Source of the DNA: Candidatus Sungiibacteriota bacterium
GTDB lineage: Bacteria; Patescibacteriota; Minisyncoccia; Sungbacterales; HO2-52-23
DNA: 64,000 nt
Reading direction: 5' to 3'
Assembly (NCBI GenBank): GCA_016432465.1
Contig: CP066690.1
Location: forward strand, 526,823-590,822
In this document: piece after piece, positions 1 to 64,000 of the stretch
Layout of the letters: each line of letters begins with the position of its first letter
Numbering within the stretch: the stretch's first letter is position 1
Notes under the pieces: generated by a model
The model's input: the letters and a program-made list of their open reading frames with translations, nothing else
Told to the model about the DNA's origin: nothing
The model's database searches: none
Translations under genes and position numbers: made by a program

Positions 1-2172
1 GTCATTCGCATATCTCAAGGTGATCGGGTGCCGGCTGACGCGCGGCTTATTTTTGTGAATAATTTGGAGGTGGATGAGTCACCTCTCACCGGCGAGTCTT
101 TGCCCGTGGAAAAAGATATAAATACGTTGGACGCTGCGACAGCTCTTGCAGATCGGACCCCATTGGTGTTTAGCGGAACTTTGGCAACGCGCGGCTTTGC
201 GGATGCGGTAGTAACCGCTACGGCATCTTTGAGTGAATTTGGTAAAATTGCAAAATTTGTTGCCGGAAGCCAGCGTCAGCCCACACCTATGCAGCAAGCC
301 ATAACGCGTTTTGCGAAGCGCGTGGGGCTATTGCTTGGCATCTTGGCAATTATTCTTTTTGGGTTTGGACTTTGGGCGGGACAGGATCCCTTTGAAATGT
401 TTTTGATTGCTGTTGCCGCGGCCGTGTCCGCTGTTCCCGAAGGCCTTCCCATTGCTCTTACCGTAATTCTTGCGGTTGGCGTGCAAAGACTGGCCAGCCG
501 CAAGGGTGTGGTGCGAAGACTGCTGGCCGCAGAAACCCTTGGTTCAACCACGCTTATTTTGACTGATAAAACCGGTACTCTTACTCAAGCCCGTATGGAG
601 CTTGCGAAAGTTATTCCTTATCAGGGGTCCCAGCCAGAACACAACATACTGCTTCTTAAAGAAGCAATACTGAACACCGACACGATAATAGAAAACCCCG
701 AGGCGCCGCCGCAGGAGTGGAGAATTTTCGGGCGGGCAGTAGAAGTGGCGTTGGTGCGGGGAGCTGCGGCGCAGGGTGTTTTACTGCCGGAAATTCAAAA
801 AGCTGAAAAATTTCTAGACAGACTTCCTTTTAGTTCCGAACACAAATTTTCAGGCGTGGTGGCCCGCCTTGATAATACTACTCGCATCGTGCTTTTGGGG
901 GCTCCGGAGGTGCTGGTATCCTATACGGATATGCCGCCGGAAAATCGGAGTTCCCTTCTTGGTGAAGTTGACCGTTTGGCTTTGGGAGGAGAGCGGGTGC
1001 TGGGGGTTGCCTCGGCCGTTGTTGCGGATCACGAGCAAATACTGCACGCCAAAAAATTTAAGCACTTGAATTTTCGCGGACTTCTTACTTTTCGCGACCC
1101 ATTGCGTCCGGAAGTGTCCGGGGCCATTAAAAAAATTGCGGCATCAGGAGTGAAAACAATAATTGTTACCGGGGACCATCGCGGCACGGCCGAGGCTGTG
1201 GCCAGAGACTTAGGAATGGTTGACGGACGCGGCGCGGTGCTTACGGGGGATGACTTAAACTTTTTATCGGAGGAAGAGTTAAGGGCGCGCTCGGGCGAAG
1301 TTACGGTCTATGCCCGTGTTACGCCGGAGCAAAAAGTACGGCTTACCAATCTTTACCGCAGTAAAGGAGAGGTTGTTGCGCTAACCGGAGACGGCGTAAA
1401 CGACGCGCCTGCTCTGCAGGCGGCCGACATTGGGATTGCTCTTGGTTCCGGCACTGACGTTGCCAAGGGTGCGGCCGACCTCGTGATTTTGGACGATAAT
1501 TTTAATACCATAGTCGCGGCCATAGAGGAGGGCAGAAGGATTGTAGAAAATTTGCGCAAAGTCATTGTTTATCTTCTTTCCGACTCTTTAGACGAGCTTT
1601 TTCTTATCGGGGGTTCGCTGTTAGTGGGCCTTGCTTTGCCTATTAACGCGCTTCAGATTCTTTTTGTGAACTTTTTCTCGGACAGTTTCCCGGCCATTGC
1701 CCTTGCTTTTGAGGGCGGCGTTGACAACTCGGGACAACGGCCCAAAAAGTTGGGGAAAAGTCTTTTTGACGGCGAGCTGCAGTTTCTTATTTTGGTCATC
1801 GGAATTTCAACCTCCGCTTTACTTTTTCTGTTTTACTATGGATTAATTAAATGGGGATTCTCGGAAGATATGGTGCGAACTTTTATCTTTGCTTCTTTTG
1901 CCACCTATACGCTCATTCTTTCATTTTCTTTGCGAAGTCTTGAAAAAAGCATTTTTTCTTACAATCCATTTGGTAATAAGTATCTTGTGGGCGGGGTTGT
2001 GCTTGGGATATTGCTTACGGCCCTGGTCATTTTCCTGCCGCCCCTTCAGAAAATTTTCGGAACCGTTCCGCTTTCCTGGCCGTGGCTTTTGGCGATAGCG
2101 GGAGTGGGGCTTCTTAATATGGCCGCGGTTGAGTTGGGGAAGTGGATTTTTAGGTCAAGGCCCGCCTCATGA
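1..2172 (+). CDS. P-type cation-transporting ATPase (Ca2+/Mg2+-type, P2 family), 5' partial (continues upstream of window)
   Basis: Frame 1 is open from nt 1 (VIRISQGDRVPADARL...). Motifs GDRVPAD, DKTGTLT (phosphorylation site), TGDGVNDAPAL and multiple C-terminal TM helices are present. Confidence 0.9.
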   Translation, partial: VIRISQGDRVPADARLIFVNNLEVDESPLTGESLPVEKDINTLDAATALADRTPLVFSGTLATRGFADAVVTATASLSEFGKIAKFVAGSQRQPTPMQQAITRFAKRVGLLLGILAIILFGFGLWAGQDPFEMFLIAVAAAVSAVPEGLPIALTVILAVGVQRLASRKGVVRRLLAAETLGSTTLILTDKTGTLTQARMELAKVIPYQGSQPEHNILLLKEAILNTDTIIENPEAPPQEWRIFGRAVEVALVRGAAAQGVLLPEIQKAEKFLDRLPFSSEHKFSGVVARLDNTTRIVLLGAPEVLVSYTDMPPENRSSLLGEVDRLALGGERVLGVASAVVADHEQILHAKKFKHLNFRGLLTFRDPLRPEVSGAIKKIAASGVKTIIVTGDHRGTAEAVARDLGMVDGRGAVLTGDDLNFLSEEELRARSGEVTVYARVTPEQKVRLTNLYRSKGEVVALTGDGVNDAPALQAADIGIALGSGTDVAKGAADLVILDDNFNTIVAAIEEGRRIVENLRKVIVYLLSDSLDELFLIGGSLLVGLALPINALQILFVNFFSDSFPAIALAFEGGVDNSGQRPKKLGKSLFDGELQFLILVIGISTSALLFLFYYGLIKWGFSEDMVRTFIFASFATYTLILSFSLRSLEKSIFSYNPFGNKYLVGGVVLGILLTALVIFLPPLQKIFGTVPLSWPWLLAIAGVGLLNMAAVELGKWIFRSRPAS

Positions 2173-3110
2173 CACTTTCTATTTTATTATTTATTGCAGG
2201 TTTCTACGTGCTCGTAAGGGGAGCGAATTTTCTCGTTGATGGCGCTTCATCCATAGCCAGGCTTTTTCATATTTCAAATTTTGTAGTGGGGCTTGTTATT
2301 GTCGGTATCGGCACATCCATTCCCGAGTTTGCGATATCTTTTATTGCCAATCTTACGGGGGCGAGCGATATTGGTTTCGGTACTATCGTGGGAAGCAATA
2401 CCTTCAACATCTTTTTTATTTTGGGCCTTACGGCCGCCGCCTTTACACTTCGCCTACATCCGATATGGGTTGAGCGCGACCTCAAGTGGAATATGCTTGC
2501 CGTAGCAACTGCTGTTATTTTTGCATTTTCTCTGGGAAATGGCGGTATTTCCAGACTCGAGGCGGCGGTGATGCTGGGTTTGTTTCTTCTTTGGCTCTAC
2601 GTAACGATTAAAAAAACAAATAATGTTGTTGATGACGAGAAGCCGATTCGCGTGATAGCTTTTCCGTTAGCATTCGGACTTATGCTTGCGGGTCTTTTGG
2701 GGATATTTCTTGGCGGTAAGTGGGTGGTTGACGGGGCGGAGGTCCTGGCGCGCGCTTTGGGCATGAGTGAAGCGCTTATTGGTTTAACTGTTGTTGGTTT
2801 GGGCACTTCGCTGCCGGAGTTAGCCGTTACCTTTGTGGCTGCTTACCGCGATCGGCCCGGAATTGCTATTGGCAATATCATTGGATCTAACATTTTTGAT
2901 TTTCTTGTGATTCTTGGCGTTTCTGCTCTCGCGCGTCCTGTTTTCGTAGCGCCCGGATTTTTCACTGATGCCGTAATCACTCTTCTTGCTTCAGCCCTTC
3001 TTTACGGCTTTATGTTTGTGGGCACCCCTTATATACTTAAACGTTGGCAGGGACTAGTGTTCGTCTTTCTCTATATTGTTTACCTATTTTATATAATTGG
3101 TAGAGGATAA
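2169..3110 (+). CDS. Na+/Ca2+ exchanger family membrane protein (CaCA, YrbG-like)
   Basis: Two alpha-repeat motifs, GTSIPEF and GTSLPELAV. About 10 TM helices. ATGA start/stop overlap with the upstream ATPase. Confidence 0.8.
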   Translation: MTLSILLFIAGFYVLVRGANFLVDGASSIARLFHISNFVVGLVIVGIGTSIPEFAISFIANLTGASDIGFGTIVGSNTFNIFFILGLTAAAFTLRLHPIWVERDLKWNMLAVATAVIFAFSLGNGGISRLEAAVMLGLFLLWLYVTIKKTNNVVDDEKPIRVIAFPLAFGLMLAGLLGIFLGGKWVVDGAEVLARALGMSEALIGLTVVGLGTSLPELAVTFVAAYRDRPGIAIGNIIGSNIFDFLVILGVSALARPVFVAPGFFTDAVITLLASALLYGFMFVGTPYILKRWQGLVFVFLYIVYLFYIIGRG

Positions 3111-3348
3111 TATGTCATCAAGCCGACAAAAAACTCAAACTGCAACTTCGCGTTCTGCCGCTGGGGATCAGAAGTCGCGTCATGCCATGGAAGAATTTGG
3201 TCCCTGAAAGGGCGGATTTATTTTCTGTCCGCACGGCGAGGCGGTCTACTATAAAAAATCGTGGCATCACATAGAAAAATTTTTCAGAAACCCGCCGAAT
3301 TTTAAAAAAGACAGTGCAGTTAAATCTAAACTTTGTCCGGCGCACGAG

Positions 3349-3648
3349 ATGATAAAAAACAAACAATACGAAGGCGAGGTGGTTGTTAAAAATGTACCTC
3401 CAAATTTCAGGAAAGAACTCTTGAATCTTATTGAAAATATGGGAGAGCGCGCAATGCGCCGCGATGTTTTGGACAGAGTTTTAGATTTAAGATTTAAGGA
3501 TAAAGATTTAAGAATCACGACCTCTGAAAATCAGCTTGCCCAAAAAATCGCCCTCAAGATTCAGGAAGTTTTTAAAAATAAGATAGAGAAAAAGATTCGT
3601 CGGGGGAAAGAAGGAGGGGTGTCCAGCGTCCTTGTTGACTTTTTATAA
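3349..3648 (+). CDS. hypothetical protein (start uncertain; frame is open upstream to 3208 without a canonical start)
   Basis: ORF with basic C-terminus. The upstream in-frame stretch encodes CPHG...CPAH but has no ATG/GTG/TTG. Confidence 0.4.
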   Translation: MIKNKQYEGEVVVKNVPPNFRKELLNLIENMGERAMRRDVLDRVLDLRFKDKDLRITTSENQLAQKIALKIQEVFKNKIEKKIRRGKEGGVSSVLVDFL

Positions 3649-3693
3649 AGAGTCCGGTAGCCTACAGACAGGTTCTTTTATCCGAGGTTTGAG

Positions 3694-4104
3694 ATGCGAA
3701 AACTTCTATCAATATTTTTGGCTGTTGCGCTTTTTGCGGCACCTTCTTTAGGAGAAGCTAGGTCCCTTGAGCTTCGTGCATACGAGTTTTACGAAAATGT
3801 AGTTAACGGTGACTATGATGACGTCTGGGATATGTTGACGACAGCGATTCAGCAGGATATCTCACAAGAAGATTTTATCCGTGAGCTTGAAGCGTTCTTT
3901 GAAGAAACGGATTTTAACTACGACAACCTGGAAATTGTAGAACAAAGGGGAAATTACGCTGTCACGGAGGCAATAGTAACCCTGTCCTCAGAAAAATTTT
4001 ATAAATCATTCTGTGAGAAGACGCTGTGGGTGCGGCGGGGAAATAGTTGGTATGTTGCTGACGCAAACTTAAGGTGTGATTACGACCCATTGGCCGGCAG
4101 ATAG
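3694..4104 (+). CDS. secreted hypothetical protein
   Basis: N-terminal signal peptide MRKLLSIFLAVALFAAPSLGEA. Terminator directly downstream. Confidence 0.6.
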   Translation: MRKLLSIFLAVALFAAPSLGEARSLELRAYEFYENVVNGDYDDVWDMLTTAIQQDISQEDFIRELEAFFEETDFNYDNLEIVEQRGNYAVTEAIVTLSSEKFYKSFCEKTLWVRRGNSWYVADANLRCDYDPLAGR

Positions 4105-4113
4105 GTTATTAGT

Positions 4114-4138
4114 AAGGCCGCAGTGCGGCCTTTTTTGT
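4114..4138 (+). terminator. rho-independent terminator (GGCCGCA..TGCGGCC stem + TTTTTT)
   Basis: Hairpin followed by a T-run, read directly from the sequence. Confidence 0.6.
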
Positions 4139-4306
4139 TTCCCCCAAGTGATCATTTCCTAAATCTTTAAAAGTCACTATTCTTTCTTCCTTCTCTAATT
4201 CGCGCGAATAGGCGAATAATGGCGCGGTATATTTCGCATGCCGCACCGGGTTTGCTCTGGTCAAGTTCCTGACTACGTTAAGGATTTATAATTAAAACAT
4301 CGGCCG

Positions 4307-4852
4307 CTAGGCCGATTTTTGGTTGGAGATACGCATACATTTCCAGATTTCCCAAAGAGTAGCAATGGTAAATATTATATTTAGGGCGAGAAACGGCAGC
4401 GACCCCACGCGATATGCGTAAAACGCCATCAGCACTCCTCCTGTAGTAAAAAATGTATTCCCGAGTGTGGTTTGCGCAAACGGAATGCCGAGCCCCAGTC
4501 CCACGATAGCAGCTACACCGAGCCATCTTAGCTGAGAGTCAATACTGCCGCCTGAGTACATACTTAAAATAGTCAGTATTGCGAAGAAGATAACCGTTGC
4601 AGCACTATCTGGATTCTTCCTTGCGCCCATGAAGGAAGCAACCAGTATGATTGTCTGCCCTCCTATAAATATAGGATCTCCTCCAAAAACAGCAAAGGAC
4701 CAGAGCATGATGCCGCCAATAAGAAATAGCCACGCCTGACGTTTTTTATCAAGAATACCCCATGTTAAAACCAAGAGCCCTGTATAAGCGAGAAGGTTAA
4801 AAACCGCGCTCCACAAAGAAGTAAAACCCAATACCGCCTGCCAATTGGGCAT
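4307..4852 (-). CDS. hypothetical integral membrane protein
   Basis: About 5 hydrophobic helices. No recognisable family. Confidence 0.5.
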   Translation of the reverse strand: MPNWQAVLGFTSLWSAVFNLLAYTGLLVLTWGILDKKRQAWLFLIGGIMLWSFAVFGGDPIFIGGQTIILVASFMGARKNPDSAATVIFFAILTILSMYSGGSIDSQLRWLGVAAIVGLGLGIPFAQTTLGNTFFTTGGVLMAFYAYRVGSLPFLALNIIFTIATLWEIWKCMRISNQKSA

Positions 4853-4924
4853 TATAACCCCTTAGATTATTGTTTTTGTGCTGAAGTTACGTTATCATTT
4901 CATCATTATAAATGTCAATCTTTT

Positions 4925-6199
4925 ATGAGAGTTATTGCTGACTTACATATTCATTCCCCTTACGCCCGCGCCGTATCTAAAGATATGACTTTGGAGAATT
5001 TGGATTTTTGGGCAGGGCTTAAAGGAATTACCGTAATGGGAACAGGAGATTTTACGCACCCGCAATGGATACGCGAGATTAAAACAAAACTGGAACCGGC
5101 GGAGCCGGGACTTTATAAACTTAAGTCAAGCGTCAAGGGTCAAATGTCAAATGTCGGTAAGCAAGAAACGCGTTTTTTGCTTACCGTTGAGATTTCAAGT
5201 ATTTATTCCAAAGGCGGGAAGACACGCAGGATCCACAACTTAATTTTTGCCCCATCAATTGAAACCGTGGAAAAAATAAACGCGCAGCTTGGCTGGCGGG
5301 GAAATTTAAAATCAGACGGCAGGCCAATCTTGGGGCTTGATTCCAAAGAGCTTGCCAAAATTGTTTTAAACATTGATGAGCGATGTATGATTGTGCCGGC
5401 GCACGCCTGGACCCCCTGGTTCAGTATTTTTGGTTCAATGTCAGGGTTTAACTCTATTGAGGAATGTTTTGACGAGTACGCAAAATATATTTATGCGGTG
5501 GAAACAGGACTTTCCAGCGACCCCGCGATGAACTGGCGGTGGTCGCATCTTGATAACATTGCCTTGATTTCTAATTCCGACAGCCACTCTCTGCAAAAAA
5601 TTGGCCGCGAGGCAAATGTATTTGATACAGAACTTTTCTATGATGGAATTATTGACGCGATAAAGTCGCACGACCCCAAAAAATTTCTTTACACCATAGA
5701 ATTTTTCCCGGAGGAGGGGAAATATCACTATGACGGCCATCGCCTATGCAAGTTTTCTTGCGGACCGGAGGAGACAAAACGCCTAAAAAAAATCTGTCCG
5801 CAATGCAACAAGGCTGTGACCGTAGGTGTTCTGAATCGCGTGGACGAACTGGCCGACCGCCCGGAGGGCGCAAGACCGGAGCGCGTCATACCCTTCAAAA
5901 GTCTTGTGCCTTTGGACGAAATTATTGCCGAAGGTTTTGGGGTGGGGACGTCGGCCAAGAAAGTGAAGATCGCTTACCGGGACTTGGTTGAAAAAATGGG
6001 AAGCGAGTTTGCGGTTTTGGTTGATGCTTCCCAATCCGATCTGGAGGCATCTGCGGCGCCCGAGATTGTGGAGGGTGTTATGAGAACGCGCGAGGGGCGG
6101 CTGCACATTGAACCCGGATACGATGGGGAGTATGGAAAAGTAAAAATTTTTGAAGAGGCGGAGCGAAAAGAAATTACAAAACAAACCGCACTTTTCTGA
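4925..6199 (+). CDS. PHP-domain nuclease, endonuclease Q (EndoQ)-like
   Basis: N-terminal ADLHIHSPYARAVSKDMT PHP signature. 424 aa. C-terminal zinc-finger-like CGPEE...CPQC. Architecture matches the EndoQ family (recalled, not searched). Confidence 0.5.
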   Translation: MRVIADLHIHSPYARAVSKDMTLENLDFWAGLKGITVMGTGDFTHPQWIREIKTKLEPAEPGLYKLKSSVKGQMSNVGKQETRFLLTVEISSIYSKGGKTRRIHNLIFAPSIETVEKINAQLGWRGNLKSDGRPILGLDSKELAKIVLNIDERCMIVPAHAWTPWFSIFGSMSGFNSIEECFDEYAKYIYAVETGLSSDPAMNWRWSHLDNIALISNSDSHSLQKIGREANVFDTELFYDGIIDAIKSHDPKKFLYTIEFFPEEGKYHYDGHRLCKFSCGPEETKRLKKICPQCNKAVTVGVLNRVDELADRPEGARPERVIPFKSLVPLDEIIAEGFGVGTSAKKVKIAYRDLVEKMGSEFAVLVDASQSDLEASAAPEIVEGVMRTREGRLHIEPGYDGEYGKVKIFEEAERKEITKQTALF

Positions 6200-6221
6200 A
6201 TTTATGGTAGGGAAAAATCCC

Positions 6222-6249
6222 TTGACAGGTTGTGAACGAGCGTTATACT
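6222..6249 (+). promoter_or_regulatory. sigma70-like promoter (TTGACA -16nt- TATACT)
   Basis: TTGACA at 6222-6227 and TATACT at 6244-6249, upstream of the S8 protease gene. Confidence 0.45.
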
Positions 6250-6287
6250 TACTTTATTATTAACAATTTCTAAATAGTTTCATTTTT

Positions 6288-7487
6288 ATGTCATATTCCA
6301 TAAACTATAAACATATTTTATATCTCGTCGTGCTGCTGCTTGCGGGAGTATTAATGTCGCTGCCGTTTGGCGGCCGCGGAGCTTATTCCGGGCGGAAAAT
6401 TGTTGTTTTTGACGAACATTTTGTAAATAAAGCAGCTCAGGAGGAGTTGCTTGCCAAAGCCGGCGGAGTAAAAACCAAAGACTTGCCGCTTATTAATGGC
6501 TCTGCCGTGTTTCTTCCCAGCAAAGCCTCGGAGCGCGCACTTTTAGTTAATCCTGCGGTAAAACGTATTGATGATGATGTCGTGGTTTCTATACTGGGGA
6601 AAGTCGGAGCCGGCGGTAGTGGCTCAACCCAACCCGCTCAAGTATTGCCTTGGGGAATTGATCGGATAGATGCCGAGCTTGTCTGGCCAGGTGGTAACAC
6701 CGCCGACCCCATAAAAGTGGGCGTTATTGATACTGGCATTTCCAATAAACATCCGGACCTTCTTGATAATGTAAAAGGCGGGGTTAATACTATAAATCCC
6801 AACAAAAACTGGAATGATGATAACGGTCATGGCTCGCATGTTGCGGGGATTGTCGGCGCGCTACAAAATAGTATTGGCGTTGTGGGTGCAGGACCGGCAG
6901 TTGATCTTTATGCCATCAAAGTACTTGGCGCCAATGGTTCTGGTTTTCTTTCCGATGTAGTTGAGGGAATTCAGTGGGCAGTGCAAAACGGCATGCAAGT
7001 AGTCAATATGAGTCTCGGAACCTCAAGCGATGTTCCTTCCCTGCATGATGCTGTTCTTGTTGCCCATAATGCCGGAGTAACCGTAGTCGCGGCAGCAGGT
7101 AATAGCGGCGGCGCAGTAATTTTTCCCGCAGCATATTCTGAAGTAATTGCGGTATCAGCGACCGATCAAAATAACGTGCTCGCTTCTTGGTCTTCGCGCG
7201 GTCCGGAAGTTGATCTGGCCTCACCCGGAGTTTCCATATACTCTACCTACAAGGGTACAGGATACGCTACACTTTCCGGGACTTCTATGGCCGCCCCGCA
7301 TGTTGCGGGTTCCGCGGCACTGGTTCTGAATACGCCAGTTGGTTTCTATGATGTGAATAGTAACGGTAAATGGGATCCTGCGGAGGTGCAAAAAAAGCTG
7401 CAGGATACAGCAGTGGATCTTGGGACAACTGGGGTGGATGGTTTGTACGGATGGGGACTGGTGAATGTTTTTAACGCGACACAGTAA
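6288..7487 (+). CDS. subtilisin-like serine protease (peptidase S8) with N-terminal signal/propeptide
   Basis: Catalytic triad motifs VIDTGI (Asp), HGSHVAG (His) and GTSMAAPHVAG (Ser). Confidence 0.9.
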   Translation: MSYSINYKHILYLVVLLLAGVLMSLPFGGRGAYSGRKIVVFDEHFVNKAAQEELLAKAGGVKTKDLPLINGSAVFLPSKASERALLVNPAVKRIDDDVVVSILGKVGAGGSGSTQPAQVLPWGIDRIDAELVWPGGNTADPIKVGVIDTGISNKHPDLLDNVKGGVNTINPNKNWNDDNGHGSHVAGIVGALQNSIGVVGAGPAVDLYAIKVLGANGSGFLSDVVEGIQWAVQNGMQVVNMSLGTSSDVPSLHDAVLVAHNAGVTVVAAAGNSGGAVIFPAAYSEVIAVSATDQNNVLASWSSRGPEVDLASPGVSIYSTYKGTGYATLSGTSMAAPHVAGSAALVLNTPVGFYDVNSNGKWDPAEVQKKLQDTAVDLGTTGVDGLYGWGLVNVFNATQ

Positions 7488-7508
7488 CTAAAGTAGATCT
7501 CAAGGCAA

Positions 7509-7545
7509 CTCAAAGCCCCGCGATAGCGGGGCTTTGAGTTATTTG
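7509..7545 (+). terminator. rho-independent terminator
   Basis: 13-bp stem CTCAAAGCCCCGC / GCGGGGCTTTGAG with GATA loop, then TTATTT. Confidence 0.7.
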
Positions 7546-8175
7546 GTATTATGGCCTCATATGAATCTCGTTATTCAGTCTCTTATATTCGCCAGTTTTA
7601 TTTTTGAGACCGGGTTTGGCCTGCTTTCGCCCATTTTTGCCGTTTTTGTAACACAGCAAGTCGGCGGAGGCGATGTTACGGTGGTAGGAATTGCAGCCGG
7701 CGTCTACTGGATTTTAAAGTCCATATTGCAGGTGCCGGTGGGCAGGTTTCTTGATAAAAAACAAGGGGAAGACGACGATTTTTGGGCGTTATTTGCCGGC
7801 CACTTTCTTATGGGTCTAACCGTGTTTCTTTATCAGTTTGCGCGTACCCCTATACATATATATATGCTGCAGGGGTTGCTGGCCATTGGCGGCGCGCTTC
7901 TGGTGCCGTCTTGGTACGCCATGTTTCTTCGCCACGTTGATAAACATAAAGAAGGTTTTGAGTGGAGTATTAACTCCAGTCTGTCTTACGGTTTAGGAAC
8001 AGGCGGAGCTGGGGTTCTGGGCGGATTTTTGGCCAAGGCCTATGGTTTTAATTTTATTTTTGTGACCGGGGCGATATTGGTGTGGGCCAGTTTGCTTATG
8101 CTCTTGGTTTTGCGGCGGAACCTGCGTAATCATCAGCTCCCGCCAATACCAAAAGCGCCTTCACCCGTTTTATGA
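7534..8175 (+). CDS. membrane protein, MFS-transporter-like half (6 TM)
   Basis: The ORF track start is TTG. ATG at 7561 is the more likely start. Hydrophobic helices with a G-rich loop. Confidence 0.5.
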   Translation: MSYLVLWPHMNLVIQSLIFASFIFETGFGLLSPIFAVFVTQQVGGGDVTVVGIAAGVYWILKSILQVPVGRFLDKKQGEDDDFWALFAGHFLMGLTVFLYQFARTPIHIYMLQGLLAIGGALLVPSWYAMFLRHVDKHKEGFEWSINSSLSYGLGTGGAGVLGGFLAKAYGFNFIFVTGAILVWASLLMLLVLRRNLRNHQLPPIPKAPSPVL

Positions 8176-9962
8176 CCAATCAGGAAATTGCAAAAATTTT
8201 GCAGGAAATGGCCGCCCTCTACGAGATGGAGGGCGTTGAGTTTAAGCCGCGCGCTTACGAGAAAGCCGCGCTTGGGGTGGAAGCGTTGGATACGGAAGTA
8301 AAAGAAATTTATAAAAAGGGCGGATTAAAAGCCCTTGAAGAAGTTCCGGGAGTGGGGCGGGGCATTGCGTATCACATGGAGATGCTTTTGAAAAAAGGCA
8401 GTTTCCCGGAGTATACGCGGCTTAAGAAAAAAATTCCAGTGCGAATTTCAGAGCTTACTTCAGTGGAGGGTGTGGGGCCGAAGATGGCGAAGGTATTGTG
8501 GCAGAAACTTAAAATTCGTAGTCTCGCTGATTTAGAAAAAGCGGCGAGAGCCGGAAAAATCCGAAAGCTTGAAAATTTCGGTGAAAAATCCGAGCAGAAA
8601 ATTTTAAAAGGCATTGGGTTTTTGAAAAAATCAGGCGGCAGACAAATTCTCGGATTTATTCTTCCGGAAATTCGCAATCTTGAGAAAATGATTCAATTTT
8701 TTCCAGAAGTTGACGAAGCGATTGTCTGCGGCTCCGTGCGGCGCCGTAAAGAAACCATTGGCGATATAGATATTTTGGCAACCTCATCAAAGCCCCAAAA
8801 AGTAATGGATAGATTTCTGGGACTGCCATTTATTGCCCATGTTTATGGCAAGGGGCCAACCAAGACCAACGTAAAACTCCGACGTTTTAGTCGGAGCTCC
8901 GACCCCGCGTCGGGGTTAAAAAATGGTCTGGATGCTGATTTGCGTGTAGTTCCCAAAAAATCTTTCGGTGCCGCGGTAAACTATTTTACCGGCTCCAAGG
9001 ACCATAACATCGCGCTTCGGGAAATTGCAATTAAAAAAGGGTGGAAGTTAAACGAGTACGGACTATTTGCGGGAAGTCGGACTTCCTTGAGGAAGTCCGA
9101 CTTCCTTGCCGGACGGACGGAAGAAGAGCTCTACCGGAAACTCGGGCTTCGCTATATTGAACCCGAAATGCGAGAGAATACAGGAGAGATTGAGTCTTCA
9201 CGGCAGAATAAATTACCCAAACTCATTGGCTATGGAGACCTCAAGGGAGATTTACAGGTCCAAACCAATTGGACTGACGGAGAGAACTCTATTGAGGAGA
9301 TGGCGCGAGCGGCCAAAGAGGCGGGGCTTGAATACATCGCGATAACAGACCACACCCGTTCTCTAGCCATGACCGGAGGCGCAGATGAGAAAAAACTCCT
9401 TAGGCAAATGAGAGAAATAGACGAAATCAACCAAAAGCTAAAAGCTAAAAGCTATAAGCTTCACGTGTTGAAGGGTGCTGAAGTAAATATCGGCAAAGAC
9501 GGCTCCTTGGACATCAAGGACGAAGTTTTAAAGAAACTTGATGTGGTTGGCGCGGCCGTGCACAGCCACTTTAATTTATCACGCAGCGAACAAACCAAAC
9601 GTCTTATCCGCGCCATGGAAAATCCAAACGTGGATATTATTTTTCATTTAACCGGTCGCATTATAAACCGCCGCGAGCCGATTGATGTGGATATTGACGA
9701 AATTGTAAAAGCCGCCAAGCGCACCAAAACAATTTTAGAAATTGATGCCTACCCCGACCGTTTGGATATTAAAGACGAATATATCCGCAAGTGCGTTGAA
9801 GCGGGTGTTAAAATGTCTATTGATTCCGACGCGCATTCGGCCCAGCACTACAAGTATTTAGAAATAGGGATAGCGCAGGCGCGAAGGGGTTGGGCAGAGA
9901 AGAAAGATATTATCAATGCGTGGCCGCTGGAGAAGATGAAGGATTTTCTAAGAGATGCTTGA
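8172..9962 (+). CDS. polX: DNA polymerase X family protein with C-terminal PHP domain
   Basis: HhH motifs. Pol-beta nucleotidyltransferase motif GSVRRRKETIGDIDIL. PHP motifs ITDHT and HSH. ATGA overlap with the upstream gene. Confidence 0.85.
   Translation: MTNQEIAKILQEMAALYEMEGVEFKPRAYEKAALGVEALDTEVKEIYKKGGLKALEEVPGVGRGIAYHMEMLLKKGSFPEYTRLKKKIPVRISELTSVEGVGPKMAKVLWQKLKIRSLADLEKAARAGKIRKLENFGEKSEQKILKGIGFLKKSGGRQILGFILPEIRNLEKMIQFFPEVDEAIVCGSVRRRKETIGDIDILATSSKPQKVMDRFLGLPFIAHVYGKGPTKTNVKLRRFSRSSDPASGLKNGLDADLRVVPKKSFGAAVNYFTGSKDHNIALREIAIKKGWKLNEYGLFAGSRTSLRKSDFLAGRTEEELYRKLGLRYIEPEMRENTGEIESSRQNKLPKLIGYGDLKGDLQVQTNWTDGENSIEEMARAAKEAGLEYIAITDHTRSLAMTGGADEKKLLRQMREIDEINQKLKAKSYKLHVLKGAEVNIGKDGSLDIKDEVLKKLDVVGAAVHSHFNLSRSEQTKRLIRAMENPNVDIIFHLTGRIINRREPIDVDIDEIVKAAKRTKTILEIDAYPDRLDIKDEYIRKCVEAGVKMSIDSDAHSAQHYKYLEIGIAQARRGWAEKKDIINAWPLEKMKDFLRDA
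9072..9105. repeat. tandem duplication of a 15-nt palindrome (GGAAGTCNGACTTCC x2) inside polX, in frame
   Basis: ggaagtcggacttcc-ttga-ggaagtccgacttcc, read directly. Confidence 0.7.
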
Positions 9963-9990
9963 CCCCGCACCTTTTTGGCGCAAGTAAAAT

Positions 9991-10266
9991 ATGCACTATA
10001 TTTATATCTTGAAAAGTATTACAGCCAAGATTCTGTACACTGGTCGTACAGAAAATTTGTCCAGAAGAATAAGAGAGCATAACTCCGGTGGTACTTTTAC
10101 TACAAAAAAGTATAAACCACGGGCGTTAGTATAGTGCGAAGGGTATTTTGATATTGAGGACGCTAAGTATAGAGAACGGACCATCAAACAGTTCGGTAGG
10201 GTGTATTCACAGCTCAAACGCAGAATACAAAGAAGCCTTCGCAGCGCCGAAAAGGTGCGGGGTTGA
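9991..10266 (+). pseudogene. GIY-YIG nuclease superfamily protein (UPF0213-like) interrupted by in-frame TAG
   Basis: MHYIYILKS...ILYTGRTENLSRRIREHN is a GIY-YIG signature. TAG at 10132-10134 sits where the conserved Tyr of ..LVY.E.. is expected. The frame continues to TGA at 10264-10266. Confidence 0.6.
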
Positions 10267-10291
10267 CTTTTTGAAGTAAAAAGAATATAAT
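10263..10291 (+). promoter_or_regulatory. sigma70-like promoter (TTGACT -17nt- TATAAT)
   Basis: TTGACT at 10263-10268 and TATAAT at 10286-10291, upstream of the GC-rich ORF. GGGGG SD before the ATG at 10375. Confidence 0.5.
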
Positions 10292-10374
10292 AAAGATATA
10301 GTTCACAGGCCCGCTGAACTTCCGCATGGTGTGGGATAAGGCGTGTCCGTCACAACAAAGAAAGGGGGACAACC

Positions 10375-10968
10375 ATGCCAGAGCATGGAACAACCCAGGC
10401 AGAGTTTGAAGGTCTCTATATTGACCTTCAGTCGGCGGTGCTCCGTCAGCTACCGCGGCCGGCAGCCTTTACCCGCGAGACGCTGAAGAGCCTGCTCGGG
10501 AAGCAGGCGGCACTTCGGCGCGGTTTGGCGCCGCTCGCCAAAGGACTCGTGGACGGCTTCGCTGCCCCACTGCGGCCGATCCTGCAGAACGACAAGCGGC
10601 GGCAGGGATGGACGCTCGTCGACCACACGCCGCGTAGCATCATGGCCGTGTCGGACCTAGAGCTTGTCCCGTTTCTGCGGGACGGCGAGAAGGTTCTCCG
10701 CGGCTACGACATGATGGGCCGCGCGCGCTATGAGTTCGACGCGGACCTCGGCCAAGAGGACGCCGAGTTCATTCTTGAGCGTCAGGCCGAGATTCCAGAG
10801 GAGTTCCGCCAGTACTACCTGGTTTTCCTCAGGACGGTCTGGCTGGCCTCGGACGGCGACCTGTACGTGTCCTGCCTCTACTTCGGCGACGGGCGGTGGT
10901 ACCCGTTCTTCGGCTGGCTCGACTTCGACTTCCGTCCGGGCGTTCGTCTCGCTCGCTTCCGCAAGTAG
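10375..10968 (+). CDS. hypothetical protein, GC-rich (foreign-looking) gene
   Basis: Coding region is markedly more GC-rich than its flanks (third positions mostly G/C). Own promoter and SD. Terminator downstream. No recognisable family. Confidence 0.6.
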   Translation: MPEHGTTQAEFEGLYIDLQSAVLRQLPRPAAFTRETLKSLLGKQAALRRGLAPLAKGLVDGFAAPLRPILQNDKRRQGWTLVDHTPRSIMAVSDLELVPFLRDGEKVLRGYDMMGRARYEFDADLGQEDAEFILERQAEIPEEFRQYYLVFLRTVWLASDGDLYVSCLYFGDGRWYPFFGWLDFDFRPGVRLARFRK

Positions 10969-11023
10969 TCCTTTCACTCTTGGGATTCTGGACAGTTCTT
11001 GTCCTGGATTCCTTGAGAACTTT

Positions 11024-11065
11024 AACGCCTGTGTGGCTTCTCCGCACAGGCGTTCGACATTTTTA
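11024..11065 (+). terminator. rho-independent terminator (imperfect 12-bp stem + TTTTT)
   Basis: AACGCCTGTGTGG..CCGCACAGGCGTT, then CGACATTTTT. Confidence 0.5.
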
Positions 11066-11072
11066 AGTTAAT

Positions 11073-11085
11073 GAGGTTGAACCTC
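11073..11085. repeat. palindromic hairpin GAGGTTGAACCTC (copy 1, left end)
   Basis: Read directly. Confidence 0.8.
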
Positions 11086-11113
11086 ACTAGGAGATGGAGT
11101 ATACTGATCTTGT

Positions 11114-11827
11114 ATGTCAAAACCACAATTCGTTGAGGACAATATCTATCATGTATATAACCGAGGCGTGGAGAAGAGAAACGTATTTCTTCGAGACCGA
11201 GACTACCTCCGTTTTATTCACGATCTCTATGAGTTTAATGATGTCGATCCTGTCTCCAATGTATGGTACTATTTCAACCCAAAATATAATGAGGTTGAAC
11301 CTCATTATATTCCAAAAGAACGGAAGAAACGTAAATTGCTTGTAGAGATTCTGGCATTCGTATTGATGCCGAATCATTATCATCTTCTTTTACGCCAGCT
11401 TCGAGAAAATGGTATTGTAAATTTTATGCAGAAGCTGGGCGGCTACACGATGTATTTTAACAAAGTGAATCAACGGGTTGGTCCACTTTTTCAGGGACGA
11501 TTTAAGGCGGTTGCGGTTACCGAAGAACCCCACTTTATTTACCTGCCGTTCTATATTCATGTTAACCCCATCAAAATCTATCGAGGTTCGACCTCGCTAG
11601 ATAAGACGATGAAGTTCTTAGAATCATATCGCTGGAGCAGCTTTCCCGATTATATTGGAAAAAAGAATTTTCCTTCGATAACTTCGCGCCGATTTCTGCA
11701 TGAATGTTTTGGCGGGGAAAAGGAACAACGGAATGAAATGCGGCAGCTTGTCAAAACGAAATTTGCTGATTTGGAAAAGGTTAGTGAGCTGACCCTCGAT
11801 GATGATTTCGGAATGCTACAAAAATAG
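11114..11827 (+). CDS. Y1 (HUH) transposase, IS200-like / REP-associated tyrosine transposase (RayT/TnpA_REP)-like
   Basis: HUH motif in LMPNHYHLLL. N-terminal IYHVYNRGV. GRFKAV and a Tyr-containing C-terminal region. About 237 aa. Confidence 0.65.
   Translation: MSKPQFVEDNIYHVYNRGVEKRNVFLRDRDYLRFIHDLYEFNDVDPVSNVWYYFNPKYNEVEPHYIPKERKKRKLLVEILAFVLMPNHYHLLLRQLRENGIVNFMQKLGGYTMYFNKVNQRVGPLFQGRFKAVAVTEEPHFIYLPFYIHVNPIKIYRGSTSLDKTMKFLESYRWSSFPDYIGKKNFPSITSRRFLHECFGGEKEQRNEMRQLVKTKFADLEKVSELTLDDDFGMLQK
11291..11303. repeat. palindromic hairpin GAGGTTGAACCTC (copy 2, inside transposase CDS)
   Basis: 18-nt identity with copy 1 (TAATGAGGTTGAACCTCA). Confidence 0.8.
11583..11595. repeat. palindromic hairpin GAGGTTCGACCTC (copy 3, inside transposase CDS)
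   Basis: cgaggttcgacctcgctag, read directly. Confidence 0.75.
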
Positions 11828-11828
11828 C

Positions 11829-11841
11829 GAGGTTCAACCTC
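11829..11841. repeat. palindromic hairpin GAGGTTCAACCTC (copy 4, right end)
   Basis: cgaggttcaacctcactag, immediately after the transposase stop. Confidence 0.8.
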
Positions 11842-12008
11842 ACTAGTTACGGCTGGGTGCATTTTCCCGACCACCGCGTCTTACGAACTACCACCAAAAG
11901 GCGTATGATTAAAAAGTTAGCCGCGGCCAAAACTAAAGCAACCGAGATTTCTTACGCCGGATTTCTCAAACACGGCAGTACTTATAAGTTGAGAGCTTCT
12001 CTTAATTT

Positions 12009-12458
12009 ATGCCCGTTGAACGCTCTGCAGGAATAATAGTTTTTCGCAAGACCCCAAGAGGAAGGAGATATTTGGTTATACGGGCCTCTAGAAATTTTTC
12101 TGAAGTTGCCAAGGGCAGAAAAGTTCATGAATTTTGGGATTTTCCGAAAGGAAGATTGGATAAGGGCGAGACGGGAATTGGCGCTGCTCTGCGGGAAGCA
12201 AAAGAGGAAGTGGGTCTGGACAATTTTGAAGTTGTCCCGGATTTTAAGGAAACCATCCGTTATTTCACGTGGCGTGGCGGAAAACCAATCCCTAAATTTG
12301 TGGCTCTCTTTTTGGCTCGCACCAAAACCAGTAAAGTTAAACTTTCCTGGGAACACGATAAATATGAGTGGCTGTCCTACACTGAAGCTGTGAGGCTGGT
12401 TACTTTGCCACAGATGAAAGATGCGCTGAGGAAGTCAGAGAACTTTTTATCCCGTTAG
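12009..12458 (+). CDS. NUDIX hydrolase
   Basis: Nudix box GRLDKGETGIGAALREAKEEVGL. Confidence 0.85.
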   Translation: MPVERSAGIIVFRKTPRGRRYLVIRASRNFSEVAKGRKVHEFWDFPKGRLDKGETGIGAALREAKEEVGLDNFEVVPDFKETIRYFTWRGGKPIPKFVALFLARTKTSKVKLSWEHDKYEWLSYTEAVRLVTLPQMKDALRKSENFLSR

Positions 12459-12541
12459 AGGCCGCGGTCGCGTATGTTGTAGTATTAAAGATACATAGAT
12501 AAAAATTATCAACACAATTTAGATTTAGTTTGTGGTAGAAA

Positions 12542-12865
12542 ATGGGCAGACCGCGACCTGCCTCTAACGGGATGATTACTAAATTCCAGCAAAAAGTATA
12601 TAATGTAGTTAAAAGAATTCCGGCCGGTCGGGTGATGACTTATGCCGCTGTTGCCAAAGCCGTCGGCAAGCCCAAGACAGTTCGCGCCGTAGGAAACGCG
12701 TTAAATAAAAACAATTTTCGCGATGTTCCTTGCCACCGCGTTATTCGTTCCGACGGAAAAGCCGGAGGATATAACCGCGGAACAAAAAAGAAAATAAAAT
12801 TGCTTCTTCGTGAAGGAATAAAAATTAAAAACGGGAAAATTATAAATGGGAGGTACCATTCTTGA
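12542..12865 (+). CDS. ogt: methylated-DNA-protein-cysteine methyltransferase family protein (MGMT/Ogt, short form)
   Basis: Active-site PCHRV motif (VPCHRVIRSDG). HTH-like DNA-binding region. Start may be the internal M at 12572. Confidence 0.75.
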   Translation: MGRPRPASNGMITKFQQKVYNVVKRIPAGRVMTYAAVAKAVGKPKTVRAVGNALNKNNFRDVPCHRVIRSDGKAGGYNRGTKKKIKLLLREGIKIKNGKIINGRYHS

Positions 12866-13562
12866 GGTAAAAAATCTTTCCGTAACGCTTGATTCCGAAG
12901 AAATACTTCGGGATATTTCTTTTTCCGTAAAAAAAGGAGAGGCCCTCGCGATTATAGGGCCCAACGGCGCAGGAAAAACAGTGCTTTTTCGCGCGCTTCT
13001 GGGCCTCGTTCCTTATAAAGGAGAAATACGCTGGCAGAATAACATCCAAATTGGGTATGTTCCGCAAAAGTTTTTTATTGATCGTTCCACCCCCCTTACC
13101 GTTAGAGAATTCTTCCTTCTTAAGTGTTCCAATTTTTGGTTTCCTCCTAAAAATTTTAAAAAGCATTTGGGGCATGAGCTTACTCTGGTTGGTCTCCCGG
13201 AAGTAATCTTAAAAAAACCGATTTCGGAACTCTCCGGAGGACAAGTGCAGCGTGTTTTAATCTCGTGGGCCATGCTTAATCACCCGGATGTGCTTTTGTT
13301 TGACGAACCAACGTCGGGGATTGATGTTGGGGCCGAGGAGACAATCTATAACTTGATACATAGACTCCAGGATGAGCGGGGGACCACCGTGCTTCTTATC
13401 TCGCACGATCTGGGGGTGGTATATCGCTACGCCGGAAGCGTTCTTTGCATAAATAAACAGCTTGTCTGCTACGGTAATCCGCAGGAAGTATTAAGCCCCC
13501 AAGAACTTACCAAGCTTTACGGCGAAGGACGTTTTTATCATCATTTGGAAAACCGGACATAG
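12846..13562 (+). CDS. ABC transporter ATP-binding protein (metal/Zn-Mn type, ZnuC-like)
   Basis: Walker A GPNGAGKT. LSGGQ signature. Walker B LLFDEPTSGID. Confidence 0.85.
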   Translation: MGGTILEVKNLSVTLDSEEILRDISFSVKKGEALAIIGPNGAGKTVLFRALLGLVPYKGEIRWQNNIQIGYVPQKFFIDRSTPLTVREFFLLKCSNFWFPPKNFKKHLGHELTLVGLPEVILKKPISELSGGQVQRVLISWAMLNHPDVLLFDEPTSGIDVGAEETIYNLIHRLQDERGTTVLLISHDLGVVYRYAGSVLCINKQLVCYGNPQEVLSPQELTKLYGEGRFYHHLENRT

Positions 13563-13570
13563 ATTGTAGT

Positions 13571-14335
13571 ATGGATTCAACCACACTCCAAACATTATTT
13601 ATTGCGCTTGCGGTTGGTGTTGCCTCGGGAAGCATCGGGTCTTTCATAATTTTGAAACGGATGGCGCTGGTGGGAGATGCGCTCTCGCACGTTGCCCTGC
13701 CCGGCATTGCTCTTGCCCTTGCTTACCATGCTGACCCGTTTTTTGGCGTGCTTATTTTTCTCCTATTGGCTGCGGTGTTGATTTGGTTTTTGGAAGGCAA
13801 GACTAAACTCCCGACGGATGCTATAGTGGGGCTTTTATTTACCGCCAGTCTTGCTGTTGGAATTTTAACCATTCCCGATACTGAAATTCTTGAGTCTCTT
13901 TTTGGGACGTTTCCTATTTTCCAGCCGTTTGTTTTTTTTCTGGTACTTGGCGCCGCACTTCTTTTGAGTATTGCCAGTTTTCTATTTGCGAGACGCTTTC
14001 TTTTTGCGATTGTGTCGCCGGAGCTTTCCCGCGTTGAAGGCGGGGGAAGGCGCTTTGACCTCTTTTTGCTTCTAATTTTCTCTTTTGTGGTGGCCCTGGG
14101 CATCAAACTTGCGGGCACACTGCTTATGGGGGCTCTTACCATAATTCCCGCCGCTACTGCTAAAAACATCAGCTTGAGCACCAAAGGGTATATGTTTTGG
14201 AGCGCGTTTCTCGGGGGGGCGGTTTCTGTAGTGGGAGCGTTTTTGGCTTTACGCCTCGGACTTCTGCCCGGTCCGACAATTATACTTCTGGGCGTGGGTT
14301 TTTTCCTTGTGTCACTATTTTTTGCAAGAAAATAA
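13571..14335 (+). CDS. ABC transporter permease (ABC-3/ZnuB-like metal permease)
   Basis: About 8 TM helices. Downstream of the ZnuC-like ATPase. Confidence 0.7.
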   Translation: MDSTTLQTLFIALAVGVASGSIGSFIILKRMALVGDALSHVALPGIALALAYHADPFFGVLIFLLLAAVLIWFLEGKTKLPTDAIVGLLFTASLAVGILTIPDTEILESLFGTFPIFQPFVFFLVLGAALLLSIASFLFARRFLFAIVSPELSRVEGGGRRFDLFLLLIFSFVVALGIKLAGTLLMGALTIIPAATAKNISLSTKGYMFWSAFLGGAVSVVGAFLALRLGLLPGPTIILLGVGFFLVSLFFARK

Positions 14336-14341
14336 CCCCTC

Positions 14342-14365
14342 CGGCGAAGGGGAGGTATTCAGTTG
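14342..14365. terminator. bidirectional terminator hairpin (CCTCCCC/GGAGGGG-like stem; U-rich on minus strand)
   Basis: cccctccggcgaaggggagg, flanked by aaaataa on + (UUAUUUU on the minus transcript) and a tattcagttgtttg tail on +. Confidence 0.45.
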
Positions 14366-14447
14366 TTTGCACACTTACTAACGATCGGTTTTAAGTGTAC
14401 AAATCAGGAAACCATACACGTAGCGAAGCGGCGTATGGGGGAGGAGG

Positions 14448-14792
14448 TCATTTTATAGACTCCAGCAACTTTTGAAATACAGGCGGATGCTGCTCGGCAA
14501 GCTCTGCTAAAATTTTTCGGTCAAGCTGAATGTTTTTTTTGTGCAATCCTGCGAAAAATTTACTATAGGATAGGCCCTGCGCCCGGACAGCGGCGTTAAT
14601 TTTTGTCTGCCAAAGCCGGCGAAAATCGCGTTTACGCTGTTTCCTTCCCACGAAAGCGTGGGGCCAAGCGTGCAAAAGCGCCTCGCGCGCGAGACGTTCT
14701 TTTGATTTTCTGCCCCAGCGAAAACCCTTGGCGTATTTTAAAAGCTTCTCCCGTTTTTTGTGGGCGATAACGCCGCGCTTTACTCGTGTCAT
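14448..14792 (-). CDS. rplT: 50S ribosomal protein L20
   Basis: MTRVKRGVIAHKKREKLLKYAKGFRWGRK..., typical L20. Confidence 0.9.
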   Translation of the reverse strand: MTRVKRGVIAHKKREKLLKYAKGFRWGRKSKERLAREALLHAWPHAFVGRKQRKRDFRRLWQTKINAAVRAQGLSYSKFFAGLHKKNIQLDRKILAELAEQHPPVFQKLLESIK

Positions 14793-14971
14793 AGTTGATT
14801 CATATAGACCTTAAGTTTCCGCTCGCCCCTACCGCCAACGCGTGTCATTGTCTTTTTTCTTAACTGCACCCTTCTTGATGCCTTTGCATTAAAATGATTC
14901 TGCCCCGATTTGCGGTACAGAAGTTTTCCGGTTTTTGTGATTTTGATGCGTTTTAGTACGGCTTTCCTCAT
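14789..14971 (-). CDS. rpmI: 50S ribosomal protein L35
   Basis: KRIKITKTGKLLYRKSGQNHFNAKASRRVQLRKK pattern. ATGA overlap with rplT. Confidence 0.8.
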   Translation of the reverse strand: MRKAVLKRIKITKTGKLLYRKSGQNHFNAKASRRVQLRKKTMTRVGGRGERKLKVYMNQL

Positions 14972-15090
14972 ACCGTTAGAGATTTATCCCGTTAGAGATT
15001 TATTACGTATGGAAACATGCAGTAAGACGCGTTCCGCATACATTGATATCCCACAGACCGCATTTAGTTCCATATCTCTAACGGGACTCA

Positions 15091-15579
15091 TTATTTTTTA
15101 GTTAGGATTGCAATAAACCCCTGCGGAAATCTTTTGGGCGGCGACTCAAGATTAAATTCCACCGGAATCATAGTAAGGAATTCGTTGAATTTCTGCAAGG
15201 CAACATTTCCGTGCGCTTTTTCCCGTCCCCGCAGGCGCATGTCAATTCTTACTTTGTCCCCCCTCTCTAAAAATTTTTTAGCCTGCCCCGCACGCAGTCC
15301 AAGATCGTGTTTGCCGGTCGTAAATCCGATGCGTATCATTTTAACTTCGGATTCTTTTTGTTTTTTACCGTGTTCCCGCTCTCCCTTTTCGCGTTGATAC
15401 TTAAACTTCCCAAAATCCATTATCTTTGCAACCGGCGGATTTGCGGTTGGCGCAATTTCAATCAAATCCAACCCTTTCTCTTGGGCAATACGCAAGGCCT
15501 CGGCAGTTTCTATGGTTCCGAGGTTTTTGCCGTCCTCGTCAATGACCCTGACGGGCGAGACGCGGATATATTGGTTTAT
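15091..15579 (-). CDS. infC: translation initiation factor IF-3
   Basis: INQYIRVSPVRVIDEDGKNLG...LDLIEIAP...PPVAKIMDFGKFKYQ. The frame upstream of the track's TTG has no ATG/GTG/TTG/ATT. Candidate AUA starts at 15577-15579 or 15595-15597 (minus strand). Confidence 0.8.
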   Translation of the reverse strand: MNQYIRVSPVRVIDEDGKNLGTIETAEALRIAQEKGLDLIEIAPTANPPVAKIMDFGKFKYQREKGEREHGKKQKESEVKMIRIGFTTGKHDLGLRAGQAKKFLERGDKVRIDMRLRGREKAHGNVALQKFNEFLTMIPVEFNLESPPKRFPQGFIAILTKK

Positions 15580-15611
15580 ATAATAACGGCGTTGTATAAA
15601 GTTATTTTATC

Positions 15612-15639
15612 GGACGACGTCAGACGTCGTCTTTTTTTA
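15612..15639 (+). terminator. perfect 9-bp hairpin GACGACGTC-A-GACGTCGTC followed by TTTTTTT (terminator-like on + strand; function unclear)
   Basis: Read directly. Lies between the ssrA 3' end and the infC start. Confidence 0.4.
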
Positions 15640-15660
15640 GATAAATTAGTCTTTAGACTC

Positions 15661-16013
15661 GGTGGAGATGGGGGGAATCGGACCCCCGTCTGGAAGTTTC
15701 GGCAGCTAAAATTTATACGGGTGTATCCCACACTTTGCGGGAAGAGGTGCTCGATAAATGTCATAACCCCTATCGAGCATCTGGGTTACCAAGCTCGGTG
15801 TTATAACACCGGTTTGCTCTCTCACGAGCGTTGAGAGACCGATGCCACAAATCCGAAGATTCGTAGGGTTCTTTCGTTAAGCTACTGCGTAGGCAGGCTG
15901 CGCGAAAGATTTAAATAAGTTTGCACTTATTTGATGCGAGAATTTAACGAGTGATCTCGCGTCCTCGACCCGATTTTAACCACCTCTGACCCCCATCGAA
16001 GCCAATCATCCCC
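15661..16013 (-). ncRNA. ssrA: tmRNA (SsrA), about 353 nt
   Basis: Minus-strand 5' end GGGGAUGAUUGGCUUCGAUGGGGG. 3' end GGGGGUCCGAUUCCCCCCAUCUCCACC (T-arm plus acceptor). Internal tag ORF GCA AAC UUA ... GCU UAA encodes ANLFKSFAQPAYAVA*. smpB is adjacent. Confidence 0.8.
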
Positions 16014-16095
16014 ACTTCTTCGTTTCCTTGGAGTTTATCTTCAAAGAGACGAAGAGGTGTCCTTAGAAGCCTTGGCGAAGAAGGGCATCCATTCT

Positions 16096-16551
16096 TCAGG
16101 AAAGCTTCGAAGTGCGCAGCGCTCTTTTAACTTCTCGTTCGGTGTCACGTTTTTTGATAATCTCCCGTTTGTCTGTCTTCCTTTTATGCCGCGCGAGGCC
16201 TATTAAAATCTTCACGCGGTTACGTTTAGTATACACCTTAAGTGGCACTATCGTCAATCCTTTCTGCGCTGAGGCGCCGATAAGTTCTTTGGTTTCGGAT
16301 TTATGGAGGAGGAGTCGGCGCGTTCTAATTGGGTCGTAATCGGGTGGCGCGTTTTTGGGCTGATGTGGTGGGATGGTTGCGTTAATCAGCCACGCCTCGT
16401 TATTTTTTATAACCGCGAAAGAGCCGGATAGGTTTATATGTCCGGTTTTTATTGCCTTTACCTCAAATCCGCGTAGTTCAATACCGGCCTCGTAGGTGTC
16501 CAGGACTTCATAGTCAAAATAGGCCCGACGGTTAACCGCAATGTCTCCCAT
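16096..16551 (-). CDS. smpB: SsrA-binding protein SmpB
   Basis: Typical SmpB sequence (RRAYFDYEVLDTYEAGIELRGFEVK...). Confidence 0.9.
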   Translation of the reverse strand: MGDIAVNRRAYFDYEVLDTYEAGIELRGFEVKAIKTGHINLSGSFAVIKNNEAWLINATIPPHQPKNAPPDYDPIRTRRLLLHKSETKELIGASAQKGLTIVPLKVYTKRNRVKILIGLARHKRKTDKREIIKKRDTEREVKRALRTSKLS

Positions 16552-16590
16552 GTCTTTCTATTTTGGCTTTATTTTGTTAAAATTCAAGCC

Positions 16591-18174
16591 ATGATAAGAT
16601 CCGAAATAAAAGCCGCGTTGAGGGACGCAATCCGGAAAATATTCGGCAAAGTTGAGGCGCCGGAATTTTCTATTGAGGTTCCGGAAAATCCGGAGCATGG
16701 CGATTATGCAACAAACGTAGCGCTAGTGCTGGCCAAGCAACTGAAAAAGCCTCCGATGGAAATCGCGCATAGTCTTGCCGCGCAACTTACAACTAAAGTC
16801 GAAGTTGCCCCCCCGGGATTTATTAATTTCTGGGTTTCCCCTGCTACATTATATAAAGAACTCGTTACGGTTCTGAAAAAGAATGACAAATATGGAAAGG
16901 GAGAGAGAAAGGCAACAAAAATCTCGGTTGAGTATCTGGACGCTAACCCCACTGGGCCTGTACATATAGGCCACGGACGCAGTGGGTTTTTGGGTGATGT
17001 ACTTTCCAACGTTCTTTCTTTTTTTGGATACCGCGTGACCAGAGAGTTTTATGTGAATAATGCCAAAATTAGTGGCCAGATAAAATCGTTAGGAAAAACT
17101 GCGCTTGGAAAAGGCAGCGAATACCGCCACGCACAGCTGCTTCGTATTCTAAAAACTCAACGGGTCCATACAAAAATCAAAAAATTAAAAAACGAAAGCG
17201 AGGCAGGATTTATTATCGCGCGTATAATACAGAAAGAAAATGAGGAATTGCTTAAAGAAAAAGCAAGGATTAGTTTTGATTTATTTTTTGAAGAAGAGGC
17301 GGTTTACAAATCTGGCGACGCAGAGCGGCTTCTCGGGCGTCTTAAAAAACAAGGAATTTTGTATGAGAAAGATGGCGCTTGGTGGTTTCAGGCAAAGAAA
17401 TTCGGCGACGCAGAAGATCGTGTTTTTGTACGAAGCACCGGAGAGCCGACATATATTGTTCCGGACATTGTTTACCACCTTGATAAGTTAGTGAATCGTA
17501 AAAACGACCTTGTTATCAATATCTTTGGCGCGGACCACTATGGTTACGGACCGCGTCTTCTGGGGGCCTTGAAGGCGCTTGGTATTGAACCGGCAAGGGT
17601 TCGTATACTCATCATGCAGACAGTCCGTCTGATTAAGGGCGGAAAAGAATTTAAGATGTCAAAACGCCGCGGCCTCTTTGTGACGCTTGAGGAACTTATT
17701 AAAGAAGTCGGTTTGGATGCCGCGCGGTACTTTTTCTTGGAAAAATCTCCGGATACGCATATGGATTTTGATCTGGATTTGGCAAAAGAGCGGTCGGTGA
17801 AGAATCCGGTGTACTATATTCAATATGCCCATGCTAGAATTTCGAGCATCTTTAAAAATGCTCGAAATTCAAATTACAAATTACAAATTACAAATTACAA
17901 ATTACTTAAAGAGAGGGAAGAACTAAGACTAATTAAAAAATTGATCCAATTCACCGAGATTGTGGAGGATACCGCTCGCGATTATCAAGTTCACCGTCTG
18001 CCGCGTTATGCTTACGAGCTTGCCCGCGCTTTTCATAATTTTTACGAAAAGCACCGCGTGATTACCGAAGATAAAAATTTGACCGCCGCCCGTCTTAATC
18101 TTGTTTCCGCAACCCAAGTTGTACTGAAAAATATTCTTAGTTTGATGGGTATCGGCGCGCCTGAAAAAATGTGA
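16591..18174 (+). CDS. argS: arginyl-tRNA synthetase
   Basis: HIGH-region PTGPVHIGHGRS. Class I ArgRS anticodon-binding C-terminus. Confidence 0.9.
   Translation: MIRSEIKAALRDAIRKIFGKVEAPEFSIEVPENPEHGDYATNVALVLAKQLKKPPMEIAHSLAAQLTTKVEVAPPGFINFWVSPATLYKELVTVLKKNDKYGKGERKATKISVEYLDANPTGPVHIGHGRSGFLGDVLSNVLSFFGYRVTREFYVNNAKISGQIKSLGKTALGKGSEYRHAQLLRILKTQRVHTKIKKLKNESEAGFIIARIIQKENEELLKEKARISFDLFFEEEAVYKSGDAERLLGRLKKQGILYEKDGAWWFQAKKFGDAEDRVFVRSTGEPTYIVPDIVYHLDKLVNRKNDLVINIFGADHYGYGPRLLGALKALGIEPARVRILIMQTVRLIKGGKEFKMSKRRGLFVTLEELIKEVGLDAARYFFLEKSPDTHMDFDLDLAKERSVKNPVYYIQYAHARISSIFKNARNSNYKLQITNYKLLKEREELRLIKKLIQFTEIVEDTARDYQVHRLPRYAYELARAFHNFYEKHRVITEDKNLTAARLNLVSATQVVLKNILSLMGIGAPEKM
17837..17898. 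repeat. 13-bp perfect inverted repeat (GAATTTCGAGCAT..ATGCTCGAAATTC) followed by (AAATTAC)x4 heptamer tandem array, in frame inside argS
   Basis: Read directly. Encodes ARISSIFKNARNSNYKLQITNYKLLKE. Confidence 0.8.
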
Positions 18175-21100
18175 CTATGAATATAGAAAAATCAAAATTA
18201 AGCCTTCCGGAGTTGGCCGCCCACCGAAAATGGGCGAGCCTCGCTCTTCCGGAGCGGGAAGAAAAAATTCTGAAATTCTGGGAGGAAAATAAAATTTTTG
18301 AAAAGTCCCTTGAAAAAACTAAACGGGGAAAGACCTTTGTTTTTTACGAAGGTCCTCCGACAGCCAATGCCGCTCCCGGGATTCATCACGTTTTGGCGCG
18401 CGCCTTCAAAGACATTATTCCGCGCTACAAAACCATGCGCGGGTTTTTTGTTCCGAGAAAAGCTGGTTGGGATACGCACGGTCTGCCCGTTGAGATTCAA
18501 ATAGAAAAAGAGCTTGGATTTAAAACCAAGCAGGATATAGAAAAATACGGCATTGCCAAGTTTAACCAAAAAGCCAAGGAGTCGGTGTGGCGTTACAAAG
18601 AAGAGTGGGAAAAGCTGACTAAGCGTATTGGGTATTGGCTTGACCTTGAGCACCCTTACATAACTTATGACATCCGGTATATGGAAACCCTCTGGTGGGT
18701 TATAAAAGAAATTTGGAAAAAGGGTTTACTGGTTGAAGATTTTAAAGTAGTTCCTTGGTGCCCTAGGTGTCAGACCGGACTTTCCACGCACGAGCTCGGC
18801 CAACCCGGAGCCTACAGATTAGTAAAAGATAACTCTATATATGTAAAACTAAAAATTAAGGGCCGTAAAAACGAGTACTTATTGGTTTGGACCACAACTC
18901 CATGGACGCTTCCCGCCAATGTTGCCGTAGCCGTCAATCCCAAGATTGATTACACAAAATTTAAAATTGATGATGAATTTTTGTGGTCAGCGGTGATGCC
19001 GCCCTACGGCAAAGACCAAAAGATTACGATCATAGAAAAAGCGTCCGGCAAATCTCTTATCGGTATAAATTATGAACCGCTTTTCCGTGTTCCCCAAGGC
19101 TACTCTTGGGGTAAAGAACCGGAGTTTGTAACAATCCCGGCAGATTTTGTTTCCACCGAAGAGGGGACGGGCATGGTTCATATTGCTCCTGCCTTCGGAG
19201 ACGAAGATATGTTGGCGGCCAAGAAAACTTGGGGCGCAAGCTATCCGATTTTACACACTGTTAATGTAAACGGAAAAATGAAAAAGGGAGTAATCGGGGA
19301 GGGGAAATTTGTCAAGGATGCGGACGAGGAGATAACCGCTGACCTTAAGAGGCGTAAACTTCTTTATCGCTTGGCGCCGTACGAACACGAGTATCCCCAC
19401 TGCTGGAGATGTGATACTCCGCTGCTTTATTTTGCCCAAAACGCTTGGTGGATAAGAACCACCGCCGTAAAAGACAAGCTTCTTAAAGAAAACGAAAAAA
19501 TTAACTGGATTCCGGAGCATTTAAAACACGGCCGCTTCGGCGATTTTTTGCGCGAGCTACGCGATTGGGCTTTTTCGCGCGAGAGGTATTGGGGAACGCC
19601 GCTTCCTATTTGGAAATGTACAGGGTGCAAAAAGCAAGAAGTTATCGGCAGCAGAGAAGAATTGAGTTTACGTGTCGGCAAAGCCAAGAACCGCTATTTT
19701 GCCATGCGTCACGGCGAGTCACTTGCCAACGTCCGCCACGTTTTTGATTCCCACGACAGTAAATTTCCAATAACCCTTAGGGGACGCAGCGCAGTAGAAA
19801 AGTCCGCCAAGACATTAAAACAAAAAAAGATAGATTTTATTTTTTCTTCAGAAATTCTTCGGGCACGAGAAACTGCAGAGATTGTAGCCAGGGCCCTTGG
19901 CCATAAAGAAATAAAATTTGACAGGCGTCTTAACGAAATTGACCCGGGCGTATTTGAAGGAAGATCTCCTGCCGAATATCATAAGTTTTATACCTCTACT
20001 CTTGAGAAATGGATAAAGCCCCCTCCGCGGGGAGAGTCTTTGGGAGACGTGCGAGCAAGAGCAACAGCGCTTCTGGAGGATTTAGAGAAAAAATATATAG
20101 GCAAAAATATTCTTTTGGTGAGTCATGACTATCCGATTTGGGCCCTGTATGCCGGAGCCGTGGGTTTTTCGGACGAGGAAGCGGTGCTATTTAGGAAACA
20201 GAGACGTGGGCAAGGAGAAGAATTTGTTGATTTTGCAGAAACCATGGAAGTCCCCTACAAAATTTTACCGCGCGATGATACGGGTTCGGTAAACCTGCAC
20301 CGACCCTATGTGGATTCATTTGAGTTTCCGTGCCATAAGTGTAAATCTTCAATGCGGCGAGTATTGGAAGTGGTTGATGTCTGGTTTGATTCGGGGGCGA
20401 TGCCGTTTGCTCAAAGCCACTGGCCATTTGCTAACAACCAACAACCTAAAAAATTGCTGTACCCCGCGGATTATATTGCGGAGGCGGTGGACCAGACAAG
20501 GGGCTGGTTTTATACCTTGCTTGCCGTGGCAACGCTTCTGGGGAAAGGGGCTCCGTATAAAAATGTCATTTCACTGGGACACGTTTTGGACAAAAACGGC
20601 CAGAAAATGTCCAAGTCCAAGGGCAACGTGGTTGATCCGTGGGAGATGATTGAAAAATACGGCGCCGACGCAGTCCGCTGGTATTTTTATACGGTTAATG
20701 CGCCCGGAGAGCCAAAACGTTTTGATGAAAAAGATTTACAGGCGAAACTGCGCGGATTTCTTATGACACTCTGGAACAGCTTTGTGCTTTTTGATACGTA
20801 TATAGAAAAAATTACAAATTCCTCGCCTCGTTCAAGCTCCGGCGGAGCGGGCAAAACCCAAAACCTTCTTGATCGGTGGGTCCTCACGAAAGTAGAAATT
20901 TTGATAAAAGAAGTTACGGCAAAGCTTGAGCGCTACGATATTGCCGGAGCGGGACGCGACTTGGAAGATTTTGTTATCAACGACTTTTCGCAATGGTATT
21001 TGCGGCGCTCCCGCAGACGTTTCCAACACCCGCAGTCCAAAAAAGAATTTGAGGGAGCCGCACAAACGACTGCTACGGCTTTGTTATCTCTAGTTAAACT

Positions 21101-21713
21101 TATTGCGCCGTTTGTCCCATTTTTGTCGGAGGCAATTTATCAAGAATTGAAAAAGAAAATGTCTCTTAAGGAATTGAGCGTACATCTCACACCGTGGCCC
21201 GACAAAGAGCAAAGAACAAGGGGTAAAGAGCAAAAATTACTGGATGATATGGAAGCAGTGCGGACCATTGTGGCCGAAGCTCTGAAATTACGTGCGGTAG
21301 CAGGAATTAAGGTAAGACAACCGCTGGGTATACTACAAATTGCAAATCGCAAATTATCTAAGGAGCTTCTGGGGCTTATTAAAGACGAAGTGAATGTGAA
21401 AGATATCGTCCTTGGTAGGGTATTGAAACTTGATACTGCGCTAACCCCGGAATTAAAAGAAGAAGGTTTGGCGCGCGAATTTATCCGCAACATTCAGGAG
21501 ATGCGAAAGGATTTGGGATTAAAACCCAAACAGGTTATTCGGGGACAGATAACGGGTGATAGAGCGACCGAAGATACGATGGTCAAGTGGCAGCAGATGA
21601 TTAAAAAAGAGACCAACATGCGCGAGTTAAAAGTCGGCGGCAAAAAAGAATTTAAAATAGAGCGTGAACTTGATTTTGACGGTAAATCCTTGTGGTTGGG
21701 GATTAAAGTATAA
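18171..21713 (+). CDS. ileS: isoleucyl-tRNA synthetase (type 2) carrying an inserted histidine-phosphatase-family domain
   Basis: HIGH-type GIHHV and KMSKS. Conserved SRERYWGTPLP and HRPYVD blocks are separated by about 190 aa containing RHGES and LVSHD motifs. GTG start overlaps the argS stop. Confidence 0.9.
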   Translation: MTMNIEKSKLSLPELAAHRKWASLALPEREEKILKFWEENKIFEKSLEKTKRGKTFVFYEGPPTANAAPGIHHVLARAFKDIIPRYKTMRGFFVPRKAGWDTHGLPVEIQIEKELGFKTKQDIEKYGIAKFNQKAKESVWRYKEEWEKLTKRIGYWLDLEHPYITYDIRYMETLWWVIKEIWKKGLLVEDFKVVPWCPRCQTGLSTHELGQPGAYRLVKDNSIYVKLKIKGRKNEYLLVWTTTPWTLPANVAVAVNPKIDYTKFKIDDEFLWSAVMPPYGKDQKITIIEKASGKSLIGINYEPLFRVPQGYSWGKEPEFVTIPADFVSTEEGTGMVHIAPAFGDEDMLAAKKTWGASYPILHTVNVNGKMKKGVIGEGKFVKDADEEITADLKRRKLLYRLAPYEHEYPHCWRCDTPLLYFAQNAWWIRTTAVKDKLLKENEKINWIPEHLKHGRFGDFLRELRDWAFSRERYWGTPLPIWKCTGCKKQEVIGSREELSLRVGKAKNRYFAMRHGESLANVRHVFDSHDSKFPITLRGRSAVEKSAKTLKQKKIDFIFSSEILRARETAEIVARALGHKEIKFDRRLNEIDPGVFEGRSPAEYHKFYTSTLEKWIKPPPRGESLGDVRARATALLEDLEKKYIGKNILLVSHDYPIWALYAGAVGFSDEEAVLFRKQRRGQGEEFVDFAETMEVPYKILPRDDTGSVNLHRPYVDSFEFPCHKCKSSMRRVLEVVDVWFDSGAMPFAQSHWPFANNQQPKKLLYPADYIAEAVDQTRGWFYTLLAVATLLGKGAPYKNVISLGHVLDKNGQKMSKSKGNVVDPWEMIEKYGADAVRWYFYTVNAPGEPKRFDEKDLQAKLRGFLMTLWNSFVLFDTYIEKITNSSPRSSSGGAGKTQNLLDRWVLTKVEILIKEVTAKLERYDIAGAGRDLEDFVINDFSQWYLRRSRRRFQHPQSKKEFEGAAQTTATALLSLVKLIAPFVPFLSEAIYQELKKKMSLKELSVHLTPWPDKEQRTRGKEQKLLDDMEAVRTIVAEALKLRAVAGIKVRQPLGILQIANRKLSKELLGLIKDEVNVKDIVLGRVLKLDTALTPELKEEGLAREFIRNIQEMRKDLGLKPKQVIRGQITGDRATEDTMVKWQQMIKKETNMRELKVGGKKEFKIERELDFDGKSLWLGIKV

Positions 21714-22028
21714 GAAGTGTCATGGTGGATAAAGAAAAATGCCACACATTGGTGGCACTACTTGCGAAGGATTGAAAGGAGTGAGTTGAGAGAAATCCAT
21801 GCAGCAGCCGCAAACGAGAATGACGCTTGTACATGACCGGTCAAATGATATACTCCATAGCCGACAAAAAGACCGAATAGCATAGATTGCGCTTGATATC
21901 TGTTGATCATTGCGTCCTCCGCGTGTTTGATAGACCTATTTGATAGAGTAGCAAATTCAGATATGAATTATAAGAGTCACTATAGGATAGGAATGAAGTA
22001 ACAAAGGTGCCACAGTAATTTTTAAGTT

Positions 22029-22490
22029 ATGCACACCACCGAAGGCATTATTTTGAGAAAACAAGACTTCGGAGAAGCGGACGCCGTTTTTACTATTTAT
22101 ACCAAAGATTTTGGCAAGCTTCGCCTGCTGGCGCAGGGAGTAAAAAAGGAAGGGGCAAAACTAAAAGGACATCTGGAGCCGTTGAATCATGCCCGCATAA
22201 CTTTTGTGCTTGGTAGAAACGGAGAACGCCTAACTCACGCCACCCTGCTTAATTTTGGGCCGGAGCTTCGCACTGATTTTGCTAAACTTTACGCAGCACA
22301 CCGTGTTGTCGGCTGCATTGACAACCGGACATTTCCCGGCGAAAGAGATAGACCGCTTTGGGACTTGTTGGTCAATAGTTTAACACGGCTGGACAACGGC
22401 GCTTTTAGCGCCTCGGAACTACAGCTGTTTTTTGGTTCTTTTGAGAAAGAGCTGGAAGCCTGCCTTGGTTACGGCAGGCCAGAGTCGTAG
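22029..22490 (+). CDS. recO: DNA repair protein RecO-like (short, N-terminal OB-fold region only)
   Basis: GIILRKQDFGEADAVFTIYTKDFGKLRLLAQGVKK...LEPLN matches the RecO N-domain pattern. Confidence 0.55.
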   Translation: MHTTEGIILRKQDFGEADAVFTIYTKDFGKLRLLAQGVKKEGAKLKGHLEPLNHARITFVLGRNGERLTHATLLNFGPELRTDFAKLYAAHRVVGCIDNRTFPGERDRPLWDLLVNSLTRLDNGAFSASELQLFFGSFEKELEACLGYGRPES

Positions 22491-22496
22491 GTCTTG

Positions 22497-22505
22497 TGGT
22501 ATAAT
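22497..22505 (+). promoter_or_regulatory. extended -10 element TGgTATAAT directly abutting the downstream ATGs
   Basis: TGG-TATAAT at 22497-22505. ATGs at 22504 and 22513. Possible leaderless transcript. Confidence 0.3.
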
Positions 22506-24411
22506 GGATGTCATGAGCAAACTTGAGGAACTTGAAGAAGAACTATACGGAGAAAACGAAGGAGATCTTAAAAAGCGGATGAGCCGCAGGATAGTTTTTC
22601 CGGGAACGCTCCAGAAGCCACCGGTTTCGTGGCTAGAGCGTAAAATTAAAGCTGGCGTAGAGAAGGGGGTCGGCGTGGGAAGCAGGGTGCCAAAGTTGCT
22701 TGTGGCAGTTTTTGCCATTTTTTTAATCGTCGGCGGCGCATTATTTATTTTCTTATATCTTGGCACACGGGGTCAGGAAGCAGAAATAGAAGTTCAGGGG
22801 CGCGAAAAAATAGAATCCGGTGAAATTCTGACTATTCCCATAGTTTTTCGCAACACCTCACGAAGTACACTGAAAGAAGTTGAGCTTACCATTATTATTC
22901 CAGAAGGTTCTTTGGTGCGCGAGGGGGGCAGAGAGTTTCCCGCTCCGTCCCGCATCATCAGGAAAATAAAAGATTTAGCGCCCGGCGAGGGAGACGAGGA
23001 AGAAACGGTAGTACGTCTTTTCGGACGCGAAGGCGAGGGTAAAACAGTTGAGGTCAACCTTCTTTATCGTCCCGAGAACCTTCGCGCCCGGTTTTCTTCC
23101 CGCAGCTCAAAGACGTTTACGGTTAGCAAGGTGCCGCTGGCTTTGTCTTGGGAGCTTCCGGAGATTTTGTCGTCGGGACAGGAGGTTGAAGCAAAGATTC
23201 GTTACACCTCGTCTTCTCCCCTTACTTTTGAAAAGGTATCGCTGCGTCTTGAATATCCGCAGGGATTTATTTATAAGTCAGCCGACCCCAAGCCAAGTCT
23301 CGGAGACACAATTTGGGATTTAGGAACAGTGGGGCCCGGTAGTGACGGGTTTGTAACTTTTCGGGGAACCATATCCGGCGGAGAGGGCGAGGTTAAAACA
23401 TTTCAAGCGGGTCTTGGCGTTTTTAATATCTTAACCAAAGAGTGGCGTCCTTGGAGCGAAGCAAGTTATGAGGCCAAAATTGCCATTGCGCCTCTTTCGG
23501 TGCAGGGATTTCTTGATAGTGTGCGTGAGAGGTTGATCACACCCGGAGAGCGCCTGAATTTTACCGTTCGCTACAAAAACAATACCGCCTCGGATTTAAA
23601 AAACATAACCATACGGGCGTTTTTGGACGGCAGCATTCTTTCCCGGGACACTGTGGTAACTAGTAAAGGTGGTACGTTGCTCGCCGCAGAAAATGCTATT
23701 ATTTGGGGTCCGGGAGGCACACCCGAACTCCGTGTTGTGGAGGCGGGCAAAGAGGGGGGGGTTGATTTTCACGTAGATACTCGCGAGCAGCCGGTTGTCA
23801 GAAACGTCGGCGACAAAAATTTGCAGGTTCGTCTGCGTCTTACCATTGAGGCGGCGACCACGCCCAAAGAATTTATCGGCACGAGTCTTGCCTCGGAAGA
23901 CAATCTTGAGTTTAAGGTGCGCTCTAAAGTTATTTTTTCTGGAAGGGCCTTATATCGTTTGTCGCCCCTCATTAACTCCGGACCTCTGCCACCTAAGGCT
24001 GGCAGCAAAACTTTTTACACCGTTGTTTGGGAGGTGAGAAATTTTACTAACAATATGCAAAACGTAGAAATAACTACAGCATTGCCCCCTAACGTAAAAT
24101 GGGAAAACGCGTTTTCTCCCAAGGACGCACGTATAATTTTTGACGAGGCGTCGTCCGAGGTTCGTTGGAAAATAGGATCCCTGCGGGCGGGCATCGGGGT
24201 TCTTGCTCCGGCTCTTGTCGGTGCCTTTCAGATATCGGTTGTTCCTTCCTCAGCCGATGTTGGGAAACCGCTTATACTTACGAGCAAGTCTTTATTTCTC
24301 GGGACCGACACCTTTACGGGCGAGAATATTGAAATGACATCAGGCGAACTTACCACCGAACTTCGTGAAGACGCGGCCACTTCTGCCAAAGACTGGTCTG
24401 TGGTAAGGTAG
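22504..24411 (+). CDS. large membrane-anchored surface protein, hypothetical
   Basis: Acidic N-terminus. Single TM (LLVAVFAIFLIVGGALFIFLYL). Beta-rich extracytoplasmic domain of about 560 aa. Start may be 22513. Confidence 0.55.
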   Translation: MDVMSKLEELEEELYGENEGDLKKRMSRRIVFPGTLQKPPVSWLERKIKAGVEKGVGVGSRVPKLLVAVFAIFLIVGGALFIFLYLGTRGQEAEIEVQGREKIESGEILTIPIVFRNTSRSTLKEVELTIIIPEGSLVREGGREFPAPSRIIRKIKDLAPGEGDEEETVVRLFGREGEGKTVEVNLLYRPENLRARFSSRSSKTFTVSKVPLALSWELPEILSSGQEVEAKIRYTSSSPLTFEKVSLRLEYPQGFIYKSADPKPSLGDTIWDLGTVGPGSDGFVTFRGTISGGEGEVKTFQAGLGVFNILTKEWRPWSEASYEAKIAIAPLSVQGFLDSVRERLITPGERLNFTVRYKNNTASDLKNITIRAFLDGSILSRDTVVTSKGGTLLAAENAIIWGPGGTPELRVVEAGKEGGVDFHVDTREQPVVRNVGDKNLQVRLRLTIEAATTPKEFIGTSLASEDNLEFKVRSKVIFSGRALYRLSPLINSGPLPPKAGSKTFYTVVWEVRNFTNNMQNVEITTALPPNVKWENAFSPKDARIIFDEASSEVRWKIGSLRAGIGVLAPALVGAFQISVVPSSADVGKPLILTSKSLFLGTDTFTGENIEMTSGELTTELREDAATSAKDWSVVR

Positions 24412-24421
24412 CGGCATAATT

Positions 24422-25756
24422 ATGGAGTCTTTAATGGATAAAATTGTATCATTGGCCAAGCGTAGGGGATTCATCTTTCCGGGTTCTGAAATCTACGGGG
24501 GGCTTTCGGGCACTTGGGATTACGGACCGTTAGGGGTGGAGCTGAAGAATAATATCAAGAGGGAATTTTGGAAGGCAATGATTTATGAGCGTGACGATAC
24601 GGTTGGTTTAGACGCTTCTATTTTAATGAATCCCAAGGTTTGGGAAGCGTCGGGCCATACGGAAGCTTTTACCGACCCCTTGGTGGAGTGTAAAACTTGC
24701 CACGAGCGTTTTCGCGCCGATCACGAGGAGGAAGTCAAGGAGCACGAGGAAGAACATAAAAAGAAAAAAGAAAAAGTTTCCTGGACTAAACCTAAGAAGT
24801 TTAACTTACTGGTGGAGTCTAAACTCGGCGTGGTTGAGGGCGAGCAGCAAACCGTTTATTTACGCGGCGAGATTACTCAAGGAGTCCATGTTAATTTTAA
24901 AAATATTCTTGATTCCACGGCGCGAAAATTACCTTTCGGAATTGTACAAATAGGCAAGGCCTTTCGCAACGAAATCACGCCCGGCAATTTTATTTTTCGC
25001 TCGCGCGAATTTGAACAGATGGAACTTCAGTGGTATGTGAAGCCGGATGCGACCGAATCCATGAAGTGGTTTGAGTACTGGAAAGAGGAAAGGGTGAAGT
25101 GGTATCAGGGGCTGGGCATCAAAAAATCTAAGTTGCGTTTCCGGGAACACGGGTCGGATGAGCGCGCGCACTATGCCCGTGCGGCTTGGGATATTGAGTA
25201 CGATTCGCCTTTTGGCGGATGGAAGGAATTTGAGGGGGTTCATCACCGTGGCGACTGGGACTTGTCGCGTCATGCCAAGTTTTCCGGCGAGGAACTGACT
25301 TATTTTGATGAGGAGAGTAAAATACGCTATATTCCGTGGGTTATTGAAACTTCTGGCGGGGTGGATCGCGCCGCGCTATTTTTCCTTATTGACGCTTATG
25401 AGGAAGATGGCGATCGGGTAGTGCTTAAACTTCATCCGCGCCTTGCGCCGATAAAAGTTGCCGTATTTCCGCTTCTTGCCAATAAGCCGCAGTTAGTTGA
25501 GAAAGCGCGAGAAATTTATAAGGCCCTGAAAGCCGAAGTCGCGCATCTGGGGACCGCGATGGCTTGGGACGATCGCGGCAATATCGGCAAACGTTATTAC
25601 GCCCAAGACGAAATCGGTACCCCGTGGTGTGTTACCGTAGATTTCCAGACACTTGAGGACGATACAGTGACAGTAAGGGATAGAGATACTGCTAAACAGG
25701 AGCGAATCTCAATCGGGGAACTCGCCACGTATTTTAATTCTGAACTTAATGTTTAA
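24422..25756 (+). CDS. glyQS: glycyl-tRNA synthetase (alpha2 type)
   Basis: Class II GlyRS N-terminus GFIFPGSEIYGGLSGTWDYGPLG. Confidence 0.9.
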   Translation: MESLMDKIVSLAKRRGFIFPGSEIYGGLSGTWDYGPLGVELKNNIKREFWKAMIYERDDTVGLDASILMNPKVWEASGHTEAFTDPLVECKTCHERFRADHEEEVKEHEEEHKKKKEKVSWTKPKKFNLLVESKLGVVEGEQQTVYLRGEITQGVHVNFKNILDSTARKLPFGIVQIGKAFRNEITPGNFIFRSREFEQMELQWYVKPDATESMKWFEYWKEERVKWYQGLGIKKSKLRFREHGSDERAHYARAAWDIEYDSPFGGWKEFEGVHHRGDWDLSRHAKFSGEELTYFDEESKIRYIPWVIETSGGVDRAALFFLIDAYEEDGDRVVLKLHPRLAPIKVAVFPLLANKPQLVEKAREIYKALKAEVAHLGTAMAWDDRGNIGKRYYAQDEIGTPWCVTVDFQTLEDDTVTVRDRDTAKQERISIGELATYFNSELNV

Positions 25757-27023
25757 AAAAATAATTTTAGACAACGGACTGCGGGTTATTACCGCGCCCA
25801 TGCAAGGGACCAATACGGTCACTGTTTTGGTATTGTGCGGCACTGGCTCGGATTATGAATCGCGAGAGATTAACGGCATATCACATTTTCTGGAGCACAT
25901 GTTTTTTAAGGGGACAAAAAATCGGCCAAGCCCAGATGTTATAAAACACGAGCTGGACAGCATGGGCTCAATCTCCAATGCTTTTACGAGCCACGAAATT
26001 ACCGGTTATCACGTCAAGGCGGGCAAAACATATTTAGATCAATCTCTTCATCTTCTCTCCGATATTTATAAAAATTCCACCCTACCCAAAGAAGAGATTG
26101 AACGGGAAAGACAAGTGGTTATTGAAGAAATGCACAAAGACCGTGATACCCCCACGCTTTACGTTAACTGGGTTTGGGAGCACTTGCTTTATGGCGATCA
26201 GCCGGCCGGCTGGGACGTGATTGGAGAAGAAAAAATAATCCGCGCGCTAAAACGCGAGGAGTTTGTTAATTATTTTAATCATCAATATGTTTCTTCCAAC
26301 ACAGCGGTTGTTGTTGCCGGAAACTTTGATGAGGCGGCCACCGCACGGCTGGTTAAGGAATTATTTTCTGATATTAGGCATGAGCCGCCTTTTCGTTCCA
26401 AGCCGCCCCTGCGGGAAGCGCAAACAACGCCTCAAGTAAAAATAATTTATAAAGAAACTGACCAGACGCATCTTATGATTGGGTTTCGCGGATACGATGC
26501 TTTGCACGATAGACGTTATGTCGCCGAAGTTTTAGCTGCGGTTTTAGGCGGTTCCTGGAGTGCTCGCATGTGGGATCGTATTCGGGATAAATTGGGTCTT
26601 GCCTACACGGTTTGGAGCAGCCACGAATCCTATTCCAATCGCGGCTACCTTGTTACTTACGCCGGAGTTGATCATGGAAACGTAAAGAAGACCGTGCGCG
26701 CTATTTTGGAAGAATATAAAAAAACATGCGAGAAGCCGATTGAAAACGGAGAGTTGAAACGGGTCAAAGATTATATCCGCGGCACCACATTGATTGGTCT
26801 TGAGGCCTCCAATGCCGTGGCGAGTTTTGTAGGAGTGGAAGAGATGGTAACAGGCAAGCCCGTGACAATAGAAGAAGTTTTTGCTAAAATAGAGGCGGTA
26901 ACAGCTGACGATTTATGTGCGGTTGCAGGAGAGATATTCAGACCGGAAAGTTTGAATCTTGCCATGATCGGACCGTTTAAAGATACTGCTGAACTTGGAA
27001 AGATACTTGGAGAGTTTAAATAG
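25749..27023 (+). CDS. M16 family zinc peptidase (pitrilysin/insulinase-like)
   Basis: Inverted zinc motif HFLEHMFFKGT (HxxEH). Confidence 0.85.
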   Translation: MFKKIILDNGLRVITAPMQGTNTVTVLVLCGTGSDYESREINGISHFLEHMFFKGTKNRPSPDVIKHELDSMGSISNAFTSHEITGYHVKAGKTYLDQSLHLLSDIYKNSTLPKEEIERERQVVIEEMHKDRDTPTLYVNWVWEHLLYGDQPAGWDVIGEEKIIRALKREEFVNYFNHQYVSSNTAVVVAGNFDEAATARLVKELFSDIRHEPPFRSKPPLREAQTTPQVKIIYKETDQTHLMIGFRGYDALHDRRYVAEVLAAVLGGSWSARMWDRIRDKLGLAYTVWSSHESYSNRGYLVTYAGVDHGNVKKTVRAILEEYKKTCEKPIENGELKRVKDYIRGTTLIGLEASNAVASFVGVEEMVTGKPVTIEEVFAKIEAVTADDLCAVAGEIFRPESLNLAMIGPFKDTAELGKILGEFK

Positions 27024-27024
27024 T

Positions 27025-28068
27025 ATGCCAACCAAAGACACACCCCATATTCATATTTCAACCGGCACCATAATCAGGTTTTTCCTGGTTATTTTTGGCA
27101 TTGCGGCTCTCTACATCGTACGCGATGTTTTGGCCGCGCTTTTTTTGGCGGTTATAATAGCCTCGGCCTTGGAGCCGGCGATAGACTGGCTGAAAGAGCG
27201 AAGAGTGCCAAGGCTTGTTAGTGTAATTTTGATATATCTTGGTATTACTCTTGGTTTTTTCTTTCTCACGTATCTTATTTTTCCGTTACTTATTGAGGAG
27301 TTGCGAAGTATCACTTACACCTATCCGGTGTTGGAACGCGAGGTTCTGCGCGGCGTACGGCAGGTGGGAGAGCTTCCTTTTCTCTCTTTTCTTACTATTG
27401 ATTTTGAAAGTTTAGTGGGCGCATCCTCGGCCTATCTCGAAAAACTTGGCGGGGGAATTTTGAATTTCGCTTCGCTGGTGTTTGGGGGAGCATTCTCCCT
27501 TTTTCTTATTGTTATCTTCTCTTTTTACCTTGCTATTCAAGAAAGGGGTATTGAAAGTTTTCTGCGTCTCGTCTCGCCAGTTTCTCAGGAGCCTTATGTT
27601 ATTGGTTTATGGGAGCGGTCGCAAAGAAAATTGGGGCGTTGGCTGCGGGCCCAAATGTTACTGGCCGCACTCGTGGGCGTATTGATATTTTTTGGTCTAA
27701 CCTTTTTGGGTATTAAACACGCGCTTCTTTTTGCGGTTCTGGCTGCGCTTTTTGAAGTGATCCCTGTTGCTGGGCCAATTTTAGCCTCGGTCCCGGCAGT
27801 GATGATAGCCTTTCTTACTTCACCACTCTTGGGCGTTGCCGTGGCCGCGCTTTATCTTGGGGTTCAGCAGTTTGAGTCGCATGTCATAGTGCCGGTGGTT
27901 ATGCGCAAAACCATTGGACTCTCACCACTTGTGGTGGTGCTGGCTTTATTGGTGGGTCTAAAACTGGGAGGAATTTTTGGTGTTTTACTTGCGGTTCCAG
28001 TTACGGCCATTTTGGCGGAGTTGGTGAATGACTGGGATAAAAAGAAGAGGGCATTGATACCGGAGTAA
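27025..28068 (+). CDS. AI-2E family transporter (PerM/UPF0118)
   Basis: About 8 TM helices. Typical AI-2E topology and conserved C-terminal segment. Confidence 0.75.
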   Translation: MPTKDTPHIHISTGTIIRFFLVIFGIAALYIVRDVLAALFLAVIIASALEPAIDWLKERRVPRLVSVILIYLGITLGFFFLTYLIFPLLIEELRSITYTYPVLEREVLRGVRQVGELPFLSFLTIDFESLVGASSAYLEKLGGGILNFASLVFGGAFSLFLIVIFSFYLAIQERGIESFLRLVSPVSQEPYVIGLWERSQRKLGRWLRAQMLLAALVGVLIFFGLTFLGIKHALLFAVLAALFEVIPVAGPILASVPAVMIAFLTSPLLGVAVAALYLGVQQFESHVIVPVVMRKTIGLSPLVVVLALLVGLKLGGIFGVLLAVPVTAILAELVNDWDKKKRALIPE

Positions 28069-28070
28069 CG

Positions 28071-28222
28071 CGCGGGTCCCTCTCGGCAATTCTCGTCGAA
28101 AACACGCACGGCTGGTCCAGCGACCAACCGTGTTCAGTGTTCGGTCGCCCATTCCGCCTTCGGCGGAAACCATGCTGGGCGACCTCTCAATGGTTTTCTT
28201 GCGAGAATTGCCTCGATCCCGC
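28071..28222. ncRNA. candidate structured RNA / long multi-stem element (strand unknown)
   Basis: Closing helix CGCGGG+TCGGCAATTCTCG pairs with CGAGAATTGCC+CCCGCG. Nested helices GGTCGCCC/GGGCGACC, AACACG/CGTGTT and CCGCC-UUC-GGCGG. Confidence 0.3.
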
Positions 28223-28235
28223 GAATCCCGTTATC

Positions 28236-28775
28236 TTAAAAGAGAAGATAGAATGCAAGGAAAAGAATCAATAGTTGAAACGGGACCCCGATTAAAGGAT
28301 AGGGCCCTAATTTTATTTTGGTGTGGGTGAAGGAGTGGAAGTGATGAACTGGGGAAAGAAAATTTAATTTACGCGTATAAAAAAGTCCTTCCAAGAAATC
28401 CGGCAGAGCGCCGCCGATTATAATTAATATCGCGCGGATCCATTCGTTGGGTGTTGCTGGCGATAACAATAAAAACACGAGCGCGGCGCCTAAAAATCCG
28501 TCTAGAGTAACACGTCCTAAATCGCCCAGAATTGTGCGCCGCGAAAACTCCCAATGGCGTTTTTCGTTATCTTCGTCGTCCGCAGCCGATTTTAACTTAT
28601 AATCCCAGTGCGGTATGGCGTCAGAAAGATAGTGTGAAGCAAGCGCCGCAAGAAAGGAAAAAGCGGGATGTATTGAGGCGAGCGGCTTGGTAACTGCGGC
28701 GGCGATAATGGTGTGTGTAGTTAGGGTCACAATAGTTATGTTATACAATTCCCCGCAAATTAAAAGAGCACCCAA
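28236..28775 (-). CDS. hypothetical membrane protein (possible membrane-bound metal-dependent hydrolase-like)
   Basis: Hydrophobic helices. Conserved His/Asp residues. No firm family assignment. Confidence 0.45.
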   Translation of the reverse strand: MGALLICGELYNITIVTLTTHTIIAAAVTKPLASIHPAFSFLAALASHYLSDAIPHWDYKLKSAADDEDNEKRHWEFSRRTILGDLGRVTLDGFLGAALVFLLLSPATPNEWIRAILIIIGGALPDFLEGLFYTRKLNFLSPVHHFHSFTHTKIKLGPYPLIGVPFQLLILFLAFYLLF

Positions 28776-28780
28776 GGGTG

Positions 28781-29248
28781 CTACTTTTTGTCTATTAGAC
28801 CAAGGAACTTTCTTACACTGGTGAGTGGGGTGTTAGAACCCATTACTATTATTCCGTAAGAATTAAAATAGGTTTCCCCCCAACGATTATGTAATATTAT
28901 TATTTCTACACCCTCCTCAACCAGTTTTTGTAAAGAGCCCATAACCTCACTATCATTCATAATTGTTTTGTAAAGCTCCTCGCAGTGGCTGTTATCGCTA
29001 TAGAGATTAGTTGCAACACATTTCGCTGGCCCGCTTTGCAGAAGTTCTTTTATTTTTTTATCTTCAGCTTCTTTCTCTGCCTTAATCGCCCTTGATTTCG
29101 TAACAATTTCTTCCAGCATAGAAACGTTGCCGGCGGGGGGGCGTACTACGGTTTTGGGCGCCTGTTTTTCCGGCAAAAAGAAAGTTACTGCTATAATTAT
29201 TACTAGGATAGAGAGCGCGACGATATCGGCGGTCGTCAGCCTTCTCAC
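28781..29248 (-). CDS. hypothetical membrane-anchored protein
   Basis: N-terminal TM helix, then a soluble domain. Confidence 0.5.
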   Translation of the reverse strand: MRRLTTADIVALSILVIIIAVTFFLPEKQAPKTVVRPPAGNVSMLEEIVTKSRAIKAEKEAEDKKIKELLQSGPAKCVATNLYSDNSHCEELYKTIMNDSEVMGSLQKLVEEGVEIIILHNRWGETYFNSYGIIVMGSNTPLTSVRKFLGLIDKK

Positions 29249-29300
29249 TCTTTTGCTCCTTGAAGGATCGTCATAACGAGGTTATCATAAGCCTATATTT

Positions 29301-30776
29301 ATGTCAAGCAAGTTTTATATTACCACCAGCATCCCTTACGCTAATGCCGCGCCTCATGTGGGGCATATTTTGGATCCTTTGATTGCGGATGTTTTGGCAC
29401 GATATCACAGAATAAAAGGTAAGGAAGTAAGATTTTTGGTAGGTACGGATGAGCACGGAGCAAAAATTGTTCGTAAAGCCGAGGAAGAAGACAAGACACC
29501 AAAAGAGCTGGTTGACGAAAATTCAGCAAAATTCAGAGAAATGCAAAACACTCTGAACATTTCTTATGACGATTTCATCCGAACCAGCGACCAAAAACGC
29601 CATTGGCCCGGCGCGGAAAAAATGTGGCGGGAGATGGTTGCTTCCGGTGATATATATAAGAAAGAATATCACGGCCTTTATTGCGTGGGCCACGAAGCTT
29701 TTGTTACTGAAAAAGATTTAGTAAATGGCAAGTGTCAGGACCATCAAAAAGAGCCGGAAGCGGTTGAAGAAGAAAATTGGTTTTTCCGACTGTCAAAATA
29801 TGCCCAAGAAATAGCGTCAAGAATTAAGAATGATGAATTGCAAACTATACCGGAGTCTAGAAAAAACGAGATTTTGTCTTTTATTGAAAGCGGCCTTGAG
29901 GATGTTAGTTTTTCGCGTCCTGCCAAGGATTTATCATGGGGCGTTCCGGTTCCCGACGACCCCACCCAAACGATGTATGTTTGGTCAGACGCCTTGGTTA
30001 ATTATATTTCTGCTATTGGCTACGGACACGATGATCCGGAGTCACAGTTGTCACTTAAAAAATGGTGGCCAGCGGATGTGCAGGTAATTGGGAAAGACAA
30101 TCTCCGATTTCACGCCGCAATCTGGCCCGGAATGCTTTTATCAGCGGGCCTTGAATTGCCTAAAGCAATTTTTGTGCATGGATTTGTTAACGTGGAAGGG
30201 CAGAAAATTTCTAAAACCGTGGGCAACGTGATACCGCCCGAAACGGTAGTGCAAAAATATGGTGTGGACCCCGTGCGTTATTATTTTTTGCGCGAGTTCC
30301 CCTCATATGAGGACGGCGATTTTAGTTATAAAAAATTTGAAGATCGGTATAACGGGGACTTAGCCAACGGTCTTGGGAACCTTGTGGCGCGCGTCTCTAC
30401 TTTGGGAGAAAGTATAAGTCCGATTCATTTTGATTTTCAAAAGGATATTATCACGGAAGCAAAAAAAGAAACCGCGCGCGTCTTTGCCGAGTACGAAAAA
30501 CACGTCACCGAAGTTCGTCTGAATGAAGCGCTCGCCATTGTCTGGGCGCTGGTCTCGTTTACGGATAAGTATATAAATGACGAAAAACCATGGGAGAAAT
30601 CCGGGGATGATTTTAAGGGGGTTATTATCAATGCTGCTTATGTAATTGGCGTAATTTCCAACCTCCTTCAGCCGTTTTTGCCCCAAACCGCAGAAAAAAT
30701 CAGCACGCAGATTTCTTTTGAAGACTCGGTGGTGCGAGTTAAAAAAGGAGTGTCGCTCTTTCCGAGGTTAAAATAA
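29301..30776 (+). CDS. metG: methionyl-tRNA synthetase
   Basis: HIGH-type PHVGH and KMSKS-type KISKT. MetRS core. Confidence 0.9.
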   Translation: MSSKFYITTSIPYANAAPHVGHILDPLIADVLARYHRIKGKEVRFLVGTDEHGAKIVRKAEEEDKTPKELVDENSAKFREMQNTLNISYDDFIRTSDQKRHWPGAEKMWREMVASGDIYKKEYHGLYCVGHEAFVTEKDLVNGKCQDHQKEPEAVEEENWFFRLSKYAQEIASRIKNDELQTIPESRKNEILSFIESGLEDVSFSRPAKDLSWGVPVPDDPTQTMYVWSDALVNYISAIGYGHDDPESQLSLKKWWPADVQVIGKDNLRFHAAIWPGMLLSAGLELPKAIFVHGFVNVEGQKISKTVGNVIPPETVVQKYGVDPVRYYFLREFPSYEDGDFSYKKFEDRYNGDLANGLGNLVARVSTLGESISPIHFDFQKDIITEAKKETARVFAEYEKHVTEVRLNEALAIVWALVSFTDKYINDEKPWEKSGDDFKGVIINAAYVIGVISNLLQPFLPQTAEKISTQISFEDSVVRVKKGVSLFPRLK

Positions 30777-30886
30777 ACCCCGCACTAATTTCGTTTAGAG
30801 CATTTCTTTTCAGAAAATAGTACCTCGGTAGCGCCTTCGGCTTACGTTTTCCCAGTTTAAGTTTATCTTAAAATTAGTGCGGGGTT
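30776..30886. repeat. 16-bp perfect inverted repeat (AACCCCGCACTAATTT / AAATTAGTGCGGGGTT) enclosing 79 nt, followed by a T-rich tail
   Basis: Read directly. Starts at the metG stop codon. Confidence 0.7.
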
Positions 30887-30970
30887 CTGTTATTTGTTGC
30901 TAAATTTTCTTCTCCTGACGGATTGAAAATTTAGACAAATAACGAAAAAGGCGGGAATCTCTTCCCACGG

Positions 30971-30999
30971 CTAAAATAATAGCGGGAACGTGTTCCCGC
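30971..30999 (-). terminator. rho-independent terminator for the minus-strand gene 31012-31365
   Basis: GCGGGAAC-G-TGTTCCCGC hairpin followed, on the minus strand, by UAUUAUUUUAG. Confidence 0.55.
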
Positions 31000-31011
31000 G
31001 AAAGTAGGTTC

Positions 31012-31365
31012 TTACTGAGGGGCCTCGACCGCACTCTCCGCTTCGCCCAGCAAAAATTTAATGATCTTCTCCGGCGGATCGTTGTGGTTGATATAGATGG
31101 TTCCGTCCACGACGTACGACTCGTTAGCGAGAGACATATCTATATGGTGGCCTTTTGCTATAGCAAGAGCCTCTGCTAGGTCTGGACTATCGGTTACCAG
31201 TAGCGCAAATACTTCAAAGTCAGCGTCACTGCGTCCCTCGTTTTTTCCGATTCCCAGGCTCTTAAGGTATTCCACGGCCTTTCTTGTCCTTACACGTTCA
31301 GCAGCAATCTCTGCGTTTGTTTTACGCCTCGCGATTACTTGGGCGATAGCACCTTTTTCGTTCAT
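31012..31365 (-). CDS. hypothetical protein
   Basis: ORF with a downstream terminator. No family recognised. Confidence 0.5.
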   Translation of the reverse strand: MNEKGAIAQVIARRKTNAEIAAERVRTRKAVEYLKSLGIGKNEGRSDADFEVFALLVTDSPDLAEALAIAKGHHIDMSLANESYVVDGTIYINHNDPPEKIIKFLLGEAESAVEAPQ

Positions 31366-31398
31366 CCTTCGTCCTCCCCAAGCCCAATATCATTATAA

Positions 31399-32319
31399 GT
31401 GATAGACAAAAAGATGTCAACCCCAAAACTTTTTGATGCCCATACTCATATTCAATTTGCGGCATTTAAAGACGACGCGGATTTGGTTGTTAAACGCGCC
31501 TTGGATGCAGGAATTTGGATGGTAAACATCGGAACGCAGAAAGATACTTCGGCGCATGCGGTGGAGATGGCGCAAAAATACCCCGAAGGAGTGCATGCGA
31601 CTGTGGGGCTTCACCCGATTCATACGGAGCGCTCGTACCACGACCCACAGGAACTCGGAGAACCATCATCTCTAGTGTTCTCTAATTCGCGCGAATTAGA
31701 GAATAAAGAAAAAGAAAGTGGGAAAAAGAGTGAACAGGATGGGGGTTTTACCAGTCGCGGAGAAGAGTTTGATTATGAGTATTACAAAAAATTAGCGCAG
31801 GATCCGAAGGTTGTTGCAATTGGCGAGTGCGGCTTGGACTACTATCGTCTAGGCCCGGAGACGCGAGAAAAACAAAAAAGTGCTTTCTTGAAGCAGATTG
31901 AACTTGCGCATGAAGTCAAAAAACCGCTAATGATCCACTGCCGGAATGCCTTTTCCGATTTAATTGCTATCCTGCAAACTTATAACCCACAACTTACAAC
32001 TCCGGGCGTGGTTCACTTTTTCTCCGGCACCAAAACCGACGCAGAGAAACTTCTTGATATGGGTTTTTCGTTTACTTTTGGGGGTGTTATCACGTTCGCC
32101 CGCGACTATGACGAAGTGGTACAATATATTCCATTGGAGCGAATAATGGTTGAAACCGATGCGCCTTATGTTGCGCCTACGCCCTATCGCGGAAAAAGAA
32201 ACGAACCAGCATATATAATAGAAGTAGCCAAAAAGGTGGCCGAACTTAAAAATTTGTCTTATGAAGAAGTGAGCACCAAAACCACCCAGAACGCATTAAA
32301 AATTTTTGGAATTCAATGA
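31399..32319 (+). CDS. tatD: TatD family hydrolase/DNase (with a low-complexity insertion)
   Basis: LFDAHTHI, GECGLDYYR, MIHCRNAF, VHFFSG and ETDAPY motifs. Confidence 0.85.
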   Translation: MIDKKMSTPKLFDAHTHIQFAAFKDDADLVVKRALDAGIWMVNIGTQKDTSAHAVEMAQKYPEGVHATVGLHPIHTERSYHDPQELGEPSSLVFSNSRELENKEKESGKKSEQDGGFTSRGEEFDYEYYKKLAQDPKVVAIGECGLDYYRLGPETREKQKSAFLKQIELAHEVKKPLMIHCRNAFSDLIAILQTYNPQLTTPGVVHFFSGTKTDAEKLLDMGFSFTFGGVITFARDYDEVVQYIPLERIMVETDAPYVAPTPYRGKRNEPAYIIEVAKKVAELKNLSYEEVSTKTTQNALKIFGIQ

Positions 32320-34742
32320 GATACGACCCCAAAACAATTGAAAAAAAGTGGCAAGCGCGCTGGCTCAAAGAAAAAACTTATGAGCCGGATTTAAGGCGCG
32401 CCAAAAAGCCCTTTTATAATCTTATGATGTTTCCGTACCCATCGGCCGAGGGTCTGCATGTGGGTAATATGTACGCCTTTGTGGGTGCGGATATTTACGG
32501 ACGGTTTAAGCGCATGCAGGGATACGACGTTTTTGAGCCAATAGGGCTTGATGGTTTTGGGATTCACTCCGAAAATTATGCGTTAAAGATAAAGAAGCAT
32601 CCGGCGGACCAAGCCAAAGTTTCAGAGAAAAATTTTTATCGGCAACTGGAGACGGTTGGCAATGGTTTTGCGTGGCAGGAAAAATTGGAAACTTACGACC
32701 CCGATTACTACAGATGGACTCAATGGATTTTTATACAAATGTATAAACACGGCCTTGCTTATCGTAAGAAAGCACAAGTCAATTGGTGTCCCTCCTGCCT
32801 TACTGTTTTGGCAGATGAGCAAGTACTTGCAGGAGAATGTGAGAGATGCGAGACCGAGGTGATTAAAAAAGAACTTGAGCAATGGTTTTTTAAGATTACG
32901 GATTATGCCGAGCGACTTTTAAAAAACTTGGATACTCTGGATTGGTCCGAGAGGATAAAAATCGCCCAGCGAAATTGGATTGGAAAAAGCGAGGGCGCGC
33001 TCCTTCGCTTTAATGTCAGATGTCAGATGTCAGATGTCAGATGTCCGTCTGTTGAAGTTTTCACCACCCGCCCTGATACTCTTTTCGGCGCGACCTACAT
33101 AGTGTTGGGGCCGGAACACCAACTTATATCAAAAATTAGAAATCAAATATCAAATATTAAAGAAGTTGAAGGGTACATTACAGGAGCTAAAACCAAGACT
33201 GATGAGGAGCGGATTGCGGAGGGTAAAGAAAAAAACGGGGTGGAGCTAAAAGGAATAAAAGCGACAAATCCGGCAAACGGCGAAGAAATTCCTATTTGGG
33301 TTGCAGATTATGTGTTGGGGAATGTGGGCACCGGAGCGATTATGGCGGTTCCGGCGCATGATGAACGCGATATGGAATTTGCTAAAAAATTTAATTTGCC
33401 CGTTAGCAACGCGCCGTTTGTTGATAAGGAAGAAATTGTCAGAAGGGTTGGGGGCAAAAAGACCGTAAATTATAGGCTTCGCGACTGGCTTATTTCCCGA
33501 CAGAGATATTGGGGACCGCCGATTCCGATGATTTACTGTCATAAGTGCGGTTGGATACCTGTTCCGGAGAAGGATTTGCCGGTGCGGCTTCCTTATATAA
33601 AAGAATTCAGACCAACAGGAACTGAAAAATCACCCCTGGCGCTGGTAGAAAAATTTTATAAGGTTCGTTGTCCAAAATGTAAGTCGTGGGCAAGACGAGA
33701 AACCGATGTTTCCGATACATTTTTGGATTCCGCGTGGTATTATATCGGCTACCTCATGGCGGCCTACGATTGGAAATTAGAAATTGGAAATTTGAAATTA
33801 CAGGAAGCCATGCGCAAATGGCTTCCGGTTGATATGTATATCGGCGGCGCCGAGCATGCGGTATTGCATCTTTTATATGTGAGATTTCTCGCGATGGCCT
33901 TTCGTGATTGGGGCTTAACTCTTTTTGAGGAACCATTTAAAAAATTCCGGGCGCACGGACTTTTGATCAGGGATGGCGCCAAAATGTCAAAATCGCGCGG
34001 CAACGTGGTGAACCCGGATGAATATATCCGCGCCTATGGCGCGGATGCCCTGCGGATGTATTTAATGTTTTTGGGGCCGTTTGAGCAGGGAGGGGATTTT
34101 CGGGATGACGGCATCAGGGGGATTACGAGGTTTCTTGAAAGGGCGTGGCGGTTTTGTTCGTCATACAAGGAGAGAAAGACGACTCCAATACACGAATTTC
34201 ACTCGAATGATTCGAATAATTCGGGTGCATTAGAGTATTTGAGTCGCATTCTACATAAAACCATCAAAAAAGTTACCGAGGATATTGAAGGTTTGCAGTA
34301 CAATACGGCGATATCGGCGTTAATGATTCTGCTGAATAAGTTTGAAGAAAGTCCGGAGGCTGTCACCAAGGAGCATGTTGCGGTTTTTCTTAGGCTTCTT
34401 GCGCCGTTTGCGCCGTTTATCAGCGAAGAGTTGTGGTCCCGATTTTTTGCGAACAAAAAATCGGGGATCCTCGATTCGCGAAGCGAATCGGGACATTCAT
34501 TTCATTCAATCCACCACGAGTCGTGGCCAAAGTATAATCCTAAGTTCGTTAAAGAAGAAACTTTTGAACTGGTAATACAAGTGAACGGTAAAGTGCGCGG
34601 CCGCGTTACTTTGCCGATTGGCGCGAGCGAGGAAGATGCAAAAAAGGCGGCTCTGGGTCCGGATTCGGTCAGGAAATATGTGATAGGAGATCCGCGAAAA
34701 GTCATTTTCGTGCCGAATAAGCTTATCAATTTTGTGGTTTAA
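32316..34742 (+). CDS. leuS: leucyl-tRNA synthetase
   Basis: HIGH-region HVGN, KMSKS, TTRPDT, CP1 editing-domain blocks. Confidence 0.9.
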   Translation: MRYDPKTIEKKWQARWLKEKTYEPDLRRAKKPFYNLMMFPYPSAEGLHVGNMYAFVGADIYGRFKRMQGYDVFEPIGLDGFGIHSENYALKIKKHPADQAKVSEKNFYRQLETVGNGFAWQEKLETYDPDYYRWTQWIFIQMYKHGLAYRKKAQVNWCPSCLTVLADEQVLAGECERCETEVIKKELEQWFFKITDYAERLLKNLDTLDWSERIKIAQRNWIGKSEGALLRFNVRCQMSDVRCPSVEVFTTRPDTLFGATYIVLGPEHQLISKIRNQISNIKEVEGYITGAKTKTDEERIAEGKEKNGVELKGIKATNPANGEEIPIWVADYVLGNVGTGAIMAVPAHDERDMEFAKKFNLPVSNAPFVDKEEIVRRVGGKKTVNYRLRDWLISRQRYWGPPIPMIYCHKCGWIPVPEKDLPVRLPYIKEFRPTGTEKSPLALVEKFYKVRCPKCKSWARRETDVSDTFLDSAWYYIGYLMAAYDWKLEIGNLKLQEAMRKWLPVDMYIGGAEHAVLHLLYVRFLAMAFRDWGLTLFEEPFKKFRAHGLLIRDGAKMSKSRGNVVNPDEYIRAYGADALRMYLMFLGPFEQGGDFRDDGIRGITRFLERAWRFCSSYKERKTTPIHEFHSNDSNNSGALEYLSRILHKTIKKVTEDIEGLQYNTAISALMILLNKFEESPEAVTKEHVAVFLRLLAPFAPFISEELWSRFFANKKSGILDSRSESGHSFHSIHHESWPKYNPKFVKEETFELVIQVNGKVRGRVTLPIGASEEDAKKAALGPDSVRKYVIGDPRKVIFVPNKLINFVV
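33013..33045. repeat. (ATGTCAG)x4 heptamer tandem repeat in frame inside leuS
   Basis: atgtcagatgtcagatgtcagatgtcagatgtc. Encodes NVRCQMSDVRC. Confidence 0.8.
33773..33800. repeat. (GAAATTN)x4 heptamer tandem repeat in frame inside leuS
   Basis: gaaattagaaattggaaatttgaaatta. Encodes KLEIGNLKL. Confidence 0.8.
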
Positions 34743-34743
34743 A

Positions 34744-34784
34744 AACATTCTAACATTCTGCAGAATGTTAGAATGTTTTTTGCT
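34744..34784 (+). terminator. rho-independent terminator (17-bp perfect palindrome + TTTTTT)
   Basis: AACATTCTAACATTCTG / CAGAATGTTAGAATGTT, then a T-run. Confidence 0.8.
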
Positions 34785-34846
34785 ACTTTTCTGGTTGCCG
34801 CTGGTGTTATATAAAGTGTGGGCTTGAATTTTTAAATAAATTTGGC

Positions 34847-36691
34847 ATGTGCGGAATTGTTGGATATATAGGAAAACAAAAGGCGCTTCCCATACTTCTG
34901 GATGGGATTAGAAATCTGGAATACCGTGGATATGATTCGGCTGGTTTTGCGCTACTTTCTCACAATCAACGCGTCCGGGCTGAAAAAGCCGTGGGGCGCG
35001 TTTTAAATCTTGAACAAAAAATTAAAGATCCGGCCGACTTTGCCGGGAAGATGGGTATCATTCACAGCCGCTGGGCCACCCACGGAGGAGTAACCGAAGC
35101 CAATGCCCACCCGCACTCGGATTGTCAGAAAAACATCTGGCTTGTGCATAACGGCATTATTGAAAACTACAAACAACTCAAGAGCGATCTGCTGAAAGTC
35201 GGACATAAATTTGATTCGGAAACCGATACTGAAGTGTTAGCACACCTAATAGAGGAGGTTCAAACCAAAAACCCGGAAACTGGATTAGAAGAAGCGGTGC
35301 GCCTTGCACTTCTTTCAATCCGCGGGACTTATGGTTTGGCCGTTTTTGACAAAAGAGAACCTGGAAAGTTGATAGCGGCCAGAAATTTCAGTCCGCTTCT
35401 TTTAGGGATCGGTAACAGGGAGTATTTTGTGGCGTCTGACGCTTCGGCCATTTTAAAGCATACCCAAAATGTAGTTTATCTTGATGACGGAGAAATGGCG
35501 GTCCTTACGCCGCACGAACACCATGTCTATGATCTTAGAAGAAATCTGCGCCCGAAGGAAACGCATAAAGTTGAGTGGTCACTAGAACAGGCGCAAAAGG
35601 CGGGCTTCCCCCACTTCATGTTAAAAGAAATCCATGAGCAACCAGAAGCCATTGAAAATTCTCTACGTGGGCGTCTGATTCCGGAAGAAGGACGCGTCAA
35701 GCTCGGAGGACTTTCCGAGGTTGCAGAGAAATTAAAAAACGCAAAGCGAATTTTAATTTCTGCCTGCGGCACGGCCTATTTTGCCGGGATGGTTGGTGAA
35801 TATATGCTTGAGGAATATGCCGGAATCCCGGTTGAGGTTGATTTGGCTTCCGAATTTCGCTACCGAAAACCGGTTTTCCGCGAAGGCGATGTGTTTTTAG
35901 CAATCTCGCAGTCTGGCGAGACCGCCGACACTTTGGCCGCGCTTCGGGAAGCAAAAGAAAAGGGAGTACTGACGTTGGGGATTGTTAATGTGGTTGGTTC
36001 AACCATGGCGCGCGATACGGATGCGGGCGTGTATCAGCATATTGGTCCGGAAATTGGCGTTGCTTCCACTAAAGCCTTTACTTCGCAGGTTGCTATTTTG
36101 GGACTCTTGACGCTTCTTTTAGGAAGGCAGCGGGAAATGTCGTTGGTAACAGGACAGCGAATTGCTAAAGAATTGAAAACTATCCCAGTTTTGATTAAGA
36201 AAATTTTGACTCAAGATGATTGTATTAAAAAGCTTGCCCAAAAATATCAGCACCATCAGAATTTCTTGTATCTTGGCAGAAAATATAACCTTCCGGTCGC
36301 GTACGAGGGCGCGTTGAAATTGAAAGAAATTTCTTATGCTCACGCCGAAGGATACGGAGCAGGAGAGATGAAACACGGATCCATTGCGTTGATTGATGAA
36401 AATTTCCCCTCTTTGTTTATTGCGCCACACGACTCTGTTTACGAAAAGATGATTTCCAACATGGAAGAGGTAAAAGCCCGTAGGGGCCCCGTGATTGCTG
36501 TTGCCACCGAGGGCGATAAAAAAATCCGCGAGCTTGCGGACGATGTAATTTATATACCTAAAACCCTGGAGATGCTGACCCCGCTTTTGTCAGTAATCCC
36601 GCTTCAGCTTTTTGCGTATCATTTTGGAGTATTGCGCGGTTGTGATGTTGATAGGCCCCGTAACTTGGCTAAGAGCGTAACTGTAGAATAG
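34847..36691 (+). CDS. glmS: glutamine--fructose-6-phosphate aminotransferase
   Basis: MCGIVGYIG N-terminal nucleophile. Two SIS domains. Confidence 0.95.
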   Translation: MCGIVGYIGKQKALPILLDGIRNLEYRGYDSAGFALLSHNQRVRAEKAVGRVLNLEQKIKDPADFAGKMGIIHSRWATHGGVTEANAHPHSDCQKNIWLVHNGIIENYKQLKSDLLKVGHKFDSETDTEVLAHLIEEVQTKNPETGLEEAVRLALLSIRGTYGLAVFDKREPGKLIAARNFSPLLLGIGNREYFVASDASAILKHTQNVVYLDDGEMAVLTPHEHHVYDLRRNLRPKETHKVEWSLEQAQKAGFPHFMLKEIHEQPEAIENSLRGRLIPEEGRVKLGGLSEVAEKLKNAKRILISACGTAYFAGMVGEYMLEEYAGIPVEVDLASEFRYRKPVFREGDVFLAISQSGETADTLAALREAKEKGVLTLGIVNVVGSTMARDTDAGVYQHIGPEIGVASTKAFTSQVAILGLLTLLLGRQREMSLVTGQRIAKELKTIPVLIKKILTQDDCIKKLAQKYQHHQNFLYLGRKYNLPVAYEGALKLKEISYAHAEGYGAGEMKHGSIALIDENFPSLFIAPHDSVYEKMISNMEEVKARRGPVIAVATEGDKKIRELADDVIYIPKTLEMLTPLLSVIPLQLFAYHFGVLRGCDVDRPRNLAKSVTVE

Positions 36692-36756
36692 GGCATGATG
36701 CTTGCCCCGTCACTAAATTTTGACCCTTTATTTTGCCGCCCTTCATCCCCCACCTA

Positions 36757-36849
36757 TTCTACACTCGACTCCGTGTTGAAACGGACAGGGTTATAGAAAA
36801 TACTCTTTTCAAAGCCTCCTCGGGGTTTGTCAGTAGAATAGGTGGGGGA
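36757..36849. repeat. 15-bp perfect inverted repeat (CCCCCACCTATTCTA / TAGAATAGGTGGGGG) enclosing 63 nt
   Basis: Read directly. GTAGAATAGG/GTAGAATAAT also occurs at 36683 and 36976. Confidence 0.7.
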
Positions 36850-37019
36850 CAAGTAAGCTGGCGAGATAGACACCATAGCGGGCTAAAATTGAAGTGGACT
36901 CATTATACACGATTGCGGCAGTCAAAATTTTAGTGCGGGGATGATAAACCGCGAAACCTTGCAAAATCAGTAACGGTAGAATAATCTAAAAATAGGACTT
37001 GTTTTGGGGATCTAGTTAG

Positions 37020-37235
37020 GTGCCAAAGAAAAGTAAACGCTCCAAAGAGAAACAAACAATTTGTGTAGTTTGCAAACTGCCTATCAGAAAAGGAACGCTT
37101 TGTATAGTAGTACATTCCTGCACTAAAAATGGTCGTTCGCGGAAGAGGTGTAGATGTAAGAAATTAGCGCATATCCGTCATGGTGGTCTCGAGGCAGTAG
37201 TTGATAATCGTGAAGCAATCGGCATGGGTGATTAA
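37020..37235 (+). CDS. small basic Cys-rich (zinc-ribbon-like) protein, hypothetical
   Basis: GTG start. CVVC...C...C..CRC pattern. Terminator downstream. No clear SD. Confidence 0.3.
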   Translation: MPKKSKRSKEKQTICVVCKLPIRKGTLCIVVHSCTKNGRSRKRCRCKKLAHIRHGGLEAVVDNREAIGMGD

Positions 37236-37277
37236 AAAATTTAACATCCTACCTCTGGGTAGGATGTTCGTCTTTTT
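37234..37277. terminator. bidirectional rho-independent terminator
   Basis: AAAAAA + AACATCCTACC..GGTAGGATGTT + TCTTTTT, between convergent genes. Confidence 0.7.
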
Positions 37278-37283
37278 CAGCCC

Positions 37284-37805
37284 TTACTCTTCCGGTCTTA
37301 TCATCATTTTGTAAAGATTTGTTCCCCATTCCCCCTTAGCCTCCGCAACCTGCACAAAACCAAGTTTTAAGTATAGCTTATTGGCTTCAACTCTGCTGGG
37401 ACGGCTGGTAAGGCCAAGAAAAAGGTGATCGTAGTAAAGTTTGACCGGCAGCCGGTGTTCTCTGGCAAACCCCCGCGCGTTTTCAATCAGATGCCGGACG
37501 ATTATTTCACCAATACCTTGGCCACGATGGTCTTTATCCACCACAATATCATGAATTTCTGCGATCCAGCGACCCAGATTTCTTTGAAAGAAAATTGAAC
37601 CCATTCCCAGTAGTAACTGTTCGCCGCCCCCAGAAGTTTCTCTGGCCACAAAGAGATAGAAATTTTGGTTGCCAAGACATTCATTAAGTTCTTCTATCGT
37701 AAGCGGTACTGCTTTTCCTGAAGGTGAGAGCTGGGGAAGCAGCCGGTTTATGGTTGCAAGAGCGCGGCGCGCGTCTGCGGGCCCAATCCTTTTAATTTCA
37801 ACCAC
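37284..37805 (-). CDS. GNAT family N-acetyltransferase
   Basis: Acetyl-CoA binding motif HRGQGIGEIIV. Confidence 0.8.
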   Translation of the reverse strand: MVEIKRIGPADARRALATINRLLPQLSPSGKAVPLTIEELNECLGNQNFYLFVARETSGGGEQLLLGMGSIFFQRNLGRWIAEIHDIVVDKDHRGQGIGEIIVRHLIENARGFAREHRLPVKLYYDHLFLGLTSRPSRVEANKLYLKLGFVQVAEAKGEWGTNLYKMMIRPEE

Positions 37806-38042
37806 GGATCGTCGTCCTTTTTGGGTAGATGTTCTATATTTTGAAACGAAGGATTATGCTCTTTGGTTATATCAAATAGACATTTAGATGCAATAGTTGG
37901 CATCGCCGCCCTTCATGCCAAACCCGCTTGTTTTAAGTAAAGTTCTAATGCTTTCCGAAATGGATATACATAGCGCTTGGGATGTTCGGCAGACCGGAGA
38001 GGGTCCTTGCGAGAGTGATTTCTTAAACCTTCATTTTTTAGG

Positions 38043-38678
38043 ATGGTTCAAGTAGCAGCGGAAAAACCCAAAAAACGTAAGGGAATCATTATATGGGATT
38101 TTGATCGGGTGCTTTTTAATACCGAGAAATATTTTCAAGATAACGCCCAAGTTTTTCGTACTTATAATATTCCGGAGGATGCCCTGCGGCATGCAGTAGA
38201 TAACATAAATAATAGCGATGCTACTTTTTCTACGGCCGCACTCTGTCGTGAATTAAAAAAGATGGGGTTATACTGCCCAGTTAGTCGGGCGCGGCGTACG
38301 GTAAACCAAAGCCTTTCCCGTTATCGGTACATTGATGCTGCGGCGGATCAACTGCTACACCGTCTTAAAAGACGGGGATTTATCCACTTTCTTTTGAGCT
38401 TTGGAAATGGAGCATATCAGGGAAAAAAAATTAAAATTGCCGGCGGTAAAACCCTACGTCATTTTGAAAAATTGATTGTTACCGGAAAACCCAAGCATGT
38501 ATTTATTAAGCGTATTGCCCGTCGCTATTTCGACCTTCCCATATTTTTTATTGATGATACGCGGAGCCATATTGAACTTGTTCAAAAATACATTCCTCGG
38601 GTATGCACTATACACTATAGTGGTCGATTGTCGCTGCGGGACGTGGAACGCACGATTTTAAATCGCCATGCTGACTAA
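38043..38678 (+). CDS. HAD-superfamily hydrolase-like protein
   Basis: Motif I IIIWDFDRVLFNT (DxD). Motif IV FFIDDTRSH. Confidence 0.5.
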   Translation: MVQVAAEKPKKRKGIIIWDFDRVLFNTEKYFQDNAQVFRTYNIPEDALRHAVDNINNSDATFSTAALCRELKKMGLYCPVSRARRTVNQSLSRYRYIDAAADQLLHRLKRRGFIHFLLSFGNGAYQGKKIKIAGGKTLRHFEKLIVTGKPKHVFIKRIARRYFDLPIFFIDDTRSHIELVQKYIPRVCTIHYSGRLSLRDVERTILNRHAD

Positions 38679-39627
38679 ACCGATAATTAAAATTCCTAAA
38701 GTTGTTGTAATTGGTGGTGGAACCGGTGTCTTTACAGTACTCTCGGGCCTTAGAAAGTATAATCTTGACCTTACGGCAATAGTGTCTATGGCTGACGACG
38801 GCGGTTCCTCCGGAACCTTACGCGAAGAGTTCGGAATTCTGCCGCCCGGAGACGCACGAAGGGCCTTGGTTGCTCTTGCTCATACCGACAACCAGATGTT
38901 GAGTGAACTTTTTAATTATCGTTTTACGGAAGGCAGGCTGACTGGTCATGCCTTTGGTAATTTGTTACTCACGGCCCTGGAAAGAATTACTGGAAGTTTT
39001 GAGGGGGCGTTAAGTGAGGCCGGCCGCATACTAAATGTACGGGGACGGGTTATTCCTGTTACTTTGGATAAGGTGCGGCTATGCGCTAAGTTGGAAGACG
39101 GCACCGTTGTTCGGGGTGAAACCAACATTGATATTCCTAAACACGACCCGCGTCTTAGAGTTAAAAAGATATATTTAGAGCCAAGGGCCAAAGGAAATAA
39201 AAACGCCGTGAGGGTTCTTAAAGAAGCAGATCTTATAGTTATGGGGCCCGGCGACTTATTTACCAGTGTTTTGCCCAACCTTCTCGTTCGGGGGGTTCCG
39301 GTAGCAATCAGAAAATCAAAAGCAAAAAAAGTTTTTGTCGTAAATACTATGACCAAGGTCGGCGAGACAAACAGTTTTAAGGTCAACGATTTCCTTTTTG
39401 AGGTAGAAAAATATCTTGGCCGCGGAGTTTTGAATTATATCGTGGTAAATACTAAAAAACCGCCACACACGCGTCTTGTTGAGTATGAACGCGAGGGCAA
39501 GATTATGGTAGGGACAGGAAGTCTGTCGTCTAAACCCATACCAATCCTCGGTAACTTTATTCGTACTTCTGGTTTCGTACGTCATGATCCGGAAAAATTA
39601 TCTAAGGTTTTAGTGTCTTTATTGTGA
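38668..39627 (+). CDS. YvcK/UPF0052 family protein (gluconeogenesis factor, CofD-like)
   Basis: VVVIGGGTGVFTVLSGL and SMADDGGSSG motifs. Confidence 0.8.
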   Translation: MLTKPIIKIPKVVVIGGGTGVFTVLSGLRKYNLDLTAIVSMADDGGSSGTLREEFGILPPGDARRALVALAHTDNQMLSELFNYRFTEGRLTGHAFGNLLLTALERITGSFEGALSEAGRILNVRGRVIPVTLDKVRLCAKLEDGTVVRGETNIDIPKHDPRLRVKKIYLEPRAKGNKNAVRVLKEADLIVMGPGDLFTSVLPNLLVRGVPVAIRKSKAKKVFVVNTMTKVGETNSFKVNDFLFEVEKYLGRGVLNYIVVNTKKPPHTRLVEYEREGKIMVGTGSLSSKPIPILGNFIRTSGFVRHDPEKLSKVLVSLL

Positions 39628-40262
39628 GAGTAACAAGGTTGTCCGAAAAAAATTTCCGCAAGGTTTTATCTTTGACGGAGAAAATTTTACTATCCGGCGG
39701 AGTTCTGATTGGTCCGACTGATACGGTCTATGGAATTTTTGGTGATGCAACCAAATCCGAGGTTATAAAAAAAATGTTTGCGATGAAAAAGCGGCCGGAG
39801 GAAAAGGCATTTCCGATTTTTGTAAAAGATGTTGCTGCCGCCCGCAAATATGTTTATATTTCGGACGCCAAAACAAAATTTTTAGAAAAAGTATGGCCGG
39901 GACCCGTAACAGCTGTGTTTCATCATAAAGAAAAATTACCCAAGATTCTCACGAAAGAGTTTGATACCTTGGGTATTCGTATACCCAGCCACCCCTTTTT
40001 ACTTGAGCTTCTTTCGCGGCTTGATTTTCCTTTGGCCCAGACCTCGGCGAACATTTCGGGAAAGCCGCCTGCAAAAAATACCAGCACGATAAAGAGATAT
40101 TTTGAGAAGGAAAAAGTAAAACCCGACTTGGTAGTTGATGGCGGTGAACTTTCGGGTCGCCCCTCCGCCGTAGTTGATTTTAGCGGCACGGGCCCCATTT
40201 TGTTACGAAGCGGTCTTGTAGACAAACGGGAGCTTGACCGGATTCTTGGTATCATGAAATAA
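39624..40262 (+). CDS. tsaC: L-threonylcarbamoyladenylate synthase (YrdC/TsaC domain)
   Basis: YrdC signature LIGPTDTVYGI...LGIRIPSHP...AQTSANISG. Confidence 0.8.
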   Translation: MRVTRLSEKNFRKVLSLTEKILLSGGVLIGPTDTVYGIFGDATKSEVIKKMFAMKKRPEEKAFPIFVKDVAAARKYVYISDAKTKFLEKVWPGPVTAVFHHKEKLPKILTKEFDTLGIRIPSHPFLLELLSRLDFPLAQTSANISGKPPAKNTSTIKRYFEKEKVKPDLVVDGGELSGRPSAVVDFSGTGPILLRSGLVDKRELDRILGIMK

Positions 40263-41557
40263 TGGCAACAGTTCCAGTGGGGGCTACAAAAAACATGAAC
40301 GGATTTCGCAACCTCAAAAAACATGACCCGCAACTTGCTAAGTTTCTTGCGGCAGAAGTTAAGCGCCAGCGTAAGACGCTTAATTTAATTCCTTCTGAAA
40401 ATATTATTTCTCCTGCGGTACTTGAGGCGTTGGGGTCACGGCTGACGGATAAATACTCCGAAGGATACCCCGGGAAAAGATATTACGCGGGGAATAAAAT
40501 TATTGATGAGATTGAGTTATTGGCTCAGCGTCGGGCAAGAAAGGTTTTTAGACTTGGGGAACATTGGCACGTTAATGTCCAGCCCTATTCGGGCTCACCG
40601 GCCAATTTAGCAATTTATCAAGCTCTGGTTCCGGTTGGCGAGAAATTAATGGGCATGGCTCTTCCTTTTGGCGGGCATTTAACTCACGGATGGAAAGTAA
40701 GCATAACCGGTAAACTCTGGACGCCGGTTCAATACGGCGTGGGCCGTGATGGCTACATTAATTATGAGGAAATCAGACAACTTGCCGAGCGCGAGAGGCC
40801 CAAAATTATTGTTGCCGGCGCCACCGCTTACCCGCGGGTTATAGATTTTGAGAAATTTGGCAGAATAGCGCATGAGGTGGGGGCGTATTTTCTGGCCGAT
40901 ATCTCGCATATTGCAGGACTTATTGCCGGAGGTGTGCATCCCTCGCCGTTTCCGCACGCTGATGTGGTTATGACCACTACCCATAAAACCCTACGCGGCC
41001 CCAGAGGCGCAATAATCTTTGTGAATCGCGAATCCGAAGTTGCTAGAAAGCAAGGGATGGACATTGCTGCTGCTGTTGATAAGGCCGTATTTCCCGGACT
41101 GCAGGGCGGACCGCACGATCATCAGACCGCAGCTATTGCCGCGGCCCTTGGGGAGGCGGCAAAACCGGCCTTTAAAAAATACGCTCACCAGATTGTAAAA
41201 AATGCCAAAGCCCTTGCGGCTGAATTGCAAAAACTTGGATTTCGTCTGGTTTCGGGCGGAACCGACAATCACCTTATGCTTATTGACCTTACGGTCCTTG
41301 GTATTTCCGGTCGGGAAGCGCAGGATCGGCTGGAAAAGGCGGGGATTATTGTAAATCGCAACACCATTCCGTATGATACCCGTTCTCCGTTTGATCCCTC
41401 AGGGATCAGAATTGGCACTCCGGCGTTAACGACAAGAGGCATGAAAGAGGGAGAAATGCAGGAGGTGGCGCAGCTAATTTATCAAGTATTGACCACCACC
41501 GTCCCGTATGGTACACTAAGGGCAGTGCATCGCCTTTGCAAGCGGTTCCCGACATAG
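40262..41557 (+). CDS. glyA: serine hydroxymethyltransferase
   Basis: PLP-lysine region TTTHKTLRGPRGA. Full-length SHMT. Confidence 0.95.
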   Translation: MATVPVGATKNMNGFRNLKKHDPQLAKFLAAEVKRQRKTLNLIPSENIISPAVLEALGSRLTDKYSEGYPGKRYYAGNKIIDEIELLAQRRARKVFRLGEHWHVNVQPYSGSPANLAIYQALVPVGEKLMGMALPFGGHLTHGWKVSITGKLWTPVQYGVGRDGYINYEEIRQLAERERPKIIVAGATAYPRVIDFEKFGRIAHEVGAYFLADISHIAGLIAGGVHPSPFPHADVVMTTTHKTLRGPRGAIIFVNRESEVARKQGMDIAAAVDKAVFPGLQGGPHDHQTAAIAAALGEAAKPAFKKYAHQIVKNAKALAAELQKLGFRLVSGGTDNHLMLIDLTVLGISGREAQDRLEKAGIIVNRNTIPYDTRSPFDPSGIRIGTPALTTRGMKEGEMQEVAQLIYQVLTTTVPYGTLRAVHRLCKRFPT

Positions 41558-41565
41558 GAGGGAAT

Positions 41566-41895
41566 ATGGGTTTAGATACGAAATGTCCTGTGCACGGCAA
41601 TATGCATTCTGGTTTTGCATGTGATCAGGCTTCCTCCACCGAAGAATTAAAGCTTTTCTACGTCTGCGCAGATTTTCCGAGCCCCTTTCGTGTTTATGAT
41701 ACAATTTCTGTGGGGTGCAAAGTATTGGCAAAAGATCAAGCAGAGGCACGGGAGTTGGTGACAGGAAGCCGACAATATCAAATTCTTATGGAGCGTTATG
41801 GGATCGTTGGACTTAAGACAAAGGAAATGCCAAAGTTTAACCGTCCTCATATTGTAGAGTGGGATAGTACCCTTGATCTTTTACTGGGCCACTAA
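41566..41895 (+). CDS. hypothetical small protein
   Basis: Strong SD AGGAGGGAAT before the ATG at 41566. Cys/His-containing. Terminator downstream. Confidence 0.45.
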   Translation: MGLDTKCPVHGNMHSGFACDQASSTEELKLFYVCADFPSPFRVYDTISVGCKVLAKDQAEARELVTGSRQYQILMERYGIVGLKTKEMPKFNRPHIVEWDSTLDLLLGH

Positions 41896-41924
41896 GCGAT
41901 TTTAAGCCCGTCACTAAGTAGTTG

Positions 41925-41955
41925 GAAGCCCGCGCGCTTCCATTTTTTTATTTTT
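41925..41955 (+). terminator. rho-independent terminator
   Basis: GGAAGC-ccgcgc-GCTTCC, then ATTTTTTTATTTTT. Confidence 0.75.
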
Positions 41956-41971
41956 AGGGCATAATTAGTTC

Positions 41972-42805
41972 ATGATTTTACTTGACGGGAAAAAGCTTTC
42001 GCAAAAAATACTAGACGAAGTCAAACAAGAAACAACGGCCACAAAAAAGAAACTACGGTTGGCCATCGTTGTTGTGGGCGAAAATCCCGTTGTCAAAAAA
42101 TTCATTGAGCAAAAAAAGAAAGCCGCCGATCAAATAGGCGCCGGTGTTAGAATTTATCCTTTTGATGAAAAAATAACCACCAACGAGCTTCGTAAGCGTT
42201 TATTTGAAATTGTGCACGAGAAGAAAAATACGGGAGTGATAATTCAACTTCCGCTGCCGACGCATATTAATACCCCTTATATTTTAAACTCCGTAACACC
42301 CGAGAAAGATATTGATATGCTCTCGGCGCGCGCAATTGGTAATTTTGCGGTCGGCCAAAGTCCTATTATTCCGCCCGTGGTGGGCGCCCTAAAATTTCTT
42401 TTGGAGGAATACCAAATTGACTACCAGCAAAAATCTGTCGTTATAGTAGGGGCAGGAAATTTAGTGGGGAAGCCAACGGCACTTTGGCTTTTGGGCAAGA
42501 AAGCAACTTTTACTGTTGTGGAAGAAAGAACCCCGCACCCCGAAGAATTAATCTCTAAGGCTGGAATCTTGATTACCGGCGTTGGCAAACCCGGGTTTAT
42601 ACGAGGTGATATGGTAAAAAACGGTGTTATAGTTATTGATGCCGGTACCTCTGAATCTGCGGGGCGGCTGGTGGGGGATGTTGACTTTAAGTCTGTGTCA
42701 AAAAAAGCTTCATATATTACGCCGGTTCCGGGAGGCATCGGGCCGCTCACTGTAGCCATGCTTTTTAAAAACCTTGTAACCCTCGCGAAAATCCAAAAAT
42801 CATGA
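41972..42805 (+). CDS. folD: bifunctional methylenetetrahydrofolate dehydrogenase/cyclohydrolase
   Basis: Typical FolD N-terminus ILLDGKKLS. NAD(P)-binding GxGxxVG. Confidence 0.9.
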   Translation: MILLDGKKLSQKILDEVKQETTATKKKLRLAIVVVGENPVVKKFIEQKKKAADQIGAGVRIYPFDEKITTNELRKRLFEIVHEKKNTGVIIQLPLPTHINTPYILNSVTPEKDIDMLSARAIGNFAVGQSPIIPPVVGALKFLLEEYQIDYQQKSVVIVGAGNLVGKPTALWLLGKKATFTVVEERTPHPEELISKAGILITGVGKPGFIRGDMVKNGVIVIDAGTSESAGRLVGDVDFKSVSKKASYITPVPGGIGPLTVAMLFKNLVTLAKIQKS

Positions 42806-43356
42806 TACAGCAACTTGATATTGTAGTCTTTCGTTGGTTAAATTCGTGGGTTGGCACTTCTACTTTTTTTGACTGGGCGATAAGATTTCGCGCCGTTTGG
42901 TTTCTTTATATTGTAATAGCGGCCCTGCTTCTTTTTTTTATTTTTACTCTTTGGATACGATTTCGCGACAAGAGAAGACGTAATTTAGGGTTGGTAGTTT
43001 TTGCTATTTTTTCTGCCCTGCTCGCGCGGTTTGCGGTTACCGAACTGGTCCGGTTTATTTATAATCGCCCCCGACCCTTTGAGGTTTTGGAAGAGGTGCG
43101 GCAGATTGTAGAACATACGGGTGGGGGTTCTTTTCCTTCGGGACACGCTACTTTTGCTTTTGCTATTGCAGCCGCAGTTTCATTTTATTACCCTAAAACA
43201 AGTATTTTATTTTTCCTCGCGGCATTTTCTGTTGGTTTGGGGCGCGTGGCGGCCGGAGTTCACTGGCCAAGCGATATTTTGGGCGCTGCGGCGGTGGGCA
43301 TATTAACAGCGTGGTTGCTTGGTAAAATTTTAAAGATAAAAAGCGCGACTCTCTAA
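42802..43356 (+). CDS. PAP2 family phosphatase (undecaprenyl-diphosphatase-like)
   Basis: PAP2 motifs SFPSGHAT and HWPSD. Confidence 0.8.
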   Translation: MIQQLDIVVFRWLNSWVGTSTFFDWAIRFRAVWFLYIVIAALLLFFIFTLWIRFRDKRRRNLGLVVFAIFSALLARFAVTELVRFIYNRPRPFEVLEEVRQIVEHTGGGSFPSGHATFAFAIAAAVSFYYPKTSILFFLAAFSVGLGRVAAGVHWPSDILGAAAVGILTAWLLGKILKIKSATL

Positions 43357-43370
43357 GAGTCGCTTTTTTT
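43344..43370. terminator. rho-independent terminator (bidirectional: A-run upstream, T-run downstream)
   Basis: GCGACTCT-cta-AGAGTCGC + TTTTTTT. Overlaps the PAP2 stop codon. Confidence 0.7.
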
Positions 43371-43373
43371 GCT

Positions 43374-43730
43374 CTACGCTTCGAAGGAGTGGCCACAGCC
43401 GCAGGTGGATTTGGCGTTGGGGTTGCGGAAGAAAAAGGCCTCTCCGCCTTCGGATATCAGATAGTCAATCTCCGAACCCCTTAAGTGTTCAGAGTGGGCA
43501 GTGGGTATTACTACTTTAAGCGGGGGATCTTCCGGCGAGGCGTCAGGTAATTTAAATTCATAAACTTGGTCCCTTTCAGTTTGTGTGTCCGTCAGATCCA
43601 TTTCGTAGGAAAAACCGCTGCAGCCGCCGCTTATTACTGTTATAAAAAGAAAGGTGGTACGGAAGTCCTTATTTTGCAGAGCGAAGATCTCTTTTATTTT
43701 CCGCAGCGCCAGTTCCGTTATGGTGATCAT
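43374..43730 (-). CDS. iscA: Fe-S cluster assembly A-type carrier (IscA/SufA/HesB family)
   Basis: GGCSGFSYE and C-terminal CGCGHSF motifs. Start taken at MITITELA. Confidence 0.75.
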   Translation of the reverse strand: MITITELALRKIKEIFALQNKDFRTTFLFITVISGGCSGFSYEMDLTDTQTERDQVYEFKLPDASPEDPPLKVVIPTAHSEHLRGSEIDYLISEGGEAFFFRNPNAKSTCGCGHSFEA

Positions 43731-43740
43731 CCTACCCTCC

Positions 43741-44079
43741 TTATACGGTGAAAGACTCCCCGCAACCGCAGGTTTTTTTGACGTTGGGGTTGCGGAACCT
43801 AAAGCCACTATACATCAGGGTCTGCTCAAAATCAAGCTCCGTTCCATTCAGGTAAATAAAACTTTTAAGGTCCACATATACCCTCACGCCCTTGTCCTCT
43901 CCGAAGATTTTATCACCGGCACGTTTCTGGGTCTCCACCCTTATGGTGTAAGTAAGACCCGAACAGCCGCCGCCCCTGACTCCAATACGCAGTCCCGCTT
44001 CGGGATTTTCTCCCAGACCTTGCGTCTCAATCAATTTTTTAATTTGTGCTGCGGCTAGTTCCGAAACAGTGATGGCCAC
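43741..44079 (-). CDS. Fe-S cluster assembly A-type carrier (IscA/ErpA family), second paralog
   Basis: GGGCSGLTY and C-terminal CGCGESF motifs. Confidence 0.8.
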   Translation of the reverse strand: MAITVSELAAAQIKKLIETQGLGENPEAGLRIGVRGGGCSGLTYTIRVETQKRAGDKIFGEDKGVRVYVDLKSFIYLNGTELDFEQTLMYSGFRFRNPNVKKTCGCGESFTV

Positions 44080-44081
44080 TC

Positions 44082-44588
44082 CTAACTCTCCTCGGGCGGC
44101 TCGGGGACGGGAGTTGTGACTTTTTGCTTTTTCTTCCAGTCCTCTATAGCGGCTTTGATGGCGCCTTCAGCCAGAACCGAGCAGTGAATTTTTACCGGAG
44201 GCAGACTAAGATAAGAAGCCACCTCGGCATTTTTGATTTGAGAAGCTTCCTTAAGCGTCTTACCTTTTACCCACTCGGTAACTAGACTGGAAGAAGCAAT
44301 GGCCGATCCACAGCCGAAAGTTTTAAATTTAGCATCTATAATCAGCTGTTCAGTATTTAGTGCCGTGCCCGAACAGTTGGGGCAGGCGCTTTCCTGACTT
44401 GACGCTGCCCAAGTATGCTGGCATTCCGTACATTGATGGGCAAAGATAACCTTAATTTGCAATTTCATTACGTCCCCGCATTCCGGTGCCCCTACAATGC
44501 CGGTTCCTATGTTCTCTTCGGTCTTGGCAAAACTTCCTACGTTACGAGGGTTATTGTAGTGCTCAATCACCTTGTCGCTGTATGCCAT
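44082..44588 (-). CDS. iscU: Fe-S cluster scaffold IscU/NifU-like with an internal CxxC..CxxC insertion
   Basis: AYSDKVIEHYNNPRNVGSF, GAPECGDVMKLQIKV and FKTFGCGSAIASSSL. About 35-aa insert CTECQH...ACPNC. Confidence 0.8.
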   Translation of the reverse strand: MAYSDKVIEHYNNPRNVGSFAKTEENIGTGIVGAPECGDVMKLQIKVIFAHQCTECQHTWAASSQESACPNCSGTALNTEQLIIDAKFKTFGCGSAIASSSLVTEWVKGKTLKEASQIKNAEVASYLSLPPVKIHCSVLAEGAIKAAIEDWKKKQKVTTPVPEPPEES

Positions 44589-44673
44589 GTTAACCTTCCT
44601 TAGTCAGAGGACTACCTACTAAAATATCATAAAACAACAAAAAAGCCAGAACGTGTCTGGCCCCATTTAATAT

Positions 44674-45129
44674 TTAAAGTGTCGGCGATAATACGGCAAT
44701 AGCTATTTCTACTGCTTCGTCGAGCGTCTCAACAATGAATCCGGCAGCTTCGCGAAGTATGGCATGACTATGAATGTTTTCTTTTTCCATGACAATAACT
44801 ATCGGTTTCCTCAACATATCTGCCCAAGCGATTTCCATCACTGTTCCGATGGAAACCTTGGCGGCGCCAAGTAGGTTTACCAGCAGCAGGTCACAGCGCA
44901 TGACATCCATCCGATCCCGGCAGGTGATGCCTTTTGGGGAGCCTAAGGGGTGTTGGGCATAAGAGTCTTTAACTAATTTTTCTTTGGCAAGATAATTTTT
45001 GCCCCGCATGGGTGAGACCGCTTTTATGTGGGCAGGAAGTTTTTTGGCTACATATTCACGCCATTCTGTACATCCCTCGAAAGAGACACCGGTAATAGGT
45101 CCTGCGCAGTAGAGAAGAAATTCCCTCAT
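44674..45129 (-). CDS. nucleoside 2-deoxyribosyltransferase-like protein
   Basis: YCAGPI and GTVMEIAWADMLRKPIVIV resemble the deoxyribosyltransferase fold signature. Start taken at MREFLL. Confidence 0.45.
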   Translation of the reverse strand: MREFLLYCAGPITGVSFEGCTEWREYVAKKLPAHIKAVSPMRGKNYLAKEKLVKDSYAQHPLGSPKGITCRDRMDVMRCDLLLVNLLGAAKVSIGTVMEIAWADMLRKPIVIVMEKENIHSHAILREAAGFIVETLDEAVEIAIAVLSPTL

Positions 45130-45293
45130 GGGTTTTCCCAAGAACAAAAGATCTATAAGTAAACTACAAGACGGAACCTCGGGGATCAACCACAGGATAT
45201 CCACAGCTGGTATTATCCCCCCCCGAACCCTTGCAAAATTAAACACCCCGTGGTATTATATTTTAGAACCCGAAAAATTAACGGAGGAGGATT

Positions 45294-45923
45294 GTGAGCG
45301 ATCCGAACAGAAAAGAGTGGCGTGCGCTTTGGTGGCGCATAAAAGCGCAAGGTGATCCGGAACCGCCGTATGAGCAGCTTGTCGGGCTGTATTCTCAACC
45401 CCACCGTTGTTATCACACGTTAGCCCACATTGAACATTGCCTAAAGGAGTTTGATGCAGTCTGGCACTTTGCCAGAAGTCCGAATGCGGTAGAGATGGCA
45501 CTTTGGTACCACGACGCAATTTATGTTGCTAAGGCTAAAGACAACGAAGAGAAAAGCGCCGAGCTGGCGGCCCGGGTATTAAGAAGTGCGTTGGTTCCAG
45601 ATACTTTTGTGCAGGAAGTTGTCCGCCTGATACTTAAAACTAAACACGATGCTCCTCCCGCAGATTTCGATGCGCAGCTTGTTGTTGATATTGATCTATC
45701 CAGTCTTGGTCTGCCGGAAGATGTATTTGAGAAGCATGGCGAGGAGATACGCAGAGAATACTGGTGGGTTCCAGATGCTCTTTTTGCTGAAGTCCGGTCA
45801 CAGATTTTTAAATCATTTTTCTCCCGACCCACGATTTATTTAACCAATTTTTTCCAAGAAAAATACGAGAAACAGGCCCGCAGGAATTTAATACGCGTGC
45901 TCACAAAACCTCGGGAACAGTAA
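45294..45923 (+). CDS. HD-domain-like metal-dependent phosphohydrolase, hypothetical
   Basis: H..H...HD pattern in HTLAHIEHC...WYHDAIY. Confidence 0.45.
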   Translation: MSDPNRKEWRALWWRIKAQGDPEPPYEQLVGLYSQPHRCYHTLAHIEHCLKEFDAVWHFARSPNAVEMALWYHDAIYVAKAKDNEEKSAELAARVLRSALVPDTFVQEVVRLILKTKHDAPPADFDAQLVVDIDLSSLGLPEDVFEKHGEEIRREYWWVPDALFAEVRSQIFKSFFSRPTIYLTNFFQEKYEKQARRNLIRVLTKPREQ

Positions 45924-45926
45924 TAG

Positions 45927-45957
45927 CCGCAGCACTAACGTGCTGCGGTGTTTTTTT
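45927..45957 (+). terminator. rho-independent terminator
   Basis: CCGCAGCAC-taac-GTGCTGCGG + TGTTTTTTT. Confidence 0.8.
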
Positions 45958-46024
45958 ATATCAAATTTAACAGATCTGCCGGTTGGCGTAGATGGCGGCC
46001 TCCTCCGGACTGCAAATTCCTTAC

Positions 46025-46110
46025 TGGTGCCCGGGGAGAGACTTGAACTCTCAAGGTCTTGCGACCAGTGGATTTTGAGTCCACCGCGTATGCCATTCCG
46101 CCACCCGGGC
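46025..46110 (-). tRNA. tRNA-Leu (anticodon CAA), type II with long variable arm, CCA encoded
   Basis: Minus strand GCCCGGGTGGCGGAATGG...GGACTCAAAATCC...GGTCGCAAGACC...GAGAGTTCAAGTCTCTCCCCGGGCACCA. Confidence 0.85.
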
Positions 46111-46180
46111 ACCGCCACCTATTATTATAAACCAGAACCATAAAAATCGCAACATTTGTGTGTTGAAATAAAATTATTCT

Positions 46181-46975
46181 TTGAGTATTGTAGAGATGAT
46201 GGCTCGTATTATTTCTCTCTGTAACCAAAAGGGCGGTGTGGGAAAAAGTACCACGGTGCAGAATCTGGCTGTTTTTCTGGCGGCACTCGGAAAAAGAGTG
46301 CTGGTGGTTGATATTGATCCGCAGGCCAATACGACCTCGGGTTTTGGCATAAACCCGCGAAAGTTAGATAAGAATATTTACCATGTTCTTATAGGAAAGA
46401 ACCCCATTGATACCGTTATAAAGAAAACGGGTGTACTGTCGGTGGACATTATTCCTTCGGCATCGGCACTCGCCGGAGCAGCCATTGAACTTATTGACAT
46501 GAGGCATCGGGAGTATAGACTAAAGGAAGTCCTTGAGCCACTACGCAGAAAATATGATTTTATTGTGATTGATTCGCCGCCCAGTCTCGGCCTCCTCACT
46601 ATTAACGCCCTAACCGCCGCGCAAAAAACTATTATCCCGGTACAGTGCGAGTATTACGCCCTGGAGGGTTTGGCCGATCTTTTGCATACCATACAGCTTG
46701 TTAACACCAATCTGAAAACAAAAATTGCGATTATGGGTGCGTTACTTACCATGTATGACAGAAAATCACGCTTGCATCGGGCAGTGGCCAAAGAAATTCG
46801 CCGCAAATTTCCCGGATACGTATTTGAGGCTGTAATTCCAAGAAATGTCAGCTTGGCCGAGGCGCCTTCTTTTGGGAAAACAATTTTGCATTATGAGCCT
46901 TATTCACATGGCGCCAAGGCGTATCGGCAGCTTGCCGAAGAAGTGTTGAGACTAGAAGGAGTTAGAAATATATAA
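46181..46975 (+). CDS. parA: chromosome partitioning ATPase ParA/Soj
   Basis: Deviant Walker A CNQKGGVGKSTT. Confidence 0.9.
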   Translation: MSIVEMMARIISLCNQKGGVGKSTTVQNLAVFLAALGKRVLVVDIDPQANTTSGFGINPRKLDKNIYHVLIGKNPIDTVIKKTGVLSVDIIPSASALAGAAIELIDMRHREYRLKEVLEPLRRKYDFIVIDSPPSLGLLTINALTAAQKTIIPVQCEYYALEGLADLLHTIQLVNTNLKTKIAIMGALLTMYDRKSRLHRAVAKEIRRKFPGYVFEAVIPRNVSLAEAPSFGKTILHYEPYSHGAKAYRQLAEEVLRLEGVRNI

Positions 46976-47057
46976 GCGACAAGAGATACGCGACAAGCTA
47001 CATGTAGATTTCTTTTTGCATGTTTTTTGTCTTATGTCTCGTGTACCGCGCTGTTTA

Positions 47058-48062
47058 ATGCCAGAGTCTTTAGGAAGGGGTCTTGAGTCTTTAATACCAG
47101 ATAAGCCACCGGAAGAAATGCCGGAAAATTTTGATACATCGGAAGCAGTTCTGCCTTCGGCGGAGAAGCAAAAACCAAAATTATCTAGCCTTGGAGAGGG
47201 ATCACGATTAAGTTACGAAGACCATTTTACACCGCGGCGGAGCGATTCTGTTTTCTGGATTGAGGTCGAAAAAATAGAACCCAATCCGTTTCAGCCGCGA
47301 CGCGAATTTGAAGAGTCCACCCTTAAAGATCTGGCCGGTTCTATTCGGGAGCACGGCGTGCTACAGCCAATTTTAGTAACCAAAAGAGAAATAGAAACCC
47401 CAGGCGGTATTGACGTCCGTTATCAGTTGATTGCGGGAGAAAGGCGTTGGCGTGCGGCACGCTTGGCAGGACTGACCCAGATCCCCGCAGTGATTCGTCG
47501 GGGGATGCCGGACGATCGTCTCAAGCTGGAATTGGCTTTGATTGAAAACGTACAACGTGAGGACTTAAATCCCCTGGAGCGCGCGAGGGCTTTTAAACAG
47601 CTTATTGATGAGTTTCATCTGGTACAGAGAGAAATTGGAGAAAGGGTTGGTAAGTCCCGGGAGTTTGTAGCTAACACCATACGTCTTCTTGCTCTTCCCA
47701 ACGAAATTCAGGAAGCATTGCACGCAGGCAAAATTACCGAAGGGCACGCTCGGGCCGTTTTAATTGTCGGTGACGACCCGACTAAACAATCTGAAGTTTA
47801 TAACGCCGTGGTTATGGATCGCCTCACAGTTCGCGAGGCGGAAAACAAAGCGCGCCAAGTAAGCGGAAAAGTTTTTGTTCCGCGCAGACGTCCTGCTGCG
47901 GTTCAAGATCCGGAGATGCGCGAGTGGAAAAATAGACTTGAGGAAAAACTAGGCACCAAAGTCCAGCTTCAAAAAATCGGCGAGCGCGGAAAAATCGTGG
48001 TGGAGTTTTATTCCGAAGAAGAACTTAGGGGAATACTTGGCAAACTGATTAGAGAAGCATAA
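47058..48062 (+). CDS. parB: chromosome partitioning protein ParB/Spo0J
   Basis: LGRGLESLIP N-terminus. ParB box IAGERRWRAARLAG. HTH. The track ORF starts at 47016; the internal Met before LGRGL is preferred. Confidence 0.85.
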   Translation: MPESLGRGLESLIPDKPPEEMPENFDTSEAVLPSAEKQKPKLSSLGEGSRLSYEDHFTPRRSDSVFWIEVEKIEPNPFQPRREFEESTLKDLAGSIREHGVLQPILVTKREIETPGGIDVRYQLIAGERRWRAARLAGLTQIPAVIRRGMPDDRLKLELALIENVQREDLNPLERARAFKQLIDEFHLVQREIGERVGKSREFVANTIRLLALPNEIQEALHAGKITEGHARAVLIVGDDPTKQSEVYNAVVMDRLTVREAENKARQVSGKVFVPRRRPAAVQDPEMREWKNRLEEKLGTKVQLQKIGERGKIVVEFYSEEELRGILGKLIREA

Positions 48063-48110
48063 TCTGGTCATCCAGACACCGATCGGACGTTGATTATTAA
48101 AATAAGTTTT

Positions 48111-49850
48111 TTAGGAAGTCAGCCTGTACCCCACCTCCTCCACCCCTTTCACCTCCTTCAGCCTCACCATTACGCGTTCAATTTGGATGCGGTTTTTAAA
48201 CGGGGCCTGAATAGTTATCTTGGCCCAAGTTTGGTTTTTGGTGTCGGTGTCTACTCTTTTGATATTGATTTTTTGTTTGGCCAAAACGTTGGTGACGTCA
48301 CGCAAAAGCCCCACCCGGTCTTTTATCGTAAGACTTAGTTCCACAATTTCGCTGGTCCGTTTCCCAAAAACTTCGTCCTGACGTTTCTTTTTTAAAAAAG
48401 AAGCAATGCGTTTTCGGGCCTGCGGACTTTTTATAAAACCAAGCCAGTCCGAGCTTGGTCTTTTGTTTTTTTGGGTTAAAATTTCCACCACGTCCCTATT
48501 TTTTAAAACATAATCAAGAGCAACCATTTTTCCGTTTACTTTGGCGCCGGCAGCAGTGTTCCCTACGTCAGTATGGACGTGGTAGGCAAAGTCAATGGGC
48601 GTTGATCCCTCGGGAAGATCCAGCACGTCACCCTTCGGTGTCAGGACAAAAATTCTGTTTTTGAAAAAATCAATTTTTAGTGACTCCAAAAATTCGTCCG
48701 GCTTCTCAAATTCTTTCTGCCATTCTTTGAGCTGTCTGATCCAAGAAAATTGACGTTGGTTCATAAAAGACGCCTGCTCCTTTGCGTAGGCCGCCGGATT
48801 TTTGCGTTTAAACTCTGAATAAGCCCAGTGGGCGGCAATACCGTGTTCTGCTTCCTCGTGCATCTCCGGCGTTCGCATCTGGATTTCTATTGGCCGTTCC
48901 TCCGGCCCAAAAACAGTGGTATGGAGAGAACGATAACCATTGGGTTTGGGCATAGCAATATAGTCTTTAATTTTTCCGGGCACGGGCCTCCATGTTTTGT
49001 GCACTACTCCGAGAGTGGAATAACAATCCTCAACGGTAGGAACAATAACGCGTAGCGCCACAATGTCGGTGATTTTATTGATGTCCATGTCATTTTTCAG
49101 AAGCTTTTTATACAGACTATAGTAGTGTTTTGCCCGCGCATGTATGTCAAGAAAGGATATGTGCTCTTCAATGAGGACACCAGCTAGTTTTGGTTTGACC
49201 CCTCTTACGTAATTGTCCCAGTCCTCGTATTTTTCTTTGGTGGCTTTCATTAGCCATTCGTATTCTTTAGGGTAAACGTAAGGAAAAGCCAAGTCTTCTA
49301 GTTTTCCTGAAAGTTCTTTGATACCTAGCCTATAGGCAAGCGGCGCATAGATCTCCATGGTTTCTAAAGCAATACGTCGTTGTTTTTCCGGCGCCATAGA
49401 ATTTAAGGTTTCCACGTTGTGGAGGCGGTCAAGTAATTTGATTAGTACAACGCGTATATCTTCAGCCACCGCAAGAAACATTTTTCTTAAAGACTCGGCC
49501 GATCTTTCTGTGCCTTTATAGCGTATTTTGTCAAGTTTGGTGACGCCCTCCACTAAAAACGCAACATCTTCACCAAAACTTTTCCGGATGACTTCTTTGC
49601 TGCAGGTGGTATCTTCACAAACATCATGCAGTAGTGCTGCAACAATAGTGGTTGTGTCAAGTTTCAACTCCGCAAGATACAAAGCCACGACCAAGGGATG
49701 AGTAATATAAGGCTCACCAGATTTCCGGGTTTGTCCTTGGTGGGCTTGGTAGGCTAACTCATAAGCCTTTTTGACGGTTTCCAAACTTTCGTCCGACTGC
49801 GCCTGAATCTTTATTTTTTCCAGGAGATTATTGATCGTCATCTTGCGCAT
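48111..49850 (-). CDS. rel: bifunctional (p)ppGpp synthetase/hydrolase (RelA/SpoT homolog, compact)
   Basis: HD hydrolase motif LLHDVCEDT. Synthetase domain. TGS (FVLTPKGDVLDLPEGSTPIDFAYHVHTDVG). C-terminal ACT domain. Confidence 0.85.
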   Translation of the reverse strand: MRKMTINNLLEKIKIQAQSDESLETVKKAYELAYQAHQGQTRKSGEPYITHPLVVALYLAELKLDTTTIVAALLHDVCEDTTCSKEVIRKSFGEDVAFLVEGVTKLDKIRYKGTERSAESLRKMFLAVAEDIRVVLIKLLDRLHNVETLNSMAPEKQRRIALETMEIYAPLAYRLGIKELSGKLEDLAFPYVYPKEYEWLMKATKEKYEDWDNYVRGVKPKLAGVLIEEHISFLDIHARAKHYYSLYKKLLKNDMDINKITDIVALRVIVPTVEDCYSTLGVVHKTWRPVPGKIKDYIAMPKPNGYRSLHTTVFGPEERPIEIQMRTPEMHEEAEHGIAAHWAYSEFKRKNPAAYAKEQASFMNQRQFSWIRQLKEWQKEFEKPDEFLESLKIDFFKNRIFVLTPKGDVLDLPEGSTPIDFAYHVHTDVGNTAAGAKVNGKMVALDYVLKNRDVVEILTQKNKRPSSDWLGFIKSPQARKRIASFLKKKRQDEVFGKRTSEIVELSLTIKDRVGLLRDVTNVLAKQKINIKRVDTDTKNQTWAKITIQAPFKNRIQIERVMVRLKEVKGVEEVGYRLTS

Positions 49851-49963
49851 ATTTTAGCCCAAAAACTTAATTTTTTCAAGTTTCGTTACGAAGGCGTATT
49901 TCGCAACAAGCCCTTAGTTATAAAAAACCGGTTCTGCTGAAGGACCAGTCAATCGCTCTTGGC

Positions 49964-50188
49964 TTATTGCTCTTTGTCCGGGACTGCCCGATGAATTGTG
50001 ATATATTCGTCAGGTTCCAAAAGACGGCCCCCGATGACCTCCTTCAAAAAAGCGCATTTTCCAAGACGTTCGGGCGTATACTTTCCGCCGACCTCTGGGC
50101 CGCGCGCCTTTTCAATGGCCTGCTGGATAAAAGTAATCATAGCCTCTACAGACTCCACAAACCAAGGGCATGTTATTTCTACCTGCAC
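49964..50188 (-). CDS. hypothetical small protein
   Basis: 74-aa ORF immediately downstream of palindrome copy A. Confidence 0.45.
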   Translation of the reverse strand: MQVEITCPWFVESVEAMITFIQQAIEKARGPEVGGKYTPERLGKCAFLKEVIGGRLLEPDEYITIHRAVPDKEQ

Positions 50189-50206
50189 GTATTTCCCCCT
50201 TTTTAC

Positions 50207-50248
50207 TTATTACAACATTTATATCGATCGTTTTAGATGTTGTAATAA
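50207..50248. promoter_or_regulatory. 42-bp palindromic operator-like site, copy A (TTATTACAACAT-N18-ATGTTGTAATAA, spacer contains CGATCG)
   Basis: Read directly. 19 nt upstream of the minus-strand gene starting at 50188. Confidence 0.5.
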
Positions 50249-50259
50249 ACTTTTTCTCT

Positions 50260-50811
50260 CTAAATTGTGCCAGTCGCACTGAGCGATACGATATGGATAT
50301 ATTTGCTCATACGGCGGGCGTCAATACTTTTAATAAGCGTTTCGGGCAGGGGGCGTTTCCCAATGTAAACGCTTTTTTGAAGCGGCTCGAATCCGCAGGC
50401 TAGAAGTTCCTTACGCAGCCACGAGCGTTTTTCTTTCTCGTCCTCGGGGATATCAAAGGTAACAAGACGCGTCAGGCCGTCAGCGGGTGGGAGTATATGC
50501 GTCATCCTTGGTTCTGCCGGTTTTGTATCTTTTAACTTGTGCAGCCCTTTCTTGGTGATGCGCCACCTTGCTTTTTTCTTAGGACCCGCACATACCACCA
50601 AACCTTCTCTTTTGAGGCGATTTAGAATACTTGAAAGCGAGTGTTTGGCTTCGGGGACGGAGGAGTATCGTACGTGGTCGAGTCCGAACAAACCGCGGAT
50701 TAATCCCGTACCCGGGTAGTATTTAGGGAAGAAGGCGTCGATCATAAGCGGTCCAGCTTCTGCCAGCTGATCAAGAAGAGCGCGTGTTATGGATTTTAAC
50801 ACCTTTTTCAT
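50260..50811 (-). CDS. PaaX-like transcriptional regulator (N-terminal winged helix + C-terminal Cas2-fold-like domain)
   Basis: The C-terminal LVTFDIPEDEKEKRSWLRKELLACGFEPLQKSVYIG resembles a PaaX_C/Cas2-like fold. The N-terminus is wHTH-like. Confidence 0.5.
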   Translation of the reverse strand: MKKVLKSITRALLDQLAEAGPLMIDAFFPKYYPGTGLIRGLFGLDHVRYSSVPEAKHSLSSILNRLKREGLVVCAGPKKKARWRITKKGLHKLKDTKPAEPRMTHILPPADGLTRLVTFDIPEDEKEKRSWLRKELLACGFEPLQKSVYIGKRPLPETLIKSIDARRMSKYIHIVSLSATGTI

Positions 50812-50830
50812 GATATTTCCCCAGCATATT

Positions 50831-50872
50831 TTATTACAACATTATAAACGATCGCTAGGAATGTTGTAATAA
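50831..50872. promoter_or_regulatory. 42-bp palindromic operator-like site, copy B (TTATTACAACAT-N18-ATGTTGTAATAA, spacer contains CGATCG)
   Basis: Read directly. 20 nt upstream of the regulator gene start at 50811. Confidence 0.5.
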
Positions 50873-50998
50873 AATTATAATGGGCGTGGCACGGAATGTA
50901 AATAGCAAGGAAGGCAAGTTTGGATTTTTTATCCAGACGCGGGTCTACCCAGGAGGCATGATCATACTCGGGCGAGCCTCGCTGCCCCCTTGTATATA

Positions 50999-53029
50999 TT
51001 AAGAAGTTTTCTCCTCGTTACTTTTTCTAGGGTCTTTCCAAGATGCGTACTCACAGGCGGGATACCGCGAACAGCCGTAAAAAACTTTTCCACGTTTTGT
51101 CCGTCGTATAACCATGTCGCCAACGCTGCACTTGGGGCACTTCAGGTCAAGTTTTTCCGGCTCCGCATTGGTTTTTAGCGATTTTGTATTTTTGCATTCC
51201 GGAAAACCGGAACAGGCCAAAAATTTTCCAAAGCGCGAGAGTTTTACCACCATGGCTTTTCCACAGCGTTCGCAAACCTCATCAGTGGTTTCCTGCACCT
51301 CGTGTTTTTTAACTGTTTTGTATTTTTCTTCCAAGTGTTTAGCAAATGGATCATAAAACTCTTGCACCACCGGTCGCCATTCTTTTTCACCAGTAGCAAC
51401 TTCGTCCAGTTCTTCTTCCATTTTGGCCGTAAATTGCACATCAACAATTTCGGGAAAGTGCTCGACCAGGAGATCGTTTACCAAAAAGCCGGTGTCAGTC
51501 GGTCTAAGATATCTTTTTTCATGGCGCTCCACATATCCGCGTTCCTGTATGGTAGAGATAATGGGCGCATAAGTTGAAGGACGGCCAATGCCGTATTTTT
51601 CCAGAGTTTTGACGAGTGAAGCTTCAGTAAAACGAGCAGGCGGCTGGGTGAAATGCTGTAGTGGCTTTAGTTCCACCAAGCCAAGTCTCTCTTCCGGTTT
51701 TAGTTCGGGCAGTGTTACCTCGGCGAATTTTATCGGATATATTTTAAGAAATCCGTCAAACCTCATTACTTGACCAGTCGTGCGGAAAAAATGTTCCAGT
51801 GCGGCCTCTACATCTATAGTCGTGCTGTCAAAAACCGCGGGAGGCATCTGGCTGGCCACAAATCTTCTCCAGATAAGGCCGTAAAGTTTATACTGCCGTA
51901 CGTCCAGAAAATTATTTACTGACTCGGGTGTCCGCCAAGGGTCTGTGGGGCGTATGGCTTCATGCGCCTCCTGCGCCCCCTTGGTTTTGGTTAGAAAGCG
52001 CCGCGGAGAGGGCGTGGTGTAGCTTTCCCCGACTTCTTTTTTAAGAAAATCGTGGGCCGCGTTAAGAGATTCTTCAGAAAGATTTACAGAGTCAGTTCTC
52101 ATGTAGGTTATCAGACCAACCGCTCCTTCTCCCAGCTCTACTCCTTCGTAAAGCTGTTGGGCAACACGCATGGTTTGTTTAGCGGAAAATCCAAGCCTTC
52201 GGAAAGCATCTTGCTGTAGGGTAGAAGTGGTGAAGGGCGGCATGGGGTTTCTGGAGACAGCGCGTTTCTCCACATTTTTTACTACCCATTCTCCATTCTC
52301 CAGACTTTTAACAATTTTTTCTGCCGCCTCCTTATTTTTTACGGCAAATTTTTGCAGAGTTTCATCTTTGATTTTAAAAAGTGCGGCACTGAAGCGTTCT
52401 TTATTTCCGGTTTCAAGCAGTGCTTCAACCGACCAGTACTCGTCCGGCTTAAAGTTATGGATCTCCCGCTCTCGTTCAGCAATGAAGCGTACCGCCACCG
52501 ACTGCACCCTGCCGGCTGAAAGTCCCCGGTATACCTTTTTCCACAAAAAAGGAGAAAGTTTATAACCCACCAGCCGGTCAAGAACCCTGCGTGCCTGTTG
52601 TGCATCAACCAACTTCATATTAATATTTCCCGGTTTTTTTAATGCGTCTTCAATGGCTCGCTTGGTAATTTCATGGAACACTATACGTTCAGTTTTTAGG
52701 TTTTTATTTTTTATTTTTAATTTAGCAAGTTCAAGCGCTTGTGTAAGGTGCCAGGCAATGGCTTCTCCTTCGCGGTCTTCGTCGGTTGCCAAGATAATTT
52801 TTTCTGCTTCAGCGGCCTCTGTTTTTAATTTTTTCACGTTGGGGGCCGCTTTTCTCGGAATCACATACTGCGGTTCAAAGTTGTGGTCTACGTCTACGCC
52901 AAGTTTTGAAACTGGCAGGTCGCGGACATGACCAAAACTTGATTCAACTACAAAATCGCTCCCGAGAAAGCGGGAGATGGTATGAGCCTTGGTGGGGGAC
53001 TCTACTATGACAAGCTTATTGGCCATCAA
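50999..53029 (-). CDS. topA: DNA topoisomerase I
   Basis: Toprim N-terminus LVIVESPTKAHTISRFLG. Active-site region. C-terminal C4 zinc ribbons. Confidence 0.9.
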   Translation of the reverse strand: MMANKLVIVESPTKAHTISRFLGSDFVVESSFGHVRDLPVSKLGVDVDHNFEPQYVIPRKAAPNVKKLKTEAAEAEKIILATDEDREGEAIAWHLTQALELAKLKIKNKNLKTERIVFHEITKRAIEDALKKPGNINMKLVDAQQARRVLDRLVGYKLSPFLWKKVYRGLSAGRVQSVAVRFIAEREREIHNFKPDEYWSVEALLETGNKERFSAALFKIKDETLQKFAVKNKEAAEKIVKSLENGEWVVKNVEKRAVSRNPMPPFTTSTLQQDAFRRLGFSAKQTMRVAQQLYEGVELGEGAVGLITYMRTDSVNLSEESLNAAHDFLKKEVGESYTTPSPRRFLTKTKGAQEAHEAIRPTDPWRTPESVNNFLDVRQYKLYGLIWRRFVASQMPPAVFDSTTIDVEAALEHFFRTTGQVMRFDGFLKIYPIKFAEVTLPELKPEERLGLVELKPLQHFTQPPARFTEASLVKTLEKYGIGRPSTYAPIISTIQERGYVERHEKRYLRPTDTGFLVNDLLVEHFPEIVDVQFTAKMEEELDEVATGEKEWRPVVQEFYDPFAKHLEEKYKTVKKHEVQETTDEVCERCGKAMVVKLSRFGKFLACSGFPECKNTKSLKTNAEPEKLDLKCPKCSVGDMVIRRTKRGKVFYGCSRYPACEYASWKDPRKSNEEKTS

Positions 53030-54126
53030 ACCATTTTTTGGTAAGTGTCGCCGCCGAGATTTTTTATAAACCCTTTAAGTTCCAGTAGAGAAAGCGAGGC
53101 CACAATGGCGGCGGTATCTAAACCGATTTTTTCTTTTATAAAATCTACGCTCTGCGGCTCTTCCAAAAGTTCAAGAATAATACTTTCGCGTTCTTCCAGC
53201 AAACCCCGCGGTTTGCCTTCTTTATTATCATTATACCCCATTCCGTACTCTTCCAAAATATCTTGGGCCGAGGCGACAATTTTGGCCCCCTCTTTAATAA
53301 GCGCATGCGGACCCGCAGAGGTTAAAGAAAAAACAGATCCGGGTACAGCAAAGACGTCACGGTTTTGCTCAAGCGCGAGTCTGGCCGTGATCAGTGCCCC
53401 CGATTTTTCACGCGCTTCCACCACCACTACCCCCCGGGAAAGGCCGGAGATTATGCGGTTGCGCATAGGGAAATGTTCTTTTACAGCAGGCGTGCCGGGA
53501 GAGTACTCGCTAATAACCGCTCCTCCGGCCTCTGCTATTCTTCGTGCCAGCCCAATGTTTTCCGGAGGGAATATGGAGTTGGGGTCAAGACCAGAGCCAA
53601 GCACCGCAATAGTAACGCCTCTGGCATCTAAGGTTGCCTCGTGGGCCCTGGAGTCAATTCCCGTAGCAAGTCCGCTGACAGTCACAACACCCGAAACCGC
53701 AAGTTCATGCACGATTTTTTCTGTCGCTTCTAATCCGTAGGTAGTGGGACGCCTGGTGCCGACCACCGCCAAATAAAGACTTTCTTTTTTAAGGATGTTT
53801 GGTACGCCGCGTCCGTAAAGCATTACTGGAGGATTTGGTATCTCTTTTAATATTGAGGGGTACTCTGGCTGGTCATCGGTAAAAACCCAGATTTCTTCCT
53901 TGACCAATCGCTCCATTTCTTTATCCGGGTTTATAGAGGGACGCTTCCAGGGAATAGAGCGTAAAGCCAACGTCGGCAGACCTGCGGATTCTAGGTCCTT
54001 TCCCTCCGCCCGCCAAGCCGCTTCGTAAGAGCCGAACTTATTTTTTAGCATACGTAAAGTTGCCGCCCCAATGTTGGGTATGGAATTTAGGGCATTCAAA
54101 AACTTTAAGTCGCGGCTGTTGGGCAT
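53026..54126 (-). CDS. dprA: DNA processing protein DprA (Smf)
   Basis: Rossmann-like DprA core GLATGIDSRAHEATL...VVVEA..SGALITA. Confidence 0.85.
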   Translation of the reverse strand: MPNSRDLKFLNALNSIPNIGAATLRMLKNKFGSYEAAWRAEGKDLESAGLPTLALRSIPWKRPSINPDKEMERLVKEEIWVFTDDQPEYPSILKEIPNPPVMLYGRGVPNILKKESLYLAVVGTRRPTTYGLEATEKIVHELAVSGVVTVSGLATGIDSRAHEATLDARGVTIAVLGSGLDPNSIFPPENIGLARRIAEAGGAVISEYSPGTPAVKEHFPMRNRIISGLSRGVVVVEAREKSGALITARLALEQNRDVFAVPGSVFSLTSAGPHALIKEGAKIVASAQDILEEYGMGYNDNKEGKPRGLLEERESIILELLEEPQSVDFIKEKIGLDTAAIVASLSLLELKGFIKNLGGDTYQKMV

Positions 54127-54202
54127 AATATTTTTCTACAATACTTTTCTTTGCAAAGCAAATAGGTTAAAGTAAAAGCCAAACCACAGAGGAGGAAACG
54201 TC

Positions 54203-54727
54203 GTGTCCGTGAAAGAGCGAAACCCCCTTTATGATGCCGCACGGAGGGGACCGCCAGTAGCAATAGCTCTTTTCATTTTACTACTATTTGTAATCGCACT
54301 GGCCTCAATTGGGTTTCAGTATTATAAGTATTGGCCTCGCCACGGAACCTCCTACTACGTTCATCCTGTCGGCATACCCATTTATAATATGAGCAATGTT
54401 AAGATTAGTTGGGAAGAATGGACCAGCATGGTTAAAACCGTAGATAAGTCTTTGGAAACTCTTAAATCGTGTCTTGGGGTCGCAGATATGCTGGACGAAG
54501 ACAAACTTCTTAGCGTTTCTATTATAGTACTGCCCCCGGAGACCATAACCCATTTTAAAGAAGCAGTAGAAGGATTTATCGGCCTAAAGTATATTTTTAT
54601 TCGTCGGGATCTTTTTGACGAGTCTCGTTTGGTCCACGAATGGCTGCATGCTTATTTTTTCCTGGCCTATCGCTGGAGAAGCAATTTATTTCATCAGAGT
54701 CCTTTATTTAAAAAGTGTGGTCAATAA
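54203..54727 (+). CDS. hypothetical membrane-anchored protein with HExxH motif (putative minimal zinc metallopeptidase)
   Basis: N-terminal TM. LVHEWLHAYF contains HEWLH. Confidence 0.45.
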   Translation: MSVKERNPLYDAARRGPPVAIALFILLLFVIALASIGFQYYKYWPRHGTSYYVHPVGIPIYNMSNVKISWEEWTSMVKTVDKSLETLKSCLGVADMLDEDKLLSVSIIVLPPETITHFKEAVEGFIGLKYIFIRRDLFDESRLVHEWLHAYFFLAYRWRSNLFHQSPLFKKCGQ

Positions 54728-54820
54728 TATATGTCCCGCCTTGACGGGGCATTTGATTTCTTGCGTTAAAAAGCGTAAGGTCAGATAAGATCGTTACCAC
54801 TTTTTAGTGAGGCGAATCTC

Positions 54821-56023
54821 ATGGCAGGAAAGAAGGGGTATGCCTATTATCGTAGTCTTGAAGAGGATCCCTCTTTGCACGAAAGGCATCGGGAAGTCAT
54901 CAGGGTGGTTAATCTGTTATTAAACGGCTTGAGGGCGGTGATTGTAGGAAGGGAACTAGAGCGTGTTGCCACTTCTGTGGTGGTTGGTCTTTTTTCAGTC
55001 AGCGACTCCAAACCGGCGATGACTCACGTTAAACTTCGGCAGGAAGGGGATGAGCTTGTAAAAGAAACAGTTTTCTCCGAAGGTATCGTAGTTTCCGGAA
55101 ATATCCTTTTGACTGGTCCTCCGGGTGGCGGTAAAACTTATCTGGCAGAGACTCTGGCTTCGTTAAGCGGTCTCTCCCTTGCTTTTGTGCAGATGACACC
55201 AGACCTTACGCCGCAGGACCTTATTGTTACTGATGTGCTGGAGGGAGATAAGGTATTCACGTACTATGGCCCTGTTTTCAGACACATACTTCTGGCTGAT
55301 GAAATTAACCGCGCTACCCCCAAAACCCAGTCGGCTTTAATTCAGCGTATGTCAAGCGGCGCAGTAACTTTCAACAAGGATGGTAAAAATATTACCAAAG
55401 TACTTCCTACACCCTGTTTTACCATAGCTAGCCGGAACCCCATTGAACAGGAAGGGACCTATCCTTTGCCCGAAGCACAGCTTGATCGATTTCTTTATCA
55501 CGTTTACTTTTCTCTTCCTTCGCGTCAAACCCTGGAGGATGTTGCCCGCTTTGTTCCGGGACAGCGCGATATGGCCCTGCAGCCAGTGACAGAGGAGGAC
55601 GACATTTTAAAATCCAGAGATTTTATTGCGCGAGAAATAGAAGTTCCGGAGAAAATGATAAAGTATATGGCGCGGCTTATAGAAGCAACCTACAGTCCGT
55701 TGGATCATGGACTTTTTCCGGAGTTAAAGGAGAAGTTGGCCGGAGAGCCGTTGCTGTCACTTCCCCCGAACTCCAGAGCCATTTTGCATCTTCGCAACTC
55801 TTCGCAGACCCTGGCTTGTATTGCCGGAGAACGCGTGGTCGGGCCGTATAACATCAAGAAGCGTTTTTACGAAGCCGTAAACCATCGTTTTGTAATTAAC
55901 CCCCGGGTGCGGGGACTGCTCATGGAGTATGGCGGGCCAGAGCGCTTTTTAAGGATTTTGATAAAAGGTGATCCGGATAAGCGCCAGCACGGTCTTTTGG
56001 ATGTTATACCCATTGAGGAGTAA
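54821..56023 (+). CDS. MoxR-like AAA+ ATPase
   Basis: Walker A GPPGGGKT. Walker B LLADEINRATPKTQSALIQRM (AAA_3 family). Confidence 0.85.
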   Translation: MAGKKGYAYYRSLEEDPSLHERHREVIRVVNLLLNGLRAVIVGRELERVATSVVVGLFSVSDSKPAMTHVKLRQEGDELVKETVFSEGIVVSGNILLTGPPGGGKTYLAETLASLSGLSLAFVQMTPDLTPQDLIVTDVLEGDKVFTYYGPVFRHILLADEINRATPKTQSALIQRMSSGAVTFNKDGKNITKVLPTPCFTIASRNPIEQEGTYPLPEAQLDRFLYHVYFSLPSRQTLEDVARFVPGQRDMALQPVTEEDDILKSRDFIAREIEVPEKMIKYMARLIEATYSPLDHGLFPELKEKLAGEPLLSLPPNSRAILHLRNSSQTLACIAGERVVGPYNIKKRFYEAVNHRFVINPRVRGLLMEYGGPERFLRILIKGDPDKRQHGLLDVIPIEE

Positions 56024-56031
56024 GAGGAACC

Positions 56032-56970
56032 ATGAACGGTTTTTGCCGTGAGATGTTTTTGCGCTCACTGCAGGAATTTGAGTTAAGCGAACCAGCCTTT
56101 CGCGTCTGGACCCTTACTTTTGGTGAACACCGCAGCAAGCAAATTGGAGAAGGAATAGAATTTAAAGAGTACCGACCCTACGAGCCCGGACACGATGTAC
56201 GCGCAATTGATATTGCAGCCACCTTAAGAACCGGTAAGACTCTGATGCGGATTAATTTAACCGAAGAAAAAGTTCGTTATGTTATAGTTTTTGATGATTC
56301 TCCGTCTCTTAATTATTATGGAATGCGCGAGGCGGCTCTGCTGGCTCTTGGATGCTATGCCCTCTCGGCCGTAAAAGAACGTGATCCGTTGCGCTTGGCC
56401 GTGGTAAACGGCGATAAACAAAAAATTTTTTCCGAGCCGCTTTACACCGCAGAAGAAGTAATACCTTTTCTTTTACGCCTCTGGGATGAACCCGGCAGAA
56501 TTTCAGGACAAGCAACTTCCCTGACAAGATTTTCCGGGGAAGTCATGCGTCTGCCGCAGCTTGTCAACACCCGCGTTTTATTTGTTTCAGATTTTCTTTT
56601 CTCCGACGCCGGAGTCAAGTTTACGCGCAGGGGCGAGGCGCACCTTGAGGGCTATGGAGCGTTAAAACAGTTTACGGCCAGTGTTATTTCTTCGGGTGAG
56701 TCAACCGATCTTGCGTTTCTTGGAGTTGCCCCCTGTTGGAAAGAGTTTTTGGACCTGCGCGGGTTTGTGCCATTTACAGATTCGGAGGACCAAAGCAGGG
56801 GTCTGGTGCGGTTTACCAGAAAAAATACTAAGAAGTTTACGGATCGCGGCCGGAAGTTGGAAGAGCTCTGGAAAAGGACCGCGCTTGCGCTTAACATACC
56901 CATGGTCTGGATTCACGCCGGTGGTCCAGATGTGATTTTAAACGAACTGGCAAGACTATATACACCATAA
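56032..56970 (+). CDS. DUF58 family protein (MoxR-associated, VWA-like)
   Basis: FKEYRPYEPGHDVRAIDI signature. Positioned immediately after the moxR-like gene. Confidence 0.75.
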   Translation: MNGFCREMFLRSLQEFELSEPAFRVWTLTFGEHRSKQIGEGIEFKEYRPYEPGHDVRAIDIAATLRTGKTLMRINLTEEKVRYVIVFDDSPSLNYYGMREAALLALGCYALSAVKERDPLRLAVVNGDKQKIFSEPLYTAEEVIPFLLRLWDEPGRISGQATSLTRFSGEVMRLPQLVNTRVLFVSDFLFSDAGVKFTRRGEAHLEGYGALKQFTASVISSGESTDLAFLGVAPCWKEFLDLRGFVPFTDSEDQSRGLVRFTRKNTKKFTDRGRKLEELWKRTALALNIPMVWIHAGGPDVILNELARLYTP

Positions 56971-57018
56971 ATTTACTCCGCCACGAGGTGGAGTATTTTT
57001 GTTAAAGCGTGTGTATAC

Positions 57019-57048
57019 TTGACAATATGGTGCTTTCTGTGCTAAGAT
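57019..57048 (+). promoter_or_regulatory. sigma70-like promoter (TTGACA -18nt- TAAGAT)
   Basis: TTGACA at 57019-57024. Followed by SD AAGGAGAAG and ATG at 57085. Confidence 0.5.
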
Positions 57049-57084
57049 GCTAACAGTTCCATCGTCGCTTCACAAGGAGAAGCA

Positions 57085-57309
57085 ATGCCGCCTGAAAAAG
57101 AGCTTGTTTGCGGAGAGTTTGATAGAGTTGAATATCTTGAAAATCATACCATCTTTTATTTCAAAGAGGGTCAAACTTTTGTTTTTAAGGGTCTTATAAG
57201 TTCGTCGTACGTACGGGGAGAGATTTTGTCGGTGGTTGGTAATCCAGATAATCCTAGAATAGTATCTAATGGAATGGGCTGTATGATCTTCGGTGGAGGT
57301 TGTATATAG
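57085..57309 (+). CDS. small protein (74 aa), hypothetical, C-terminus NGMGCMIFGGGCI
   Basis: Strong promoter and SD. Terminator downstream. Confidence 0.5.
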   Translation: MPPEKELVCGEFDRVEYLENHTIFYFKEGQTFVFKGLISSSYVRGEILSVVGNPDNPRIVSNGMGCMIFGGGCI

Positions 57310-57350
57310 TGGCACGGTATATCTAGCCTGTGTTCTCGTTCTTCTTTTCC

Positions 57351-57385
57351 AGCATAGCCATCAAGATAGGATGGCTATTTTTTAT
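57351..57385 (+). terminator. rho-independent terminator
   Basis: ATAGCCATC-aagata-GGATGGCTAT + TTTTTATTC. Confidence 0.6.
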
Positions 57386-57555
57386 TCTTACGCCCCATGA
57401 CCCATGACACTTTTGCTTTTTCAATAACCAACCGCAGGGATTTTCCCCCGGCCTCCGTAGCTTTATGCGAAGGAGGCTTTATTTTAAGCCGTTTTTCAAT
57501 CTGTGAATACTTCGAATTGGTCATTTTATAGAAAATGTCATGGTGATTCAAAAAC

Positions 57556-57585
57556 TTGACAAATGCTATACTTTCATGCTATACT
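57556..57585 (+). promoter_or_regulatory. sigma70-like promoter (TTGACA -18nt- TATACT)
   Basis: Followed by SD AGGAGGTG and ATG at 57630. Confidence 0.5.
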
Positions 57586-57629
57586 TTAGGCAGTATTCCA
57601 GTTAGTACAACCTTAACAGGAGGTGGGCC

Positions 57630-57830
57630 ATGGCCAGCGAGATGACGGAGCACGGAGAGGTGTTCAAGTGCGAATCGGGGAACTTCGTGGGGTTCGGCGG
57701 ATCCTCATCGCTTGCCAAGATTCTCTTGGCCGCAGAGAAGGAATTTCCTGGCGTACTCCCTGAAAACCTGGAAGTCTACTGCACTGATGACCGCGACCTC
57801 TACCTCGCTCCCAAGAGCAAGTCCAAGTGA
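57630..57830 (+). CDS. small protein (66 aa), hypothetical, GC-rich coding sequence
   Basis: Strong SD. Clearly GC-richer than surroundings. Terminator hairpin overlaps the stop codon. Confidence 0.5.
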   Translation: MASEMTEHGEVFKCESGNFVGFGGSSSLAKILLAAEKEFPGVLPENLEVYCTDDRDLYLAPKSKSK

Positions 57831-57850
57831 CTTGCTCTTCTTTTTTATTC
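57816..57850 (+). terminator. rho-independent terminator
   Basis: AGAGCAAGT-ccaagtg-ACTTGCTCT + TCTTTTTTATTCC. Confidence 0.55.
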
Positions 57851-57974
57851 CTCTACGCCCCATGACATCTCTTATACTTATTCCAGTGACAAAAATACCC
57901 TGCGGATTTGTCGCATTGATTTTTATGTTCAAGTATTGTACTATAAATTAGGTTGTCTTACCGAAGTGTGGCTT

Positions 57975-58556
57975 ATGCGTAAATCCGTTCTGGTCTGGAG
58001 TATGGCAACTGTAATACTGATTGTGTTTCAGGCGTCGGCCCACGAAGATCACGTCTCTCCACTACCGAAAAGAGCCAACGAAACACTTAGCTGCACCGGG
58101 GGAGTCGCATTTGTTCCGGATACTGCCCGCGGCGAGGGAACAATCTTAGTGATCATCACAAATCGCGCTGACTACCGTCTTCGTTTGATGGGATCGGGAA
58201 TCTTTAAAGAATCTCCATCCCTTGATCCGCGTCACTGCTTAAAGCGCTTTATACATTTCGGTAAGCATAGGATTGCCCTTTCTGCTTTCCGACTTAAAAC
58301 CTACCCCTGGTTTAAATCGCTTGAGGAATGGTTTGACGTTGGCGGAGGGTTGGTTAGTCTCGCCACGCCTAATGTAGCGCAGGCAGTCGTATATGCCGAG
58401 ATCACGAACGAAGATATAGTTCTTTATTCCGTTGGTGAGCATCTGCGGAAAAACTGGTTCAAATATTTCAGCATTGCAAGCCTGTATTTACTTACGCTTC
58501 TCACGTTAGCCGGATTACTCGTAGTGACCCGGATCGTACTCAAACTTAAAGGATAG
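57975..58556 (+). CDS. secreted protein with C-terminal membrane anchor, hypothetical
   Basis: Signal peptide MRKSVLVWSMATVILIVFQASA. C-terminal TM IASLYLLTLLTLAGLLVV. Confidence 0.5.
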   Translation: MRKSVLVWSMATVILIVFQASAHEDHVSPLPKRANETLSCTGGVAFVPDTARGEGTILVIITNRADYRLRLMGSGIFKESPSLDPRHCLKRFIHFGKHRIALSAFRLKTYPWFKSLEEWFDVGGGLVSLATPNVAQAVVYAEITNEDIVLYSVGEHLRKNWFKYFSIASLYLLTLLTLAGLLVVTRIVLKLKG

Positions 58557-58730
58557 ACCAATTTTACCCCGTGATTCTTCACGTGGTATTTTAATAAGGT
58601 TCGTTTACCAAGACGGCATCAAAAAAGAACGGAAAACCCGTTCTTTTTTGATGGAAAAAACACTGATTGACAAGAGTACAAGATCAGGCTATACCATAGA
58701 GTAAGAACGTTGACATAAGAAAGGCAAGTC

Positions 58731-60488
58731 ATGCAGCATATCAGAAGTCCGGTTCGGATGCTGGTTTTGCTTTTTTTGCTTCTTCTTGTCCCCGGTATTG
58801 GTTTTGGTCAGGATGGTTCTGATTATGGCATGGCGGCCCCGTCCCCACCAACCCCGCCGTCCTACTACACGCCGGCTGACTTTTACTATCTTGATAAAGA
58901 AGGCCGCCGGGTAACATTGGAAGTTCACCCCGGTGCGGTTATGCTTTGGTTTCCGGATGGGAAAAGTGAATCTGATATTACAAAATCTCTCTCCGAGATC
59001 GCTAACATGTTTCCACAAACGCAGATTGGGGTAGAGAAAATTCTTTTGCCGTTGGGGGTAAAGGAACTCAAGCGGATTTTTTTCAGTCGCACAGTATATG
59101 TTCTGCAGTTTTCGTCTCCGGTAAACATTATTTCGGCGTTGAATCTTCTTGCGACCCGGCAGGAGTTGATAGACGTTGCCCCTATAGTTTATCACGAGGA
59201 TAGCTGGACTTTTCCGTCAGGTGTGTGGGCGCGTACTAAACCTCTGGCCAAGAAACAACTGGATGCTTTGCTAGTGCAAATTAGTGCTTTTGGTTACTCA
59301 TCGCTACGTGCTACTAGGCCCGTTGATTCCGGTTGGCCAAACCGTCTTGAATACTTTAGCCGCGCTTTTTACTTCAAGGGAGAACCAATAAATCCCCTGC
59401 GTTTTAGCCGGTTGCTGGCCGAAGATATTAAGATTCTTTGGTCCGTGCCTGATTTTACTCCGCTTGTTCCGTGGATACGGATACGCTGCGAGGTTACGCG
59501 GCCCTCCGGAACCATTAACGACCCCTTTGTTTTTGGATGCGGAATTAAGTTTGATCCCAAGCGCATCAAGATAGATGTAGATCAGTTGAAGAAACTTAGC
59601 GGTATAAATCTTAAACCCGAATCAGTGCTGCCGGGTCTTTTCCGTACCGAGGCACCAGTAGTTATTGAAAGTCCGGGCGAAATAACCCTGAAAATTTCTT
59701 TCCGCGTATATCAGCCCAGCGAAAAACGTGTAGGAAATTTAAGCATCACTACTTTTGACTTGGGAAGTTTGCCCATTTACTACGCCATGGTGGGCGCGCC
59801 CCCCAACCTTCCTCCGCAGATAATCAACACCACCATGCTGCCTATTAGGATCTCGGCGTTGGTTCCGCGCGATAACGACGGTAATCCAACGGTGACCGAT
59901 ATTCTTGGTTGGAAGCGGATACCGGTAAGTGAGGCATTGTTACCCATCAAGCCGGAAAAATCAGTTTATTCCCAAACCGATCTGCGTTACTGGGCCTCAC
60001 TTTTTAAGGAGTATAGTCCCAAGGCCTCTTTGAGGATGCGTCAAGCGGGCGGCGGAATCGTGATTTTGGTAGTTACGATGGTGCTCGCCACCGTGTCGCT
60101 AAAAACGATCAAGGCTAGTTTGCGGCGCAGGAAATATCCTTATCAACGGTTTCGTAGGGAGCTTGCAAGGATCCGTTCGGTATCTTATATCTGTTCATTA
60201 ACCATTGAGGAACAGCATAAGGTGTTACTGTTGGCTAAATCTGTCCTGCGTTCACTCCTGAATCAGCCCCAAGGGAAAACCGATTCGGAACTGTTGCAGG
60301 AAAGTCCGGAGCCTGTTCGGGAACTGGTTGATAAAATCTTGTCTATACTCAACAACAGACACGAGGGGCAGGTTCTTCTTTCAGAAGAAATAGAGGAGAT
60401 GGCGGGCCTCTTTAGAAAACTTCTCTGGGACATGCGGGTGGTTAGACTTTGGGGTAAATTATCTAAAATGGTCCGGAAGGGGGTCTGA
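58731..60488 (+). CDS. large exported protein with C-proximal TM helix (BatD-like topology), hypothetical
   Basis: Signal peptide. About 440-aa extracytoplasmic domain. TM GGGIVILVVTMVLATVSL. Cytoplasmic tail. Confidence 0.5.
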   Translation: MQHIRSPVRMLVLLFLLLLVPGIGFGQDGSDYGMAAPSPPTPPSYYTPADFYYLDKEGRRVTLEVHPGAVMLWFPDGKSESDITKSLSEIANMFPQTQIGVEKILLPLGVKELKRIFFSRTVYVLQFSSPVNIISALNLLATRQELIDVAPIVYHEDSWTFPSGVWARTKPLAKKQLDALLVQISAFGYSSLRATRPVDSGWPNRLEYFSRAFYFKGEPINPLRFSRLLAEDIKILWSVPDFTPLVPWIRIRCEVTRPSGTINDPFVFGCGIKFDPKRIKIDVDQLKKLSGINLKPESVLPGLFRTEAPVVIESPGEITLKISFRVYQPSEKRVGNLSITTFDLGSLPIYYAMVGAPPNLPPQIINTTMLPIRISALVPRDNDGNPTVTDILGWKRIPVSEALLPIKPEKSVYSQTDLRYWASLFKEYSPKASLRMRQAGGGIVILVVTMVLATVSLKTIKASLRRRKYPYQRFRRELARIRSVSYICSLTIEEQHKVLLLAKSVLRSLLNQPQGKTDSELLQESPEPVRELVDKILSILNNRHEGQVLLSEEIEEMAGLFRKLLWDMRVVRLWGKLSKMVRKGV

Positions 60489-60489
60489 C

Positions 60490-61635
60490 ATGTTTTCTGG
60501 CCTTGAGCTCTTTTTCTCCCGTTACTTTGAGACACCAGAGGTTCTTTTACTGATTCTTTTGTTGGTTTTATCACTGATAGTTAGCAGAAGGTCCAGAGTC
60601 AGCGTAAGTTCCCGGACACTTTTTCAGCTATTACCGCGCTCGTGTTTTACACGAGCTCTGTTTTTGCTAGGACCGCTGTTTTTGTTTCTGGGCACCTCCT
60701 CGGGTATTGTGGCTTTGGCCAAACCCCGCAGTGCTATAGTTGAGCGGATAAATCGTGAGGTCAGCGGGCAGATCGCTATTCTTATTGACGACATCTCCGG
60801 CAGTATGGGCATGCAGGCAAAAAGCGGAAAGTCTCGACTAGAAGTTCTCAAGGTTGCCAACGAAATTTTCCTGAACGAATTCTGTCGGGAAAAGATTAAA
60901 GGAGAAGGACTTGGTCTGAACATGGCGGGGCTTGTAGTTTTTGACTCTGATGCCCAAGTTTTAGTTAGACCTACCACTGATTGTAATTTGGTAAGAAGGG
61001 CGGTGCGGTCTTTAAAAGATACAACATCTACATCCGTTGAACAGGGCCTTTGGGCCGGGCTTAAACTTCTTTTGATTTTTGCTGATAAGGAACGAATCAT
61101 ACCCCTGACAGAGCTTACAGAAATTCAGACCTCGCTCAAAGAGCGGGCGGTTCGCATACCGCAGCGCCGCCAAGAGTTTTGTGAAAAAAATCAAGGTCTT
61201 TCCCTACTACTTTTTACTGATGGCGATTTCGCGATAGCCGGAAGCAGGCAAGCCTTATTACAGGAGCGCGAGACCACACGCGGAGGATACTTTAAAATAA
61301 ATCCCTTCCACGTTCTTGACCTGGCCAAGGCTCTCTGTATAAAAACTTATTTTTGGAGCATGAATGAGATTTGGCCGGCTTTTGAGGAGGCGTTTTCCAA
61401 CCCTCCCGGCACCGGAGAAGCAATGCTGGTCTCGGATCTTGACGAACGTACTCTGGGAGATTTGTACCGCAGAGTTGCAGAAAAGGAACGTGGAGGGTTT
61501 GTTATTCAGGAAGTAACGACTTATAATCCCCTAAGAAGATATTTTATAGCAGGTGCGCTGGTGGGTATACTTTGCGGGGCATTTCTTACGGGTCTGGGTC
61601 GGCTCCTTGTTCATAGCGGGAGGGCAAGAAAATGA
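60490..61635 (+). CDS. VWA domain membrane protein (BatA-like)
   Basis: N-terminal TMs. MIDAS motif IAILIDDISGSM (DxSxS). C-terminal TM. Confidence 0.7.
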   Translation: MFSGLELFFSRYFETPEVLLLILLLVLSLIVSRRSRVSVSSRTLFQLLPRSCFTRALFLLGPLFLFLGTSSGIVALAKPRSAIVERINREVSGQIAILIDDISGSMGMQAKSGKSRLEVLKVANEIFLNEFCREKIKGEGLGLNMAGLVVFDSDAQVLVRPTTDCNLVRRAVRSLKDTTSTSVEQGLWAGLKLLLIFADKERIIPLTELTEIQTSLKERAVRIPQRRQEFCEKNQGLSLLLFTDGDFAIAGSRQALLQERETTRGGYFKINPFHVLDLAKALCIKTYFWSMNEIWPAFEEAFSNPPGTGEAMLVSDLDERTLGDLYRRVAEKERGGFVIQEVTTYNPLRRYFIAGALVGILCGAFLTGLGRLLVHSGRARK

Positions 61636-62378
61636 AAAAAGTCCTGATTCTTTCTTTTCTTCTGCTTCTTGGTTTGGGACTATGGCTGGCCGGAAATCAG
61701 GTTGACGAGTGGGACGCCAAAAATAAACTGCAGCAGGAAAGGGCGGAAACTGCTTTTCAGGATCGGCTGCTGCAGCTTCGCGCCTTTCCGGATAAAGTGA
61801 AAAAGATTGATCAGTTTTTGGGTCGGGGGAAACTGAAGGAGGCGCAAAAAGAAACAGCGGAATTATTAAAAAACGCGCCGGTTGAGTTTGTCAGTTCCTT
61901 GAAATATCGCGAGGCTGAAATCAATTACCGTCTTTGCGAACAAAGGCTGATTAACTTTATCTTTTTTGTTTCCAGTCATACCGCCGAGAATCCCACTCAA
62001 GAGCAGGCAGCCGAGGAACGGGATAGGGCTCTTTCCTATTGCGACAAGGCGTTGGAAATTATAAAAAGTCTTAAACCCCAAACTAAAGAAGAGGAACTTT
62101 ACTATCAATATGGACGCGGAAATTTGGAAGTGAGGCGTGCGGCTTTAGCGGCTTCCCAAGAAGAATTTACCGAAACCCTAAAAAGAGCCATGGAAGCCTA
62201 TGTGCAGGCGTTGGTAGCCAAGGATGATTACCAAACCAAGTTTAACCTTGAACTTTTAATTTGGCAGTTTGAAAAATCAGGCGGAGGCGGATCTAATAAT
62301 CAAACGCCGGCAGATTTACTGAAGCTGAAGCCAGTGCCGGGCGCGGGTCCGGGGAGACTTGGTAAAAGCAAACTATAA
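61632..62378 (+). CDS. exported helical-repeat (TPR-like) protein (BatC-like)
   Basis: Signal peptide. Alpha-helical repeat composition. Position in the operon. Confidence 0.4.
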   Translation: MKKVLILSFLLLLGLGLWLAGNQVDEWDAKNKLQQERAETAFQDRLLQLRAFPDKVKKIDQFLGRGKLKEAQKETAELLKNAPVEFVSSLKYREAEINYRLCEQRLINFIFFVSSHTAENPTQEQAAEERDRALSYCDKALEIIKSLKPQTKEEELYYQYGRGNLEVRRAALAASQEEFTETLKRAMEAYVQALVAKDDYQTKFNLELLIWQFEKSGGGGSNNQTPADLLKLKPVPGAGPGRLGKSKL

Positions 62379-62393
62379 CCTTACAGGGCAGCA

Positions 62394-63587
62394 TTGCCCT
62401 GTTTTAATTTTTATGTTATAAATTCGGCAGACAACCATAAAGAGGCCAAGATGCAGCTTTTGGCTTCGTTCTTTGATACCATTGGTCCTACCCTGGCACG
62501 TATGGCCGGCGTAGATAAAATTTTATTTCACTTTCCGCAGGCTTGGTGGATGATCGGTGCTGTCCCCTTATTAGTACTTTGGTTTTTGCGGGCTCTGTAT
62601 TTGCGAAGACGCGGCGCCTCCATATTGGGGGTCAGATCCGGGTTTGTTCGCCACGCCCCAAAGTACATTTTTCTGATAACAGCCATAGTTGGTCTTGTTG
62701 CCGCGTTTTCCGATCCTTACGGGATAAGTACTGTCCCGCGGCCGGTATACAAAGGCGAGGCGCTTGACTTTGTTTTTGATCTTTCGCCAAGTCAAAAGGC
62801 CACTGACGTATCTCCTAACCGTCTGGAAGCGGTGAAAATAAAAGTGGTTGGCGCCATAGACCTGCTAAGTAAAGAAGGCACGTGGATTATGTGCATAGGG
62901 TATTTTACCATGAGCTTTAACCGCTGGCGCAGCTGCGGGCCGGATCTGGCAGGAGTAAAATTTGATATCGCGCAGCTTGATACTTATTTTAGTTATGAAG
63001 AGGGAACCGACCTTATGGCTGCTTTCCCCACTGATTATAAAGAACTTCGCAAAGAAGGTTTAAGTCCGGGGACTCGTATTACACTTTTTATTTTTACTGA
63101 CGGCGGAAAAGAAATGTGGTATGAGGCGGGTGGGGTGGTTAGGGTGCTTGAACCGGACTGGAACGAGGCCGAATTTAAAAAAAAGATAGCCGAATTTACC
63201 AAAGAGGGAATACGAGTTATTCCTGTGGGCATAGGCGGCGAGAAACCAGTTCCGGTGTATATTACTGACAACAAGGGGGTTAGCCGTCCTGCTACAAGAC
63301 CCACGGGTGAAATAGTTTATACTATGCTGGACGAGGAGATTTTGCGAAAGATCGCAGAGTGGAGCGGTGCGCCGGGTAGATATTTTATTTTGCGCGAAGG
63401 CACCTCACTAGAGCGCTGGATTACGGATACCACTCTTTTGAGCCGGGAGGTTGACCACTACGTTAACGATAAAAAGGAAAAGGAACTTTGGCAGTATCCT
63501 TTGGTTGTCGGGATAATTTCAGGAGCATTAGCGCTGGGGGCATTAGGTTTTTTCCCGCGTATTTTTGAAATTTTAAGATTCAAATAA
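62394..63587 (+). CDS. VWA domain membrane protein (BatB-like)
   Basis: N-terminal TMs. MIDAS-like ALDFVFDLSPSQ (DxSxS). C-terminal TM. Confidence 0.65.
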   Translation: MPCFNFYVINSADNHKEAKMQLLASFFDTIGPTLARMAGVDKILFHFPQAWWMIGAVPLLVLWFLRALYLRRRGASILGVRSGFVRHAPKYIFLITAIVGLVAAFSDPYGISTVPRPVYKGEALDFVFDLSPSQKATDVSPNRLEAVKIKVVGAIDLLSKEGTWIMCIGYFTMSFNRWRSCGPDLAGVKFDIAQLDTYFSYEEGTDLMAAFPTDYKELRKEGLSPGTRITLFIFTDGGKEMWYEAGGVVRVLEPDWNEAEFKKKIAEFTKEGIRVIPVGIGGEKPVPVYITDNKGVSRPATRPTGEIVYTMLDEEILRKIAEWSGAPGRYFILREGTSLERWITDTTLLSREVDHYVNDKKEKELWQYPLVVGIISGALALGALGFFPRIFEILRFK

Positions 63588-63678
63588 TTCCCGCATATTT
63601 TGTTGCGGGGTTTTTTGTTACTTGATAACGATAAAATTACCCTTATACTGGTATTATTGAACCTTGACAGGGGTAGTT

Positions 63679-64000
63679 ATGAAAATGTTGCTTTTGATTG
63701 GTATACTTTTGGCCGCCTTTTTGGGTGTTTCCCCAGAACCGCTTAATTCAGCCGAAGACGAGAGTAGTGACTTATCCGGCGCGAAACACGCTGTTGCTAT
63801 CATAAAATATGCCGTCCAGCTTTCTGCTGTGGCTCAAAGCAGCGCCCAGGCGCCTTATTGTGTAGGCAGTAAAGAAGACAACGTACCTTCAGAAGTCGTA
63901 GCAAGTTGCGAGAATAGTTTTGTTACGATTTGGGTTGAAAATAAAAAAGTTGACGGTGTGGAGTATAGTGTTGGAAGCGGCGGATTTATTACTTCACGGC
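63679..64000 (+). CDS. exported protein, 3' partial (continues beyond window)
   Basis: Signal peptide MKMLLLIGILLAAFLGVSPEP. Open to the window end. Confidence 0.4.
   Translation, partial: MKMLLLIGILLAAFLGVSPEPLNSAEDESSDLSGAKHAVAIIKYAVQLSAVAQSSAQAPYCVGSKEDNVPSEVVASCENSFVTIWVENKKVDGVEYSVGSGGFITSR

Follow-up and report, generated by a model that had tools for sequence, protein, structure and literature searches.

A GC-rich gene in a Candidatus Sungiibacteriota genome as the probable surviving target of a decayed DGR

Why does one small gene in a Candidatus Sungiibacteriota genome depart so strongly in composition from the genes around it? Here we report the analysis of an open reading frame (ORF) of 197 aa at positions 10375-10968 of a 64-kb stretch of DNA (referred to as the window; all features described for it lie on the + strand). 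The encoded protein is identical to HYW89_02910, from a 923-kb contig of a metagenome-assembled genome of this CPR lineage. An initial annotation had regarded the ORF as a cargo gene recently acquired from a high-GC donor. We consider it about 85% probable that the gene is instead the target of a CPR-type diversity-generating retroelement (DGR), that the machinery of this DGR was destroyed by a small transposase element, and that the high GC content is intrinsic to the gene family and is no trace of a donor. Systems of this kind are already known, and the window adds a decayed example.

Composition, expression signals and insertion site

The ORF has a GC content of 0.640, with values of 0.71, 0.42 and 0.80 for the first, second and third codon positions (GC3 = 0.80). 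The window has 56 other ORFs that do not overlap and reach 100 aa or more; their GC3 has a mean of about 0.46 and a standard deviation of about 0.04. No ORF of the window is more extreme than the one studied here, with z-scores of 9.3 (GC3) and 7.6 (GC), and the 600-nt bin 10201-10800 has the highest GC content of all bins (0.59). The GC richness on which the initial annotation was built is therefore real, while its description of the surroundings as AT-rich was overstated, the background of the window being 46% GC.

The promoter, SD sequence and terminator that had been proposed for the gene were all recovered. The promoter (TTGACT-17-TATAAT; 10263-10291) matches the sigma-70 consensus at 11 of 12 positions, and a TATAAT box, mostly in the form TGTATAAT, is found at an equivalent distance upstream of the gene in loci L003, L009 and L022. 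The 5' leader (10292-10374) contains the G-rich SD sequence AAAGGGGGA at approximately 10359-10367, which ends 7-8 nt before the ATG, and a block at 10305-10345 that is conserved with paralogous loci; positions 10277-10343 are 79% identical to the stretch upstream of the paralogue in L009 and similar to that in L001. The folding energy of the leader is ordinary (z = -0.16), and an Rfam search of positions 9900-12100 gave no credible match, which leaves the leader without an Rfam family. The intrinsic terminator (11024-11064) consists of a 13-bp stem, a loop and a T-run; its hairpin (11024-11054) has 13 pairs, eight of them GC, followed by TTTTT, and the element is conserved with locus L011 up to position 11066. 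Aberrant in composition and equipped with these signals, the ORF forms a self-contained transcription unit, and the gene is probably still expressed from its own promoter and SD sequence.

The gene lies within a segment of 2,046 bp (9963-12008) between a PolX gene (8172-9962) and a NUDIX gene (12009-12458). The segment comprises a GIY-YIG nuclease pseudogene, the GC-rich gene, a Y1 transposase unit and the remnant of a reverse transcriptase (RT) gene. The synteny comparison that the initial annotation had proposed showed the PolX-NUDIX site without this segment in three relatives (L035, L036 and L037; PolX 78-82% identical), all with the gene order MFS-PolX-NUDIX-MGMT-...-L20-L35. The gaps between PolX and NUDIX in the three relatives are 2, 104 and 510 nt (2 nt in L035, 104 nt in L037), and in L036 the two genes are separated by an unrelated 124-aa ORF. 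Nucleotide homology of the window to the relatives ends near 9938-9962 and resumes at 12008/12009. As the segment is absent from the same site in three related genomes, it is an insertion that was acquired in the lineage of the window.

The GIY-YIG pseudogene (9991-10266) is decayed, as had been noted before: its ORF is not intact, and the domain (PF01541; E = 1.5e-15) is recognised only when an in-frame TAG codon (10132-10134) is read through. Its stop codon overlaps the -35 box of the promoter of the GC-rich gene. Neither the rest of the window nor the related loci contain another GIY-YIG copy, and the Y1 transposase gene likewise has no second copy in the 64 kb or the related loci. The idea that either gene is a recurrent partner of the family was rejected, with 0 copies in the other loci.

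Protein family and sister cassettes

The protein had been described as belonging to no recognisable family, and a word-indexed search indeed returned only 24 homologues, none of which (0/24) has a Pfam domain. A family profile searched against 1.84 billion cluster representatives revealed a large family, in which 2,125 representatives pass E < 1e-3 and 173 pass the stricter E < 1e-30, and a C-terminal domain of about 130 residues that is conserved across its members. The 90%-identity cluster of the window protein has a single member sequence. Searches of Pfam and NCBIfam gave no match for the window protein or for 93 family members, and a sequence profile search of the PDB gave only spurious matches to designed 'Pizza' repeat proteins, via a short motif. 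The family thus represents a large unannotated set of target proteins, now described by 2,125 cluster representatives together with a structural model of high confidence.

In the window protein, residues 1-69 form a helical, poorly conserved N-terminus and residues 70-197 the conserved domain. The alignment of homologues accordingly has a variable N-terminus, a strongly conserved middle part and a hypervariable stretch of about 45 residues at the end, set on a scaffold of W, G, R and L residues. The closest sister protein discussed here, P0003 (the target in L011), is 75% identical to the window protein; P0018 (L003) is 43% identical over aligned columns and 52% identical in the best local alignment.

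It is the genomic context of these sister proteins that identifies the gene. Directly after the gene for P0018 in L003 follow a bAvd gene and an RVT_1 reverse transcriptase gene, and among these cassette genes the 3' end of the target gene occurs a second time, over 134 nt. In DGRs, a template repeat (TR) is reverse-transcribed with adenine-specific errors, and the resulting cDNA overwrites the variable region (VR). This signature is present in the sister loci, where mismatches between TR and VR fall on TR adenines in 23 of 25 cases in L003, in 19 of 19 in L011, in 20 of 22 in L022 and in 19 of 21 in L023; a looser TR/VR pattern is seen in L013-L015, L017, L021 and L026. The bAvd and RVT_1 genes adjoin the target gene in the sister loci, and an intact cassette has the order target gene, hairpin and terminator, TR, bAvd (on the opposite strand) and RT. 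Since its homologues lie beside TR, bAvd and RT, with mismatches specific to adenines, we assign the intact 197-aa gene of the window (10375-10968) as that of a DGR variable (target) protein. In an intact cassette of this type, the RT would copy the TR RNA into cDNA, misincorporating opposite adenines; the cDNA would then overwrite the final ~125 nt of the target gene (VR) and so would change the C-terminal beta-sheet surface of the target protein.

The cassettes resemble the DGRs described for Patescibacteria/CPR ('clade 2' of Roux et al. 2021; the CPR set of Wu et al. 2018, UVR1-6) in their small size with a single adjacent target, and also in the C-terminal position of VR, the adenine-specific differences between TR and VR, the bAvd gene and the short RT (PMC8144416, PMC5758913). 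CPR bacteria are rich in DGRs, whose targets tend to be small proteins without recognisable domains and of which several VR classes are unclassified (PMC8144416, PMC5758913). The window differs from these systems in that its cassette is dead: a Y1 unit stands where TR, avd and the catalytic RT region would be, and only the target gene and ~55 RT codons are left.

The AlphaFold model of the target protein has a pLDDT of 83.7 for the full protein and of 96.3 (pTM 0.88) for residues 70-197. The modelled domain has the element order beta-beta-alpha-alpha-alpha-beta-beta-beta-beta, with VR on the last strands. Foldseek searches against the PDB and viral models gave nothing significant for the domain (E > 0.5), and the recurrent weak top matches were C-type lectin carbohydrate-recognition domains (TM 0.33-0.42, E > 0.5). 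Unannotated VR domains of CPR are expected to be divergent C-type lectin folds (PMC8144416), and the model is compatible with such a fold without proving it. The domain shares the order of secondary structure elements, beta-beta-alpha-alpha-(alpha)-beta-beta-beta-beta, and the C-terminal VR strands with the variable proteins of DGRs that have a C-type lectin fold (Mtd, TvpA, the archaeal AvpA and the Thermus protein TaqVP). It differs in that no solved DGR variable protein is among the top 50 structural matches, and in that it has no significant sequence match to these proteins. The C-terminal domain, modelled with high confidence (pLDDT 96) yet lacking a significant structural match, could conceivably be a VR-bearing scaffold other than the canonical C-type lectin fold. 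Inspection of the sequence by eye shows neither a signal peptide nor a membrane segment, in keeping with the literature, in which targets of CPR DGRs are described as lacking both a transmembrane segment and a recognisable domain (PMC8144416, PMC5758913). The target is presumably a small ligand-binding protein.

Other members of the family are found in unrelated genomic contexts, such as after adk-map, beside uvrB and ahead of ileS, which is consistent with mobility of the cassette; no carrier of the family was found among viral contigs. Members without TR or RT within kilobases occur in L001, L020, L025, L027 and L033, and the family may also exist apart from DGRs. Three features of the family are less expected, namely its size together with the many copies that lack an RT, a GC offset specific to the target gene, and a covarying hairpin with T-T loops; the latter two are described below.

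Remnants of the DGR and the Y1 transposase unit

The other components of the cassette are largely missing from the window. A blastn search (word size 7) with positions 10263-11110 found no second copy that could serve as TR in the 64 kb, the only repeats being palindromes of the Y1 unit, and a tblastn search of the window with the L003 Avd found nothing significant. The catalytic RT domain is absent from the 64 kb, where tblastn with the L003 RT retrieved a remnant only. This remnant (11851-12015) corresponds to the last ~55 codons of an RT gene. It is 57% identical to residues 232-282 of the L003 RT in tblastn (11851-12003; E = 7e-13) and 56% identical in BLASTP over residues 232-285 of 287. 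Its reading frame continues to 12036, overlapping the start of the NUDIX gene, and a TAG stop codon (11845-11847) lies immediately upstream. As the RVT_1 domain of the sister RT spans residues 30-233 and the remnant starts at about residue 232, the catalytic part is missing in the window. The remnant lies 880 nt downstream of the target gene, on the same strand and in the order of the cassette.

Between target gene and remnant lies the Y1 (HUH) transposase unit (11067-11847), which is bounded by GAGGTTSAACCTCACTAG hairpins at 11069-11089 and 11825-11845. Its ORF (11114-11827) matches Pfam Y1_Tnp at 23.3 bits, just above the cut-off of 23 (E = 7.6e-5), and the NCBIfam model for REP-associated tyrosine transposases at 37.3 bits, below the cut-off of 80; an HUH motif (NHYHLL) and a tyrosine motif (YIHVNP) are visible in the translation. 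The GAGGTTSAACCTCACTAG palindrome is present in four copies in the unit and nowhere else in the 64 kb (8 strand-matches vs 0.24 expected). Two of the four copies lie in frame inside the ORF. The unit is like IS200/IS605 TnpA and RAYT in the HUH and tyrosine motifs, the Y1_Tnp match and the flanking near-identical hairpin palindromes, but unlike them in its marginal scores and in the two additional palindromes inside the ORF. The IS200-like nature suggested in the initial annotation agrees with the marginal Y1_Tnp match. The element is no mere neighbour of the target gene.

This is evident from the breakpoints. Nucleotide homology to the closest cassette, that of L011, is 79.6% from position 10426 through the terminator to 11066 and then ends, where the Y1 unit opens with its first palindrome; within a few bases of the last palindrome, the RT remnant starts. 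The Y1 unit therefore occupies the exact place of TR, avd and RT codons 1-231. We propose that the whole cassette, together with the GIY-YIG gene, was once inserted between polX and the NUDIX gene, and that TR, avd and RT codons 1-231 would later have given way to the Y1 transposase unit. Promoter, SD sequence, IMH-like 3' end, candidate recognition hairpin and terminator all remain with the target gene. The breakpoints fit an insertion followed by a deletion as well as a replacement by the Y1 unit. The locus offers a natural example of DGR decay in which the breakpoints lie exactly at a Y1 transposase unit.

The VR of the window (10841-10964), which is now without a template, is colinear with the VR and TR of L011 and has an IMH-like 3' end (...CGCTTCCGCAAGTAG) that is identical to the end of the L011 VR and differs from the end of the L011 TR. 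The two VRs differ from each other at 15 of 29 sites that are adenines in TR vs 11 of 95 other sites (Fisher p = 1.7e-5), and the dN/dS between the two genes is 0.79 in VR (where dS is low) and 0.19 outside VR. There is no third-position A in the window VR. From its relatives and from the RT remnant, we infer that the gene was formerly diversified by a DGR at its own locus. Six independent assemblies, each from a different sequencing run, match the segment of the window at 100% identity over its whole length, and all of them contain the Y1 unit; on account of this identity, the VR looks frozen in one allele.

These findings bear on whether the family could be primarily one of small DGR-independent proteins, some of which were captured as targets, with a window copy that was never diversified. 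Such a history would suit the size of the family and the many loci without TR or RT within several kb. It is hardly credible for the window copy, however, given an RT remnant downstream in cassette order, a VR divergence biased to adenine sites, a VR free of third-position A and a retained hairpin after the stop codon.

Directly after the stop codon lies this three-tier hairpin (10977-11017), whose stems are separated by symmetric U-U/U-U internal loops inside CTTGG motifs; the folding of positions 10966-11066 is far more stable than expected (z = -6.8). The same architecture was found after the stop codon in most of the 16 family loci that were folded, with or without an adjacent RT. The consensus structure for eight of these loci, obtained with RNAalifold from an alignment trimmed to the hairpin (the raw alignment of the 3' flanks was misaligned), has 14 pairs, nine of which have compensatory changes. 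In the DGR of Bordetella phage BPP-1, a hairpin/cruciform downstream of the target gene is needed for target recognition (PMC3240598), and by analogy the hairpin at 10977-11017 is a candidate DGR target-recognition element. The BPP-1 system (mtd/TR/avd/brt) is alike in that VR lies at the 3' end of the target gene with an IMH-like end where VR and TR diverge, and in that a structured inverted repeat follows immediately after the stop codon (PMC3240598). The two differ in the hairpin itself, which in the family has a stem of ~15-20 bp, T-T/T-T loops and a terminal loop of 5-12 nt and in BPP-1 an 8-bp GC stem with a GRNA tetraloop; moreover, the target in the window is not a phage tail protein. 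Supported by covariation, this hairpin may represent the form that the element for target recognition takes in DGRs of CPR.

An intact ORF with an IMH-like end and a candidate recognition hairpin would also be expected if the gene were a still active, remote target on which an intact DGR at another site of the 923-kb genome acts in trans, and remote targets are documented for some DGRs (PMC5758913). We consider this, the main alternative, unlikely. No catalytic RT domain or TR is present in the 64 kb, and the six assemblies have no differences (0) in the segment. The only other copy of the family seen in the genome of the window, P0023 (L009), lies among glycosyltransferase genes, is likewise orphaned, with no RT or TR nearby, and has a scrambled C-terminus. 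A weak further argument is that no RT is named for this genome among the best 120 RT homologues.

GC content across the family

If the target gene owed its composition to a donor, the same would not be expected of its homologues in other hosts. In 19 of 19 loci, the GC content of the target gene exceeds that of its flanks, on average by +0.128 and in single loci by between +0.047 and +0.258 (Wilcoxon p = 1.3e-4), and it tracks the GC content of the flanks (r = 0.69, slope 0.77; 19 loci with flanks of 0.34-0.58). In complete cassettes, the target gene has a GC content of 0.53-0.59, whereas avd and RT have 0.34-0.43, which is below the host flanks. The corresponding values for the window are 0.46 for the RT remnant, 0.41 for the Y1 unit and 0.52 for the leader. 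The excess in GC and GC3 thus goes with the gene family, whatever the host, and is not a donor signature, as the offset is found in all 19 loci while the accompanying RT and avd genes are AT-rich; a donor would have affected the whole cassette and its signature would not recur in every host.

That the gene is stand-alone cargo, recently acquired from a high-GC donor whose genome is reflected in its GC3, would account for the GC3 z-score of 9.3, for the absence of the segment from the same site in relatives and for the unrelated genomic contexts of family members. It is nevertheless very unlikely, because the excess recurs in all loci and scales with host GC, because the cassettes have AT-rich RT and avd genes and the RT remnant and leader of the window are host-like, and because the gene belongs with a DGR instead of being free cargo. 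The initial annotation was therefore right about an acquisition, as seen from the three relatives that lack the segment, and wrong about its high-GC source. If the DGR reading is correct, what looks like a conspicuous GC-rich 'foreign' gene of a small CPR genome is what a dead hypermutation system has left of itself, its target, and GC3 outliers should not be taken for donor signatures without caution. The contrast between a GC-rich target and AT-rich RT and avd genes would also escape current DGR surveys, which compare the GC content of whole cassettes with that of the host.

What causes the excess was approached through the third codon positions. DGRs keep adenines out of silent sites in TR and VR. 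The frequency of third-position A decreases from 0.24 in host genes to 0.18 in the N-terminus, 0.12 in the conserved domain and 0.04 in VR, and the low value in VR fits the avoidance of adenines at silent sites. Outside VR, T at the third position is reduced to a similar extent as A, both being at about half of their level in host genes. Adenine mutagenesis as the cause of the GC content of the whole gene was rejected outside VR, where T3 is as depleted as A3. If the excess were linked to DGR targeting, it could stem from GC-biased repair or gene conversion around the repeatedly overwritten VR, or from selection for a coding sequence that is poor in adenine and in AT. It is a doubtful, tentative suggestion that the excess is a by-product or a requirement of DGR targeting and the domain a novel VR scaffold with a hairpin of its own. 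The GC excess rises along the gene in the 5' to 3' direction, toward VR.

Probable orphan or remote targets and domain repeats in the target-gene family

The family of homologues of the target gene (HYW89_02910; window 10375-10968, + strand), which encodes the variable protein of the decayed DGR, includes members at loci L025, L027, L033, L020 and L001 that have no template repeat (TR) or reverse transcriptase (RT) within kilobases of flanking sequence. Third codon positions in the variable regions (VRs) of these members are still adenine-free, and the conserved three-tier hairpin that follows the target-gene stop codon (window 10977-11017) is retained in most of them. Orphan or remote targets seem to be common in this family. 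A further member, located outside the window but in the genome that contains it, is HYW89_00845 (P0023; 238 aa; L009 10001-10717), whose neighbours are glycosyltransferase genes and whose C-terminal region is scrambled and extended. Neither TR nor RT was found in about 10 kb upstream or about 2.4 kb downstream of this gene, which is a second orphan copy and decayed. In some family members (P0025, 517 aa; P0026, P0048, P0084, P0093 and P0137), the C-terminal domain of about 110-130 residues is present in two to four tandem copies.

Probable ongoing diversification in sister loci

Loci L013, L014, L015 and L017 are near-identical, originate from different samples and have highly similar TRs. The TRs of L014 and L015 are identical, and that of L013 deviates at a few non-adenine positions. 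The VR of L015 is unlike those of L013 and L014, with differences mainly at template-adenine positions; this sequence comparison suggests that diversification is ongoing in the lineage. The window locus, by contrast, is invariant.

Leader of the target gene

The promoter -10 region of the target gene and its leader (window 10277-10343) are 79% identical to L009 9891-9957, which belongs to a distant paralogue elsewhere in this genome, and are also conserved at about 6800-6850 of L001, a locus labelled Saccharibacteria. The conserved leader block contains a small hairpin (CCGCA-UGG-UGYGG), and GCC:GGC / GUC:GAC is a possible covarying pair. A search for Rfam matches to the leader yielded none, and its folding energy is within the usual range.

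Cassette end and Y1-transposase unit

The RT remnant (window 11851-12015) has a reading frame that overlaps the NUDIX gene by 28 nt (window 12009-12036). Related genomes become homologous to the window again precisely at the start codon of NUDIX, which places the original end of the cassette no more than a few codons from the RT stop. At L036, a locus of a related Candidatus Sungbacteria genome, the PolX-NUDIX gap is occupied by a different insert, an oppositely oriented ORF of 124 aa (L036 8743-9117, - strand) whose N-terminus is hydrophobic and signal-peptide-like; insertions may recur at this gap.

The palindrome at the ends of the Y1-transposase unit (window 11067-11847) recurs twice, in frame, within the transposase ORF (window 11114-11827), at 11283-11311 (a perfect 14+1+14 palindrome) and at 11574-11603. 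The internal copies translate to ...NEVEPH... and ...RGSTSL..., stretches that look like linker regions of the transposase. Across the 64 kb the palindrome occurs four times, always within this unit of about 800 bp.

Follow-up and report, generated by a model that had tools for sequence, protein, structure and literature searches.

Our data indicate that positions 11069-11848 of the 64 kb stretch of DNA analysed here (the window) probably form a REPtron-like unit, in which a gene of the RayT/TnpA_REP class, probably belonging to a bacterium of the candidate phyla radiation (CPR), is accompanied by four cognate hairpins, two of them inside the coding sequence (Table 1). Comparison with homologous loci indicates that the internal copies are old resident parts of the gene and not recent insertions, and that they change in step with the flanking copies. 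Synonymous codons and base pairing at these copies are held by the DNA and not by the protein.

Table 1. Coordinates of the Y1 unit, its hairpins and the hairpin pairs in PolX (window positions; core, the central part of a hairpin).
Feature	Position	Strand	Description
REP-like inverted pair in PolX, sister core class	9070..9107	.	GGAAGTC-g-GACTTCC TTG AGGAAGTC-c-GACTTCCT
Second in-frame hairpin pair in PolX	8877..8915	.	CTCCGAC-gtttta-GTCGGAG, then CCCCGC-gtc-GGGG-type pairing
Hairpin copy 1 (upstream)	11069..11089	.	TAATGAGGTT-g-AACCTCACTA; core 11073-11085 = GAGGTTGAACCTC
Promoter-like site	11077..11105	+	TTGAAC-17 nt-TATACT; hairpin 1 supplies the -35 hexamer with its loop region
CDS, 237-aa Y1 HUH enzyme, RayT/TnpA_REP class	11114..11827	+	From profiles, homologues, AF2 model and Foldseek
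Hairpin copy 2 (site A)	11283..11311	.	Perfect 29-nt palindrome AATATAATGAGGTT-g-AACCTCATTATATT; core 11291-11303 = GAGGTTGAACCTC
HUH motif codons N87 H88 Y89 H90	11372..11383	+	Read from sequence; 50-sequence alignment
Catalytic tyrosine motif Y147-I-H-V-N151-P152	11552..11569	+	Class 2 'Y---NP' signature
Hairpin copy 3 (site B)	11576..11602	.	ATCTATCGAGGT-tcg-ACCTCGCTAGAT; core 11583-11595 = GAGGTTCGACCTC
Hairpin copy 4 (downstream)	11822..11848	.	AAATAGCGAGGTT-c-AACCTCACTAGTT; core 11829-11841 = GAGGTTCAACCTC

The motif GAGGTT(N1-3)AACCTC occurs at 11073, 11291, 11583 and 11829, so that all four copies reported by the first-pass annotation were located, and no further GAGGTT-type site with up to one mismatch was found in the 64 kb window. 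These sites give 8 strand-matches in the window against 0.72 expected, and none of 100 shuffles reached 8, which rules out chance or low complexity as the origin of the hairpins. The first-pass annotation had described each copy as a 13-nt palindrome. We found that copy 3 is instead CGAGGT-tcg-ACCTCG, not 13 nt around one centre, with arms that extend to 12 nt with one mismatch, and that the palindromes are longer than described: copy 2 is a perfect 29-mer, copy 4, with arms of 13 nt, includes the stop codon TAG (11825-11827), and the 10-nt arms of copy 1 contain one mismatch. The reported identity of copies 1 and 2 over 18 nt (TAATGAGGTTGAACCTCA), which stops within the right arm, and the CACTAG tails on copies 1 and 4 were both correct. 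A possible fifth, degenerate copy (11235-11251; 82% similarity to copy 1) is not palindromic and coincides with codons of the invariant residues N42 and D43; it was treated as a chance resemblance to copy 1.

Copy 2 encodes K57-I66 (KYNEVEPHYI), a loop of low pLDDT in the AF2 model that follows helix alphaA and precedes the strand running into the HUH motif, while copy 3 encodes I155-D163 (IYRGSTSLD), the linker directly after the tyrosine helix. The earlier statement that all copies are in frame is misleading. Copy 2 is read as GAG GTT GAA CCT (EVEP) with the palindrome centre at codon position 1, and copy 3 as CGA GGT TCG ACC TCG (RGSTS) with the centre at codon position 2; therefore one DNA motif is read in two frames. 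The single-stranded DNA folding energies of copies 1 to 4 are -4.5, -10.3, -7.9 and -4.5 kcal/mol (z of -6.6 for copy 2), and the internal copies are thus more stable than the flanking ones.

The open reading frame at 11114-11827 is a Y1 HUH single-strand transposase of the RayT/TnpA_REP class. With the two kinds of profile proposed for its assignment, Pfam PF01797 Y1_Tnp was just passed (23.3 bits, cut-off 23), whereas NCBIfam REP_Tyr_transpos (NF047646) scored 37.3 bits, below its threshold of 80. In a 50-sequence alignment, N87, H88 and H90 of the HUH motif are invariant, as are Y147, H149 and N151, and P152 is nearly so; the tyrosine motif of the window protein, YIHVNP, agrees with the family consensus YIHxNP. 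The protein also contains FQ at residues 126-127 (LFQGRF) and RWSS at residues 173-176. In the AF2 model (pTM 0.80), the HUH motif is carried by a predicted strand at residues 89-95 and Y147 lies within a predicted helix at 138-149. A sequence-profile search of the PDB gave nothing at E<0.01 and a fold search was needed; Foldseek placed 4er8_A, a RayT-REP complex, at the top (E=7e-5), with the TnpA structures of IS608 and ISDra2 (2a6m, 2xm3, 2vjv) next. Given the Y-x3-NP signature, which defines class 2 (PMC6006769), and the best fold match to 4er8, we assign the enzyme to the RayT/TnpA_REP class and not to IS200/IS605 proper. The first-pass label of an IS200/IS605-like Y1 transposase is thereby kept for the Y1 HUH enzyme and withdrawn for IS200/IS605 proper, whose motif would be Y-x3-Q. 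Neither an HTH domain nor a DnaA_C domain was detected in the window protein by Pfam profile search. At 90% identity the homologues fall into more than 4900 clusters, most of them from small CPR genomes, and many homologues lie on very short contigs. A second copy of the Y1 gene was absent from the 64 kb window (tblastn), and a phage origin found no backing, with no relatives among viral contigs and no PHROG match.

The promoter-like site at 11077..11105 is the only sigma-70-like site in 10900-12100. Since its -10 hexamer ends 9 nt ahead of the ATG and a Shine-Dalgarno sequence is absent, the transcript of the Y1 gene is, from its sequence, probably leaderless. Copy 1 is probably not transcribed because it is located in the promoter of this apparently leaderless transcript. 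Homologous loci have an upstream hairpin equally placed with respect to the start codon, and in most of them it overlaps the promoter, at either the -35 element or the spacer. A Shine-Dalgarno sequence is absent from all 73 loci whose upstream hairpin could be examined, and many of the 73 have a -10-like hexamer 12-14 nt ahead of the ATG; the distance from hairpin centre to -10 is 21 nt in 13 loci. A promoter-embedded copy suggests a simple autoregulatory circuit.

We found that this layout is recurrent among 80 genome loci homologous to the Y1 gene of the window: one hairpin over the core promoter, one at the stop codon and one or two in frame. Perfect hairpins reach a density of 2.26 per kb in the gene and 160 nt on either side compared to 0.29 per kb elsewhere in these loci. 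Internal and flanking copies have the same core in 69 of the 80 loci, and upstream and downstream copies do so in most. Copies of one locus share 9.2 of 10 nt of arm length, compared with 1.9 for copies of different loci, with 20 distinct cores, while the arms, contiguous to the centre, range from 6 to 22 bp among the copies of one locus. A site A hairpin is found in 53 of the 80 loci, and 50 of these have the palindrome centred on codon position 1; a site B hairpin is found in 26 loci besides the window, and 26 of the 27 hairpins called there are centred at codon position 2.

The sequences at these sites covary as base pairs. Both sides change in 14 of 14 pairs of site A, where 87% of cells are paired, and in 13 of 14 pairs of site B; the innermost 5-6 pairs of the alignment were, however, selected by the hairpin search criterion itself. 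The covariation score at site A is 0.61 versus 0.20, a value that none of 500 shuffles reached, and a compensatory change from G:C to A:T at this site separates the window from one homologous locus (L001). Site A encodes EV[EQ]P or EV[GR]L in 35 loci, 29 of which use exactly the palindromic codons, while same-gene codon usage predicts 0.8-2%. The internal copies do align to conserved EVEP and GSTS residues, but the DNA palindrome is conserved too, and these residues are conserved because the palindrome is. The covariation could also come from templated repair within a hairpin and not from selection for pairing. Paralogues within one MAG carry different hairpins (L004 and L023, L024 and L043), an argument weakened by the possible chimerism of MAG bins.

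Copies of one locus can carry complementary loop bases (G/C, A/T, TCG/CGA) and therefore lie in both orientations; the upstream and downstream copies are opposed in 35 loci and alike in 19. The nearest protein neighbour has the same core in 32 of 77 cases versus 20% by chance. Hairpin class is thus tied only loosely to protein phylogeny. Specificity dictated by the protein might have been expected to give a closer association, and a possible alternative is that the repeat population of the host genome determines the hairpins.

Nested insertion had been offered as a source of the internal copies, a proposal countered by their homologous positions and fixed codon phases. Median loop lengths with and without a hairpin are 24 and 24 at site A and 23 and 27 at site B, against a simple insertion model; since they are alike, the hairpin-free genes have decayed or alternative loops and not empty sites. 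A check for exchange among the three hairpin-bounded modules gave some discordant pairs, for example with the middle module 91% and the N-terminal module 62% identical, but the discordance (|z| about 3.5 among 19,900 pairs) is at noise level. In a separate observation, one locus (L101) carries a duplicate from the site A hairpin to the HUH codons, a single, anecdotal rearrangement at an internal hairpin.

Nucleotide homology to the nearest relatives begins at hairpin 1 or at the start codon and does not extend beyond hairpin 4; with the closest relatives it stops at 11845-11848, the right end of the conserved unit. Neighbouring genes differ around the two nearest protein relatives, and synteny with the 80 homologous loci amounted to one weak tblastx match. 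Across samples, the Y1 gene of the window always has the same context; tandem or second Y1 copies occur in a few genomes. A 21-nt palindrome was found in metagenomes on 16 contigs, 14 of which had no Y1 gene in the examined stretch, and 13 of the 80 loci contain 'far' hairpin copies, some in frame within long ORFs. Orphan hairpins occur in intergenic DNA and within other genes, on either strand. The first-pass view of the flanking hairpins as REP-like or IS-end-like partners of the enzyme is supported. The REP-like dispersal that it proposed to look for is seen as orphans in related genomes and is only putative in the genome of the window, whose 64 kb hold no extra GAGGTT copy. GT[AG]G lies within 20 nt of 7 of 234 hairpin copies compared to 7% of random 20-mers, and the canonical REP tag is thus absent. 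The GGGGWSAS TIR motif was not found within 10900-12100.

The PolX gene of the window carries two REP-like, in-frame hairpin pairs. The pair at 9070..9107 encodes GSRTSLRKSDFL, folds as single-stranded DNA at -17.7 kcal/mol, is not explained by chance (shuffles) and adds a net 7 aa to the protein as compared with Thermus PolX (3au2); its core also accompanies other Y1 family members. The pair at 8877..8915 corresponds to a 13-aa insertion relative to Thermus PolX. CPR housekeeping genes can therefore bear REP-encoded peptide inserts, as PolX does here.

Enzymes of the RayT/TnpA_REP kind cut and rejoin single-stranded DNA at hairpins. We propose that the encoded enzyme may bind and process the hairpins as single-stranded DNA, by analogy to E. 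coli RayT and its REPs. Copy 1 would serve as the -35 region of the gene's own promoter, and its occupancy or extrusion might repress the promoter, amounting to autoregulation; copy 4, adjoining the stop codon, closes the unit. Copies 2 and 3 are resident in-frame copies in two surface loops, before the HUH strand and after the tyrosine helix. The copies of a locus may be kept identical through repeated copy replacement at the same sites, by enzyme-mediated cleavage and strand transfer or by short-tract conversion, independent point mutation being an unlikely source of identical copies in a locus. The internal copies would persist since in-frame copies may be tolerated in permissive loops and continually refreshed; they may serve as extra binding sites, a selected function being only putative. 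A stronger version, which we offer tentatively and consider rather doubtful, is that the intragenic hairpins are selected cis-elements and not passengers that are tolerated, such that a RayT lineage found throughout the CPR keeps functional copies of its substrate within its own coding sequence and the enzyme rewrites all three or four in register when the hairpin class switches. If so, the stored copies would provide self-regulation or let enzyme and repeat be inherited together, the locus would be a natural record of RayT-mediated hairpin replacement in situ, and the same elements would introduce short peptides into PolX and other housekeeping proteins.

We asked how well other explanations account for these data. 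If the element were an autonomous IS of the IS200/IS605 type, hairpins 1 and 4 would be its ends, the 0.78 kb unit would transpose and the internal copies would be incidental. We regard this as unlikely: the class 2 tyrosine motif Y-x3-NP is not the Y-x3-Q of TnpA_IS200, the gene is single in its 64 kb window with a constant context across samples, and both ends have the same perfect palindrome in either orientation, without distinct imperfect LE and RE hairpins. Orphan hairpins without the gene also speak against an IS, which would furthermore leave the fixed in-frame copies across the family unexplained. These points have to be set against a Y1 fold like that of IS608 and ISDra2 TnpA, homology confined to the hairpin-to-hairpin unit amid differing gene neighbourhoods, the tandem or second copies in a few genomes and the many homologues on very short contigs.

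The palindromes might alternatively act, independently of the enzyme, mainly as RNA structures in the mRNA, through translation attenuation, as RNase III targets or in 3'-end stabilisation. Copies 2-4 would be transcribed with the gene, the internal hairpins are stable, and copy 4 comes right after the stop codon, like mRNA-stabilising REPs (PMC3733652). Yet sense-strand mismatches show no excess of G.T over A.C (131 versus 148, a weak test measured outside the perfect stems), the copies lie in both orientations, and the promoter that holds copy 1 belongs to a transcript that looks leaderless. Intergenic DNA and other genes, the latter on either strand, also carry identical hairpins, and self-complementarity reaches the palindrome centre, which RNA folding does not require. 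We therefore consider this explanation distinctly improbable, and we found no evidence for the RNA-level autoregulation suggested by the first-pass annotation. Double-stranded operators for a dimeric DNA-binding protein, either the C-terminal part of the enzyme or a host regulator, with the coding copies as extra operators, appear very improbable indeed. Such operators would fit the dyad symmetry and the position of copy 1 over the -35 element or spacer in most loci, and HTH-like C-terminal domains have been reported for subclass 2.1 (PMC6006769), but the window protein has no detected HTH domain and its best structural match is a complex with a single-stranded DNA hairpin. Furthermore, arms contiguous to the centre and of 6 to 22 bp among the copies of one locus, base-pair covariation at all 14 positions and dispersal into unrelated genes are unexpected of operators.

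In the field, neither the spread of REP-type hairpins nor the cellular role of RayT enzymes is settled. The lineage described here is large and offers many natural replicates, with three or four fixed-site copies that change together, two of them under reading-frame constraint. Such joint change is hard to achieve by point mutation and therefore argues for precise copy replacement at the hairpins, an idea that is directly testable with one small protein and 35-nt oligonucleotides. EVEP and GSTS illustrate that conserved peptides can be by-products of DNA-level constraint, which matters for annotation and for the reading of alignments.

Our literature search, of incomplete coverage, found no CPR-specific description of this arrangement, while several known systems share parts of it. 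Rickettsia palindromic elements and intragenic REPs (Ogata et al.; De Nocera et al. 2013) are also in-frame palindromes in functional genes, and the genes concerned often serve DNA replication or repair, as is PolX in the window; RPEs are, however, 100-150 bp long with no identified cognate transposase, whereas the elements here are 13-40 nt and tied to a Y1 family. IS200/IS605 elements (IS608, ISDra2, IS200) likewise have a Y1 HUH gene bordered by hairpins, and IS200 resembles the window unit in its perfect palindromic ends and has its expression controlled by a hairpin, but they differ in their Y-x3-Q motif, high-copy identical copies, distinct ends of fixed orientation and lack of intragenic end copies. 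E. coli RayT (TnpA_REP, YafM; 4er8), the best structural match, shares the HUH and Y-x3-NP chemistry at only 15% sequence identity, and its gene is bracketed by hairpin substrates, often inverted, as here. The REPs of E. coli REP/BIME are imperfect, bulged, GTAG-tagged, extragenic and number in the hundreds, with none within the rayT coding sequence, unlike the hairpins described here. Coevolution of TnpA_REP with cognate REPs has been reported (PMC8266576).

Two class 2 groups come closest. By motif comparison only, the window protein fits TnpA_Y1 subclass 2.1, the TIRYTs of TIRtrons (De Nocera et al. 2013, PMC3733652) and group 1 RAYTs of Bertels, with the set NH[YF]H, FQ, Y[IV]HLNP-like and an SS tail in about 238 aa. 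Low gene copy number is common to both, and the TIRYT flanking repeats include self-complementary ones that make up small dispersed families, as here. In contrast, subclass 2.1 reportedly has no REP-like sequences near the gene, whereas hairpins are present here; the GGGGWSAS TIR motif of TIRYTs and the DnaA_C/HTH domain of subclass 2.1 were not detected in the unit and its protein, respectively, and intragenic copies have not been reported for TIRYTs. The internal copies are indeed unusual, as the first-pass annotation held, but they have a precedent in subclass 2.4, in which REPs lie in frame within tnpA_REP genes (Quentin, Siguier, Chandler, Fichant 2018; PMC6006769). Subclass 2.4 REPtrons (group 4 RAYTs of Bertels) also have a RayT-class gene between cognate palindromes, with extra copies inside the gene, an unbroken reading frame and 'double-foot' (fully symmetric) palindromes in peripheral loops. 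They differ in motifs (NH[IFV]H / WQ / YIxNNP versus NHYH / FQ / YIHVNP / RWSS in the window protein), protein length (median 194 versus 237 aa), GT[AG]G...C[TC]AC feet, which are absent here, and hosts (Cyanobacteria or Bacteroidetes versus CPR/Patescibacteria). The insert sites also differ, those of the window being residues 57-66, before HUH at 87-90, and 155-163, after Y147. Fixed position and phase, together with joint sequence switching with the flanks, are found here and are not described in the accessible part of the subclass 2.4 account. In-frame cognate hairpins are thus already known from subclass 2.4, and the lineage described here carries them at other sites, with subclass-2.1-like motifs and no GTAG tag.

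Our data, drawn from sequence comparison, make it likely that the Y1 unit (11069-11848), a Y1 gene with four palindromic hairpins (copies 1 to 4), is a REPtron-like unit in which cognate hairpins reside in frame and evolve in concert. The Y1 protein has more than 4900 homologues in a clustered protein database, and those that carry names come from CPR/Patescibacteria. Pfam Y1_Tnp matched it just at threshold (23.3 bits, cut-off 23), in line with the family proposed by the first-pass annotation, and the NCBIfam REP-associated tyrosine transposase model scored 37 bits, under its cut-off of 80. Since N87, H88, H90, Y147, H149, and N151 are invariant in a 50-sequence alignment, the protein has the HUH motif as well as Y-x3-NP, the signature by which class 2 (TnpA_REP-like) is defined, IS200 transposases having Y-x3-Q (Quentin et al. 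2018, PMC6006769). We found no PDB relatives by sequence profile alone. The top PDB match of the AlphaFold model (pLDDT 77, pTM 0.80) was the E. coli RayT-REP hairpin complex (4er8, E=7e-5), followed by IS608 TnpA and ISDra2 TnpA. Both internal hairpin sites are linkers in the model: site A, which precedes the HUH motif, has low pLDDT, while site B, which follows the catalytic Y147, lies between two helices. The Y1 protein would be the enzyme acting on copies 1 to 4.

The four motif copies lie where the first-pass annotation had placed them; its palindromes are present and longer than it reported. Searching the whole window for GAGGTTNNACCTC with at most one mismatch returned sites at 11073, 11291, 11583, and 11829 only (8 strand-matches, 0.72 expected; 0 of 100 shuffles had as many). 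Folded as single-stranded DNA, copies 1 to 4 reached -4.5, -10.3, -7.9, and -4.5 kcal/mol, respectively, the internal copies 2 and 3 being the most stable of the four. The reading frame differs between these two coding copies, with copy 2 (GAG GTT GAA CCT) encoding EVEP and copy 3 (CGA GGT TCG ACC TCG) encoding RGSTS. Three other long palindromes in the window have no sequence relationship to the Y1 hairpins.

Features of the window (window coordinates; empty cells, no entry)
Feature	Position	Strand	Description
PolX ORF	8172-9962	+	
PolX hairpin pair 2	8877-8915		In PolX; CTCCGAC-gtttta-GTCGGAG, then G+C-rich stem
PolX hairpin pair 1	9070-9107		In PolX; inverted, REP-like, GAAGTC core class
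Truncated GIY-YIG gene	9991-10134	+	47-aa ORF; first half of domain, E=1.5e-11
G+C-rich ORF	10375-10968	+	197 aa; 62-65% G+C within 42-45% G+C region
Copy 1	11069-11089		10-nt arms, one mismatch
Y1 ORF	11114-11827		237 aa
Copy 2	11283-11311		Perfect 29-mer palindrome
Copy 3	11576-11602		12-nt arms, one mismatch, 3-nt loop
Copy 4	11822-11848		13-nt arms
tmRNA gene	15660-16013	-	Rfam gathering-score match, ordinary landmark
Palindrome	31678-31703		26 nt, perfect, no loop
Palindrome	34741-34780		40 nt, perfect, no loop
tRNA gene	46028-46110	-	Rfam gathering-score match, ordinary landmark
Palindrome	58617-58653		16-bp perfect stem, 5-nt loop

We compared 80 homologous loci (46-81% identity, mostly Patescibacteria MAGs) from one-genome-per-species contigs and listed the perfect hairpins around each gene. 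Nearly all loci have a palindrome 20-50 nt ahead of the start codon, another at or just past the stop codon, and one or two inside the gene. Internal and flanking copies have the same core, the loop-proximal stem sequence, in 69 of the 80. The commonest pattern is upstream, site A, and downstream (34 loci); 10 loci have upstream, site B, and downstream, and all four positions are occupied in 7 loci plus the window. Stem sequence varies from locus to locus, and 20 distinct 6-nt cores occur (among the cores are GAGGTT, GAAGTC, GAGACT, GCAACC, GATTTC, TGTTTGGAGA, and CGGACTT), and internal and flanking copies share a mean of 9.2 of 10 loop-proximal bases within a locus compared to 1.9 between loci. 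Perfect hairpins with stems of at least 8 bp occur at 2.26/kb in the gene ± 160 nt compared to 0.29/kb in the remaining locus DNA.

Two loci contain tandem Y1 gene pairs with their own hairpins at each gene (L051, 2234-2935 and 3001-3672; L063, 1332-2033 and 2257-2958). The longest palindromes in the flanks of L065, L054, L072, and L091 have a common outer foot, CCCCATCTA...TAGATGGGG, and differing inner cores; window codons N151-P152-I153 (AAC CCC ATC), just upstream of copy 3, resemble this foot.

The first-pass annotation had interpreted the ORF as an IS200/RayT-type transposase and had offered nested insertion or RNA-level autoregulation for the internal copies. Our data uphold this in part, in that the unit is a RayT/REP-type system. 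We found no evidence for the RNA role. Site A is bounded by the invariant N49 and R73, and site B by N151 and Y172. At site A, 50 of 53 loci have the palindrome centre at codon position 1; at site B, 26 of 27 called hairpins are centred on codon position 2, the lone exception there being an A/T-rich chance hairpin. These fixed positions and codon phases indicate that the internal sites are homologous and old, not repeated random hits. Furthermore, loop lengths are equal with and without a hairpin, so the internal hairpins are not simple additions; hairpin-free genes have decayed or alternative loops at the sites. Homologous fixed-phase sites and equal loop lengths both argue against recent nested insertion.

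Resident hairpins are also constrained at the DNA level. In site-A DNA of 50 loci, aligned on the palindrome centre, 14 of 14 tested pairs had changes on both sides, with 87% of cells paired; the search criterion required the inner 5-6 pairs and not the outer 8. The covariation score was 0.61 compared to 0.20 in shuffles (0 of 500 that high) and collapsed on sliding the partner by one base; at site B, 13 of 14 pairs covaried. A peptide-defined test, in which 35 loci were chosen by EV[EQ]P or EV[GR]L at site A and not by DNA, gave the same answer: 29 had the codons of an exact 6+1+6 palindrome and the other six made 5 of 6 pairs, where the same genes' codon usage predicts palindromic codons in 2% and 0.8%. 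Peptide variants at site A are as the palindrome predicts, E/Q and G/R reflecting a G/C flip of the centre base, with core GAGGTT giving EVEP and core GAAGTC giving EVGL. Relative to its relative L001, the window has a compensatory G:C to A:T change at site A that is non-synonymous (S to N) on one side and synonymous on the other. Conservation of the DNA thus accounts for the conserved residues EVEP and GSTS.

Loop bases are complementary within a locus (G/C, A/T, TCG/CGA, GAG/CTC, TTCGG/CCGAA), indicating that one element occurs either way round; the upstream and downstream copies point in opposite directions at 35 loci and in the same direction at 19. Same-MAG paralogues have different hairpins (L004 and L023; L024 and L043). 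Hairpin class is tied only loosely to protein relatedness, the nearest protein neighbour having the same core in 32 of 77 cases compared to 20% by chance, so class switches are frequent. At a switch, all copies of a locus change together. Point mutation is an implausible source of at least 6 substitutions per copy over 3-4 copies, and copies may instead be replaced at fixed sites, by the enzyme or by short-tract conversion. Window copies 1 and 2 have 18 nt in common, ending inside the right arm, and this looks like a conversion tract. In L101 (metagenome contig Ga0155236_107), the stretch of coding sequence that extends from the site-A hairpin to the HUH codons is present a second time upstream of the gene, at 4822-4951, with hairpins bounding it (junction ...AACCACT/GAAATAGTGAGG). 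This single case may be the trace of an internal hairpin having been cut and rejoined.

In the lone sigma-70-like site in 10900-12100 (TTGAAC-17-TATACT, 11077-11105), the loop region of hairpin 1 forms the -35 hexamer, and the -10 hexamer ends 9 nt ahead of the ATG. Among 73 loci with an examinable upstream hairpin, none has a Shine-Dalgarno at normal spacing, and in many a TATAAT-like hexamer precedes the ATG by 12-14 nt. The hairpin centre is exactly 21 nt upstream of the -10-like hexamer in 13 loci of the GTTGAAC class; other classes have a TTGACT hexamer just upstream and a spacer filled by the hairpin. At the level of conserved consensus elements, the upstream hairpin overlaps the predicted core promoter, and the gene is probably leaderless. 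Such overlap would give autoregulation.

No further GAGGTT copy was found outside the Y1 unit in the whole window. The general consensus GARGTYNRACYTC has 6 matches in 64 kb (0.06 expected), four in the Y1 unit and two 2 kb upstream within the PolX gene. PolX pair 1 (GGAAGTC-g-GACTTCC TTG AGGAAGTC-c-GACTTCCT) is in frame, encodes GSRTSLRKSDFL, and is a net 7-aa insertion compared to Thermus PolX; pair 2 coincides with a 13-aa insertion by the same comparison. The core class of pair 1 is also found with other members of the family, including L016 and L074, and the window contains no cognate Y1 gene with a GAAGTC core. Pair 1 may date from a time when the neighbouring Y1 unit had an earlier hairpin class, or another Y1 gene of this genome may have produced it. 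Copies far from the gene occur in 13 homologous loci, mostly intergenic and some in frame within long ORFs. Scanning metagenome contigs for exact matches to TAGTGAGGTTNAACCTCACTA gave 16 contigs, and in 14 of them the available 1.6-14.5 kb of sequence contains no Y1 gene; for several, a gene-bearing contig of the same metagenome has identical extended feet. The far copies and gene-less contigs indicate that, in some genomes at least, the hairpins are dispersed elements of a REP-like type.

Nucleotide similarity to the closest relatives (74%) extends from 11073 or 11113 to 11845-11848 and not beyond, and, one weak tblastx match apart, the window flanks have nothing in common with any of the 80 loci. 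The nearest protein relatives neighbour topoisomerase I/DprA or HTH/glutaredoxin genes, and the exact window protein occurs in one genomic context only, in several samples. Directly upstream are the G+C-rich ORF, which has no Pfam or PHROG matches and looks horizontally acquired, and then a strong terminator-like hairpin with a T run (11024-11054). The GIY-YIG ORF matches only part of that nuclease domain and is therefore a truncated gene. Taken together with the Y1 unit, these two ORFs suggest that 9960-11860, which separates PolX from the NUDIX gene, may be foreign or mobile DNA.

REPs inserted in frame in tnpA_REP genes have been reported for subclass 2.4 (Quentin et al. 2018, PMC6006769), and intragenic REPs, often in DNA repair genes, are also documented (De Nocera et al. 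2013, PMC3733652), so the arrangement is of a known kind. The window lineage resembles subclass 2.1 (TIRYT group) in NH[YF]H, FQ, YIHxNP, the SS tail, and a length of 237 aa. No REP-like sequences were found for subclass 2.1 (Quentin et al. 2018, PMC6006769), whereas the window lineage has hairpins, which contain neither GT[AG]G nor the TIRYT GGGGWSAS motif. The literature searched, of incomplete coverage, held no description of such an arrangement in CPR. The window lineage differs from known systems in having internal sites before HUH and after the tyrosine, in internal copies that are nearly universal, phase-fixed, and switch together with the flanks, and in one copy that appears to be built into the promoter.

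What the first reader, a model, noticed from the sequence alone, without database searches (positions are those of the whole stretch)
19690..20235. Histidine-phosphatase (PGAM-like, RHGE) domain inserted in frame into the catalytic core of IleRS
IleS is 1180 aa. Between the conserved blocks DWAFSRERYWGTPLPIWKC..EVIGSREEL and NLHRPYVDSFEF..RVLEVVDVWFDSGAMPF there is an insertion of about 190 aa. In other type-2 IleRS enzymes these blocks are separated by roughly 10-20 residues. The insertion starts RYFAMRHGESLANV. RHGE is the phosphohistidine-forming motif 1 of the histidine phosphatase/phosphoglycerate-mutase superfamily. It also contains a second motif LLVSHDYPIWAL, the SHG-type second catalytic His. 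Both catalytic histidines are present, so the domain could be an active phosphatase. It is not an intein: there is no Cys/Ser at the N-terminal boundary and no HN at the C-terminal boundary. I do not know of an aminoacyl-tRNA synthetase with an embedded histidine-phosphatase module. It could act on the aminoacyl-adenylate, on tRNA termini, or on an unrelated metabolite (speculation).
Basis: partly seen in the sequence, partly recalled or inferred. Interest (0 to 1): 0.75.

Follow-up and report, generated by a model that had tools for sequence, protein, structure and literature searches.

The report
Active phosphatase nested inside isoleucyl-tRNA synthetase
The isoleucyl-tRNA synthetase of this ultra-small (candidate phyla radiation) bacterium carries a complete, apparently active histidine phosphatase in a surface loop of its catalytic body; this pairing is old, widespread and has arisen in several forms in these bacteria, but I found no paper that describes or explains it.

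Summary

It is not an artefact, an intein or a one-off. The exact protein occurs in three assemblies, and 114 of the 120 closest IleRS clusters (Parcubacteria) carry the insert at the same point. R513, H514, R564, E/D589, E622, R630 and H652 are invariant or nearly so.

Following the domain outwards showed more:
- A second IleRS clade (Gracilibacteria/Peregrinibacteria) carries it at two further loops, up to three copies per chain.
- Another Parcubacterial clade encodes it as a separate ~190-aa gene packed between argS and an insert-less ileS.
- It is also fused to ArgRS, to Sua5/TsaC, and (weakly supported) to ValRS.
- Every copy keeps its catalytic residues.

The best reading is a bifunctional enzyme: a normal IleRS plus an autonomous, active phosphatase that is a long-standing partner of ileS. 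The substrate is unknown. I found no publication on it.

The parts
16591..18174 (+). argS (ArgRS, 527 aa). Its stop overlaps the ileS start (ATGTGA). It is the conserved upstream neighbour of ileS in these genomes.
   Evidence: same synteny in L007, L092, L100-L114
18171..21713 (+). ileS: type-2 IleRS with a nested phosphatase, 1180 aa. The start is GTG 18171 or ATG 18177; the NCBI model is 1178 aa.
   Evidence: AF2 full-length pLDDT 90.7, pTM 0.85; target-normalised TM 0.80-0.89 to solved IleRS2
18378..18389 (+). GIHH (aa 70-73), the non-canonical G/AxHH version of the class-I HIGH signature
   Evidence: meaning of G/AxHH from PMC10485003
19617..19628 (+). First CxxC (C483, C486) of the CP2 zinc knuckle, just upstream of the insert
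   Evidence: 100% conserved in 120 sequences
19683..20264 (+). The insert (aa 505-698): a complete histidine-phosphatase domain plus short linkers, 'site A'
   Evidence: boundaries from insert-less orthologs; equals a whole free-standing ~190-200 aa protein
19701..20180 (+). Pfam His_Phos_1 match (aa 511-670)
19707..19715 (+). RHG motif: R513 and the nucleophilic H514 (forms the phosphohistidine), then G515
   Evidence: R and H 114/114, G 110/114; conserved in all 419 domain copies apart from gaps in fragments and one substitution
19860..19862 (+). R564, second phosphate-binding arginine (SSxxxR motif)
   Evidence: 113/114
19935..19937 (+). E589, presumed proton donor
   Evidence: E 90 / D 24 of 114, always acidic
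20034..20060 (+). GES..D..R block with E622 and R630
   Evidence: both 114/114
20124..20126 (+). H652, second catalytic histidine (VSHDYP)
   Evidence: 114/114
20331..20342 (+). Second CxxC (C721, C724) of the zinc knuckle, downstream of the insert
   Evidence: 100% conserved
20418..20465 (+). Loop after DVWFDSG (aa 750-765), empty here; this is 'site B', where other CPR IleRS carry a His_Phos, GNAT, kinase, HAD or hydrolase domain
20604..20618 (+). KMSKS loop (aa 812-816), intact
20805..20870 (+). Low-complexity loop before the anticodon-binding domain (aa 879-900, pLDDT dips to 65-70), empty here; this is 'site C', occupied by a His_Phos domain in Gracilibacteria-type IleRS
22029..22490 (+). 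recO-like gene, the conserved downstream neighbour of the argS-ileS pair

Best explanation
SHOWN. The gene encodes a bifunctional protein. The host is a complete type-2 IleRS: GIHH signature, KMSKS, CP1 editing motifs and anticodon-binding domain are all intact. The guest is a complete ~190-residue branch-1 histidine phosphatase of the small PhoE/PspA/CobC type. It is nested between the two CxxC pairs of the CP2 zinc knuckle, just before the second half of the Rossmann fold. The guest keeps every catalytic residue and is under purifying selection for them. IleRS can do without the nested domain: orthologs at the same locus lack it.

INFERRED. The domain works as histidine phosphatases do. H514 attacks a phosphomonoester (or a terminal phosphate) and becomes phosphohistidine. 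R513, R564 and H652 hold the phosphate, E589 protonates the leaving group, and water then releases phosphate. Nesting removes the free C-terminal tail that cofactor-dependent mutases need, so it should act as a phosphatase, not a phosphoglycerate mutase.

INFERRED from distribution. The phosphatase is a dedicated, long-standing partner of ileS, not a random passenger. In the CPR it appears as a separate gene packed argS|hp|ileS, nested in IleRS at three different loops (up to three copies), or fused to ArgRS, to Sua5/TsaC, or (weakly supported) to ValRS.

Because position and copy number vary, and the free form also exists, I think it acts on a diffusible phosphorylated species tied to the ATP -> acyl-AMP + PPi/AMP chemistry or to the tRNA handling that all these hosts share. 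It would not act by precise channelling from the IleRS active site.

Rough shares within this explanation: nucleotide-type by-product or substrate about 0.3, tRNA-end phosphate about 0.12 (listed separately below), other about 0.1.
For: Identity and integrity:
- Pfam His_Phos_1, E 2.8e-35.
- Full-length AF2 pLDDT 90.7, pTM 0.85, with the same secondary structure in the insert. The IleRS body superposes on PmIleRS2 and 1ile at target-normalised TM 0.80-0.89.
- The insert aligns end to end with free-standing ~200-aa proteins, including the KNRYFAMRHG N-terminus and the last strand.

Selection:
- 114 of 120 nearest IleRS clusters carry it, with length 206-217 aa.
- R513, H514, E622, R630 and H652 are 114/114, R564 is 113/114 and position 589 is always E or D. 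The insert as a whole is only 43% identical to the query, against 62% for the core.
- The same catalytic set is kept in 247 site-A, 18 site-B, 60 site-C, 60 free, 18 tandem, ArgRS-fused and Sua5-fused copies, apart from gaps in five fragmentary site-A copies and isolated single substitutions.

Real, not chimeric: the exact protein is in an NCBI MAG (923-kb contig) and in two independent Logan assemblies.

Partnership with ileS:
- An exhaustive profile search gave 681 representatives at E<=1e-30. The top 150 are 95 IleRS, 1 ValRS, 42 free-standing and 12 others, including the ArgRS and Sua5 fusions and tandem di-domain proteins.
- There are three insertion sites and A+C, B+C, A+A and A+B+C combinations. 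Same-site copies are mutual nearest neighbours, so each occupancy is old.
- A clade has argS | separate hp ORF | insert-less 969-aa ileS | recO with abutting genes, and one member lost the stop codon to give ArgRS-hp.
- Separate and nested copies are 53-57% identical.
- One IleRS (P0350) carries HAD-type phosphatase domains at site B and no His_Phos.

IleRS independence: the insert-less ortholog P0067 sits at the same argS-ileS locus.
Against: - No substrate is identified. All NCBIfam equivalog models (dPGM, CobC, PspA, SixA, GpmB) score far below their cutoffs.
- Contexts of the more distant free-standing homologs are heterogeneous: LigT/TRAM, transglutaminase/DUF2126, NudC-like Nudix.
- At least 4 presence/absence changes occurred among 116 Parcubacterial IleRS (98 of 100 bootstraps), and P0067 has no hp gene between argS and ileS. 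The partnership is therefore dispensable, or the gene lies elsewhere in that genome.
- The same IleRS loops also host GNAT, P-loop kinase, serine hydrolase and DUF559 domains. This fits generally permissive loops as well as it fits a specific functional link.
- Compact CPR genomes make tight gene packing weak evidence on its own.
- I had no model coordinates, so the orientation of the phosphatase pocket relative to the synthetic and editing sites or the tRNA path is unknown.
- Net charge of the domain simply tracks the host.
- The ValRS example rests on short contigs at about 2x coverage with a truncated ORF.
Confidence: 0.55

Rival explanations
1. Hitch-hiker. The domain is an active housekeeping phosphatase for an unrelated metabolite (for example a sugar phosphate or phosphoserine-like compound). 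It has no functional connection to aminoacylation. It sits in or next to ileS only because IleRS has long permissive surface loops and is an essential, steadily expressed gene in a streamlined genome.
For: - The same three loops accept unrelated enzymes: GNAT, AAA_18/33 kinase, serine hydrolase, HAD, DUF559.
- Position and copy number vary, so geometry does not matter.
- Insert-less orthologs exist, with at least 4 gain/loss or relocation events.
- The closest solved structures are small-metabolite phosphatases: PspA, GpgP, PhoE, CobC.
- Distant free homologs have unrelated neighbourhoods.
Against: - Host range is strikingly narrow. In the top 150 hits of an exhaustive search, every identified non-phosphatase host is IleRS, ValRS, ArgRS or Sua5/TsaC. 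Two short proteins with N-terminal extensions (P0241, P0247) were not scanned and remain unidentified.
- When the domain is not nested it is still wedged between argS and ileS, across two IleRS subtypes.
- A non-homologous phosphatase-type (HAD) domain replaces it in one IleRS.
Confidence: 0.28
2. tRNA-end healing. The phosphatase removes a 3'-phosphate, a 2'-phosphate or a pyrophosphate from the tRNA acceptor end so that the tRNA can be charged again. Such ends can arise after nuclease damage or cyclic-phosphate opening, or after toxSAS-type toxins pyrophosphorylate the CCA end. Building the phosphatase into the synthetase puts it where uncharged tRNA ends arrive.
For: - All hosts are proteins of tRNA metabolism (IleRS, ValRS, ArgRS, Sua5/YrdC). 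That Sua5/YrdC itself binds tRNA is from my own knowledge, not tested here.
- Some IleRS combine the His_Phos with a P-loop AAA_18/33 kinase, or carry a HAD phosphatase-type domain. From my own knowledge this echoes the kinase + phosphatase make-up of polynucleotide kinase-phosphatases such as T4 Pnkp.
- Free-standing archaeal-type homologs lie next to LigT (2',3'-cyclic phosphodiesterase) and a TRAM RNA-binding protein.
- Toxins that block charging by pyrophosphorylating the tRNA 3' end are documented (bioRxiv 10.1101/2021.04.30.441581; PMC11559606).
Against: - No histidine phosphatase is known to act on RNA ends (own knowledge).
- The LigT/TRAM neighbourhood is divergently transcribed and seen in one lineage only.
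- Variable sites, tandem copies and a free-standing form argue against a geometry-dependent action on the bound acceptor end.
- The domain is not especially basic.
- PADLOC finds no defence-system relationship.
Confidence: 0.12
3. The domain is not a metabolic enzyme. It is either a protein phosphatase or a phospho-ligand sensor that regulates IleRS, or a purely structural module that has kept its motifs.
For: - Uniform insert length and conserved linker residues (N507, P700) suggest a fixed mounting on the host.
Against: - Strict conservation of the whole catalytic set in more than 400 copies argues against a non-catalytic role.
- The SixA model scores 31-36 bits against a cutoff of 74.5.
- The free-standing and differently placed copies argue against an allosteric role tied to one site.
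Confidence: 0.04
4. Artefact or selfish element: a chimeric assembly junction, an intein, or a recent mobile insertion.
For: None specific. Some related IleRS do carry DUF559 or a Y1 transposase domain, so mobile DNA does reach these genes.
Against: - The identical protein is in three independent assemblies.
- More than 100 diverged orthologs have the insert at the same point.
- There is no GC discontinuity.
- There is no Hint/intein match and the boundary residues are wrong for an intein.
- The catalytic residues are under selection.
Confidence: 0.01

Closest known systems
Small branch-1 histidine phosphatases: PspA phosphoserine phosphatase (4ij5), GpgP (6s2q), PhoE (1h2e), CobC (6e4b)
   Different: Only 22-25% identity in the structural alignment. 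It scores below the cutoff of every NCBIfam equivalog model. It is nested inside another enzyme instead of free-standing, and its substrate is unknown.
Bifunctional RNase H / acid phosphatase (NCBIfam PRK07238, Rv2228c/SCO2299 type)
   Same: This is the best NCBIfam hit for the insert (85-89 bits). It is also a His_Phos domain fused to a nucleic-acid enzyme.
   Different: It is a terminal fusion, not a nested insertion. The score is far below the cutoff of 326. The partner enzyme is different.
NCBIfam NF040702 'ileS_w_GNAT' (IleRS containing an N-acetyltransferase domain)
   Same: It shows that curators already recognise IleRS variants with an extra enzymatic domain. The Gracilibacteria/Peregrinibacteria IleRS found here often carry GNAT together with His_Phos.
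   Different: The window protein scores 274 bits against a cutoff of 1999 and has no GNAT domain. The model's name does not mention the phosphatase.
Mycobacterial MutT1 (Nudix + histidine-phosphatase domain; 9cxx, 3fjy)
   Different: It is of the SixA-like short type and more distant. The fusion is terminal and the partner is different.
TFIIIC tau55 histidine-phosphatase domain (2yn0, 6yj6)
   Different: It is eukaryotic, part of a transcription factor and not a synthetase, and is a distant relative.
CP1 editing domain of class Ia synthetases
   Same: It is the textbook case of a catalytic domain nested in a connective peptide of the Rossmann fold of IleRS/ValRS/LeuRS. The new domain is nested in the neighbouring CP2.
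   Different: CP1 is universal in these enzymes and acts on the enzyme's own mis-made products. The phosphatase is restricted to one lineage, is dispensable, and has unrelated chemistry.

Membership tests
Histidine phosphatase superfamily, branch 1 (Pfam PF00300) | Profile match above Pfam's gathering threshold | tested here: met
   122-127 bits against 21.7, E 2.8e-35 / 9.4e-37
Histidine phosphatase superfamily, branch 1 (Pfam PF00300) | RHG motif with the nucleophilic histidine | tested here: met
   R513-H514-G515; R and H 114/114
Histidine phosphatase superfamily, branch 1 (Pfam PF00300) | Second arginine, second histidine and acidic proton donor | tested here: met
   R564 113/114, H652 114/114, position 589 E90/D24
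Histidine phosphatase superfamily, branch 1 (Pfam PF00300) | Alpha/beta fold of the superfamily | tested here: met
Histidine phosphatase superfamily, branch 1 (Pfam PF00300) | Phosphatase activity through a phosphohistidine intermediate | not testable with these tools
   Needs enzymology
Cofactor-dependent phosphoglycerate mutase (dPGM) | Score above the NCBIfam equivalog cutoff | tested here: not met
   dPGM_arch 81-83 bits against 225; pgm_1 31 against 81.7; GpmB 52-57 against 261
Cofactor-dependent phosphoglycerate mutase (dPGM) | Free, flexible C-terminal tail that closes the active site (needed for mutase activity; own knowledge) | tested here: not met
   The C-terminus of the domain runs straight back into IleRS at LPRD
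PspA phosphoserine phosphatase / CobC alpha-ribazole phosphatase / SixA | Score above the NCBIfam equivalog cutoff | tested here: not met
   PspA 66-71 against 350; CobC 73-78 against 162.9; SixA 31-36 against 74.5
Isoleucyl-tRNA synthetase, type 2 | Equivalog model above cutoff; closest solved structures are IleRS2 | tested here: met
   TIGR00392 873 bits against 621; 1ile E 2.8e-238, PmIleRS2 E 4e-237; target-normalised TM 0.80-0.89
Isoleucyl-tRNA synthetase, type 2 | Class I signature motifs HIGH and KMSKS | tested here: met
   KMSKS at aa 812-816. HIGH is replaced by GIHH, the documented non-canonical G/AxHH variant of IleRS2 (PMC10485003)
Isoleucyl-tRNA synthetase, type 2 | CP1 editing domain and anticodon-binding domain present | tested here: met
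   WTTTPWT and GTG.VH.AP blocks are invariant; editing-domain structures 1wk8/1wny match aa 215-410; Anticodon_1 at aa 901-1053 and DUF5915 at aa 1086-1179
Intein | Cys/Ser/Thr as first residue, His-Asn at the end followed by Cys/Ser/Thr; Hint fold | tested here: not met
   The insert begins AKNRYF and ends VPYKI, followed by LP. Pfam gives only His_Phos_1 for the segment. The fold is a histidine phosphatase.
NCBIfam NF040702 ileS_w_GNAT | Score above cutoff; GNAT domain present | tested here: not met
   274 bits against 1999; no acetyltransferase Pfam match in the window protein
Known anti-phage defence systems (PADLOC) | Match to any PADLOC model | tested here: not met
   0 families for the insert and for the whole protein

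The most novel reading that the evidence does not exclude
CPR synthetases serve as scaffolds for a built-in tRNA maintenance or immunity kit. The nested histidine phosphatase removes blocking phosphate or pyrophosphate groups from tRNA acceptor ends (nuclease damage, toxSAS-type pyrophosphorylation), so that the synthetase cleans the tRNA it is about to charge. In some lineages a P-loop kinase, a HAD phosphatase, a GNAT or a hydrolase sits in the same loops. This would be the first RNA-end histidine phosphatase and a new kind of quality control in class I synthetases, besides editing.
Probability: 0.12. Interest if true: 0.9.

Novelty: new variant of a known kind. Interest (0 to 1): 0.72.

Why it matters
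Aminoacyl-tRNA synthetases are among the best-studied enzymes, and their idiosyncratic extra domains have repeatedly revealed new biology: editing, and signalling functions in eukaryotes.

Here a catalytically intact enzyme of unrelated chemistry is built into the catalytic body of IleRS across a large part of the candidate phyla radiation. It has been placed at three different loops, multiplied up to three-fold in a single IleRS, and alternates with a tightly linked separate gene. A pattern this persistent usually signals a functional dependency, yet no known step of aminoacylation needs a phosphatase.

Working out the substrate would either uncover a new maintenance step in tRNA charging or nucleotide handling in organisms with minimal metabolism, or give a clean natural example of how streamlined genomes pack unrelated enzymes into essential proteins.

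On the practical side, these proteins are annotated only as 'class I tRNA ligase family protein' or 'isoleucine--tRNA ligase'. The nested domain also breaks the Pfam tRNA-synt_1 match in two, and the insert should be masked when IleRS is used as a phylogenetic marker.

Tried and rejected
1. Assembly chimera: rejected. The identical protein is in three assemblies and more than 100 orthologs have the insert.
2. Intein or mobile insertion: rejected.
3. Recent horizontal insertion judged by composition: no GC or skew break.
4. Word-indexed homology search with the insert alone found only 19 distant free-standing proteins and missed every embedded copy, including the 100%-identical P0020. This is tool behaviour. 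The exhaustive profile search and the full-length search corrected it.
5. GTDB scan with the insert alignment failed because no stretch was conserved enough.
6. Gene neighbourhoods of distant free-standing homologs as a clue to substrate: heterogeneous, no conclusion.
7. Net charge / pI of the domain as a test for RNA binding: it tracks the host and does not discriminate.
8. Defence-system membership: none.
9. My first reading of the ArgRS-phosphatase fusion, 'ileS lost, phosphatase retained', holds only for that one locus. The wider clade has a separate hp gene followed by an insert-less ileS.
11. Literature: eight full-text searches found no paper describing a phosphatase or other enzymatic domain inside a CPR IleRS. 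Subscription-only papers are not covered.
12. Orientation of the phosphatase pocket relative to the IleRS active sites: not obtainable, because model coordinates are not exposed.
Full report
**1. What is in the window**

ORF 18171-21713 (+) encodes 1180 aa. Its start overlaps the stop of argS (ATGTGA). It is a type-2 isoleucyl-tRNA synthetase:
- TIGR00392 scores 873 bits against a cutoff of 621.
- The best solved relatives are T. thermophilus IleRS (E 2.8e-238) and Priestia megaterium IleRS2.

Pfam splits the tRNA-synt_1 match around a His_Phos_1 match at aa 511-670 (E 2.8e-35, 122 bits against a cutoff of 21.7). Against 1ile, about 200 residues (505-707) take the place of about 6. Six insert-less close relatives give exact boundaries: the insert is aa 505-698, nt 19683-20264. 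It lies between two CxxC pairs (C483/C486 and C721/C724) that are 100% conserved in 120 relatives.

Mapping through the alignment to PmIleRS2, whose HUP core is residues 40-168 and 513-632 with CP1 and CP2 between (PMC10485003), places the site in CP2. That is at the tip of the zinc-knuckle hairpin, just before the second half of the Rossmann fold.

**2. What the insert is**

In the full-length model (pLDDT 90.7, pTM 0.85) the insert has the same secondary structure and pLDDT of about 95. The IleRS body superposes on solved IleRS2 structures with target-normalised TM 0.80-0.89.

The host keeps KMSKS, the CP1 editing motifs and the anticodon-binding domain. Its HIGH motif is the non-canonical GIHH.

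The insert is not an intein. It shows no compositional break. It falls below the cutoff of every NCBIfam equivalog model for characterised histidine phosphatases. It is therefore a member of the superfamily but of no characterised subfamily.

**3. It is real and under selection**

The identical protein is found in an NCBI MAG of Candidatus Sungiibacteriota (Parcubacteria group; 923-kb contig) and in two independent Logan assemblies.

Of the 120 closest IleRS clusters (50-66% identity), 114 carry an insert of 206-217 aa at the same point. Across these 114:
- R513, H514, E622, R630 and H652 are invariant.
- R564 is present in 113 of 114.
- The proton-donor position 589 is always Glu or Asp.
- The insert as a whole is only 43% identical to the query, against 62% for the IleRS core.

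That pattern is the signature of selection for catalysis.

**4. Loss or relocation**

In a core-only NJ tree the six insert-less enzymes fall at about four places among insert-bearing ones. At least 4 presence/absence changes are needed in 98 of 100 bootstrap trees. One of them, P0067, sits in the same argS-ileS locus as the window gene. So IleRS works without the domain.

**5. Following the domain outwards**

An exhaustive profile search with the insert against 1.84 billion representatives gave 681 proteins at E<=1e-30. The best 150 are:
- 95 IleRS (many are fragments);
- 42 free-standing proteins of 177-220 aa;
- one ValRS N-terminus followed by four copies, on short low-coverage contigs;
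- one ArgRS with a C-terminal copy;
- one Sua5/TsaC with a C-terminal copy;
- several di-domain tandem proteins.

A second IleRS clade (Gracilibacteria, Peregrinibacteria, Peribacteria; 37-41% identical to the window enzyme) carries the domain at two further loops:
- site B, after WF(D/E)SG (window aa ~750-765);
- site C, just before the anticodon-binding domain (window aa ~879-900).

The combinations found are C alone, B+C, A+C, A+A and A+B+C, so up to three phosphatase domains occur in one 1570-1740-aa IleRS. Same-site copies in different proteins are each other's nearest relatives (A->A 232/247, B->B 14/18, C->C 58/60), so each occupancy is old and vertically inherited. All 419 domain copies examined keep the catalytic set, apart from gaps in five fragmentary site-A copies and isolated single substitutions.

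The same loops in that clade also host other enzymes:
- GNAT acetyltransferases (compare NCBIfam ileS_w_GNAT);
- a P-loop AAA_18/33 kinase;
- a serine hydrolase;
- DUF559;
- in P0350, HAD-type phosphatase domains with no His_Phos.

**6. The operon form**

The ArgRS fusion P0221 lies in the window's synteny (SmpB | ArgRS-hp | RecO | ... | class II aaRS | M16 peptidase | AI-2E), but with ileS missing.

A metagenome scan showed that this is the extreme of a wider arrangement. In at least nine diverged loci the order is argS | a separate ~190-aa hp ORF | an insert-less ileS (969-aa ORF) | recO, with abutting or overlapping genes. Other loci, like the window, have argS ... ileS[hp nested] ... recO.

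The separate hp genes are 53-57% identical to nested site-A copies. IleRS N-terminal halves can be 63-68% identical between the two arrangements. So nested and separate states have interconverted within Parcubacteria, and some of the 'losses' in section 4 may be relocations.

**7. Taxonomic range**

In a capped sample of GTDB species representatives, the embedded domain was found only in Patescibacteria of the Paceibacteria/Minisyncoccia (Parcubacteria) type. It was absent from Saccharibacteria, one other Patescibacteria locus, and all Actinomycetota, Bacillota, Chloroflexota and other IleRS2 sampled. With, the range is Parcubacteria plus Gracilibacteria, Peregrinibacteria and Peribacteria.

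**8. Mechanism: what is shown and what is inferred**

Shown:
- It is a complete, conserved phosphatase domain nested in CP2 of an otherwise normal IleRS.
- It has a persistent genetic and physical association with ileS in several forms.
- The nested form is dispensable for IleRS.

Inferred:
- The phosphohistidine chemistry, from the conserved residues and established knowledge of the superfamily.
- Phosphatase rather than mutase activity, because the free C-terminal tail is absent and the dPGM models are not met.
- A functional tie to the hosts' shared ATP -> acyl-AMP + PPi/AMP chemistry or to tRNA handling.

For the functional tie, I weigh the evidence as follows:
- For: the narrow host range, the three sites, the operon form and the HAD substitution.
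- Against: the promiscuity of the loops and the documented losses.

My estimates are about 0.55 that the phosphatase is functionally coupled to the synthetase system, with a diffusible nucleotide-type substrate the most likely sub-case; 0.28 that it is an unrelated hitch-hiker; 0.12 for tRNA-end healing; and the remainder for regulatory, structural or artefactual readings. The substrate is unknown. Neighbourhoods of distant homologs, net charge and defence libraries did not discriminate.

**9. Comparison with what is known, and novelty**

The domain is a bona fide member of Pfam His_Phos_1 but of no characterised subfamily. The host is a bona fide IleRS2. Related precedents are:
- terminal His_Phos fusions to RNase H (PRK07238) and to Nudix (MutT1);
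- the histidine-phosphatase domain of TFIIIC tau55;
- NCBI's ileS_w_GNAT model;
- as an architectural analogy, the CP1 editing domain.

The sequences are public, and JGI's pipeline even labels one 'isoleucyl-tRNA synthetase/phosphohistidine phosphatase SixA/...GNAT'. Eight full-text searches found no paper that describes or explains it.

I rate it a new variant of a known kind (multi-domain synthetases), of high interest to the synthetase and CPR fields.

Noticed in passing
window 18378-18389: The class I HIGH signature of this IleRS is GIHH. This is the non-canonical G/AxHH form that PMC10485003 links to mupirocin hyper-resistance in type-2 IleRS.
   Followed up: partly
window 18171-18177: The argS stop and ileS start overlap (ATGTGA). 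The start is either GTG 18171 (1180 aa, as called in the Logan assemblies) or ATG 18177 (1178 aa, the NCBI model P0020).
   Followed up: partly
window 15661-16013 (-) and 16096-16551 (-): A tmRNA gene (tag peptide ANLFKSFAQPAYAVA) lies next to a 151-aa ORF in the position where related loci have SmpB, directly upstream of and divergent from argS. The SmpB | argS neighbourhood is conserved in L007 and L092.
   Followed up: no
window 20805-20870: A Ser/Gly-rich low-confidence loop (EKITNSSPRSSSGGAGKTQNLL; pLDDT 65-70) sits exactly where Gracilibacteria-type IleRS carry a second phosphatase domain (site C).
   Followed up: partly
P0290, P0351, P0340, P0302, P0350 and other hits (not in the window): Gracilibacteria/Peregrinibacteria IleRS of 1200-1860 aa carry further enzymatic domains in the same loops: GNAT, AAA_18/33 kinase, serine hydrolase, DUF559 and HAD. 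From precomputed Pfam only, there are also Zeta-toxin, Y1 transposase and other domains.
   Followed up: partly
L097/L098 (P0140): A ValRS N-terminus is followed by four tandem histidine-phosphatase domains, with a second tRNA-synt_1 segment between them. The contigs are 3.9 kb at about 2x coverage, and the ORF ends inside the fourth copy.
   Followed up: partly
L096 (P0197): Sua5/YciO/YrdC (threonylcarbamoyl-AMP synthase family) carries a C-terminal copy of the same phosphatase subfamily. Its nearest relative is a Parcubacterial site-A copy at 49% identity.
   Followed up: partly
L003, L004, L006: More distant free-standing homologs (about 36% identity) in archaeal-looking contigs (RadA, ribosomal protein S2) lie divergently next to a TRAM-domain protein and a LigT 2H phosphoesterase.
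   Followed up: partly
L091 (P0010): A free-standing homolog overlaps the start of a co-directional NudC-like Nudix hydrolase gene, next to phosphonate-binding and ABC transporter genes.
   Followed up: no
P0146, P0152, P0218: In several IleRS of the second clade the zinc-knuckle cysteines flanking site A are lost. In Parcubacteria all four are invariant, with or without the insert.
   Followed up: no
window 46025-46110 (-): tRNA-Leu(CAA) is the only tRNA gene ARAGORN finds in the 64-kb window.
   Followed up: no
tool behaviour: The word-indexed protein search with the 207-aa insert as query returned no embedded copy, not even the 100%-identical host protein. Domain-level queries against long multi-domain proteins can be missed by that tool.
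   Followed up: yes
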